A DNA stretch of 12,678 nucleotides from a virus. Taxonomy: Duplodnaviria > Heunggongvirae > Uroviricota > Caudoviricetes. The notes below the pieces were generated by a model that did not search any database, was not told where the DNA came from, and was given only the letters and a program-made list of their open reading frames with translations. The stretch lies in IMG/VR virus record IMGVR_UViG_2778261246_000007; one strand, 5' to 3'. Of this stretch, positions 1 to 12,678 are shown piece after piece (within the stretch, counting starts at the first letter, position 1; the number at the start of each line of letters is the position of its first letter). The position numbers and the translations under genes were made by a program.

Positions 1-141
1 TTACTGCTTACACTGTAAGAACGCCGCAAACTCCGCTCCCCAGAAGCTCATCCGTATTTCGCACAGCGAACCGTGCAGCATCCAGATGATGAGGATTGCC
101 GTCACGCAGAACGTGATGGCCGTAAGCGATTTTTGCGACAT
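1..141 (-). CDS. Hok/Gef-family type I toxin (small membrane peptide), 46 aa
   Basis: Reverse-strand ORF (ATG at 139-141, TAA at 1-3) translating to MSQKSLTAITFCVTAILIIWMLHGSLCEIRMSFWGAEFAAFLQCKQ. It has a hydrophobic N-terminal helix followed by SLCEIR and E-x-AAFL-x-CK, the Hok/Gef signature as I recall it (HokA-like). AAGGAG Shine-Dalgarno lies 8 nt upstream (rc of 150-155). The 8..271 ORF in the track is a different frame overlapping this gene, in the position of a mok-like reading frame. Confidence 0.6.
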   Translation of the reverse strand: MSQKSLTAITFCVTAILIIWMLHGSLCEIRMSFWGAEFAAFLQCKQ

Positions 142-331
142 AGCACTTGCTCCTTTTCAGGAGAGGCGCTAACCTTTCACTTGTCAAGGTAATGCGGTTA
201 GGGCCTCGGTTAAACAGAGATGTTTTCCGGGGCCTTTCCACATCTGGCCTTCGGGTATTCCCTCCGACCATCAGCCGAAAGGCACCCGCGCGTAATCTAT
301 CGCTTTTTTGTTACTCCGGCAATTCTGCTCG

Positions 332-592
332 TTAATTCTGAGATAAGGGCAAACTCATCTGATTGTTCCCCCTGTGTGAAGCTGGCAGAGCCTGCCACGG
401 TATGTCTTCTGAAGAATGAACTTCTGAGGTGTGTTTTGATGTGAACTTATGAAAAGCTTCCAGTGTTGAGAAGCATACGCCGCATTCCAGGTTATTACAC
501 TGGTAATACTTTTGCCGCACGGTGTTTGAGTCATTTTCCGGACGACTGGTGCGGATACGGGCAGACGCGCCACAAAGTGGACAACGGAACAT
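332..592 (-). CDS. ogr: Ogr/Delta-family zinc-finger late gene transcriptional activator
   Basis: 86-aa ORF MFRCPLCGASARIRTSR...YYQCNNLECGVCF with the C-x2-C...C-x4-C arrangement and ARTSR motif of P2 Ogr. Strong SD AAGGGAGG 5-6 nt upstream of the ATG (rc of 593-610). Confidence 0.88.
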   Translation of the reverse strand: MFRCPLCGASARIRTSRPENDSNTVRQKYYQCNNLECGVCFSTLEAFHKFTSKHTSEVHSSEDIPWQALPASHRGNNQMSLPLSQN

Positions 593-1016
593 AGCGACCT
601 CCCTTAACGTGGTGTTTCTATTATTCTAAGTTGTACTAATACTGATTCCAACTAACTGCTTGCTTTGAGTGAAAACCAGAAGTTTGCAGTTGAATTTTCA
701 CTGAGTAAGTAGTCGAGATTGACTATGCACTAGTAGGATTATTCTACGTGATTGAAGGCAACTTGTTGGTATGTAGATGATTTTACTGGTGGCAGTGTTG
801 TAAGTTTTTATCTCCCCGGTTTGTCTTTGACGCTATCTACTAGTTATTTAGTCGTGCTAAAATAAAACGCTGATTGAGTTCCTTTGGGTTAGGTTGATAA
901 CTCTCAGAGACTTTGGGAGGTGTAAGATTCGAACTTAATCGCTAAGTTTCATACTCTTGGCACTCGTTTGCCTCTACAAAAGTATGTTTTTTAACACAAA
1001 TAAAAGAAGTGCATTT

Positions 1017-2429
1017 ATGAGTATTCAACATATAAAAGTTGGCAGTATATCAGAAATTATTGATCTATCATCTAATTCTGGCGAGCATGCTGATTCTCAT
1101 CCTTTTATCCTCTCGAAGAACTGTGTATGGGGAGAACAGGGGGCAGAAATATCAATTGAGAAATTGCGCCAAAATATTGAGCCCTGGCTAACAGCTCTCT
1201 TCCAATCAGAGCATTTAAATTTATTAATCGGTGCAGGCTTAAGCTCGGCTATTCAAAAATCAGCTACAGGTTTATCTCCAGTAGGGATGGGGTGGATTAA
1301 TGATTTAAAAGTATGTAAAAGCGAAATAGATGAATTTTCCACTCAGGCTGCAAAAGCTGCAGGTCGCGACAGAGGAAATATAGAAGACCAAATTAGAACT
1401 ATCAATGAACTTATTAAAGGTCTCGAAATTTTAACGGTGTTAAATACTCCTCAACCAGAAAATCCGCCACCTCCTTATTCTGCTTATAGAAACTTAAAAG
1501 CAGACTTGGGCGAGCTCAAAGGCGAGCTTTCTAGATGCTTGGGGGAGTTTTCTAAATCTATAATTAAAGGAGAATATTTAATCAAAACTGCTGAACCAGC
1601 CCGGAAAGAGGAAACTTTCAACTATCTAGTTAGTTTTTTGATGAGCTTTGCAAGTAGAACTGCCACTCGCGATAGGCTACATATCTTTACAACAAATTAT
1701 GACCGTATTATTGAAGTGGGTGCTGAGCTTGCTGGTTTAAGACTTATTGATCGCTTTGTAGGAAGTATTGCTCCAGTATTTCGATCCTCAAGATTAGAAG
1801 TTGATTATCATTATAATCCTCCTGGAATCCGTGGTGAACCAAGATACTTGGAGGGCGTGGCACGTTTTACTAAACTTCATGGTTCCCTTGATTGGCATGA
1901 ACAAAATAATGCGATTAGGCGCTTTGGCTTACCCTTTGGAGCACGTTCTGTTGAGCCGTTTTTGGAAGCCGAAGGTCATCAAAGCAATGGCTATGAAAAA
2001 CTGATGATTTACCCTAATTCAGTAAAAGACAGAGAAACAGCCGAGTATCCTTATGTTGAGCTATTTCGAGATCTGGCAGCAGCAACTAGCCGTCCAAATA
2101 GCACATTAGTCACTTATGGTTATAGCTTTGGTGATGAGCATATCAATAGAGTAATTGAAGACATGCTTACGGTACCTTCCACTCATATAGTAATAATAGC
2201 CTTTGGCGATCCACTTGGCAGAATTATGCGTTTCATTAGTAATAGTGGAAGAAAAGCACAGATCACCCTTTTAATGGGAGATCATTTAGGAGACTTCAAA
2301 ACTTTAGTTGATAACTATTTACCTAAACCAGCTATTGATAAAGCATCAATCAAGATGGCAGAGTTGCTCAAACAAAGAGGCTTTATGCAGTTCAAAGAGT
2401 TAGGTAATTCAGCCGAAGTTGAGGTATGA
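1017..2429 (+). CDS. SIR2-like (SIR2_2/DUF4020-type) NAD-binding protein, predicted NADase effector of a SIR2-HerA system
   Basis: Motifs read directly from the translation: LLIGAGLS (nt 1221-1244, GAG Rossmann motif), FTTNYD (nt 1686-1703), KLHGSLDW with HGS (nt 1878-1886). Start is ambiguous: ATG 1017 is preferred (MSIQHIK...), alternatives are TTG 957 and ATG 984; none has a strong SD. The TGA stop at 2427-2429 overlaps the downstream start region. Confidence 0.82.
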   Translation: MSIQHIKVGSISEIIDLSSNSGEHADSHPFILSKNCVWGEQGAEISIEKLRQNIEPWLTALFQSEHLNLLIGAGLSSAIQKSATGLSPVGMGWINDLKVCKSEIDEFSTQAAKAAGRDRGNIEDQIRTINELIKGLEILTVLNTPQPENPPPPYSAYRNLKADLGELKGELSRCLGEFSKSIIKGEYLIKTAEPARKEETFNYLVSFLMSFASRTATRDRLHIFTTNYDRIIEVGAELAGLRLIDRFVGSIAPVFRSSRLEVDYHYNPPGIRGEPRYLEGVARFTKLHGSLDWHEQNNAIRRFGLPFGARSVEPFLEAEGHQSNGYEKLMIYPNSVKDRETAEYPYVELFRDLAAATSRPNSTLVTYGYSFGDEHINRVIEDMLTVPSTHIVIIAFGDPLGRIMRFISNSGRKAQITLLMGDHLGDFKTLVDNYLPKPAIDKASIKMAELLKQRGFMQFKELGNSAEVEV

Positions 2430-2431
2430 CA

Positions 2432-4465
2432 ATGAGTTATTTACCAATAGAAAAAATAGAACAACTAAGAATTGGAACTGTTGAGTTTGTATCACCTAAT
2501 GAAATTAGGGTGTCTTTAGAGATTGATTCTCCTGATTCAGTATCACTTCAAGGTGGGGCGCCTCGTAATTTTCCTAGAATAAATAGTTATATTTTAATCC
2601 GTAGTGATGACGGGTTTCTTGTTGGGCAAGTTGAGTGGATTGCAATAGAAAACTCGCCATATCCCAAAAGAAGAGGCTTACAAGATTTTGGGTTGATAGA
2701 CCTTCCTTTCCCACTTAAAAAGCTCAGTATCAATCCAGTTGGTACATTGAGAGTTGATAGAAAAAACGAAGGTTTCAGGTTCACGAGAGGAACTGATGCT
2801 TTCCCTTCGGTTGGTGACTCTGTGCTTTTGCCTACTGACCGACAATTACAATCAATAATTGAATCAGGTGATAATAGAAGGGTAAAAATAGGGGATAGCC
2901 CCCTAGCTAACAATGCTGAAATAAAAGTAGACCCCGATAGACTTTTCGGACGACATATAGCTGTTTTAGGTAATACGGGTAGTGGTAAATCATGTTCGGT
3001 GGCCGGCTTAATTCAATGGTCTCTTGATGCTGTTTTACAACAGGGAAAATCTCCAAATGCTCGATTTATAATACTTGATCCGAACGGAGAATATAGTAGA
3101 GCTTTAGGGCCAGAATCAAGATATAAGGGTAAACTATTACGTGTAGAGGCTAACATCGATGTCGGAGAGATGGATCTTAAAGTACCTTCATGGTTATGGA
3201 ATAGTTCTGAGTGGGCTGCTTTCACTCAAGCAAGTTCAAAGGTGCAACTTCCTTTACTACGTCGTGCTTTGAGGGCAATGAGGAATAATCTTCTATCAGA
3301 AGATGATGTGAAAATTCAAGCCAAACGCTTTTGCGGTATCCTTCTTGTATCTATGAGACAGCAGGCAAGTCAAGGTCAGATATATGTGAATAGTGGATCT
3401 GCTAAAGGTTTGGTTGAAACTTTGGGTTCTTGGAGAGATAGTATTTCTATCTTAAACGAGAGAATTGTTGATAAATCGCTCGATAAGCTAATAAACACAA
3501 TAAATACGTATCTTTCTTCACGAAGTGGATCTTCTTGGCCAGCAAAGCCTGTTGTTTCCGAGATTGAGTTGTTGATTAATGGATTTAGAGATGCATATAC
3601 AGCTCTAGGGGGAGATGAACAAGAACTTCTTCCAAAAAGCGAAGATGCGCCTATGCGTTTTAAAGGCGATGATTTTGTCGCATATCTCGAAGCTCTGGCT
3701 CAAGAAACAGGTACAGAACAATTCGTGGAGTTTCTTTTGACTCGTATTCGAACAATGCTAGGTGACACTCGTATTAGTGCAGTAACCAATGATTCTGTAA
3801 AGCCTATAAGTTTAACTAATTGGTTAGACACTTTTCTCGGTAAAAATGAACAAGGATCTATAACTGTTATAGATTTATCTCTAGTACCAAATGAAATAAT
3901 TCATTTGGTAACAGCTGTAATTTCTAGGGTGGCTTTTGAAGCACTACAACGTTATCGAAGATTAAATGGAAGGCCGCTACCAACAGTTTTAGTTGCAGAA
4001 GAAGCGCATACGTTTATTAAACGTTACAAGGAAGATAGTGAAACTCAGTCAGTCTCTGATATATGTTGCAAGGTGTTTGAAAAGATTGCACGGGAAGGAA
4101 GAAAGTTTGGGCTAGGCCTTGTTGTTTCTTCCCAAAGGCCATCAGAGCTATCTCCGACGGTTTTATCTCAATGTAATACTTTTTTGTTGCACAGGATTAG
4201 TAATGATAGAGATCAAGAGCAAGTACATAGACTTGTTCCAGATAATATGAGAGGGCTGTTGAGAGAGCTGCCATCGTTACCATCTAGGCATGCTATTTTA
4301 CTTGGATGGGCTTCAGAACTTCCTGTTTTAGTTAGAATGAAAGAGCTTACTGAAAAACAACGACCGCAATCTGATGATCCTGATTTTTGGGATGTGTGGT
4401 CTGGCACTACAAAAGAACCTCGGAAAGTTAATTGGCAACAGATAGCTGATGATTGGCAAAGTTGA
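2432..4465 (+). CDS. herA: HerA-family (FtsK/HerA superfamily) P-loop ATPase, partner of the SIR2 protein
   Basis: Walker A GNTGSGKS (nt 2969-2992), ILDPNGEY motif, Walker-B-like VLVAEEAH (nt 3986-4009), VVSSQRPSEL, and about 170 residues before the P-loop where HerA proteins have their HAS-barrel. ATG 2432 has GAGG 7 nt upstream; the alternative ATG 2426 overlaps the SIR2 stop as ATGA. Confidence 0.88.
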   Translation: MSYLPIEKIEQLRIGTVEFVSPNEIRVSLEIDSPDSVSLQGGAPRNFPRINSYILIRSDDGFLVGQVEWIAIENSPYPKRRGLQDFGLIDLPFPLKKLSINPVGTLRVDRKNEGFRFTRGTDAFPSVGDSVLLPTDRQLQSIIESGDNRRVKIGDSPLANNAEIKVDPDRLFGRHIAVLGNTGSGKSCSVAGLIQWSLDAVLQQGKSPNARFIILDPNGEYSRALGPESRYKGKLLRVEANIDVGEMDLKVPSWLWNSSEWAAFTQASSKVQLPLLRRALRAMRNNLLSEDDVKIQAKRFCGILLVSMRQQASQGQIYVNSGSAKGLVETLGSWRDSISILNERIVDKSLDKLINTINTYLSSRSGSSWPAKPVVSEIELLINGFRDAYTALGGDEQELLPKSEDAPMRFKGDDFVAYLEALAQETGTEQFVEFLLTRIRTMLGDTRISAVTNDSVKPISLTNWLDTFLGKNEQGSITVIDLSLVPNEIIHLVTAVISRVAFEALQRYRRLNGRPLPTVLVAEEAHTFIKRYKEDSETQSVSDICCKVFEKIAREGRKFGLGLVVSSQRPSELSPTVLSQCNTFLLHRISNDRDQEQVHRLVPDNMRGLLRELPSLPSRHAILLGWASELPVLVRMKELTEKQRPQSDDPDFWDVWSGTTKEPRKVNWQQIADDWQS

Positions 4466-4563
4466 GATGTTTAACCAATTTCCAGTGGGGCTATAAGCAG
4501 TGTCTCATATTTGAGATAGGAAGGAGCTGATTCCTTTCGATTGATACAGTACGAAATTATATA

Positions 4564-4589
4564 TGTCCGCTCTTGGCACAGAGCGGACA
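4564..4589. terminator. Perfect 9-bp inverted repeat hairpin between the convergent HerA and D genes; likely D terminator, possibly bidirectional
   Basis: tgtccgctc (4564-4572), loop ttggcaca, gagcggaca (4581-4589). On the minus strand it is followed by AT-rich tatataatttcg. It lies about 45 nt past the D stop and about 100 nt past the HerA stop. Confidence 0.4.
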
Positions 4590-4633
4590 GTCAGAAAACT
4601 GAAGGGGGTAGGCGTGCAATACATCTTAGCTGA

Positions 4634-5743
4634 TCAAGCTGTTTCTGCTATCCATTCCGGGATTTTTGCCTCAAGTTCAAGCTGCGTGGTAAAGCCGCTG
4701 TTATCAATGGTGTGCTCGGCTTTTGCAATAATCCAGTCCTGATTATCAATCTCGCTTTTAAATCCTGTTACCGTGCCATGCATTTCGGGGTAGAGTTCTG
4801 CTCGTCCACGTGCCAGCGTGATGGAGAATGATGCGGCTCCGCGTTGTAGTTGTTGCCACTTTGCCGCCGCTGCGCGTCTTGCTGCCTGCTCGTTCTGATA
4901 AGTCTTGCGTAACACAAACACATTGCCTTCCGCGCCTTCCATATAATCACCTTCACGGCTGCTGCTTTTCTCTTTTTTCGGTTTTGGCGGTTTGCGGCGT
5001 TTCACGCTGACTTTTTTCTTTTTCCCGTAATTAAGATCAAGCCAGTAAGCGCGTACCCCCGTATACGACTCGCGGTCAGCAATGCGGAACTGATGGCGAT
5101 CGCCGCTGCTGCGTGTGATGGCGAACGATGGCAACGGCTGGCCCTGTGCGTTCACGCCACCGCCGGGCATGATGAATAACAGATTACCGCTTTTTACTGT
5201 GGTGATTGCGCCCAGCATTTCCGCCATGCGCGTAAGGAAGGACATGTCACTTTCTTCGGTCTGGTCGGCGTGGTCGATTTCGATATCCATCAGCATTTCG
5301 CTGATTTGCGGTTTCAGACCGTACCGATGAGCGATGGCGGATACCACACGCTCAACGGTCACATCATGCCAGGACACCTCACGTTTAACGTTAAATTCAT
5401 CCCGAAAATCTGCGCTTCTGGCTGAAACAGTCAGCCTGTCCGGCGGTCCTTCGTGTGCGATTTCATCAACAATGTAAGTGCCTTTTTCTGTCAGCGGTTC
5501 GCCTTTCCAGCCAATGAGAACCGTCAGGCGCGCGCCCCGTGGCGCTAGCTGCAACTGACCATCCGCATCATCCAGCGTGATGGTGAGCTGGTCCGCCTCA
5601 AATCCCCGGTTGTCGGTCAGTGACAGGGTCATCAGGCGCTCTGCCACGCCTGACAGCGTTTTACCCTCCGCGAGAATATCAAAATCCGGCATTTTCACGG
5701 GGTCTGTGCCCTGACTGAGCAATTGCATGGTGGTATCGGTCAT
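4634..5743 (-). CDS. D: P2 gpD-like tail protein (late control gene D)
   Basis: 369-aa ORF with P2 D-like sequence as I recall it. Start is taken at ATG 5741-5743, preceded by AGGGAGGG SD (rc of 5749-5756), rather than the longer 413-aa track ORF. Confidence 0.85.
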   Translation of the reverse strand: MTDTTMQLLSQGTDPVKMPDFDILAEGKTLSGVAERLMTLSLTDNRGFEADQLTITLDDADGQLQLAPRGARLTVLIGWKGEPLTEKGTYIVDEIAHEGPPDRLTVSARSADFRDEFNVKREVSWHDVTVERVVSAIAHRYGLKPQISEMLMDIEIDHADQTEESDMSFLTRMAEMLGAITTVKSGNLLFIMPGGGVNAQGQPLPSFAITRSSGDRHQFRIADRESYTGVRAYWLDLNYGKKKKVSVKRRKPPKPKKEKSSSREGDYMEGAEGNVFVLRKTYQNEQAARRAAAAKWQQLQRGAASFSITLARGRAELYPEMHGTVTGFKSEIDNQDWIIAKAEHTIDNSGFTTQLELEAKIPEWIAETA

Positions 5744-5900
5744 CTGTTCCCTCCCTGTGTGGCATGGTCGCATGTGCGTGCGGAGGGGGTTACTGCTTTT
5801 TGTTGTCGCCGGGTCGGGAGAACGGCGCAGGGGTGAGATTACGCGCGTGGTGGGTGATGATTGTTGCCGAATCATTTAACGGATACAAGGGGCTGAAGCT

Positions 5901-7085
5901 ATGAGTGAAACTCGTTTTCATGGTGCCCGTGTTACGGAAAATACCGACCTGGTAACAGCGATTAACGATGTTGATTCCAGCGTTATCGGTATCGTGGCAA
6001 CGGCGGATGATGCGGACGCGAAGCTGTTCCCGCTGAACAAGCCCACATTGCTGACCCGCGTCAATGACGTGCTGGGAAAATGCGGAACAACGGGGACGCT
6101 TTATCGTGCGCTTAAGGCCATCGCAGACCAGGTGAGCACAAAGGTGATCGTCGTTCGCGTGGCTGAACACAAAGAAGAAGACGGAAAGACGCAGGATCAA
6201 CTGGTTATCGGTGGTTCTGAGGATGACGGCAGCTATACGGGGATGTATGCGTTGCTTGTTGCAGAGCAGGATGAAAGCATCGGATACCGTCCGCGTATTC
6301 TGGCCGCGCCGGAGCTGGACACGGAGGCTGTAACAAAATCCCTGTGCGTGATTGCAGGTAAACTGCGCGCGTTTGTGTATGCCTCATGTCACGGCTGTAA
6401 CACGATGGCTGAGGCGATTACCTATCGCCAGAAATTCAACGAACGTGAGGTGATGCTCTTATGGCCGGACTTCATCGCCTACAACCCGAAAAGTGGCAAA
6501 AACGAAACGTTCCCCGCGCCTGCCTATGCGTGCGGCCTTCGTGCGTACATTGACCATGAGCAGGGGTGGCACAAATCACTGTCCAACGTTCCGGTTAAAA
6601 ATGTGCTGGGGATGTCGAGGCATGTGTTCTGGTCGTTGCAGGCCGAAGACAGCGATGCCAACAGCCTCAACAACAAAGAAATCACGACCATTATTCGTCG
6701 CAACGGGTTCCGCTTCTGGGGCAACCGCACACCGGAAACGAACGCCTACATCTTTGAGGTGTATACCCGAACCGCACAGGTGCTGGCTGATTCAATTGCG
6801 GAAGCGCAGTTTGAAACCATCGACAGTCCACTGACGCCTGCGAACGTGAAGGATGTTATCAGTGCCATCAGGGCAAAACTGGATTCGCTGGTTACTGCCG
6901 GGAAACTGATTGGCGCGGAGTGCTGGTATGACGTGGTGGATAACGGCACCACGGATTTACGTCAGGGGCGTGTGCGTATTCGCTACAAATATACGCCCGT
7001 TCCGCCACTGGAAGACATGGAGCTTTACCAGACGTTTACTGATGAATTCTTTGGTCCCGCATTTGCGGTGCTGGGAGGTGCCTGA
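5901..7085 (+). CDS. FI: Contractile tail sheath protein (P2 gpFI-like)
   Basis: 394 aa with recognisable gpFI blocks (NKPTLLT, GFRFWGNRT, YTRTAQV, YKYTPVPPLE). SD aagggg upstream; stop overlaps the FII start as TGATG. Confidence 0.92.
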   Translation: MSETRFHGARVTENTDLVTAINDVDSSVIGIVATADDADAKLFPLNKPTLLTRVNDVLGKCGTTGTLYRALKAIADQVSTKVIVVRVAEHKEEDGKTQDQLVIGGSEDDGSYTGMYALLVAEQDESIGYRPRILAAPELDTEAVTKSLCVIAGKLRAFVYASCHGCNTMAEAITYRQKFNEREVMLLWPDFIAYNPKSGKNETFPAPAYACGLRAYIDHEQGWHKSLSNVPVKNVLGMSRHVFWSLQAEDSDANSLNNKEITTIIRRNGFRFWGNRTPETNAYIFEVYTRTAQVLADSIAEAQFETIDSPLTPANVKDVISAIRAKLDSLVTAGKLIGAECWYDVVDNGTTDLRQGRVRIRYKYTPVPPLEDMELYQTFTDEFFGPAFAVLGGA

Positions 7086-7597
7086 TGGCTGTACCAAAAC
7101 ATCTTCGCTTTTTTACGTTGTTTGTGGATGGTGAAAACGAAGTGGGTAAAGTGACATCCGTCACGCCGCCCAAACTGACGCGCAAAACCGACAGCTATCG
7201 TGGTGGTGGCATGATGGGGGCGGTAAGTATTGATCTCGGTCTGGACGACTCCGCGCTTGATGCGAGTTTTGTTATGGGGGGGGCTGTTCGTGCGCTGTTC
7301 CTTAAATATGGCGGCACGATTGACGGCACGCTGCTGCGTTTTGCGGGTGAATACTACACCGATGCAGAAAGCGATCTGTATGAAATCGAGATGCGCGGAC
7401 GTGTGACGGAAATTGATATGGGGGAAGCCAAACAGGGCGAAGCCACATCACACACTTACGCTGTCAAAAACACCTACTACAAGCTGAGCGTTAACGATCG
7501 CCCGCTGTGGGAAATCGACCTGTTGAACCACATCTACCGGAAGGACGGCAAGGACATTGTGCCTGACCGTATCCGTTCCGCGCTTGGGCTTGGCTGA
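7085..7597 (+). CDS. FII: Tail tube protein (P2 gpFII-like)
   Basis: 170 aa immediately after FI with overlapping stop/start, GGGAGGTG SD upstream; size and position match gpFII. Confidence 0.88.
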   Translation: MAVPKHLRFFTLFVDGENEVGKVTSVTPPKLTRKTDSYRGGGMMGAVSIDLGLDDSALDASFVMGGAVRALFLKYGGTIDGTLLRFAGEYYTDAESDLYEIEMRGRVTEIDMGEAKQGEATSHTYAVKNTYYKLSVNDRPLWEIDLLNHIYRKDGKDIVPDRIRSALGLG

Positions 7598-7652
7598 TAA
7601 GTAATATGCAGGCGGCGCAGTGCGTCGCCTCTGACTGAAAAGGAGACAACTG

Positions 7653-8027
7653 ATGAAAGACATCGATACTGAAACCCGGAATAACACCGTGGCGGATGAT
7701 GTGACGGCAGGTGAGGATATGGCTGTCGAACGTGGCGTAAAACTTTCCCGGCCAATTGAGCGTGGTGCCGAAAAAATCACATATGTGGAAATCACCGGGG
7801 CTATTGAGCAGGCGGGATCCCTGCGTGGTCTGTCGCTGTCTGATGTGCTGAATCTGAAAGCGGATACCATGTTCACGCTGTTGCCTCGCGTGACCTCGCC
7901 ACGACTGGATGAAGTGATGATTAAAAAAATGTCGTCACGCGATTTTATTCAGTTGTGCGCTGTGGCTGTAAATTTTATGAGCGAGCCAGACTCTGGCGCG
8001 AAGAGCGTGCAGGAGACGGCAGCGTAA
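7653..8027 (+). CDS. E: Tail assembly chaperone gpE-like (zero-frame product)
   Basis: 124-aa ORF with AAGGAG SD 7 nt upstream, located between tube and tape-measure genes as in the P2 FETUD operon. Confidence 0.8.
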   Translation: MKDIDTETRNNTVADDVTAGEDMAVERGVKLSRPIERGAEKITYVEITGAIEQAGSLRGLSLSDVLNLKADTMFTLLPRVTSPRLDEVMIKKMSSRDFIQLCAVAVNFMSEPDSGAKSVQETAA

Positions 8028-8191
8028 TTACCCTGGTGTGCTTTGAGCACATCGAAGATCTGGTGGCGGATATTGCCGCCATTTTTAACTGGTCGCCCGC
8101 CGAAATCTTCATGATGACGCCCGGCGAAGTGGTTAGCTGGCGTGAGCGGGCGGCACTTCGCAGCGGGAATGTAGATAATGAAGACTCTTGA
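7653..8191 (+). CDS. gpE+E' frameshift fusion product (E N-terminus to 7976, then -1 frame to stop at 8189-8191)
   Basis: Overlapping -1 frame ORF downstream of the slippery site; analogous to P2 E/E+E' and lambda G/GT. The fusion ends inside the start of T. Confidence 0.55.
7970..7976 (+). other. Slippery heptamer A_AAT_TTT for programmed -1 frameshift E to E+E'
   Basis: In the E frame the codons are gtA AAT TTT, an X_XXY_YYZ heptamer. The -1 frame from here is open to 8191 and matches the track ORF 7955..8191 (KFYERARLW...). Confidence 0.6.
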
Positions 8192-10985
8192 TATCCGGGT
8201 CGCTTTCAGCGCCGTTGACAGGCTGACCCGGCCTGCCGAAAACGCCCGCCGCCTGATGGGGCAGTTTGGTGACTCCATCCAGCGAACGCAGGGGGCGATC
8301 AAAAATCTCGAGCGTCAGGCGCGTTCATTTGAGCGCGCCCGTGACGCTGTCAGTAAAGCGGATGCGGGCATCGTGAAAGCACGACGCCAGCTTAACGCCC
8401 TTAATCAGTTACAACGCACGGGTACAGTGCTCAGCGAAAAACAACAAAAGCTGATGCAGCAGTTAAGCACCCGGCTTGAACGCCTGAATGAATCGCGCAC
8501 ACGGGAAATTCAGAAAATGCGGGAGCTTGGCGGAGAACTGAAACGCCACGGCATTTCCCTGACAGGCAGCGATAACACCATTCAGCAGGCCATCAGACGC
8601 ACCGAACAATACAACAACCAGCTTGAACGCGAACGGCAGGCGCTTGCGCGTGTAACGCGGGCGCGTGAGCGGTATTCGCGCGCGCAGGAAACAGCGGGAA
8701 AACTGAAAACAGGTGGTGCGCTGGCAATTGGTGCGGCAGCGGCGGGCGGCTATGCTGCCGAGCGTTTTTTGCAGCCTGCGATCGGGTTCGGGAAAGAGAT
8801 GTCCCGCGTTCAGGCACTGACGCGAATCGACAAAAACAGCCCGCAGTTTAAGGCGCTGCGTGAGCAGGCGTTAAAACTTGGCTCTGAAACGCAGTTCACC
8901 GCAGGCGATGCCGCCAGTGGGCAGGCATTTCTTGCAATGGCTGGCTTCACACCGCAGGCCATTCAGGCTGCGCTCCCTGGCGTACTGAGCATGGCAACGG
9001 CTGGCGGTATGGACCTCGGTGAGACGGCGGATATTGGCTCAAATATTCTGACGCAGTTCGGTCTTTCTGCTGACCAGATGGACCGGGTCGGCGACACACT
9101 CACCGCAGCGTTTACCCGTACCAACACTGACCTTCGCGCACTGGGTGAAACCATGAAATATGCAGGTCCGGTGGCGGGTAAGCTGGGAATATCGCTGGAG
9201 CAGGCCGCAGCGATGGCGGGCGTGCTGGCGAATATGGGTATCAGGGGGAGTGATGCTGGTACGGCAATGCGTGCCAGCCTGGCTCGTCTGGCATCACCGC
9301 CAAAGGCGGCAGCAGAGGCGCTGAAAGAGCTTGGCGTGTCTGTCTCGGATGCCGGGGGCAAAATGCGCCCGATGGAGGATGTGCTGGCTGACCTTTATAA
9401 AGCTACCCGCAAATACGGGGAAGTTGACCGGGTATCGTTCTTTAAGGACATTGCCGGAGAAGAGGCTTTCACATCATTTATGGCCCTCGTTGATGCGGCA
9501 GGTGACGGCTCCTTACCCAAACTGAGAAAAGAACTTGAAGGCGCGCGCGGTGAGGCTGAACGCACGGCAAAGGTTATGGCCAACAACCTTGACGGCGATC
9601 TGAAATCACTCAGCAGTGCATGGGAAGGGTTGCGCATCCGCATTGCAGATCTGATTGACGGTCCGCTGCGTTCTGTCACGCAGTGGCTCACGCGTGTGGT
9701 ATCAAAGGTGACGGCGCTGGCGCAGGCCCATCCCGCACTGACGCGCCAGCTACTGATTGCAGGCGGTGCACTGCTGGCAATGACTGCAACGGTTGGCTCG
9801 TTGTCGCTGGCTATTGGTGTGTTTGCTGGCCCGCTGGCAAAACTGCGTCTTGGTTTTTCCCTCCTGACCGGATCAATGAATGCTGTCAGGGTTCTGCCAG
9901 CACTATGGGGAATGGTGACGGGTTCCGTTTCTTTACTGGGAGGCGCTATCGGGGCGTTGTTCAGTCCGGTTGGTCTTATCGTGGTTGCGCTTGCCGGAGC
10001 TGCCGTTCTTATCTGGAAATACTGGGATCCCATCAGGGCATTTTTTGCCGGAGTGTTCAGCGGGATTATGGAAAGGCTGACCCCGTTGCGCGAAACCTTT
10101 GAACGGTTTGGTCCTGTTTTTGACGCAATCGGGAGTGGGATCAGCCAGGTGTTTAACTGGTTTAAATCGCTGCTGTCACCGATGGAGTCCAGCAAGGAAA
10201 CTCTGGATAAATGTACCAGTGCTGGCGAGATATTCGGTAACGTTCTTGGCGGTGCGTTACAACTTGTTCTGACACCTGCAAAAATGTTGCTGGATACGCT
10301 GGCGTGGATACTTGAAAAGCTTGGTGTGCTTCCGGATGAAGCGGAAAGGGCGCGCAAGAAAATCGAAGACGCACAGCGTGCGGCCATTCTTCAGGACAAG
10401 GTTGCCTTGCTTCAGGGGGACCTGGCGAAAATCAATCCGCCGAAGCCTGTGGAAAATGGCAATGGCACCGGAGGTGATAACCCCAAAGACAATAAACCGC
10501 TCACAGACAGCAATACCGGTACGCTGCGCAGACTCAGCAAAATTGCTGATAACACAGGTAAGCTGGTTGATGAGACGAAAAAACGCATTGGCCCCGGCGA
10601 TATTGTCTTTAAGAACCTGCCCCGCGCACTTGCTGTTCGTGGGGAGTGGCAGGAGCGGAAGATTGCACAGGTCAGTAAGCCTGCTTCCGCAATCAACATC
10701 ACACCTGTGGTCCCGGCTCCGCTGCCTCCGGCGCTGGTCCCTGTTGTTGCGGCCAGCTCCCGCCCGGTGGCGGAGGCCATACGATCGCCAGTGGCATCAG
10801 TTCCTGCAACTTCCCGTAACCGGGAGCCTGCTGTCTCCGGATTTTGCGGTGAAATTCATGTTCATCTGCATAACGTTGTTACGCAGAATCCCCGCGAACT
10901 GGCGAAACTGGTCGGTGAAATGGTCAGGGCAGAAATGGAACGGCGCGCCCGTGCCGGGCGTGGCAGTTTTTACGATAAAGATTGA
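8178..10985 (+). CDS. T: Tail tape measure protein (P2 gpT-like)
   Basis: 935 aa; coiled-coil-rich N-terminal part, Gly/Ala-rich hydrophobic central segments and a Pro-rich C-terminal region; sits between E/E' and U. Confidence 0.9.
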   Translation: MKTLDIRVAFSAVDRLTRPAENARRLMGQFGDSIQRTQGAIKNLERQARSFERARDAVSKADAGIVKARRQLNALNQLQRTGTVLSEKQQKLMQQLSTRLERLNESRTREIQKMRELGGELKRHGISLTGSDNTIQQAIRRTEQYNNQLERERQALARVTRARERYSRAQETAGKLKTGGALAIGAAAAGGYAAERFLQPAIGFGKEMSRVQALTRIDKNSPQFKALREQALKLGSETQFTAGDAASGQAFLAMAGFTPQAIQAALPGVLSMATAGGMDLGETADIGSNILTQFGLSADQMDRVGDTLTAAFTRTNTDLRALGETMKYAGPVAGKLGISLEQAAAMAGVLANMGIRGSDAGTAMRASLARLASPPKAAAEALKELGVSVSDAGGKMRPMEDVLADLYKATRKYGEVDRVSFFKDIAGEEAFTSFMALVDAAGDGSLPKLRKELEGARGEAERTAKVMANNLDGDLKSLSSAWEGLRIRIADLIDGPLRSVTQWLTRVVSKVTALAQAHPALTRQLLIAGGALLAMTATVGSLSLAIGVFAGPLAKLRLGFSLLTGSMNAVRVLPALWGMVTGSVSLLGGAIGALFSPVGLIVVALAGAAVLIWKYWDPIRAFFAGVFSGIMERLTPLRETFERFGPVFDAIGSGISQVFNWFKSLLSPMESSKETLDKCTSAGEIFGNVLGGALQLVLTPAKMLLDTLAWILEKLGVLPDEAERARKKIEDAQRAAILQDKVALLQGDLAKINPPKPVENGNGTGGDNPKDNKPLTDSNTGTLRRLSKIADNTGKLVDETKKRIGPGDIVFKNLPRALAVRGEWQERKIAQVSKPASAINITPVVPAPLPPALVPVVAASSRPVAEAIRSPVASVPATSRNREPAVSGFCGEIHVHLHNVVTQNPRELAKLVGEMVRAEMERRARAGRGSFYDKD

Positions 10986-10997
10986 GGAGTCATGGCC

Positions 10998-11486
10998 ATG
11001 ATGATGATCTATGGCATGTTTGTTTTTGAGCTGCGCACGCTGCCGCATCAGCAGTTACAGCAAAACAAAAGCTGGCGGCATGTGAAAAATGAACGCGTTA
11101 ACCGTTCAGCAAGCTGGCAGTATATCGGTGCAGGTGATGATCGCATCGTTCTTTCTGGTGTGCTTTATCCTGAAATTACAGGTGGCGAAGTGTCGCTGTC
11201 GCTGCTGACCACGCAGGCGTATACAGGACGACCCTGGCCTTTGATTGATGGCGTCGGGCAGATTTACGGCATGTATGTCCTGACCGGAACGAATACGATC
11301 CGTTCCGAGTTTGATCGCTACGGTAAGGCGAAAAAGATAGAATTTTCACTGACCCTTGAACGCTGTGATGAGGATTTGCGGGAGCGCCTGCAATCCTCAT
11401 CGTTCAGCGATATGCTGTCCGGCTTCAAAGATAAGGTGGCGTCATCCCTTAACAGTGCGGTCAGTTCTGTTAAGGGACTGTTCTGA
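10998..11486 (+). CDS. U: Tail protein gpU-like
   Basis: About 162 aa starting MMMIYGMFVFELRTLP..., resembling P2 gpU as I recall it. GGAG lies 9 nt upstream of ATG 10998; ATG 10992 is an alternative start. Confidence 0.82.
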   Translation: MMMIYGMFVFELRTLPHQQLQQNKSWRHVKNERVNRSASWQYIGAGDDRIVLSGVLYPEITGGEVSLSLLTTQAYTGRPWPLIDGVGQIYGMYVLTGTNTIRSEFDRYGKAKKIEFSLTLERCDEDLRERLQSSSFSDMLSGFKDKVASSLNSAVSSVKGLF

Positions 11487-11529
11487 TTTAACGCAAATCA
11501 CAAATAGTTAGATAAACAGAAATAACGAT

Positions 11530-11556
11530 AAGGCCCGATATTCGGGCCTTTCGTTT
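11530..11556. terminator. Bidirectional rho-independent terminator between convergent U and tail-fibre assembly genes
   Basis: Stem aaggcccg (11530-11537), loop atatt, cgggcctt (11543-11550), followed by tcgtttatt on the + strand and by atcgttatttctgttt on the minus strand. Confidence 0.65.
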
Positions 11557-12088
11557 ATTCTGGTTGATCAGGGAACGTAACGGGTAATTCAGTGGTATCA
11601 GTGGTCTCAACTTGTTGCACGTACCGCATCCAGCGCATCAGTTGTTGCTTATCTGAATCACTGATAATCCCTAATGCAAGCTGGGTCTGCCAGAACTGCG
11701 TTTTTTCTCTGGCCTGCTGTAATAACCTTTGTTTCTGGTTTTCAGCCTGCAAGCGTTGCTCTTCTTCGGTATACACACGTTTAATGACTGAGCCATCTTT
11801 AAACATCCAGTTACCTGAAATATCAGCGCGTCGGTTTGCTGTAATATTAGGCAACTCGACAACACTTTTTCCTTCCGGGCAAATTGCAGTTACATCCGTT
11901 TGCACGTCGCATATGACATTATTTTCATCATATGCAATCTTTATGGTGTCTGGCTGAAAGTTCTTTTGTTCCTCATACCAGTTTTTACCATCTTCAGCGA
12001 ATAACCAGACAACGCCGGAGTTTTTAGTTAACAGGTACTGTTCTTTTGTTTTTGGATTGCCCGGTTTTATATTTTTTAAATGCATCAT
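11555..12088 (-). CDS. Tail fibre assembly protein (Tfa / P2 gpG-like chaperone)
   Basis: 177 aa starting MMHLKNIKPGNPKTKEQY... with WYEEQKNFQPDT and C-terminal TDTTELPVTFPDQPE typical of Tfa proteins. ATG at 12086-12088 lies 2 nt from the upstream tail-fibre stop. Confidence 0.85.
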   Translation of the reverse strand: MMHLKNIKPGNPKTKEQYLLTKNSGVVWLFAEDGKNWYEEQKNFQPDTIKIAYDENNVICDVQTDVTAICPEGKSVVELPNITANRRADISGNWMFKDGSVIKRVYTEEEQRLQAENQKQRLLQQAREKTQFWQTQLALGIISDSDKQQLMRWMRYVQQVETTDTTELPVTFPDQPE

Positions 12089-12090
12089 AA

Positions 12091-12657
12091 TCAAACACTC
12101 GATACGTTATACCATGTACCATTAATATTTTTTTGAATTGGTCTGTAATAAACACCACCAATATTATCGGCAGAGTTTGAGCCTGTATCCTGAACGATAA
12201 TCCCGGTATATGCGCAACCAGATGGAGCCTGATGCGTCCATGTTGTACCGTTATTTGCTGGTTTATAGGATGACGCACCACCAAGTCTAATATCCCGGAC
12301 ATAGCGTGAATCAAAGTTGCCATAGTTAGATGGTGATACCTGCCCGTTAACAGCAAAAGTGATGCTGTTATCTGTATTTCTCTGACTGTAAAAATGCCAG
12401 CCTGCATCATCACCTAATTCAGCCACCACCGGACGACTTGCGTTTCCCCACAAATTGAATGCGGCTTCCTTCGTGGATGTATTGCTGCTGCTGACCGTGA
12501 ACTTTTTCCCGCTACCGGCACGTACTTTGGTACTTGAGACAATATCACCTGTGAGCTGGCCCCCTGAAATACCAGACAGTAGATGTATCTTAAAATAAGA
12601 GATAGGCTTGGATATATGTCTAACACTAGTTCTAATTTTGAGATGGCTGGCGTTTTG
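12091..12657 (-). CDS. Tail fibre C-terminal (receptor-binding) segment, start-less within the window
   Basis: The frame is open from 12657 down to the stop at 12091-12093 and ends ...GGVYYRPIQKNINGTWYNVSSV. The only in-frame canonical start is TTG at 12451-12453. An in-frame stop at 12658-12660 lies upstream, and the other frames there do not look coding. Confidence 0.5.
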   Translation of the reverse strand, partial: QNASHLKIRTSVRHISKPISYFKIHLLSGISGGQLTGDIVSSTKVRAGSGKKFTVSSSNTSTKEAAFNLWGNASRPVVAELGDDAGWHFYSQRNTDNSITFAVNGQVSPSNYGNFDSRYVRDIRLGGASSYKPANNGTTWTHQAPSGCAYTGIIVQDTGSNSADNIGGVYYRPIQKNINGTWYNVSSV

Positions 12658-12678
12658 TTAGGAAAAGAGGTGCGTAAA

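Follow-up and report, generated by a model that had tools for sequence, protein, structure and literature searches.

The textbook hok/mok/sok circuit is that of the hok/sok (parB) locus of plasmid R1, the mechanism of which has been summarised previously (PMC9841398). As cited in another paper, R1 hok/sok also gives protection against phage T4 when carried on a high-copy plasmid. A prophage-borne member of the same group, hokW-sokW of the Stx2 prophage Sp5 (E. coli O157 Sakai), has been proven to be a toxin–antitoxin system of type I, and its activity is RNase III- and Hfq-dependent (PMC8621323). A recent survey deals with the toxin side (Escalera-Maurer et al., bioRxiv 10.1101/2025.08.07.668861). 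It describes hok as enriched in prophages, provides a logo of the positions that over 80% of the 1264 Hok peptides have in common, and reports that 42 of 45 assayed Hok homologs are toxic, the three non-toxic ones being 19_179, 60_1482 and 69_1540. One of its entries, 72_1621 (construct LRP137), belongs to cluster 72, which is listed as a "high-abundance cluster" (Table S2 of the same survey).

The locus analysed here occupies one end of a stretch of 12,678 nucleotides, hereafter the window, from the IMG/VR virus record IMGVR_UViG_2778261246_000007. It is very probably a complete hok/sok type I cassette that constitutes a moron of a P2-like (P88-like, Xuanwuvirus) prophage, near ogr at the prophage end; this prophage is inserted at the ihfA terminator of E. 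coli. The locus as such is already known, since it is annotated by RefSeq and belongs to a recently catalogued Hok subfamily; a literature search for hok beside ogr in P2-like prophages returned nothing specific. The finding matters little beyond correct annotation, with one possible exception that concerns mok. The features discussed below are collected in Table 1, in which a window position equals the position in the source-genome sequence (L001) minus 6000, so that negative numbers lie beyond base 1.

Table 1. Position of the toxin gene, of the RNA elements and of the neighbouring activator gene
Feature	Window position	Strand	Basis and remarks
hok-type toxin CDS, 46 aa, MSQKSLTAITFCVTAILIIWMLHGSLCEIRMSFWGAEFAAFLQCKQ	1..141 (ORF 141..1; stop 3..1)	-	ORF list; Pfam; PHROG
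hok Shine-Dalgarno AGGAG, 8 nt before ATG	150..154	-	sequence; GGAG in 53/54 variants
Hairpin burying the Shine-Dalgarno (CUCCU/AGGAG) in a GCGC.../...GUGC stem	142..171	-	-12.3 kcal/mol, z -2.9
mok-like overlapping ORF, 87 codons	8..271	-	ATG 271; in-frame GTG 241, ATT 193, TTG 187
Hairpin noted earlier	202..234	both	(-) ucb/GAGG stem-loop of hok mRNA; (+) body and terminator of the predicted Sok
ucb-like box AAAGGCCCC	229..237	-	constrained folds; structure line of the Rfam model
mRNA 5' end and tac element GGGUGCCUUU	278..287	-	+1 taken as G287; Rfam model position 1 aligns at 287
hok mRNA, part within the window	1..287	-	total about 408 nt, another 120 nt past base 1
Predicted hok promoter: -35 TTGCCG (322-317), 17-nt spacer, -10 TAGATT (299-294)	294..322	-	inferred from position and conservation
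Predicted Sok promoter: -35 TTGCTC (147-152), 17-nt spacer, -10 TAACCT (170-175)	147..175	+	inferred
Predicted Sok-like antisense RNA, about 60 nt	183..243 (end near 241-245), ends approximate	+	fold, conservation
fbi box AAGGCACCC	-57..-65 (L001 5943-5935)	-	complementary to 5' end GGGUGCCUU
hok terminator	-86..-120 (L001 5914-5880)	-	source-genome sequence; terminator scan
ogr/Delta-type zinc-finger late activator	332..592	-	Pfam PF04606 52.6 bits; RefSeq annotation

Toxin peptide and prophage setting

The original prediction assigned the 46-residue ORF to the Hok/Gef family, with a hydrophobic helix and a good Shine-Dalgarno sequence, and profile searches bear this out. The peptide matches Pfam PF01848 (HOK_GEF) above threshold, with 29.9 bits for a gathering score of 22 (E 4.1e-7) over profile positions 5-42 of 42, as well as PHROG 251 (80.6 bits), which is designated "MokW-like host killing" in phage databases. 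The RNA leader of the gene also matches an Rfam model, as detailed below. The helix corresponds to a single predicted transmembrane segment at residues 6-22 (Kyte-Doolittle mean 2.44), and the Shine-Dalgarno sequence is the AGGAG listed in Table 1. RefSeq labels the gene "Hok/Gef family protein" (WP_000078916.1), and no PADLOC model matched the 46-residue peptide. Two more precise names were considered and rejected: HokW, which is a different 51-residue peptide, and HokA, the best NCBIfam model (NF007290), for which the score of 34 bits lies far under the equivalog cut-off of 89 bits.

The Hok family is recognized by C-x-T in the transmembrane helix, L-C-E, an E ten residues further on and a C or Y close to the C-terminus. 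Every conserved position of the survey logo is found in the peptide, M1, C12, T14, L26, C27, E28, E37 and C44 being the equivalents of logo positions M1, C16, T18, L30, C31, E32, E41 and C48. In E. coli, Shigella, Salmonella and Klebsiella there are relatives with 59-98% identity, and among 31 relatives neither C27 nor C44 varies. The coding sequence has 15 variable columns across 20 loci that encode exactly this peptide, and 14 of these columns fall at codon position 3, which argues for purifying selection on the peptide. The window peptide is exactly that of survey entry 72_1621, and it would thus be toxic by elimination, this entry being among the 45 assayed homologs and not one of the three non-toxic ones.

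Comparisons at the nucleotide level were made on 94 homologous loci, reduced to 54 unique leader-plus-CDS sequences of 73-100% identity. Since the 80 loci retrieved from IMG/VR all encode the same peptide, diversity was added from other contigs encoding relatives and from one Stx phage. A profile search of genome contigs with the peptide alignment yielded six loci, and the organism names given for three of these are unlikely. Assemblies under the labels Planococcaceae, Vagococcus and Xanthomonas pisi (L004, L005 and L008) indeed contain nearly identical cassettes, on contigs that are short or unrelated; these copies most likely stem from contaminating enterobacterial DNA.

The window is 100% identical to part of several E. 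coli chromosomes, such as that of strain C3 (NZ_CP010119.1), and represents the end, close to ogr, of a P2-like prophage that is a relative of phage P88 (Xuanwuvirus). The 46-residue ORF and ogr lie on the minus strand, followed by plus-strand genes for SIR2 and HerA, after which come gpD, again on the minus strand, and the tail genes. Base 1 of the window falls at the hok stop codon, and about 120 nt of the locus lie beyond it; the end of the 3'UTR hairpin, the fbi box and the terminator are thus outside the window and were read from the source genome. Many other viral contigs of IMG/VR (L014, L016, L020 and about 45 more) likewise end exactly 3 nt past the hok stop codon. This boundary is an artefact of gene-boundary trimming, and because it removes fbi and the terminator, RNA-level analyses of such contigs see a truncated locus.

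The toxin had been placed at the presumed prophage end, which left two readings, a host gene or a moron. Its position as the last gene before ihfA, together with the many automated prophage calls that stop at the hok stop codon, would fit a host-encoded gene lying outside the prophage. Against this, the sequence shared by genomes devoid of the prophage is limited to the ihfA side and stops at L001:5738, at the terminator. A 21-bp direct repeat, GGCCGCTCTGCGGCCTTTTTT, which forms the att core, coincides with the ihfA terminator (L001:5714-5734) and recurs past the integrase gene, before btuC (L003:28795-28815). The end of the hok terminator lies 145 bp inside this repeat, and the cassette likewise occurs in the genomes of the P2-like phages P88, Chuche, PhiR44_2 and others. 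A host origin has therefore practically no probability left: the cassette is prophage-borne, and the question is settled in favour of a moron.

The distribution of the cassette also bears on whether it is still functional. Of 5426 complete E. coli genomes, 1555 contain it, with up to seven copies. The layout D-ogr-hok-att-ihfA is conserved in a prophage of Salmonella that occupies the same ihfA site and encodes a Hok peptide 61% identical, and 933W-type Stx phages have, besides hokW, an 80%-identical cassette downstream of lom. An inactive relic, comparable to the decayed chromosomal copies reported for several hok loci of E. coli K-12, looks most improbable in this context. The weakness of the promoters relative to the consensus, described below, would agree with decay. 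The abundance of the cassette, its presence in sequenced phages, the synonymous-only variation among loci with the identical peptide and the toxicity deduced by elimination all speak against it, as do the RNA elements, which are all intact and co-vary.

Several observations concern the surroundings of these cassettes. The 933W copy (L098 601-958; NC_000924.1 45508-45865) is unannotated in the reference record. Within the window, positions 957-4465 (plus strand) encode a SIR2 (PADLOC SIR2, 515 bits) and a HerA (838 bits), which form a SIR2-HerA anti-phage pair. This insert has a GC content of 37-41%, compared with about 53% in its flanks; it separates ogr from gpD, whereas P88 lacks it and has ogr directly adjacent to D. 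The proximity of the hok cassette and SIR2-HerA fits the notion of a prophage end gathering host-killing and defence cargo, as a single example and with no functional link implied. Elsewhere in the same prophage (L003 19034-21626), a Phd/Doc type II toxin-antitoxin pair and ParM/partition-type plasmid segregation genes adjoin a gene for a ClpX-type zinc finger, which is unusual cargo for a P2-like prophage.

Architecture of the hok mRNA and of the predicted antisense RNA

Rfam model RF01794, named "sok", aligns over its full length to positions 287..128 of the minus strand (50.2 bits, E 4.8e-10, below the gathering score of 59). On an R1-type plasmid locus, the match of the same model (87.2 bits; L097 532-703, plus strand) is to the hok strand, with the hok ATG as its end point. 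It thus models the hok mRNA leader, and the minus-strand match in the window therefore corresponds to the orthologous leader, with a +1 position at about 287. Although called "sok antitoxin", RF01794 marks the toxin leader, and the strand of its matches has to be read accordingly.

The predicted hok promoter begins right at the ogr stop codon. Its -10 hexamer (TAGATT, TAGAAT or TAGAGT) is kept at a constant distance from GGGTGCC across different upstream contexts. A consensus promoter scan picked up neither the hok promoter, which lies below threshold, nor the Sok promoter; both are weak matches, and both calls are consequently made from position and conservation only. The ends of the hok mRNA and of the Sok-like RNA are, like the two promoters, predictions from the sequence.

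The 408-nt RNA folds with a predicted energy of -180 kcal/mol (z -8.4), and nucleotides 1-15 are paired with the fbi region in the minimum free energy structure. RNAalifold analysis of 29 homologs, from +1 to fbi, gives 96 consensus pairs. In an independent count over the same homologs, 97.8% of the cells are paired, compared with 37-46% when the partners are slid, and double compensatory changes are observed in 20 pairs, compared with 2-7 in the slid controls; none of 500 shuffles did as well as the observed covariation values. The tac element does not vary among the 29 sequences, and each of them joins it to fbi through seven base pairs (GGGUGCC/GGCACCC) that are 100% paired. This helix shows no double compensatory change among the 29 sequences, with only one-sided changes from G-C to G-U. 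The 3'UTR hairpin, which precedes fbi and the terminator in the source-genome sequence, displays changes from G-C to C-G and from G-C to A-U.

The internal elements of the leader are equally recognizable. The hairpin at 202-234 had been noticed as a long imperfect structure in the presumed mRNA leader, and it turns out to be the ucb/GAGG stem of the hok mRNA, with GAGG at 207-204 (minus strand). Its two helices (helices 5 and 6 of the consensus) are 98-100% paired, with one double change from C-G to U-A. Its folding energy is -21.1 kcal/mol (z -4.6) when read on the plus strand, compared with -14.2 kcal/mol (z -3.2) for the minus strand, and none of 200 shuffles folded equally well. The ucb-like box has two alternative partners, GAGGCC in the closed form and the 5' tac element in the open form. 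The hairpin burying the Shine-Dalgarno sequence corresponds to helices 8 and 9 of the RNAalifold consensus (97-99% paired), and in the open conformer its 5' arm, GCCUC (167-163), pairs with GAGGC as a dcb-like element. The full R1-type RNA architecture is thus present and supported by covariation, with the tac-fbi closure, the ucb/GAGG stem-loop, the sequestered Shine-Dalgarno sequence, the 3'UTR hairpin and the terminator.

A further conserved long-range helix associates window positions 135-122 with 35-22 (mRNA nucleotides 153-166 with 253-266). It joins hok codons 1-5 to the A-E-F-A-A codons near the C-terminus through 12 pairs, 100% paired in the 29 sequences, and probably accounts for the nucleotide-level invariance of these AEFAA codons.

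Constrained folds provide insights into a possible switch between conformations. The tac-ucb open conformer is the minimum free energy structure of the isolated leader. Its cost is 3.7 kcal/mol in the full-length RNA and falls to 0.4 kcal/mol in the 3'-trimmed RNA, the minimum energy structure of which keeps the closed ucb/GAGG hairpin, the open form lying just above. These energies are consistent with, and not proof of, the conformational switch described for R1 (PMC9841398).

An antisense Sok-like RNA was also expected on the plus strand, and a candidate can now be placed at about 183-243 from the conserved promoter hexamers and the hairpin. The hexamers with their 17-nt spacer (TTGCTC-17-TAACCT) are found in 49 of the 54 variants, with TATCCT in one; they are weak and escaped the scan, and their relative position is the same as in R1-type loci. 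The predicted RNA has a folding energy of -26.4 kcal/mol (z -4.0) and would consist of a single-stranded 5' tail (183-199), the hairpin (201-235) and a UUUCCAC tail. The 5' tail is the most variable portion across the variants. The hairpin is kept in 18 variants according to alifold analysis, its upper stem being swapped in one group for another pair of complementary arms.

The overlapping mok-like frame

The longer ORF overlapping hok had been likened to mok. As regards the frame relation this analogy stands: the frame of ORF 271..8 is one base ahead of the hok frame, and the relation of mok to hok in R1 is the same. The analogy does not extend to the conservation of the ORF or to its start. 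Its product has no match in Pfam, NCBIfam or PHROGs. ATG 271 lies only 17 nt into the mRNA, within the tac region, and is replaced by CTG in divergent members, and most variants carry a UGA at +80 in the mok frame. In 19 of the 54 variants, no leader ORF in any frame starting with ATG, GTG or TTG extends to the hok Shine-Dalgarno sequence, P88, the copies from Stx phages and the members from Salmonella and Klebsiella being among these 19. The start of mok in R1-type and hokW loci lies 3-11 nt past GAGG. None of the 54 variants has an ATG, GTG or TTG at this canonical position after the conserved GAGG. Because the ORF is not conserved among close relatives and the canonical start is missing, mok is treated here as unconfirmed, and one step of the R1 mechanism may therefore not apply.

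These observations raise the possibility, which we regard as tentative, that hok translation in cluster 72 is uncoupled from the overlapping mok frame. Sok would then act through RNase III cleavage, through the RNA conformation, or through the short leader ORF that it overlaps, which starts at AUG 243 (mRNA nucleotide 45). Besides the absence of the canonical start and the frequent UGA, the fact that the 19 variants without a leader ORF still keep an intact, conserved Hok argues in this direction, and hok has a strong Shine-Dalgarno sequence of its own. Several points oppose such an uncoupling. In the window variant, the -1 frame is open, and both GTG 241, with an SD-like GAAGG 6 nt upstream, and TTG 187, which falls inside the Sok-complementary region, are available as starts. 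A non-canonical start at ATT 193 is possible as well. The leader ORF from AUG 243 is found in about 50 of the 54 variants, but it ends variably, with a length of 8-79 codons; it is therefore not claimed as a conserved substitute for mok. In R1, mok mutations abolish Hok synthesis (PMC9841398), and the survey authors themselves call Mok prediction unreliable (bioRxiv 10.1101/2025.08.07.668861).

It is thus conceivable, if rather doubtful, that the widespread, phage-borne cluster 72 has dispensed with canonical mok, control being exerted by the RNA switch together with the Sok duplex, or by a short and variable upstream ORF. If true, the mok-less cluster 72 would be a mechanistic variant of the textbook circuit. 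The missing canonical mok start, which is mildly unexpected, is the sole point of this analysis that is potentially new on hok regulation.

Proposed function and comparison with known systems

The sequence of events can be proposed mostly by homology with R1 hok/sok. An mRNA of about 408 nt would start at about 287 and be closed by its 5' tac (GGGUGCC) and 3' fbi (GGCACCC) elements, the hok Shine-Dalgarno sequence and first codons being buried in conserved helices. As in R1, slow 3' trimming would strip fbi, after which the 5' end would switch to ucb, making the mRNA both translatable and open to the antisense RNA. The unstable, constitutively made Sok-like RNA of about 60 nt would pair with mRNA nucleotides 43-105, again as in R1, and this pairing would stop expression and direct RNase III cleavage. 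Should Sok not be replenished, upon prophage loss, shut-off of transcription by an infecting phage or prophage induction, Hok would be made and would insert into the inner membrane, and the cell would be killed or lysed, by analogy with R1.

The role for the prophage is most likely addiction and/or abortive-infection-type defence, with help in lysis as an alternative. According to this alternative, the cassette would serve mainly in the lytic cycle, Hok being made on prophage induction for faster lysis and release, as for hokW-sokW of Sp5. The latter raises phage release about two-fold after mitomycin C (PMC8621323). The gene arrangement could be compatible with such a role, since hok lies directly downstream of ogr on the same strand and late read-through could raise the amount of hok mRNA. 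A mainly lytic function nevertheless appears unlikely: HokW belongs to another Hok cluster (HokD-like, 51 residues) and to a lambdoid phage, and the cassette has promoter-like elements and a terminator of its own. P2-like phages of this type are, moreover, generally not SOS-inducible.

Among the known systems, HokA (NF007290) shares with the window peptide the direct encoding of both cysteines, with no need for TadA editing, whereas the bit score already mentioned sets the two peptides apart. The closest relative in terms of peptide is Hok cluster 72 (72_1621 and 72_1589; Escalera-Maurer et al.), 72_1621 being identical. The survey deliberately excluded Mok, Sok and the mRNA structure and did not describe the position between ogr and att (bioRxiv 10.1101/2025.08.07.668861). 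The hokW-sokW locus is also a prophage-borne hok/sok cassette in moron position. It differs in its toxin, HokW being a HokD-like peptide of 51 residues (MKQQKAM...) of the 60%-identity cluster 35_712, as compared with 72_1621, and in its leader, where an AUG lies 8 nt past GAGG (primer YO-592), with no such codon here. In addition, the window-type cassette forms a locus of its own in Stx phages, the second one besides hokW, and lies there downstream of lom.

One R1-type locus deserves a remark of its own. On plasmid pMTY1886_IncFII (L097 644-859), the mok ATG shares the hok frame, and an uninterrupted Mok-Hok of 71 residues results; RefSeq annotates only a shorter Hok piece.

R1 hok/sok (parB) itself differs in several respects. 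The peptide has 46 residues here, compared with 52, and both cysteines are hard-coded; the leader measures 146 nt instead of about 168 nt; no start codon follows GAGG, canonical mok being missing or displaced; and the cassette is carried by a prophage, whereas that of R1 is on a plasmid, with an Rfam score of 50 here, below the gathering score of 59 bits. Other features are shared. Both loci encode a Hok-family peptide behind a leader that aligns to the same Rfam model, and both mRNAs are closed by a 5' tac and a 3' fbi element, with a 3'UTR hairpin followed by fbi and the terminator. In both, the ucb/GAGG stem-loop doubles as the body of the antisense RNA, predicted as such here, the open form, likewise predicted here, contains a GAGGC/GCCUC (dcb) stem, and the Sok promoter, again a prediction in the window, is embedded beside the hok Shine-Dalgarno sequence. 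The alternate frame is one base ahead in both cases, and stops a few bases before the hok stop codon.

Follow-up and report, generated by a model that had tools for sequence, protein, structure and literature searches.

The window analysed here, a 12,678-nucleotide stretch of a caudoviricete record (IMG/VR IMGVR_UViG_2778261246_000007), carries an insert low in GC and some 4 kb long, at about 632-4638, between the ogr and gpD genes of a P88-like E. coli prophage. Within it, sir2 and herA lie adjacent on the same strand, a pairing that is kept in all relatives examined (Table 1). The prophage belongs to Xuanwuvirus (Peduoviridae) and is integrated beside ihfA. A reading made earlier from the sequence had called it P2-like, which holds at the level of the P2 family, but the carrier is P88-like rather than P2 itself. 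The GC content is 0.37-0.41 across ~750-4500 (~0.39), against 0.52-0.59 (~0.55) in the phage genes.

Table 1. Features of the cargo site and of the two genes that it holds. Sir2 residues are counted from ATG 1017 and HerA residues from ATG 2432.
Feature	Coordinates	Strand	Basis
hok/gef-family toxin gene, prophage end	1-141	-	RefSeq annotation in E. coli C7; Pfam HOK_GEF 4.1e-7
ogr/Delta zinc-finger late-gene activator, left conserved flank of cargo site	332-592	-	PF04606
Low-GC cargo insert, ~4.0 kb	632-4638	+	P88 comparison, two-piece match, GC profile
Non-coding upstream region, presumed native promoter	632-1016	+	Extent of homology, promoter scan
sir2, SIR2_2-family putative NADase effector, 470 aa, WP_000027066.1	1017-2429	+	Pfam, PADLOC, PDB, conserved N terminus
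Sir2 LLIGAGLS, residues 69-76, glycine-rich NAD-binding loop	1221-1244	+	G72, G74 invariant
Sir2 FTTNYD, residues 224-229, catalytic Asn227	1686-1703	+	N227 invariant; aligns with Nezha Sir2 FTTNYD
Sir2 HGS, residues 288-290, sirtuin catalytic His288	1878-1886	+	H288, G289, S290 invariant; aligns with Nezha KLHGSL
Gene junction	2421-2435	+	Shine-Dalgarno GAGG 2421-2424, ATGA 2426-2429, HerA ATG 2432
herA, 677 aa, WP_029488695.1 (679 aa from 2426)	2432-4465	+	Pfam, PADLOC, PDB, AF2/Foldseek
HerA Walker A GNTGSGKS, residues 180-187, Lys186	2969-2992	+	Invariant
HerA ILDPNGEY, residues 214-221, Asp216	3071-3094	+	D216, E220 invariant
HerA Walker B VLVAEEAH, residues 519-526	3986-4009	+	E524 invariant
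HerA QRPSEL, residues 568-573	4133-4150	+	Q568-R569-P570 invariant
10-bp GC-rich hairpin between herA and gpD	4564-4589		Terminator score on - strand, downstream of gpD
gpD (late control D / baseplate hub), right conserved flank	4634-5743	-	RefSeq coordinates; Phage_GPD 2.2e-17

The window matches P88-like phages in two pieces, the insert being missing from P88 and its relatives. By-eye comparison with P88 shows that the insert stands in place of 7 bp of the spacer between ogr and D, and that the final gpD codon and its stop come from the right end of the insert (AETE* in P88, AETA* here); no direct or inverted repeats were found flanking the insert. An insertion with exact junctions that is not in phage P88 and is foreign in GC bears out the earlier claim that the pair is prophage cargo. 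Its presence or absence between conserved phage genes, its foreign composition and the alternative genes found at the site in related phages are the marks of a moron or hotspot cargo. A 413-codon reading frame for gpD that reaches 5875 was rejected as an over-extension against the RefSeq coordinates. The hok/gef-family gene is context and stands outside the Sir2-HerA system, while the hairpin downstream of gpD may end the herA transcript too.

Among 15 unrelated complete genomes, whose sources are cattle, birds, pigs and humans, the operon keeps an identity of at least 99%, and at least 1000 contigs encode the exact Sir2 protein. In all ten of the places listed for the exact Ogr allele, the Sir2-HerA pair adjoins it. 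E. coli C7 is 100% identical to the window over 600-4640; in its prophage the portal gene is frameshifted and gpX truncated, so phage-mediated spread of that copy is doubtful. R997, an element of the SXT/R391 family, and a tRNA-Phe island also carry related copies of the cassette. Similarity to these copies starts only at ~974-990, and the stretch 632-975 is present only in the 15 prophage-bearing complete genomes. The best promoter candidate upstream of sir2 is an extended -10 element (TGcTAAAAT, 855-863), a weak assignment because a consensus scan of this region returned no strong plus-strand promoter and no convincing sigma-70 promoter.

Start codons, motifs and family assignment

The plus-strand reading frame of sir2 spans 957-2429 (490 codons from a TTG), and the gene had earlier been taken to begin at that TTG. 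This is an over-extension: homologues and RefSeq begin at a conserved M-x-I-Q-x-I-K-V-G, which makes ATG 1017 most likely the start, with ATG 984 (481 aa) as a further alternative. The herA frame spans 2426-4465 (679 codons); at the ~6% stop codons expected from local composition, the probability that 677 codons stay open by chance is near 1e-20. Between the two genes, the Sir2 stop codon (2427-2429) lies 2 nt ahead of the conserved HerA ATG, or overlaps ATG 2426. The overlapping ATGA that had been taken as the junction is indeed present, but it is a derived feature. In relatives the junction is GAGGTATCACAATGAGT, where the Sir2 end ...EVSQ* overlaps the HerA start MSYLP, and in the window a C-to-G change ends Sir2 two codons sooner, at a TGA, and also creates an ATG in frame with HerA. 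A conserved GAGG stands 7 nt 5' of ATG 2432, the likely real start of HerA.

Every motif quoted in the sequence-only reading is found in the translations. Residues G72, G74, N227 and H288 of Sir2 are invariant across 30 homologues, giving it the glycine-rich NAD loop and the catalytic Asn and His of a SIR2_2-type subunit. In HerA, K186, D216, E220, E524 and R569 are invariant across 28 representatives of 28-56% identity, and the invariant Q568-R569-P570 contains, by analogy with HerA and FtsK proteins in general, the likely arginine finger. Some 180 residues precede the HerA Walker A. The protein is laid out as an N-terminal β-barrel, a RecA-like ATPase core and a long all-helical insert; with its Walker A, DxxGEY, Walker B (EE) and SQRPSE motifs, it has the features of the HerA clade.

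The profile searches that had been suggested as a check confirm the assignment of both proteins. Sir2 matches Pfam SIR2_2 (4.5e-8, 33.7 bits, cut-off 24.5) and, over near full length, the PADLOC SIR2 model PDLC04079 (3e-155). HerA matches Pfam DUF87 (2.7e-23, 83.7 bits, cut-off 23.2) and, again near full length, the PADLOC HerA model PDLC04098 (1.9e-252); the PADLOC matches are far beyond chance. Sequence searches of the PDB return only defence Sir2 and HerA chains, at 2e-48 to 1.8e-36 for HerA. For Sir2 the match to 8j4u_A (3.6e-21) is alignable over residues 171-412 only, and similarity to 8w9l is weak (4.7e-9). In Foldseek, the top matches of both models are Sir2 or HerA subunits of SIR2-HerA or DUF4297-HerA complexes. 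The AF2 model of HerA (pLDDT 84.7, with an all-β N-terminal domain) is closest to defence HerAs (8wld, 1.6e-33, TM about 0.63), and the top 34 matches of the Sir2 model, a weak one with pLDDT 61, are all Sir2 subunits of SIR2-HerA complexes. Family profiles, sequence and fold searches against the PDB, and invariant catalytic residues thus agree with the earlier interpretation of the pair as a SIR2-HerA antiphage operon.

Probable match to the type III system and rival readings

It had been suggested that this AT-rich variant might be new. The operon is, however, already known: the subtype has been classified, cloned and dissected as ‘type III Sir2-HerA’ (Zhang et al., NAR 2026, PMC13434337). 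In that study, 2289 E. coli genomes, those that could be had by October 2020, were mined for sir2 and herA genes lying side by side, and types I-III were defined; four further E. coli clusters are reported to have given no protection. Type III, cloned with its native promoter, was protective and was dissected biochemically. Sir2 N238A was without NADase activity, HerA K188A abolished ATPase activity and the ATP checkpoint, and HerA D218A abolished nicking and defence, making this Asp a nickase determinant (PMC13434337).

In the window, the Asn of FTTNYD is residue 238 when counted from ATG 984, and the Walker A Lys and the DPNGEY Asp are residues 188 and 218 when counted from ATG 2426. One rule, the longest ATG-initiated reading frame, thus yields all three published positions. 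RefSeq and the gene calls of the sequence collection start at 1017 and 2432, giving N227, K186 and D216, so that the match requires that the authors used longer frames; both the 481-aa Sir2 and the 679-aa HerA nevertheless occur in public automated annotations. Alleles of 85-89% identity lack the upstream HerA ATG, and K188 therefore fits a window-type allele only. The Walker A Lys and the DPNGEY Asp are spaced by 30 residues here and by 24, 26, 31, 34 and 34 in five other defence HerAs of known structure, and the identity to Nezha (~20%) is consistent with the 13-22% given in PMC13434337. The identification is based on the three residue numbers and on the coverage of the paper's pipeline, rather than on sequence alignment. 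We consider it very probable that the locus was acquired horizontally as a moron and is a functional abortive-infection operon of the same system and allele type as type III Sir2-HerA, its function being predicted from sequence.

Two other readings have to be weighed against the type III identification. The pair could be a genuine Sir2-HerA system that belongs to type I, type II or one of the four non-protective E. coli clusters of PMC13434337, and its gating might then resemble that of Nezha, a passive response to falling ATP with no dedicated phage-protein trigger or nickase. The motifs are common to all Sir2-HerA subtypes, and the match to type III was drawn from residue numbers, which public annotations give differently, rather than from sequences. 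We nonetheless consider such a membership unlikely. Three independent residue numbers fit a single rule, the two longer proteins are present in automated annotations, and a spacing of 30 is seen in none of the five other solved defence HerA subfamilies. Moreover, no other allele of the subfamily comes close to that of the window in frequency in E. coli, which makes it the likely PCR template.

Less credible still is that the pair is a prophage addiction or stabilisation module, or decaying cargo that is not expressed, with no primary role against phages. A hok/gef toxin gene does lie nearby at the prophage end, no strong promoter was detected upstream, the C7 prophage bears pseudogenes, and ISVsa5 has inserted within sir2 in two pig isolates. 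Against this, both reading frames are intact with all catalytic residues conserved, the operon is nearly identical across the 15 unrelated complete genomes, and the exact Sir2 protein is widespread. Other defence systems occupy the same junction in sister prophages, and members of the family cloned with their native promoters are reported to protect against phages (PMC13434337).

Proposed mechanism and the cargo site

As the residue positions and the Lys-to-Asp spacing match type III, the published type III mechanism is the likely one, and we infer by analogy that the window system would behave in the same way. After PMC13434337, Sir2 and HerA would form a quiescent complex, which phage single-strand-binding proteins (T7 Gp2.5, T4 Gp32) or T7 Gp5.9 would remodel, freeing a HerA nickase whose activity requires the aspartate of DPNGEY, and priming the Sir2 NADase. 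Nicks would give rise to end-exposed DNA that stimulates the Walker-A-dependent HerA ATPase, and the consumption of ATP would lift a checkpoint imposed by ATP binding to HerA. Sir2, through the Asn of FTTNYD, would then deplete NAD+, and the infected cell would halt growth before phage release. For type III itself, the main text reports phage protection with NAD+ depletion, and describes two oligomeric states by size-exclusion chromatography and no structure (PMC13434337). The sequence-only reading had invoked NAD+ depletion in a supramolecular complex, which is the Nezha picture; to this, type III adds phage-protein triggers, a HerA nickase and the ATP checkpoint (PMC13434337). In a lysogen, the operon would presumably protect the host, and hence the prophage, from other phages. 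P2-family phages are not known to encode a single-strand-binding protein of their own and, more speculatively, may for this reason tolerate a system that such proteins trigger.

The ogr-gpD junction is a busy cargo site. A synthetic empty-site sequence, used as a probe of occupancy across 5426 complete genomes, matches in 1202, of which 720 have a contiguous junction; ogr and gpD are separated or half-matched in ~480, up to ~40%, which is an upper bound on occupancy. Sampling of the site turned up six further cargos: the hxsDBCA radical-SAM system, GAPS6, and single genes for a DUF3800 protein, a 500-aa PIN protein, a 340-aa HEPN-like protein and a 221-aa hypothetical protein. We tentatively raise the possibility, on balance the less probable one, that this junction of P88-like (Xuanwuvirus/Gemsvirus) E. 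coli prophages is a defence hotspot not explicitly described before. If so, the uncharacterised single genes would be candidates for new defence functions.

Comparison with known systems

The pair shares with Nezha (8J4U, 8SU9, 8SUB, 8UAE) the Sir2 motifs FTTNYD, KLHGSL and GFGDxHINR and the HerA Walker A, Walker B and SQRPSE motifs, with the same folds over near full length, and both are ATP-gated abortive-infection NADases (in the window, by prediction). However, identity is ~20% (19-21% in structural alignments), Sir2 has 470 aa here and 415 in Nezha, HerA 677 and 610, and the Lys-to-Asp spacing is 30 rather than 24. Nezha in the narrow sense (cluster 1, 70% identity) is ruled out by this identity, the HerA sequence match being 1.8e-36, and scores against the NCBIfam anti-phage equivalogs lie far under their cut-offs (SIR2 128 against 500, HerA 225 against 850). 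According to PMC13434337, Nezha, which has both helicase and nuclease activities, is primed and passively released as ATP falls, whereas type III requires phage-protein triggers and uses a nickase without helicase activity; its HerA is reported to be unable to substitute for that of Nezha, type I or type II.

The SIR2-HerA systems of Paenibacillus sp. 453MF (8WLD, 8WIV, 8W9L; PMC11472057), whose 8WLD structure fits the HerA model best, and of S. aureus (8YHX, 8YHO; PMC11514289) combine a large Sir2 ring with a HerA hexamer and have NADase and ATPase activities. The two-gene design is held in common at 15-24% identity, but complex formation alone activates the NADase in those systems, while the type III complex is reported to stay silent until triggered. 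HerA is equally close to that of DUF4297-HerA (8XAU/8XAV, 8ZIQ, 9C1M; 9c1m 2e-48 by sequence, 8xav 2.9e-33 by fold), a system that is ruled out by the SIR2_2 partner, which has no DUF4297 match.

With the P2-like defence hotspots (gpA-gpQ old/tin; Z/fun; PMC9122126, PMC9519451, PMC13586616) the locus shares a low-GC defence operon between conserved genes and alternative systems at one site in sister phages, although its site is the ogr-gpD junction of P88-like phages rather than either of the two classical ones; SIR2 with HerA was earlier reported in a P4-satellite hotspot. The closest likeness is to type III (PMC13434337), in species, two-gene architecture, divergence from Nezha, the three residue positions and the spacing of 30, with no demonstrable difference in a comparison made by residue positions rather than sequences. 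The main text of that paper, as searched, holds no description of genomic context, and the prophage location, the ogr-D insertion site and the copies in an integrative element and a genomic island are what the present analysis contributes.

A SIR2-HerA operon as prophage cargo

The window corresponds to the right arm of an Escherichia coli prophage of the P2 family, and its flanks (1-631 and 4639-11497) match P88-like phages in two pieces (Xuanwuvirus P884B11, 97.7%; P88, 95.8%), so that these phages are without the intervening stretch. From sequence alone this had been read as a SIR2-HerA antiphage operon carried as prophage cargo. That reading is supported by family HMMs, by matches in the Protein Data Bank (PDB) and by the insert being missing from P88-like phages, and it is confirmed that both the defence operon and its cargo status can be recognised from raw sequence. 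Over 600-4640 the window is 100% identical to E. coli strains C7 and C3 in a complete-genome comparison; another 13 complete genomes, whose sources were cattle, poultry, pigs, beef and humans, are at least 99% identical.

On the left, homology to P88 stops after ...attctaagtt (~631), and on the right it restarts at ctgtttc(t/c)gctatccattccggg (~4639). The ~4.0 kb insert takes the place of 7 bp of P88, and because these held the gpD stop codon, gpD takes its stop from the insert and ends AETA* (AETE* in P88). Both the final codon of gpD and its stop are provided by the right end of the insert (4634-4640), and this essential tail gene is thus slightly rewritten by the insertion. No direct or inverted repeats were found flanking the insert as marks of transposition or site-specific insertion, and the cargo probably arrived via recombination at the gene junction. 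GC content is 0.37-0.41 over ~750-4500, compared with 0.52-0.59 in the phage genes, and the value of ~0.39 for the cassette suggests that the donor may have been a low-GC gammaproteobacterium.

A search of E. coli placed the 344-bp stretch that precedes the cassette (632-975) only in the same 15 prophage-bearing complete genomes. Homology to cassette copies in other elements begins only ~27-43 bp before the Sir2 ATG, and each genomic context therefore brings its own upstream region. A promoter scan of the + strand over 632-1016 found no strong promoter, the only candidate in a relaxed scan being a weak extended -10 at 855-863.

Features of the window (gene order from the strain C7 annotation, converted to window coordinates), cargos at other ogr|gpD junctions and further cassette copies
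Feature	Position or source	Strand	Remark
ihfA	outside window		chromosomal flank (strain C7)
hok	1-141	-	hok/gef toxin gene at prophage end beside ogr; Pfam 4.1e-7
ogr	332-592	-	strain C7 annotation
SIR2 family protein	1017-2429	+	strain C7 annotation
ATP-binding protein	2432-4465	+	strain C7 annotation
10-bp GC-rich hairpin	4564-4589		between herA and gpD
gpD	4634-5743	-	strain C7 annotation
tail sheath, tube, E/E', tape measure, U	after gpD	+	strain C7 annotation
tail-fibre assembly and tail-fibre genes	after U	-	strain C7 annotation
DUF3800 protein	O104:H4		junction cargo
221-aa hypothetical protein	E2348/69		junction cargo
GapS6a and 930-aa protein	CH427		junction cargo
340-aa protein	B7A and phage 500465-2		junction cargo; HEPN_RiboL-PSP match below threshold
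500-aa PIN-domain protein	O111:H8		junction cargo
hxsDBCA His-Xaa-Ser radical-SAM system	strain B2		junction cargo
cassette copy	L005:9028-12482		85-89% protein identity
cassette copy	L004:9043-12491		85-89% protein identity

The FI-to-U tail genes run opposite to gpD, and a rearrangement caused by the insertion was rejected as the explanation, since P88 is arranged alike and the orientation is thus normal for the genus. The annotated start of gpD is inconsistent, as RefSeq calls either 369 aa (start 5743) or 266 aa depending on the genome; the 413-codon open frame (4634-5875) over-extends. No RNA family was matched by Rfam across the whole window at gathering thresholds, including any sok-like RNA beside hok. 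The tail-fibre module (11487-12678) differs from that of P88 in having no DNA invertase after gpU, and its tail-fibre-assembly and fibre genes, of lower GC (0.40-0.47), have their matches (79-92% identity) in Yersinia phages rather than in P88-like phages, which points to a putative swapped host-range module. In the strain C7 prophage, gpX is truncated and the portal gene is frameshifted (L001:38526-38723 and 43983 onward); this copy may be defective though its defence operon is intact.

The Sir2 and HerA proteins and their gene starts

Both open frames and every motif quoted in the sequence-only reading are present, and frames of 470 and 677 codons cannot be due to chance in DNA so AT-rich. 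Profile HMMs bear out the family assignments: Sir2 matches Pfam SIR2_2 (4.5e-8, over the gathering cut-off) and the PADLOC SIR2 model PDLC04079 (3e-155), while HerA matches Pfam DUF87 (2.7e-23) and, end to end, the PADLOC HerA model PDLC04098 (1.9e-252). By PDB sequence search, the nearest solved structure to Sir2 is the Sir2 subunit of Nezha, a solved E. coli SIR2-HerA (8j4u_A, 3.6e-21, residues 171-412), in an alignment that pairs FTTNYD, KLHGSL and G(Y/F)xFGDxHINR. The corresponding HerA matches are defence HerAs (9c1m, 2e-48; 8wiv, 5.5e-48; Nezha 8j4u_M, 1.8e-36). Scores against the curated NCBIfam equivalogs for anti-phage SIR2 and HerA are both far under their cut-offs, and this, together with the strong family matches, identifies the pair as a bona fide SIR2-HerA member of a subtype distant from those solved; PDB searches with both proteins found no structure of the present subtype.

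The AlphaFold2 (AF2) model of HerA is good (pLDDT 84.7) and predicts an N-terminal β-barrel, a RecA-like core and a long all-helical insert (~258-470). Its best fold matches, with 20-24% identity and a TM score of ~0.6, are the HerAs of Paenibacillus SIR2/HerA (1.6e-33), DUF4297-HerA and Nezha. The Sir2 model, built from a 30-sequence alignment, is poor (pLDDT 61), above all where conservation is highest, presumably an effect of excessive similarity among the homologues. It served for a coarse fold search only, with no structural conclusions drawn from it, and in that search the best 34 PDB matches were all Sir2 subunits of SIR2-HerA complexes (15-21% identity).

G72, G74, N227 and H288 of Sir2 are invariant in 30 homologues (56-89% identity), as are the HerA Walker A residues G180, T182, G183, G185, K186 and S187, along with D216, E220, E524 and Q568-R569-P570, in 28 representatives (28-56% identity). 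The subtype has many members and a broad distribution: over 7000 Sir2 homologues were found at E ≤ 1e-5, the best 120 of which are all at least 58% identical, ~465 aa long and from Gammaproteobacteria, Synergistota, Bipolaricaulota and Bacillota, and HerA has 6044 cluster representatives at E ≤ 1e-3.

A Sir2 start at TTG 957 had been proposed, but the conserved M-x-I-Q-x-I-K-V-G places it at ATG 1017, in agreement with RefSeq and with homologues of 86-89% identity. The ATGA reported at 2426-2429 is present but proves to be a derived feature. In relatives the gene junction reads GAGGTATCACAATGAGT, with Sir2 ending ...EVSQ* and its TGA overlapping the HerA start MSYLP; in the window it reads GAGGTATGACAATGAGT. 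Relative to the sister alleles, a C-to-G change (TCA to TGA, window 2426-2435) ends Sir2 two codons early and yields a second in-frame HerA ATG at 2426, hence two consecutive ATGA motifs, and it is this additional ATG that splits gene callers between 677 and 679 aa for HerA. A conserved GAGG lies 7 nt ahead of ATG 2432, which is likely to be the true HerA start; sir2 and herA stay tightly coupled under either.

The ogr|gpD junction and the spread of the cassette

The cargo sits at the ogr|gpD junction, and its assignment to either of the classical P2 hotspots (gpA-gpQ and Z/fun) was rejected on the identity of its flanks. We searched 5426 complete genomes with a synthetic empty-site probe consisting of ogr and the 3′ end of gpD. 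The probe matched in 1202 genomes; 720 E. coli genomes have a contiguous junction, and in ~480 the halves are separated or a single half is matched. Occupied junctions sampled at the equivalent of window 592-4634 (loci L003 and L017-L022) hold six cargos other than Sir2-HerA. To judge by the title of reference 5 in PMC13434337, a His-X-Ser radical-SAM system has been described as defending against the entry of phage DNA. In P88-like prophages the ogr|gpD junction is a variable cargo site, exchanging several defence systems. A literature search for an ogr-gpD hotspot found no explicit description, and the site is possibly under-described rather than an established novelty. It could be a place to mine for new defence genes, and exchange at the junction helps to explain the spread of the system among E. 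coli, Proteus and Vibrio.

The assembly collection has 3021 indexed blocks with the exact Ogr allele that adjoins the cargo, and in all ten of the places shown for it the order is ogr-Sir2 (470 aa)-HerA (677 aa)-gpD and the prophage lies beside ihfA-pheT. The exact Sir2 protein occurs in at least 1000 contigs. In three other E. coli strains, cassettes of 88-89% protein identity adjoin tRNA-Phe, together with integrases and IS903B. One of 85-86% closely follows traN in R997, an SXT/R391 element of Proteus mirabilis (L016:6028-9482), and 85-86% cassettes are likewise found downstream of traN in an ICE integrated in E. coli XH1815 and in records of Vibrio parahaemolyticus. In two pig isolates (NZ_CM149870.1 and NZ_CM149862.1) the IS4-family element ISVsa5 is inserted in sir2 and splits the gene, a natural knock-out of the system.

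Probable identity with the type III system and proposed mechanism

From a screen of 2289 E. coli genomes for neighbouring sir2 and herA genes, Zhang et al. (Nucleic Acids Res 2026; PMC13434337) obtained eight clusters, and they challenged representatives cloned with their native promoters with 110 phages. They defined Nezha and types I, II and III, with a mutual identity of 13-22%. The type III residues that they mutated are N238 in Sir2 (NADase) and, in HerA, K188 (ATPase) and D218 (nickase). Counted from ATG 1017, the asparagine of FTTNYD in the window is number 227, and counted from the upstream ATG 984 it is number 238; in HerA, ATG 2432 places the Walker A lysine at 186 and the DPNGEY aspartate at 216, and ATG 2426 places them at 188 and 218. 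All three published numbers therefore follow from one rule, the longest ATG-initiated open frame, and public automated annotation has such calls (481-aa Sir2 in IMG; for HerA, 679 aa in Logan, ENA and one NCBI record). The 85-89% identical alleles would give K186, since the extra ATG is missing there. The lysine and aspartate of HerA lie 30 residues apart here, a distance that is not generic: it measures 24 in Nezha and 26 in Paenibacillus HerA, 31 in 8xau, and 34 in 8ziq as well as 9c1m. These residue numbers argue strongly that the window allele is very probably type III. Strains such as C7 and C3 were probably within the published genome set, so that, should the type III identity fail, the locus would still be one of the eight tested clusters.

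The system is accordingly already known, and the window most probably carries the allele studied. The suggestion that this AT-rich variant might be new gives way to a known, characterised subtype (PMC13434337), and carriage by a prophage, also thought possibly new, fits a well-documented pattern. As the subtype has been both classified and mechanistically dissected (PMC13434337), no new Sir2-HerA biology is added here; what remains of value is the genomic context and the hotspot, with the type III allele carried by a widespread P88-like prophage beside ihfA. Searches of the main text of PMC13434337 did not find this context there (prophage, ICE and island copies, or the ogr|gpD site).

Through the type III identification, the mechanism set out in PMC13434337 would apply to the present locus. 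In the uninfected cell the Sir2-HerA complex would be catalytically silent. [quoted passage not shown] Nicking would generate end-exposed DNA that stimulates the HerA ATPase (K188), and the resulting fall in ATP, along with the DNA ends themselves, would lead to NAD+ hydrolysis and growth arrest (PMC13434337). The residues needed for each step are present in the window proteins and invariant. Considering the conservation of the prophage cassette, the native-promoter activity of the cloned system and the nature of the site, we infer that the prophage copy may be expressed and protect its lysogen. According to PMC13434337, type III differs from Nezha in that no helicase activity was seen, and its HerA is no substitute for that of Nezha, type I or type II.

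Follow-up and report, generated by a model that had tools for sequence, protein, structure and literature searches.

A predicted SIR2-HerA gene pair between ogr and D

The window (the whole 12,678-nucleotide stretch that was analysed) contains the phage genes ogr and D, which are separated, as the original prediction had it, by approximately 4.0 kb of AT-rich DNA (39% GC from 633 to 4633; 39.1% for the ogr-to-D interval). The features of this region are the following.

332 to 592, minus strand: ogr, Ogr/Delta zinc-finger late-gene activator, left flank of the cargo site (Pfam PF04606, E = 4.4e-14; RefSeq)
623 to 651, minus strand: predicted sigma-70 promoter of ogr, TTGGAA-N17-TAGAAT (consensus match only)
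625 to 633: left copy of a 9-bp direct repeat, TCTAAGTTG (junctions of 13 occupied alleles and P88)
633 to 4633: putative inserted cargo cassette relative to the empty P88 site, 39% GC (BLAST against P88, GC values)
658 to 681: type-B palindrome GTCCGCTrTGAGCGArrAGCGGA, degenerate copy (18/24) at the ogr-side end (alignment of ogr-side ends)
1017 to 2429, plus strand: predicted SIR2-family NADase component, 470 aa (PADLOC, Pfam SIR2_2, match to 8J4U, conserved start)
2426 to 4465, plus strand: predicted HerA-family ATPase component, 679 aa (PADLOC, Pfam DUF87, HerA chains in the PDB)
4564 to 4589: perfect hairpin and type-A palindrome, core GTCCGCTCTTGGCACAGAGCGGAC at 4565 to 4588 (terminator-like call, fold)
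4624 to 4632: right copy of the direct repeat, TCTTAGCTG, degenerate (7/9) and one base from the D stop (window sequence)
4634 to 5743, minus strand: D, tail/baseplate hub, "late control D", right flank of the cargo site (Pfam Phage_GPD, E = 2.2e-17; RefSeq)

A sliding-window GC profile, proposed together with the original prediction, confirmed that the cargo departs from the phage in composition (0.36 to 0.41 over 600 to 4600 versus 0.50 to 0.60 in the phage genes). In BLAST against phage P88, where the site is empty, homology covers positions 1 to 632 and then 4639 to 11497. Because this homology stops at 632 and restarts at 4639, the insert extends from about 633 to 4638; the insertion proposed at 593 to 4633 thus stands, with different edges. 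It contains two plus-strand genes, both opposite to ogr and D as had been noted, and its end is marked by the perfect hairpin (TGTCCGCTCT-TGGCAC-AGAGCGGACA, 10-bp perfect stem), which was indeed found where the cargo converges with D. The cargo had been described as antisense to the phage late genes, and this is correct for D and ogr, but it runs in the same direction as the FI-FII-E-T-U late operon (5901 to 11486, plus strand).

No integrase or transposase was found within the insert in the ORF list or among the Pfam domains, in agreement with the original prediction, and SIR2 and HerA are the only genes encoded there; an integrase was likewise absent from these lists for the whole window. 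The region between ogr and the SIR2 gene is non-coding as expected, with no ORF of at least 50 aa. Its length is 424 bp and not 364 bp, because the earlier value assumed a start at TTG 957, which is not conserved, whereas homologues from two other contexts (L015 and L016) share the start at ATG 1017.

The SIR2 protein matches PADLOC profile PDLC04079 (E = 3e-155) and Pfam SIR2_2, and the HerA protein matches PDLC04098 over its full length (residues 7 to 678, E = 1.9e-252) and Pfam DUF87. Catalytic motifs are intact in both translations (GAGLS, FTTNYD and KLHGS in SIR2; Walker A GNTGSGKS and Walker B VLVAEEAH in HerA). The genes are adjacent and co-oriented, in the layout of one operon, with the HerA ATG at 2426 overlapping the SIR2 stop by 4 nt (RefSeq places the start at 2432, giving 2432 to 4465). 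The locus is identical to that of E. coli C7, where RefSeq annotates a SIR2 family protein followed by an ATP-binding protein. Taken as a reading of the sequence, the insert is very probably a two-gene SIR2-HerA anti-phage defence system, carried as a moron in E. coli by a P88-like Peduoviridae prophage that lies beside ihfA.

This kind of cargo is already well known. Nezha (PDB 8J4U) also has SIR2 followed by HerA, adjacent and co-oriented, with SIR2 catalytic and HerA Walker motifs, and both Nezha and the E. coli Sir2-HerA types I to III (PMC13434337) are found on mobile elements, as here. However, the Nezha proteins are shorter (415 and 610 aa) and only distantly similar: the SIR2 chain of 8J4U aligned with E = 3.6e-21 over approximately 240 residues, including TNYD and LHGS, and the HerA chains of SIR2-HerA complexes in the PDB with E = 2e-48 to 2e-36. 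Eight clusters of E. coli Sir2-HerA have been found, and defence has been demonstrated for only four of them (PMC13434337).

The phage backbone

The closest phages are Xuanwuvirus P88 and P884B11, at 95 to 98% identity except across 633 to 4638, and the host is a P88-like (Xuanwuvirus/Gemsvirus) Peduoviridae prophage integrated next to ihfA, not canonical P2, with which the original prediction had compared it. In the P2 reference, FI-FII-E-T-U-D and then ogr lie on one strand, and ogr does directly follow D as had been stated, after 81 bp that contain the annotated ogr promoter. Canonical P2 (genus Peduovirus) was ruled out by the inverted FI-U block, which is on the plus strand with D and ogr on the minus strand. 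In strain C7 the cargo may sit in a defective prophage, because the portal gene is annotated as frameshifted. A hok/sok pair lies directly beside ogr, and Phd-Doc and ParM are encoded in the same prophage.

A cargo hotspot at the D-ogr junction

The junction was aligned across prophages from evenly spaced E. coli genomes, as had been suggested, counting the 39 P88-like records that hold both flanks and calling them occupied or empty by span and by extra annotated genes. Of these, 22 are empty and 17 contain extra DNA; phage P88 and most of its relatives have an empty D-ogr spacer of 43 bp. Together with the window cassette, the alleles inspected comprise 13 different and mutually unrelated cargos, in both orientations, and by annotation the cargo lies between ogr and D in every annotated locus examined. 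The other cargos are a ParA-like protein, a 1039-aa protein annotated "MFS transporter", PIN, YecA-like, TIR (bSEFIR), GmrSD, DUF2971 (PDC-S31), DUF3800, HxsDBCA and three hypotheticals; one of the D-ogr cargos is also present in phage 500465-2 (Gemsvirus). Cargo GC is 0.33 to 0.43 in 13/13 alleles versus 0.50 to 0.60 in the flanks. PADLOC recognised SIR2-HerA, bSEFIR (TIR) and PDC-S31 (DUF2971), and GmrSD and PIN are defence-like by annotation only; seven of the ten single-gene cargos scanned had no PADLOC match, with DUF3800 and Hxs outside the scan.

As a control, we examined P2-like prophages, and D and ogr were contiguous in every sampled record spanning T-U-D-ogr. The sole extra DNA was an IS21-family element in three records, annotated with a split tape-measure gene. 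D-ogr is a fixed slot between core genes with varying content of deviant composition, a cargo hotspot of P88-like E. coli prophages, and it is lineage-specific because the sampled true P2-like prophages have no insertion at this junction. The proposal that the cargo was acquired, not ancestral, at the junction was borne out by the empty site of P88, the other cargos in relatives and the difference in GC.

The old/tin (gpA to portal gpQ) and Z/fun (G to FI) slots of P2 (Rousset 2022, PMC9122126; Vassallo 2022, PMC9519451; Egorov 2024, bioRxiv 10.1101/2024.10.15.618418) are also fixed positions between core genes of Peduoviridae prophages, with low-GC, often-swapped cargo that is largely defensive, many cargos being still unannotated. 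Homology links the D-side non-coding end of the D-ogr slot, type-A palindrome included, to the G-side end of Z/fun. Unlike them, the D-ogr slot was seen only in the P88-like lineage with its rearranged tail module, and roughly half of the P88-like prophages have nothing in it, whereas P2 elements are reported never to have both main hotspots empty (PMC13586616). The hotspot literature consulted names gpA-gpQ (old/tin), Z/fun, int-att, int-primase, "within the tail genes" and "tail protein to CI"; neither the D-ogr site nor P88-like phages are named in what we consulted on prophage and P2 accessory hotspots. Prophage defence hotspots are well known as a class, and the D-ogr position is the part that this literature does not name, so that the suggestion of a less-described hotspot was upheld.

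Distribution and proposed spread of the cassette

Of 5426 genomes, 15 have the cassette at 99.7% identity or more, in phage backbones that differ by up to approximately 6% (whole matches 95.8 to 100% identical). Strain 98202 shows 3 differences from the window over positions 1 to 4675 and approximately 500 from 4676 onward, which maps a breakpoint inside or at the edge of D. This one breakpoint at the D junction points to spread of the cassette by homologous recombination, and we propose that it would move among P88-like prophages through the conserved flanks, D on one side and ogr-hok on the other.

A tRNA-Phe island and an ICE, in the latter beside traN, contain homologues that are 80 to 85% identical, with nucleotide homology covering the two genes and approximately 40 to 50 bp per side, not beyond. 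SIR2+HerA is also among the cargos listed for the psu-int hotspot of P4 satellites (PMC9122126), and the homologue adjoining traN (80% identical) recalls the variable regions of SXT/R391 ICEs, although flanking genes and host elements differ from the D-ogr locus in both cases. From the P4 listing and the ICE homologue, the SIR2-HerA defence type is one that circulates among hotspots of different mobile elements. Three of the 15 cassette copies adjoin an ISVsa5 insertion, and at least two of these have lost the SIR2 annotation; the system can therefore be lost or may be costly.

Ends of the cassette and alternative explanations

The original prediction had reported no flanking direct repeats, but a degenerate 9-bp pair was found at 625 to 633 and 4624 to 4632. 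The empty site of P88 has a single copy (TTCTAAGTT-CC-TCA), and in sibling alleles the repeat is perfect or near-perfect, with a perfect right-hand TCTAAGTTG in the TIR allele and in two of the hypotheticals (hyp221 and hyp340). The non-coding ends of occupied alleles are homologous to one another, at approximately 60 to 90% identity versus approximately 95% for D and ogr. In L008 the longest inverted repeat is terminal (632 to 662 and 2743 to 2773, 31 nt, 71% complementary) and L007 has a similar pair; in the window the inverted ends are degenerate and absent from its top inverted repeats. Because all alleles are homologous at their ends, the repeat-bounded ends would reflect one event and not thirteen. 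Perhaps a single insertion opened the site, duplicating the 9 bp and bringing in imperfect inverted ends of approximately 30 nt; the degenerate direct and inverted repeats in the window fit equally well a deletion between microhomologies that yields the "empty" allele. Unlike a transposon or IS, the insert encodes only SIR2 and HerA, with no transposase found.

Two related 24-nt palindromes, types A and B, are common to the occupied alleles and also bracket cargo in the P2 Z/fun hotspot and in CP4-like islands. Clearer copies of type B are present in the siblings L005 (at 658) and L007 (at 691). Rfam contained no family matching the window palindrome copy, and the sequence strings were not mentioned in the literature searched. 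Like REP/BIME-type elements and integron attC sites, these boundary palindromes are short, conserved, intergenic, of two types and enriched at 3' ends between convergent genes; they sometimes form A-linker-B doublets and occur at cassette junctions. They differ in their low copy number (16% of E. coli genomes have them, with 1 to 3 copies each), in having no GTAG head, no RAYT gene and no intI that we could find, and in lacking the attC R'/R'' cores. An integron cassette was rejected, as there is no GTTRRRY, the bases that follow the palindrome's 3' stem show no conservation and the window has no integrase.

Could these palindromes themselves move the cargo? The cargos would then be discrete cassettes, with type B at the end near ogr and type A at the end near D, mobilised by a dedicated mechanism (site-specific, hairpin-directed, or using the palindromes as portable homology), and ordinary recombination in phage genes would not be the principal route. 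The order B-cargo-A recurs with fixed relative orientation in four settings: D-ogr, a P2-like Z/fun hotspot (L020: B at 3786, A at 5004), three CP4-like islands (L017 to L019) and, within L017, an arrayed form (B, cargo, A-B, cargo, A). Across Enterobacterales, 51 stretches with unrelated flanks have an exact type A, and homology breaks at the palindrome in L049, L050, L056 and L058. Approximately 27 of 38 viral matches lie 65 to 88 nt past gene G of P2-like phages. For the DUF2971 cargo (L011 versus L091), homology ends 6 nt past palindrome A, and the route by which P2 and P4 exchange genes with unrelated elements is itself unexplained (PMC13586616). However, no recombinase is associated with the palindromes, nor do they have the core motifs of integron attC. 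Of the palindromes, 96% are intergenic, with enrichment where gene ends converge, and they adjoin ordinary accessory genes such as GNAT, LysR and AraC, all of which resembles terminator-like or REP-like elements. The copies in D-ogr alleles decay without compensatory changes. Homology between the window cargo and L015 or L016 stops 100 to 280 nt short of their palindromes, and the one mapped breakpoint, in D or at its edge, is where plain homologous recombination would place it. We consider a palindrome-acting mechanism unlikely. An older origin, in which the SIR2-HerA genes or the occupied scaffold were ancestral to P88-like phages and deletion between the 9-bp repeats gave rise to the empty alleles, would account for the single repeat copy at the empty site, as microhomology deletion would leave, and for ends that are homologous yet more diverged than D and ogr, which suggests that they are old. 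It agrees poorly with 13 mutually unrelated cargos, all at 33 to 43% GC against 50 to 60% in the phage, with near-identical cassettes in backbones several per cent apart, with close homologues in non-phage elements and with D adjoining ogr in P2 and the sampled P2-like prophages. We therefore regard it as quite improbable; at most the scaffold is old, and the SIR2-HerA cargo is not.

Proposed function and local regulation

SIR2-HerA systems act by SIR2-dependent NAD+ depletion and abortive infection (bioRxiv 10.1101/2021.12.14.472415; PMC13434337; PMC11514289; PMC11472057). By analogy with this published work, the two proteins would form a HerA-SIR2 complex in the lysogen, and infection by another phage would trigger NAD+ depletion by the complex, with HerA ATPase/nickase activity contributing. 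The infected cell would stop growing, the incoming phage would be unable to spread, and the arrest would protect the clonal lysogen population and hence the prophage. That the pair instead serves the prophage itself, as a module for addiction or stabilisation or by regulating induction via NAD+ levels, is suggested by the toxicity of triggered SIR2-HerA and by nearby maintenance modules (hok/sok beside ogr, Phd-Doc and ParM in the prophage). This is highly improbable given that the family is tied experimentally to phage defence (PMC13434337), that the same site hosts the defence-type cargos TIR/bSEFIR, GmrSD and PDC-S31, and that most P88-like prophages have it empty.

A consensus scan of 633 to 1016 gave no convincing promoter for the predicted defence operon. 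Between the convergent HerA and D genes, the hairpin was called terminator-like on the minus strand, that of D, and is the dominant element of the local fold (MFE -26.2 kcal/mol, z = -2.56); it would stop D transcripts and insulate the two units. The predicted ogr promoter has its -10 in DNA common to the empty site and its -35 in the conserved end of occupied alleles. The cassette end would thus provide a -35 box, by which ogr would retain its own promoter once separated from D. The TCCAAC motif is kept in 12 of the 13 occupied alleles.

Genetic organisation of the window

We assigned the following genes from the ORF list, Pfam matches and the RefSeq annotation of E. coli C7, a cow strain whose locus is 100% identical.

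Features of the window (coordinates, strand, identity)
1-141, minus strand, hok/gef toxin gene
332-592, minus strand, ogr
1017-2429, plus strand, SIR2-family gene
2426/2432-4465, plus strand, HerA-type ATPase gene
4634-5743, minus strand, gene D
5901-11486, plus strand, FI, FII, E/E', T and U
from 11555, minus strand, tail-fibre assembly and tail-fibre genes

The gene ihfA lies directly left of the window, which is therefore the right end of a prophage. The insert excepted, Escherichia phage P88, Xuanwuvirus P884B11 and Citrobacter phage phiSM are 95-98% identical to the window, and in P88 positions 1-632 are joined to 4639-11497, with 43 bp from the D stop to the ogr start. These P88-like phages are Peduoviridae, but they are not P2. 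In the P2 reference FI-U, D and ogr are all colinear and 81 bp, containing the annotated ogr promoter, separate D from the downstream ogr, whereas in P88-like phages the FI-U block is inverted relative to D-ogr and consequently D diverges from FI. The premise of the original prediction that ogr directly follows D is correct in both lineages. Its description of the insert as antisense to the late genes holds for D and ogr only, the remaining late genes (FI-U) being on the plus strand.

A sok-like antisense RNA at 128-287 (Rfam RF01794, 50.2 bits, under the gathering score of 59, E = 6e-9) forms with hok/gef a second accessory module (1-287) between ogr and the ihfA-side prophage end, and this module is kept in P88 and its relatives. 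The annotation of gene D varies by genome (a 369-aa "late control D" protein versus a 266-aa "VgrG/Pvc8 family" protein with a small pseudogene); the longest ORF (4634-5875), from ATG 5875, would put FI only 25 bp away; with the start at 5743, a divergent D/FI control region of 157 bp remains. After U, a convergent tail-fibre assembly gene follows at a distance of 68 bp (11487-11554), where P88 (L002 8251-8838) has a DNA invertase gene instead; P88 homology extends no further than 11497. Positions 11555-12678, at the tail-fibre end, are instead similar to S/U tail-fibre segments found in Mu, P1/P7 and some Yersinia phages. In the C7 prophage (L001 37125-37322, 42582-43629, 44166-46758) the portal gene is frameshifted and the gene for tail protein X is truncated, so that this prophage may be defective. 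Its slot between the portal and replication genes, the equivalent of old/tin in P2, is occupied by Phd-Doc, by a zinc-finger protein of the ClpX type and by a ParM partition module.

The insert encodes a predicted SIR2-HerA defence system

The insert had been described as AT-rich, free of integrase and transposase genes and separated from D by a perfect hairpin, and all of this was borne out. Its GC content is 0.36-0.41 over about 600-4600, against 0.50-0.60 in the phage genes, and the hairpin at 4564-4589 has a 10-bp stem, a 6-nt loop and a terminator-like call on the D strand. Neither the ORF list nor Pfam gave an integrase or transposase, and the insert has no further ORF of at least 50 aa beyond SIR2 and HerA. 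The non-coding gap at ogr, however, is 424 nt and not 364 bp, because SIR2 starts at ATG 1017 instead of TTG 957; this ATG and the preceding 40 nt are kept in homologues from two other genomic contexts, but TTG 957 is not.

When the whole window was compared with Rfam at E up to 1, neither the hairpin nor the 424-nt leader had a match; the scan returned just the sok-like RNA and two matches at chance level. In a scan for a sigma-70 promoter of SIR2-HerA, no plus-strand site in 633-1016 passed. A candidate sigma-54 promoter upstream of SIR2 (TGGCAC...TTGC) was rejected, its GG-N9-GC being one base short and the site not kept in the L015 and L016 homologues. A 10-nt match, GACTCCAACT, to the IS1 end does not extend and has no counterpart at the other end, and was attributed to chance.

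The two genes match SIR2 and HerA of PADLOC (PDLC04079, E = 3e-155; PDLC04098, E = 1.9e-252, full length). SIR2 retains GAGLS, FTTNYD and KLHGS, and HerA retains Walker A (GNTGSGKS) and Walker B (VLVAEEAH). With the PADLOC matches as the decisive evidence, the cassette is predicted to be a SIR2-HerA defence system, of a known kind and carried in a prophage accessory hotspot. Published work ties this family to abortive infection via NAD+ depletion, with HerA ATPase/nickase activities, and we infer the function and mechanism of the cassette from its family membership. The resemblance to solved complexes is distant, both for the SIR2 chain of 8J4U (E = 3.6e-21) and for the best HerA chain (E = 2e-48). 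PMC13434337 describes eight diverged Sir2-HerA clusters in E. coli, four of them validated. A literature search on the SIR2 and HerA protein accessions returned no match.

The D-ogr junction is a cargo hotspot of P88-like prophages

Positions 1-11497 of the window were searched against 5426 complete E. coli genomes and 60 records were taken at even ranking steps. Both flanks are held by 39 of the 60; by record span, the junction is empty in 22 of these (about 7.48-7.50 kb) and occupied by 0.9-3.5 kb of extra DNA in the other 17. By extrapolation from these 39 rows, the P88-like lineage is present in roughly a thousand of the 1682 matching records. We inspected twelve occupied loci, eleven out of the even sample and the Hxs locus from the matches of another search, and found the cargo genes exactly between ogr and D in all twelve.

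Cargo of the inspected occupied loci
ParA-like ATPase
1039-aa protein annotated "MFS transporter"
PIN protein
TIR protein (PADLOC bSEFIR, 1.4e-44)
YecA-like protein
GmrSD
DUF2971 protein (PADLOC PDC-S31)
DUF3800 protein
HxsDBCA, a four-gene system
three hypothetical proteins of 221, 340 and 384 aa

The cargo lies on the plus strand in seven loci and on the minus strand in five, with a GC content of 33-43% throughout. Seven of the ten single-gene cargos scanned had no PADLOC match, and because most cargos lack one the slot could readily be mined for candidate defence genes. The 340-aa cargo also occurs in this slot in a deposited phage genome, 500465-2 (Gemsvirus).

As a control, the T-U-D-ogr segment of the P2 reference was searched and sampled likewise. 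D and ogr are contiguous in every sampled P2-like record that spans the segment, which makes the slot specific to the P88-like lineage; the sole extra DNA was an IS21-family element in three records, annotated with a split tape-measure gene. The hotspot literature names gpA-gpQ (old/tin) and Z/fun, and as less populated sites int-att, int-primase, "within the tail genes" and downstream of GpL. The published texts (PMC9122126, PMC9519451 and bioRxiv 10.1101/2024.10.15.618418) mention neither ogr, gpD nor P88, although their figures or supplements could still list the slot. Together with the observed occupancy, this agrees with the original prediction of a less-described hotspot. The observation of the insert is confirmed overall, and its interpretation as acquired cargo is supported, with the corrections reported here. 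The D-ogr location and the restriction of the slot to P88-like phages are new relative to the papers examined, and add to the map of prophage defence hotspots a site in a common E. coli prophage lineage.

The allele of strain STEC384 (L014 2181-5578) holds a complete His-Xaa-Ser system, hxsD, hxsB, hxsC and hxsA, among them two radical-SAM maturases and a repeat peptide; IS2 is inserted in the 3' part of ogr, adjoining this cargo. Its presence in an otherwise defence-type slot may hint at the role of Hxs.

Spread of the SIR2-HerA cassette

The 3.9-kb cargo core is at least 99.7% identical in 15 of the 5426 genomes, from cattle, pigs, birds and humans, whereas the whole matches in the same genomes are only 95.8-100% identical, which for strain 98202 implies a backbone identity of about 94%. 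Compared base by base with strain 98202, window positions 1-4675 have 3 differences and the remainder, from 4676, about 500. The jump in difference density at 4676 indicates one recombination breakpoint at the cargo/D junction. In this comparison the ogr-hok side appears to have travelled together with the cargo. Such a pattern would be expected of homologous recombination between related prophages, and the cassette may move between them in this way. Identical cassettes in diverged backbones, combined with the empty/occupied polymorphism, make a clean natural system for the study of cargo exchange.

Two further SIR2-HerA homologues were found, one of 85% nucleotide identity in a tRNA-Phe island, where IS903B and integrase genes are its neighbours (L015 7043-10491), the other of 80% in an ICE, adjoining traN and beside heavy-metal and tet(C) resistance genes (L016 7028-10482). 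They place the SIR2-HerA subtype in three kinds of mobile element, and show that this defence type circulates among mobile-element hotspots. Their homology is confined to the two genes and about 40-50 bp per side; the non-coding cassette ends of the window belong to the phage slot and not to the cargo.

In three of the 15 cassette genomes, ISVsa5 (IS4 family) is inserted in or near the cassette: pig strains HCP5S3_I2 and LCP30S3_I5 (H28/H29 = H113/H114) and strain 2017-03-3CC (H37). The two pig strains no longer have an annotated SIR2 gene, suggesting inactivation of the system.

Conserved ends of the slot

The non-coding ends are recognisably homologous in all 13 occupied alleles, including the window, and the empty allele is without them. 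Their length is about 50 nt next to ogr and about 95-110 nt next to D (shortened to about 70 nt in the window). Homology in all alleles points to a single historical event, not thirteen. No flanking direct repeats had been found by eye, but a 9-bp direct repeat, TCTAAGTTG, abuts both slot ends; its D-side copy is degenerate in the window (TCTTAGCTG), and the empty site has one copy only (TTCTAAGTT-CC-TCA). Imperfect inverted repeats around TAGCTCAGAC lie immediately interior to the direct repeats. In one occupied allele, L008, the slot-end pair is the longest inverted repeat, with 31 nt and 71% complementarity, and a similar pair is present in L007. Such an arrangement, with the direct repeats outside the inverted ones, may have been left by an old transposition-like insertion; the same empty allele would also result from deletion between the direct repeats, which is equally compatible with the arrangement.

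At 651-623 on the minus strand, TTGGAA and, 17 nt downstream, TAGAAT form a promoter-like site for ogr. Its TTGGAA is supplied by the ogr-side cassette end, and the TCCAAC motif is kept in 12 of the 13 alleles.

Palindromes at the cargo boundaries

The 120-nt D-side end of L008 gave 983 matches in 876 of the 5426 E. coli genomes, most of them spanning the hairpin and about 40 nt beyond. Four matches were inspected. Three lie in CP4-like islands, where variable cargo meets the conserved YeeP-type GTPase/Ag43 backbone, and the fourth in a true P2-like prophage, between the tail-fibre assembly gene G and a DUF4145 cargo, which is the Z/fun hotspot. Copies were located by motif scans, which gave two related 24-nt palindromes with the common stem GTCCGCT/AGCGGAC.

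Palindrome copies
Type A, GTCCGCTyCTGGCACAGAGCGGAC, loop yCTGGCACAG: window 4565-4588 (the hairpin); CP4-like islands and P2-like prophage L017-L020; further loci L021-L071, L074-L111 and L112 836-859
Type B, GTCCGCTrTGAGCGArrAGCGGA, loop rTGAGCGArr: window 658-681, degenerate
Type B, other copies: occupied alleles L005 658 and L007 691; tRNA-Phe island L015 6703 and 10640; CP4-like islands L017 1859 and 3993, L018 3278 and L019 2245; P2-like prophage L020 3786

The inspected hotspots all show the order B, cargo, A in fixed relative orientation, irrespective of the direction of the cargo genes, and island L017 holds the array B, cargo, A-B, cargo, A. Exact type A occurs with unrelated flanks in 51 stretches of species-representative genomes across Enterobacterales, often with type B 12-20 nt after it; tblastn with D, ogr, FI, G, the GTPase and Ag43 gave no match in these 51 loci. 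In IMG/VR, about 27 of 38 type-A matches are located in P2-like phages, 65-88 nt beyond gene G and thereby at the G-side edge of Z/fun, and the P2 reference has a degenerate, unannotated type-A copy past gene G. Type B is more frequent, occurring in at least 120 viral stretches, mostly outside P2 and P4 contexts; P4 markers lie near 3 of 120 type-B viral matches and near none of the type-A ones. A literature search on the palindrome strings found no match, and a conserved non-coding scaffold with palindromes that recur at other cargo hotspots is new relative to the papers examined.

Integron attC sites were considered and rejected, the core motifs being absent. Alternative pairing or a pseudoknot between the loop GGCACAGAG and the nearby CTCTGTGCC was likewise set aside: it occurs in P2-type and some P88-type copies, and the window and CP4-type copies are without it.

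The most economical reading is that the palindromes are terminator-like or REP-like 3'-end elements. Both types are 96% intergenic, with 28-37% between convergent gene ends, against 5% for random positions, and a depletion between divergent starts. Their neighbours in other genera are ordinary accessory genes (e.g. GNAT, LysR, AraC). These observations argue against a rival reading in which the palindromes, acting as a recombinase site or as portable homology, are the exchange points of B-cargo-A units in the P88-like D-ogr slot, P2-like Z/fun and CP4-like islands. That reading draws on the presence of such units in unrelated Enterobacterales hotspots (upstream of the YeeP-type GTPase in CP4-like islands), on A-CTGAGCTGAAG-B doublets that mark unit-unit junctions, and on some Enterobacterales type-A loci where homology breaks right at the palindrome. 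The doublets, however, also occur in cargo-free contexts, the D-ogr copies decay without compensatory changes, and in homologues of the window cargo the homology is lost well short of their own palindromes. We regard exchange at the palindromes as improbable, a minority possibility. The route of cargo exchange between unrelated elements is called unexplained in PMC13586616, and if the palindromes were exchange points they would supply the missing mechanism for the shuttling of defence genes among phages, satellites and islands without common flanking genes. Should the shared boundary palindromes matter, they would be relevant to the question of how defence genes pass from one mobile element to an unrelated one. 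As a terminator-like or REP-like element, the type-A hairpin of the window would end the D transcript and insulate D from the convergent SIR2-HerA unit.

Follow-up and report, generated by a model that had tools for sequence, protein, structure and literature searches.

Inverted FI-U tail gene block of a P88-like Escherichia coli prophage as the regular gene order of a P2-related clade in Enterobacterales

The window analysed here, i.e. the whole stretch of 12,678 nucleotides in the virus record IMGVR_UViG_2778261246_000007, is 100% identical to the E. coli C7 and C3 prophages and carries tail genes, all of which are intact, an ogr-type activator gene, and a cargo region (Table 1). The homologues of the sheath, the tube, U, and the hub D all score above the Pfam cut-offs and belong to PHROGs 23, 55, 76, and 52. 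A -1 frameshift immediately ahead of T, giving an E/E+E' chaperone pair, is predicted from the slippery sequence A_AAT_TTT at positions 7970-7976 and from the -1 frame, which is open until position 8191 and runs across the start of T (8178); RefSeq annotates the segment 8036-8191 as a GpE-family protein. A GGGAGGG ribosome-binding site is present at the D start (position 5743). As described in the initial annotation, D and FI diverge across a 157-bp spacer, and U ends at a bidirectional terminator that tfa and the tail fibre gene approach from the other side; the gene identities and strands were as claimed, and a matching hairpin was found between U and tfa, where it is common to the convergent FI-U and H-tfa transcripts. 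GC-rich hairpins downstream of U are frequent across the clade described below. Scans of the window for Rfam families and tRNAs gave no matches.

Table 1 Features of the window (positions refer to the whole stretch of 12,678 nucleotides)
Feature	Position	Strand	Basis or remark
ogr-type late activator	332-592	-	Pfam Ogr_Delta, E=4e-14; zinc finger C-X2-C-X24-C-X4-C
Low-GC cargo between ogr and D	633-4638	+	Not part of the tail module
SIR2	1017-2429	+	PADLOC, E=2.5e-155
HerA	2432-4465	+	PADLOC, E=2.2e-252
Terminator-like hairpin between convergent D and HerA	4564-4589	-	10-bp stem followed by a T-rich tail
D, baseplate hub/late control D	4634-5743	-	Pfam Phage_GPD, PHROG 52; RefSeq start; reads away from FI
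D/FI divergent spacer	5744-5900		Exactly 157 bp
-10-like hexamer GACCAT, putative D promoter	5764-5769	-	Positions 44-49 from box centre
Ogr-type box TGT-N12-AGA	5804-5821		Centre 5812.5; one mismatch, 5-of-6 match
-10-like hexamer GATGAT, FI (pF) promoter	5856-5861	+	Positions 44-49 from box centre
FI, tail sheath	5901-7085	+	Pfam Phage_sheath_1 and sheath C-terminal domain, PHROG 23
FII, tail tube	7085-7597	+	Pfam Phage_tube, E=2e-45
E	7653-8027 (E+E' by -1 frameshift, end 8191)	+	PHROG 103, reading frames
T, tape measure protein	8178-10985	+	RefSeq annotation; 33% identity to P2 T
U, tail protein	10992-11486 (RefSeq start 10998)	+	Pfam Phage_P2_GpU, E=2e-37
Bidirectional intrinsic-terminator-like hairpin	11530-11550		9-bp stem, T-rich sequence beyond it on both strands
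tfa, tail fibre assembly protein	11555-12094 (RefSeq 11555-12088)	-	Pfam Caudo_TAP, PHROG 136
H, tail fibre gene, 3' part, runs on past the window	12091-12678	-	Annotated by RefSeq as a tail fibre protein in E. coli C7; tblastn comparison with H of P2 and P88

An activator of the Ogr/Delta type is encoded next to D, though a cargo region lies between the two genes. The cargo has a GC content of 37-41%, compared with 52-59% in the tail genes, and takes the place of the 42-bp spacer that separates D and ogr in phage P88. It encodes SIR2 and HerA, a known anti-phage pair. Once D and ogr were no longer part of the F operon, the gap between them may have become available for defence cargo of this kind.

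In P2, the order H-G-(Z)-FI-FII-E-T-U-D-ogr is found on a single strand, and the canonical F-operon organisation consists of co-oriented FI-FII-E-T-U-D genes with overlapping or abutting U and D. The window departs from it in that D lies on the opposite strand, 157 bp from FI. A whole-genome comparison of P88 with P2 revealed that only FI-U is flipped, and agrees with the geometry read by the initial annotation, i.e. an in-place inversion of FI-U compared with P2, with U uncoupled from D. From D through U, the window is 93-98% identical to P88, P884B11, PhiSM, and ten further phage records, each of which matches as one colinear piece; the identities to P88 (96.1%) and P884B11 (98.1%) refer to positions 4639-11497 of the window only, while genus demarcation uses whole genomes. 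The gene order of the remaining C7 prophage agrees with that of P88, and the inverted block lies between the tail-fibre genes and D as in Xuanwuvirus. Of these relatives, P88 is a plaque-forming phage whose burst size is about 65 (PMC5285337), and PhiSM is active as a temperate phage (PMC6456863).

The arrangement is widespread. Among the 5426 complete E. coli genomes, 1355 have an intact D/FI junction, whereas a chimeric junction with the canonical U-D order occurs in none of the 1412 E. coli genomes carrying these genes. A scan of bacterial species genomes found the inverted order in all loci whose D is at least 61% identical (62/62, from about 27 genera of Enterobacterales), whereas all 18 loci with D identities of 53% or less had the canonical order, as did two outgroup phages. 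A neighbour-joining tree of D separates the two classes by a clean split. The clade extends to D identities of 61%, with spacers too diverged for DNA matching. Overlapping U and D genes in canonical order occur in P2, the Fels-2-like phage RE-2010, Kapieceevirus, Ralstonia phage RSA1, and Mannheimia phage phiMhaA1. Gene order, fixation, and phylogenetic distribution can be read directly from these genomes. The assignment of all inverted loci to the class with D identities of at least 61%, and of all canonical loci to that of at most 53% and the outgroups, indicates that the inversion is old, fixed, and derived. We regard it as very probable that the window represents the right-hand part of a P88-like E. 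coli prophage (Xuanwuvirus, Peduoviridae), and that the block composed of the pF promoter, FI, FII, E/E', T, and U underwent a single, ancient in-place inversion that then became fixed, both there and in the wider P2-related clade of Enterobacterales.

The initial annotation had offered a real rearrangement, a distinct lineage, or a misassembly as explanations, and the distinct lineage proved to be the right one. Wrong orientation of the FI-U block in this assembly can be dismissed as practically impossible: the unusual order relative to P2 is all that speaks for it, and identical junctions occur in the 13 independent phage records, in the 1355 E. coli genomes, and in the 62 loci of about 27 other genera, as well as in isolated plaque-forming phages. 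A recent, possibly inactivating rearrangement confined to this one prophage or its strain has a negligible probability. It might be suspected from the C7 prophage, which may be decaying because its portal gene is frameshifted and its X gene truncated, but the tail genes of the window are intact and the same order is found in functional phages and all through the deep clade. Close relatives with exactly this arrangement and intact function are thus at hand (P88, PhiSM, the E. coli genomes, and the 62 loci), and the order is lineage-typical.

A programmed, reversible segment that switches the orientation of FI-U, comparable to the G, C, or P type segments on which Gin, Cin, or Pin act, is suggested by the DNA invertase gene adjoining U in some members of the clade, including P88, but appears extremely unlikely. 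Inverted-repeat crossover sites are absent at both boundaries, the C7 prophage lacks an invertase homologue, none of the 1412 E. coli genomes or of the 62 clade loci shows the opposite orientation, and the invertase occurs sporadically among inverted and canonical phages alike and flanks the tail-fibre cassette in P88. Given the sporadic occurrence in both classes, the absence here, and the lack of crossover-like repeats, a neighbouring Cin/Gin-type invertase acting at a secondary site likewise finds no support as the origin of the inversion. No inverted repeats linking 5744-5900 with 11487-11554 were detected in a search across 5600-11700, which returned nothing but the palindrome of the terminator and some short pairs attributable to chance, and bears out the earlier report of none at the two junctions. 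Remodelling of the D N-terminus or the U C-terminus at a breakpoint was also considered and rejected, as both termini are ordinary and of similar length in the alignments. The mosaic nature of P2-like phages, the tail-gene rearrangements reported in other members such as Smp131 (PMC3931495), and the lack of breakpoint scars as proof of inversion would suit a replacement of the module, in which recombination supplied an ancestor with a related FI-U cassette, by chance in reverse orientation; this would leave the same picture as an inversion. We nevertheless judge it unlikely, as FI, FII, and U are about as diverged from P2 as D (42-48% identity), their identities track that of D across the clade, as expected under co-descent, and the distance between the pF box and the FI start codon is the same as in P2. 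A single inversion is more parsimonious, and we infer that the change took place by in-place inversion rather than by module replacement.

The inverted order places the pF promoter region between D and FI. Ogr/Delta-dependent late promoters have the consensus TGT-N12-ACA (PMC3931495), and the initial annotation had noted the absence of an Ogr-type box from the spacer. This holds for the exact consensus, whose sole occurrence in the window is located inside D (5454-5471) and which is less frequent than expected by chance; the statement is misleading in that a 5-of-6 box of the TGT-N12-AGA type is present, homologous to the exact boxes of relatives. The exact-consensus search was dropped as a test because the boxes of P2 fail it too: those of pF, pO, and pV also deviate on one half-site and reach a 5-of-6 match or worse. 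Among the spacers of 64 relatives, 36 contain the exact TGT-N12-ACA and 23 the AGA variant at the aligned position, and the box is the best-conserved element, which in part reflects shared descent of homologous spacers and not independent constraint. To either side of the box centre, these spacers have kept the ACA half-sites (positions 7-9) and an nA..AT motif (positions 44-49), the latter in the register found at P2 late promoters. The spacer length is kept at about 145-162 bp, and the distance between box centre and FI start codon ranges from 78.5 to 88.5 nt with a mode of 82.5 nt, which equals that of P2 pF. The sequence TTTTGTTGT-N12-AGAAC was also found in the O/P spacer of the same phage. 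A scan for sigma-70 consensus promoters found no match in the spacer, which is uninformative, since this is expected for activator-dependent promoters.

The conserved geometry of these motifs is evident in the sequence itself, and an intact ogr gene is present. The dyad-symmetric pF activator site lies midway between two mirror-image -10-like hexamers, and from this position, at about -55.5, a single site would activate the FI-U operon from a start predicted at ~5868 and D from one predicted at ~5757. In this model, Ogr binding, the D promoter, and the start sites are all predicted, the right half-site of the window is AGA rather than ACA, and the hexamer on the D side (GACCAT) is poor as a -10 element. 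On balance, we lean slightly towards the view that the inversion made the F-operon promoter truly bidirectional, with the symmetric Ogr site driving FI-U to the right and D to the left from starts ~111 bp apart, that the pP/pO architecture was thereby recreated at a second locus, and that the symmetry of the site was what made the inversion viable. As a result of the inversion, U has lost its translational coupling to D, the FI-U operon stops at the hairpin terminator common to it and the convergent baseplate/tail-fibre operon, and D followed by ogr forms a separate unit divergent from FI.

The flipped tail block is ordinary and neither a rearrangement nor an assembly error, because it is the normal, fixed order of a large, already sequenced P2-related group comprising P88 and its relatives. 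The group is common, sequenced, and classified by the ICTV, and because this layout is standard in it, the arrangement calls for no flag as rearrangement or misassembly and carries little weight as a discovery. In the literature on P88, PhiSM, Xenorhabdus xnp1, Burkholderia P2-like phages, and Peduoviridae, no explicit statement of the inversion was found, and for this reason the arrangement is known from annotated public genomes rather than from a published description. Of modest value are the use of the FI-U orientation relative to D as a simple synteny marker, which distinguishes a large clade of P2-like prophages in Enterobacterales from canonical ones, and the natural example of a symmetric activator site that would allow an operon to be split and inverted without loss of co-regulation. 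A note of caution concerns searches for exact TGT-N12-ACA motifs, which overlook real late-promoter boxes, including those of P2.

Compared with the P2 F operon (pF-FI-FII-E-E'-T-U-D, reading on into ogr), the window encodes the same eight products with 33-48% identity (48% for D), and shares the -1 frameshift for E+E', the Ogr-type activator, and the late-promoter box at equal distance from FI. It differs in that FI-U is opposite in strand to D and ogr, that the overlapping start and stop codons of U and D are lost, and that D has its own ribosome-binding site and probably its own promoter. The divergent late promoters pP and pO of P2, for which one activator-binding site is annotated, likewise have a dyad-symmetric box midway between divergent genes, with -10-like elements at positions 44-49 on both sides. 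The four mapped late starts of P2 are located at positions 56-57 from the box centres, pP and pO as a pair on one site, and the ~111 bp between the predicted starts of the window equal the spacing of the mapped P2 starts 3016 and 3127. The pP/pO site drives the packaging and head operons, whereas the site of the window would serve D and FI-U from predicted starts. Escherichia phage P88 and other Xuanwuvirus members (e.g. P884B11, Citrobacter phage PhiSM, 520873, and 500465-2) have an identical strand layout, composed of H and tfa, the inverted U-T-E-FII-FI block, and D, ogr, and hok. In P88, the interval from tfa to U contains a DNA invertase as well as an alternative tail-fibre/tfa cassette, neither of which occurs in the window. 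The D-ogr gap of P88 lacks the 4-kb SIR2-HerA insertion, and its tfa and H sequences differ from those of the window. The inverted FI-U order is also found in the Klebsiella phage genera Reginaelenavirus and Reipivirus. Their D/FI spacer measures 153-154 bp and its box is exact or nearly so, but they share only 60-72% protein identity with the window and have another host genus.

The tail-gene order of the window is real, and it is the usual arrangement in a phage lineage that is known, common and functional. The layout was compiled from the ORF listing, profile searches and the RefSeq annotation of the identical region in E. coli C7, and every element of the tail-gene arrangement described in the initial annotation holds, coordinates included. 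The D start at 5743 is preceded by a GGGAGGG ribosome-binding site, and the hairpin between U and tfa (11530-11550) is followed by a T-rich stretch on either strand.

Features of the window and of the D/FI spacer
Feature	Position	Strand	Remark
hok/gef toxin gene	8-148	-	prophage end
ogr	332-592	-	
SIR2	1017-2429	+	low-GC pair with HerA
HerA	2432-4465	+	low-GC pair with SIR2
D	4634-5743	-	
D/FI spacer	5744-5900		157 bp
-10-like hexamer GACCAT	complement of 5764-5769		D side
-10-like hexamer GATGAT	5856-5861		FI side
FI	5901-7085	+	
FII	7085-7597	+	
E	7653-8027	+	E' extends to 8191
T	8178-10985	+	
U	10992/10998-11486	+	
hairpin	11530-11550		between U and tfa
tfa	11555-12088/12094	-	
tail fibre gene H, 3' part	after tfa	-	

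Several details of these genes may be recorded here. The host gene ihfA lies about 300 bp from hok/gef (L002, E. coli C7, 17397-18141), and no Rfam RNA, such as the antisense Sok, was matched in the window. The cysteines of the Ogr homologue are spaced C-X2-C-X24-C-X4-C, with 24 residues between the pairs compared with 22 in P2 Ogr. The predicted frameshift site of the E/E' tail chaperone is A_AAT_TTT (7970-7976), whereas P2 uses a T-run; RefSeq lists E' (8036-8191) as a small 'GpE family' gene of its own and not as the product of a frameshift.

In the P2 record, H, G, (Z/fun), FI, FII, E, E', T, U, D and ogr are located on a single strand; the U and D genes share one base, and the F operon is served by one terminator after ogr. 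The window proteins share 33-48% identity with their P2 counterparts. The complete phage P88 genome (L001, NC_026014.1) has FI-U alone reversed relative to P2, while the portal/terminase, head, lysis, baseplate, fibre, D, ogr, int and early genes keep the P2 orientation. Since FI-U is the sole flipped block, an in-place inversion, as initially proposed, is an accurate description of the difference from P2. In P88, D is directly followed by an intact homologue of ogr (34476-34733) that shares 93% identity with the window's and is unannotated in RefSeq.

The arrangement is widely shared. Prophages of E. coli C7 and C3 are 100% identical to the window, and D through U forms one colinear match at 93-98% in 13 phage records, including P88, Xuanwuvirus P884B11 and Citrobacter phage PhiSM. 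Of these, P88 is plaque-forming, and its burst size is about 65 (PMC5285337); PhiSM is temperate and active (PMC6456863). Among 5426 complete E. coli genomes, 1355 had an intact match to a 651-bp probe spanning the D/FI junction. For the canonical junction, a synthetic probe in which the 3' end of U was fused to the 5' end of D was intact in none of the 1412 E. coli genomes with these genes. Of the explanations considered in the initial annotation, a misassembly is ruled out by the identical prophages, the phage records, the functional P88 and PhiSM and the many genomes with the same junction, and a private rearrangement by the same order in relatives, functional phages among them, so that the distinct lineage stands and the order is lineage-typical. 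A switchable segment is likewise ruled out by the result with the canonical-junction probe. In the C7 prophage containing the window, the portal gene is frameshifted and the gene for tail protein X is truncated (L002 42582-43629 and 37125-37322); this copy may be defective, or the lesions may be sequencing errors.

Klebsiella phages of the genera Reginaelenavirus and Reipivirus also have the inverted order, at 60-72% protein identity, whereas Kapieceevirus and the Fels-2-like RE-2010, whose D proteins are about 51-52% identical to that of the window, are canonical. A species-level scan with one genome per bacterial species yielded 80 loci. All 62 loci with a D protein at least 61% identical were inverted, and they came from about 27 genera, ranging from Salmonella and Klebsiella to Xenorhabdus, Photorhabdus, Providencia and Yersinia; all 18 with at most 53% identity were canonical. 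A neighbour-joining tree of D showed a single clean division between the two classes, and the outgroup phages of Ralstonia and Mannheimia were canonical. Taken together, the identity split, the D tree and the outgroups argue that the inverted state is derived, arose once and marks a large clade in the Enterobacterales. One scan locus (L009, NZ_JBQPOM010000071.1, labelled Vagococcus sp. WN89Y) is a 226-kb contig carrying a 97-98% identical Xuanwuvirus prophage, in which the hok/gef end is likewise on the ihfA side; because its flank shows 85% identity to the E. coli ihfA-pheT-pheS region, the contig is enterobacterial, a sign that the assembly is contaminated or mislabelled. Symbiopectobacterium genomes (L013, L014, L018, L028, L029, L072, L087) contain several copies of the inverted-type tail module, and fragmented FI, T or D matches in some copies suggest pseudogenes.

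With respect to how the inversion arose, no repeats are left at the breakpoints, as had been noted initially for the two junctions, and the termini of D and U are ordinary in appearance. An invertase-mediated origin is without support, since invertase genes occur sporadically in both the inverted and the canonical class. Replacement of the FI-U module by one in reverse orientation is improbable: the divergence of FI, FII and U keeps pace with that of D, which makes replacement less parsimonious than inversion.

At the right-hand side, tail-fibre genes converging on U are typical across the clade, and a GC-rich hairpin downstream of U is common. A plausible origin for the hairpin of the window is the terminator of the baseplate/fibre operon; it would now act in both directions. 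The window's exact U/tfa junction is rare (28 complete E. coli genomes), owing to the variability of the fibre and tfa genes and to the invertase and alternative fibre cassette that many relatives carry there. P88 has a DNA invertase and an alternative tail-fibre/tfa cassette between tfa and U (L001 24860-27600), both of which are missing from the window prophage (window 11487-12678). On the other side of the module, a 4-kb low-GC insert with the SIR2 and HerA anti-phage pair (633-4638) separates D and ogr, whereas P88 has a 42-bp spacer instead; in other E. coli relatives this gap is empty or contains a His-Xaa-Ser radical-SAM (HxsB/HxsC) cluster with IS2. Given these differing contents, the D-ogr gap is in its behaviour a variable cargo site.

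No paper was found in the literature that spells out the FI-U inversion, which is plainly visible in annotated public genomes; the sole mildly new point is an inferred bidirectional late promoter in the D/FI spacer. The length of this spacer is conserved across the clade (about 145-162 bp), and among 64 distinct spacers that were aligned, TTGTTGT-N12-A(C/G)A is the most conserved element. Ogr-dependent late promoters have the published consensus TGT-N12-ACA (PMC3931495), and the P2 pF, pO and pV boxes differ from it in one half-site. The initial annotation had reported no TGT-N12-ACA Ogr-type box in the spacer: the exact consensus is indeed absent there, but a one-mismatch form, TGT-N12-AGA, lies at 5804-5821. 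This form is found in 23 of the 64 spacers, with 36 exact and five degenerate. The centre of the element is 78.5-88.5 nt from the FI ATG in every case, with a mode of 82.5 equal to the P2 pF value, and such a box occurred in the same zone in only 1.5% of shuffled spacers. The TTTTGTTGT-N12-AGAAC of the D/FI spacer recurs in the O/P spacer of the same phage.

When positions were counted outward from the box centre, ungapped and in both directions, both sides shared an ACA half-site at positions 7-9 and nA..AT at 44-49. On the D side, a CG-alternating stretch (consensus CACGCGCGCG, window 5770-5783) between the box and the -10-like hexamer is conserved clade-wide in the aligned columns of the 64 spacers, and the O/P spacer has a similar CGCGCGCG at the equivalent position ahead of the -10-like hexamer of the P gene. 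From the mirrored motif geometry we infer that one Ogr site would activate two divergent promoters, for FI-U and for D, with predicted starts at about 5868 (+) and 5757 (-), of which the latter would place the ribosome-binding site within a leader of about 14 nt. This model also draws on P2, whose four mapped late transcripts begin at positions 56-57 from their own box centres and whose divergent pP and pO have a single annotated activator site in common.
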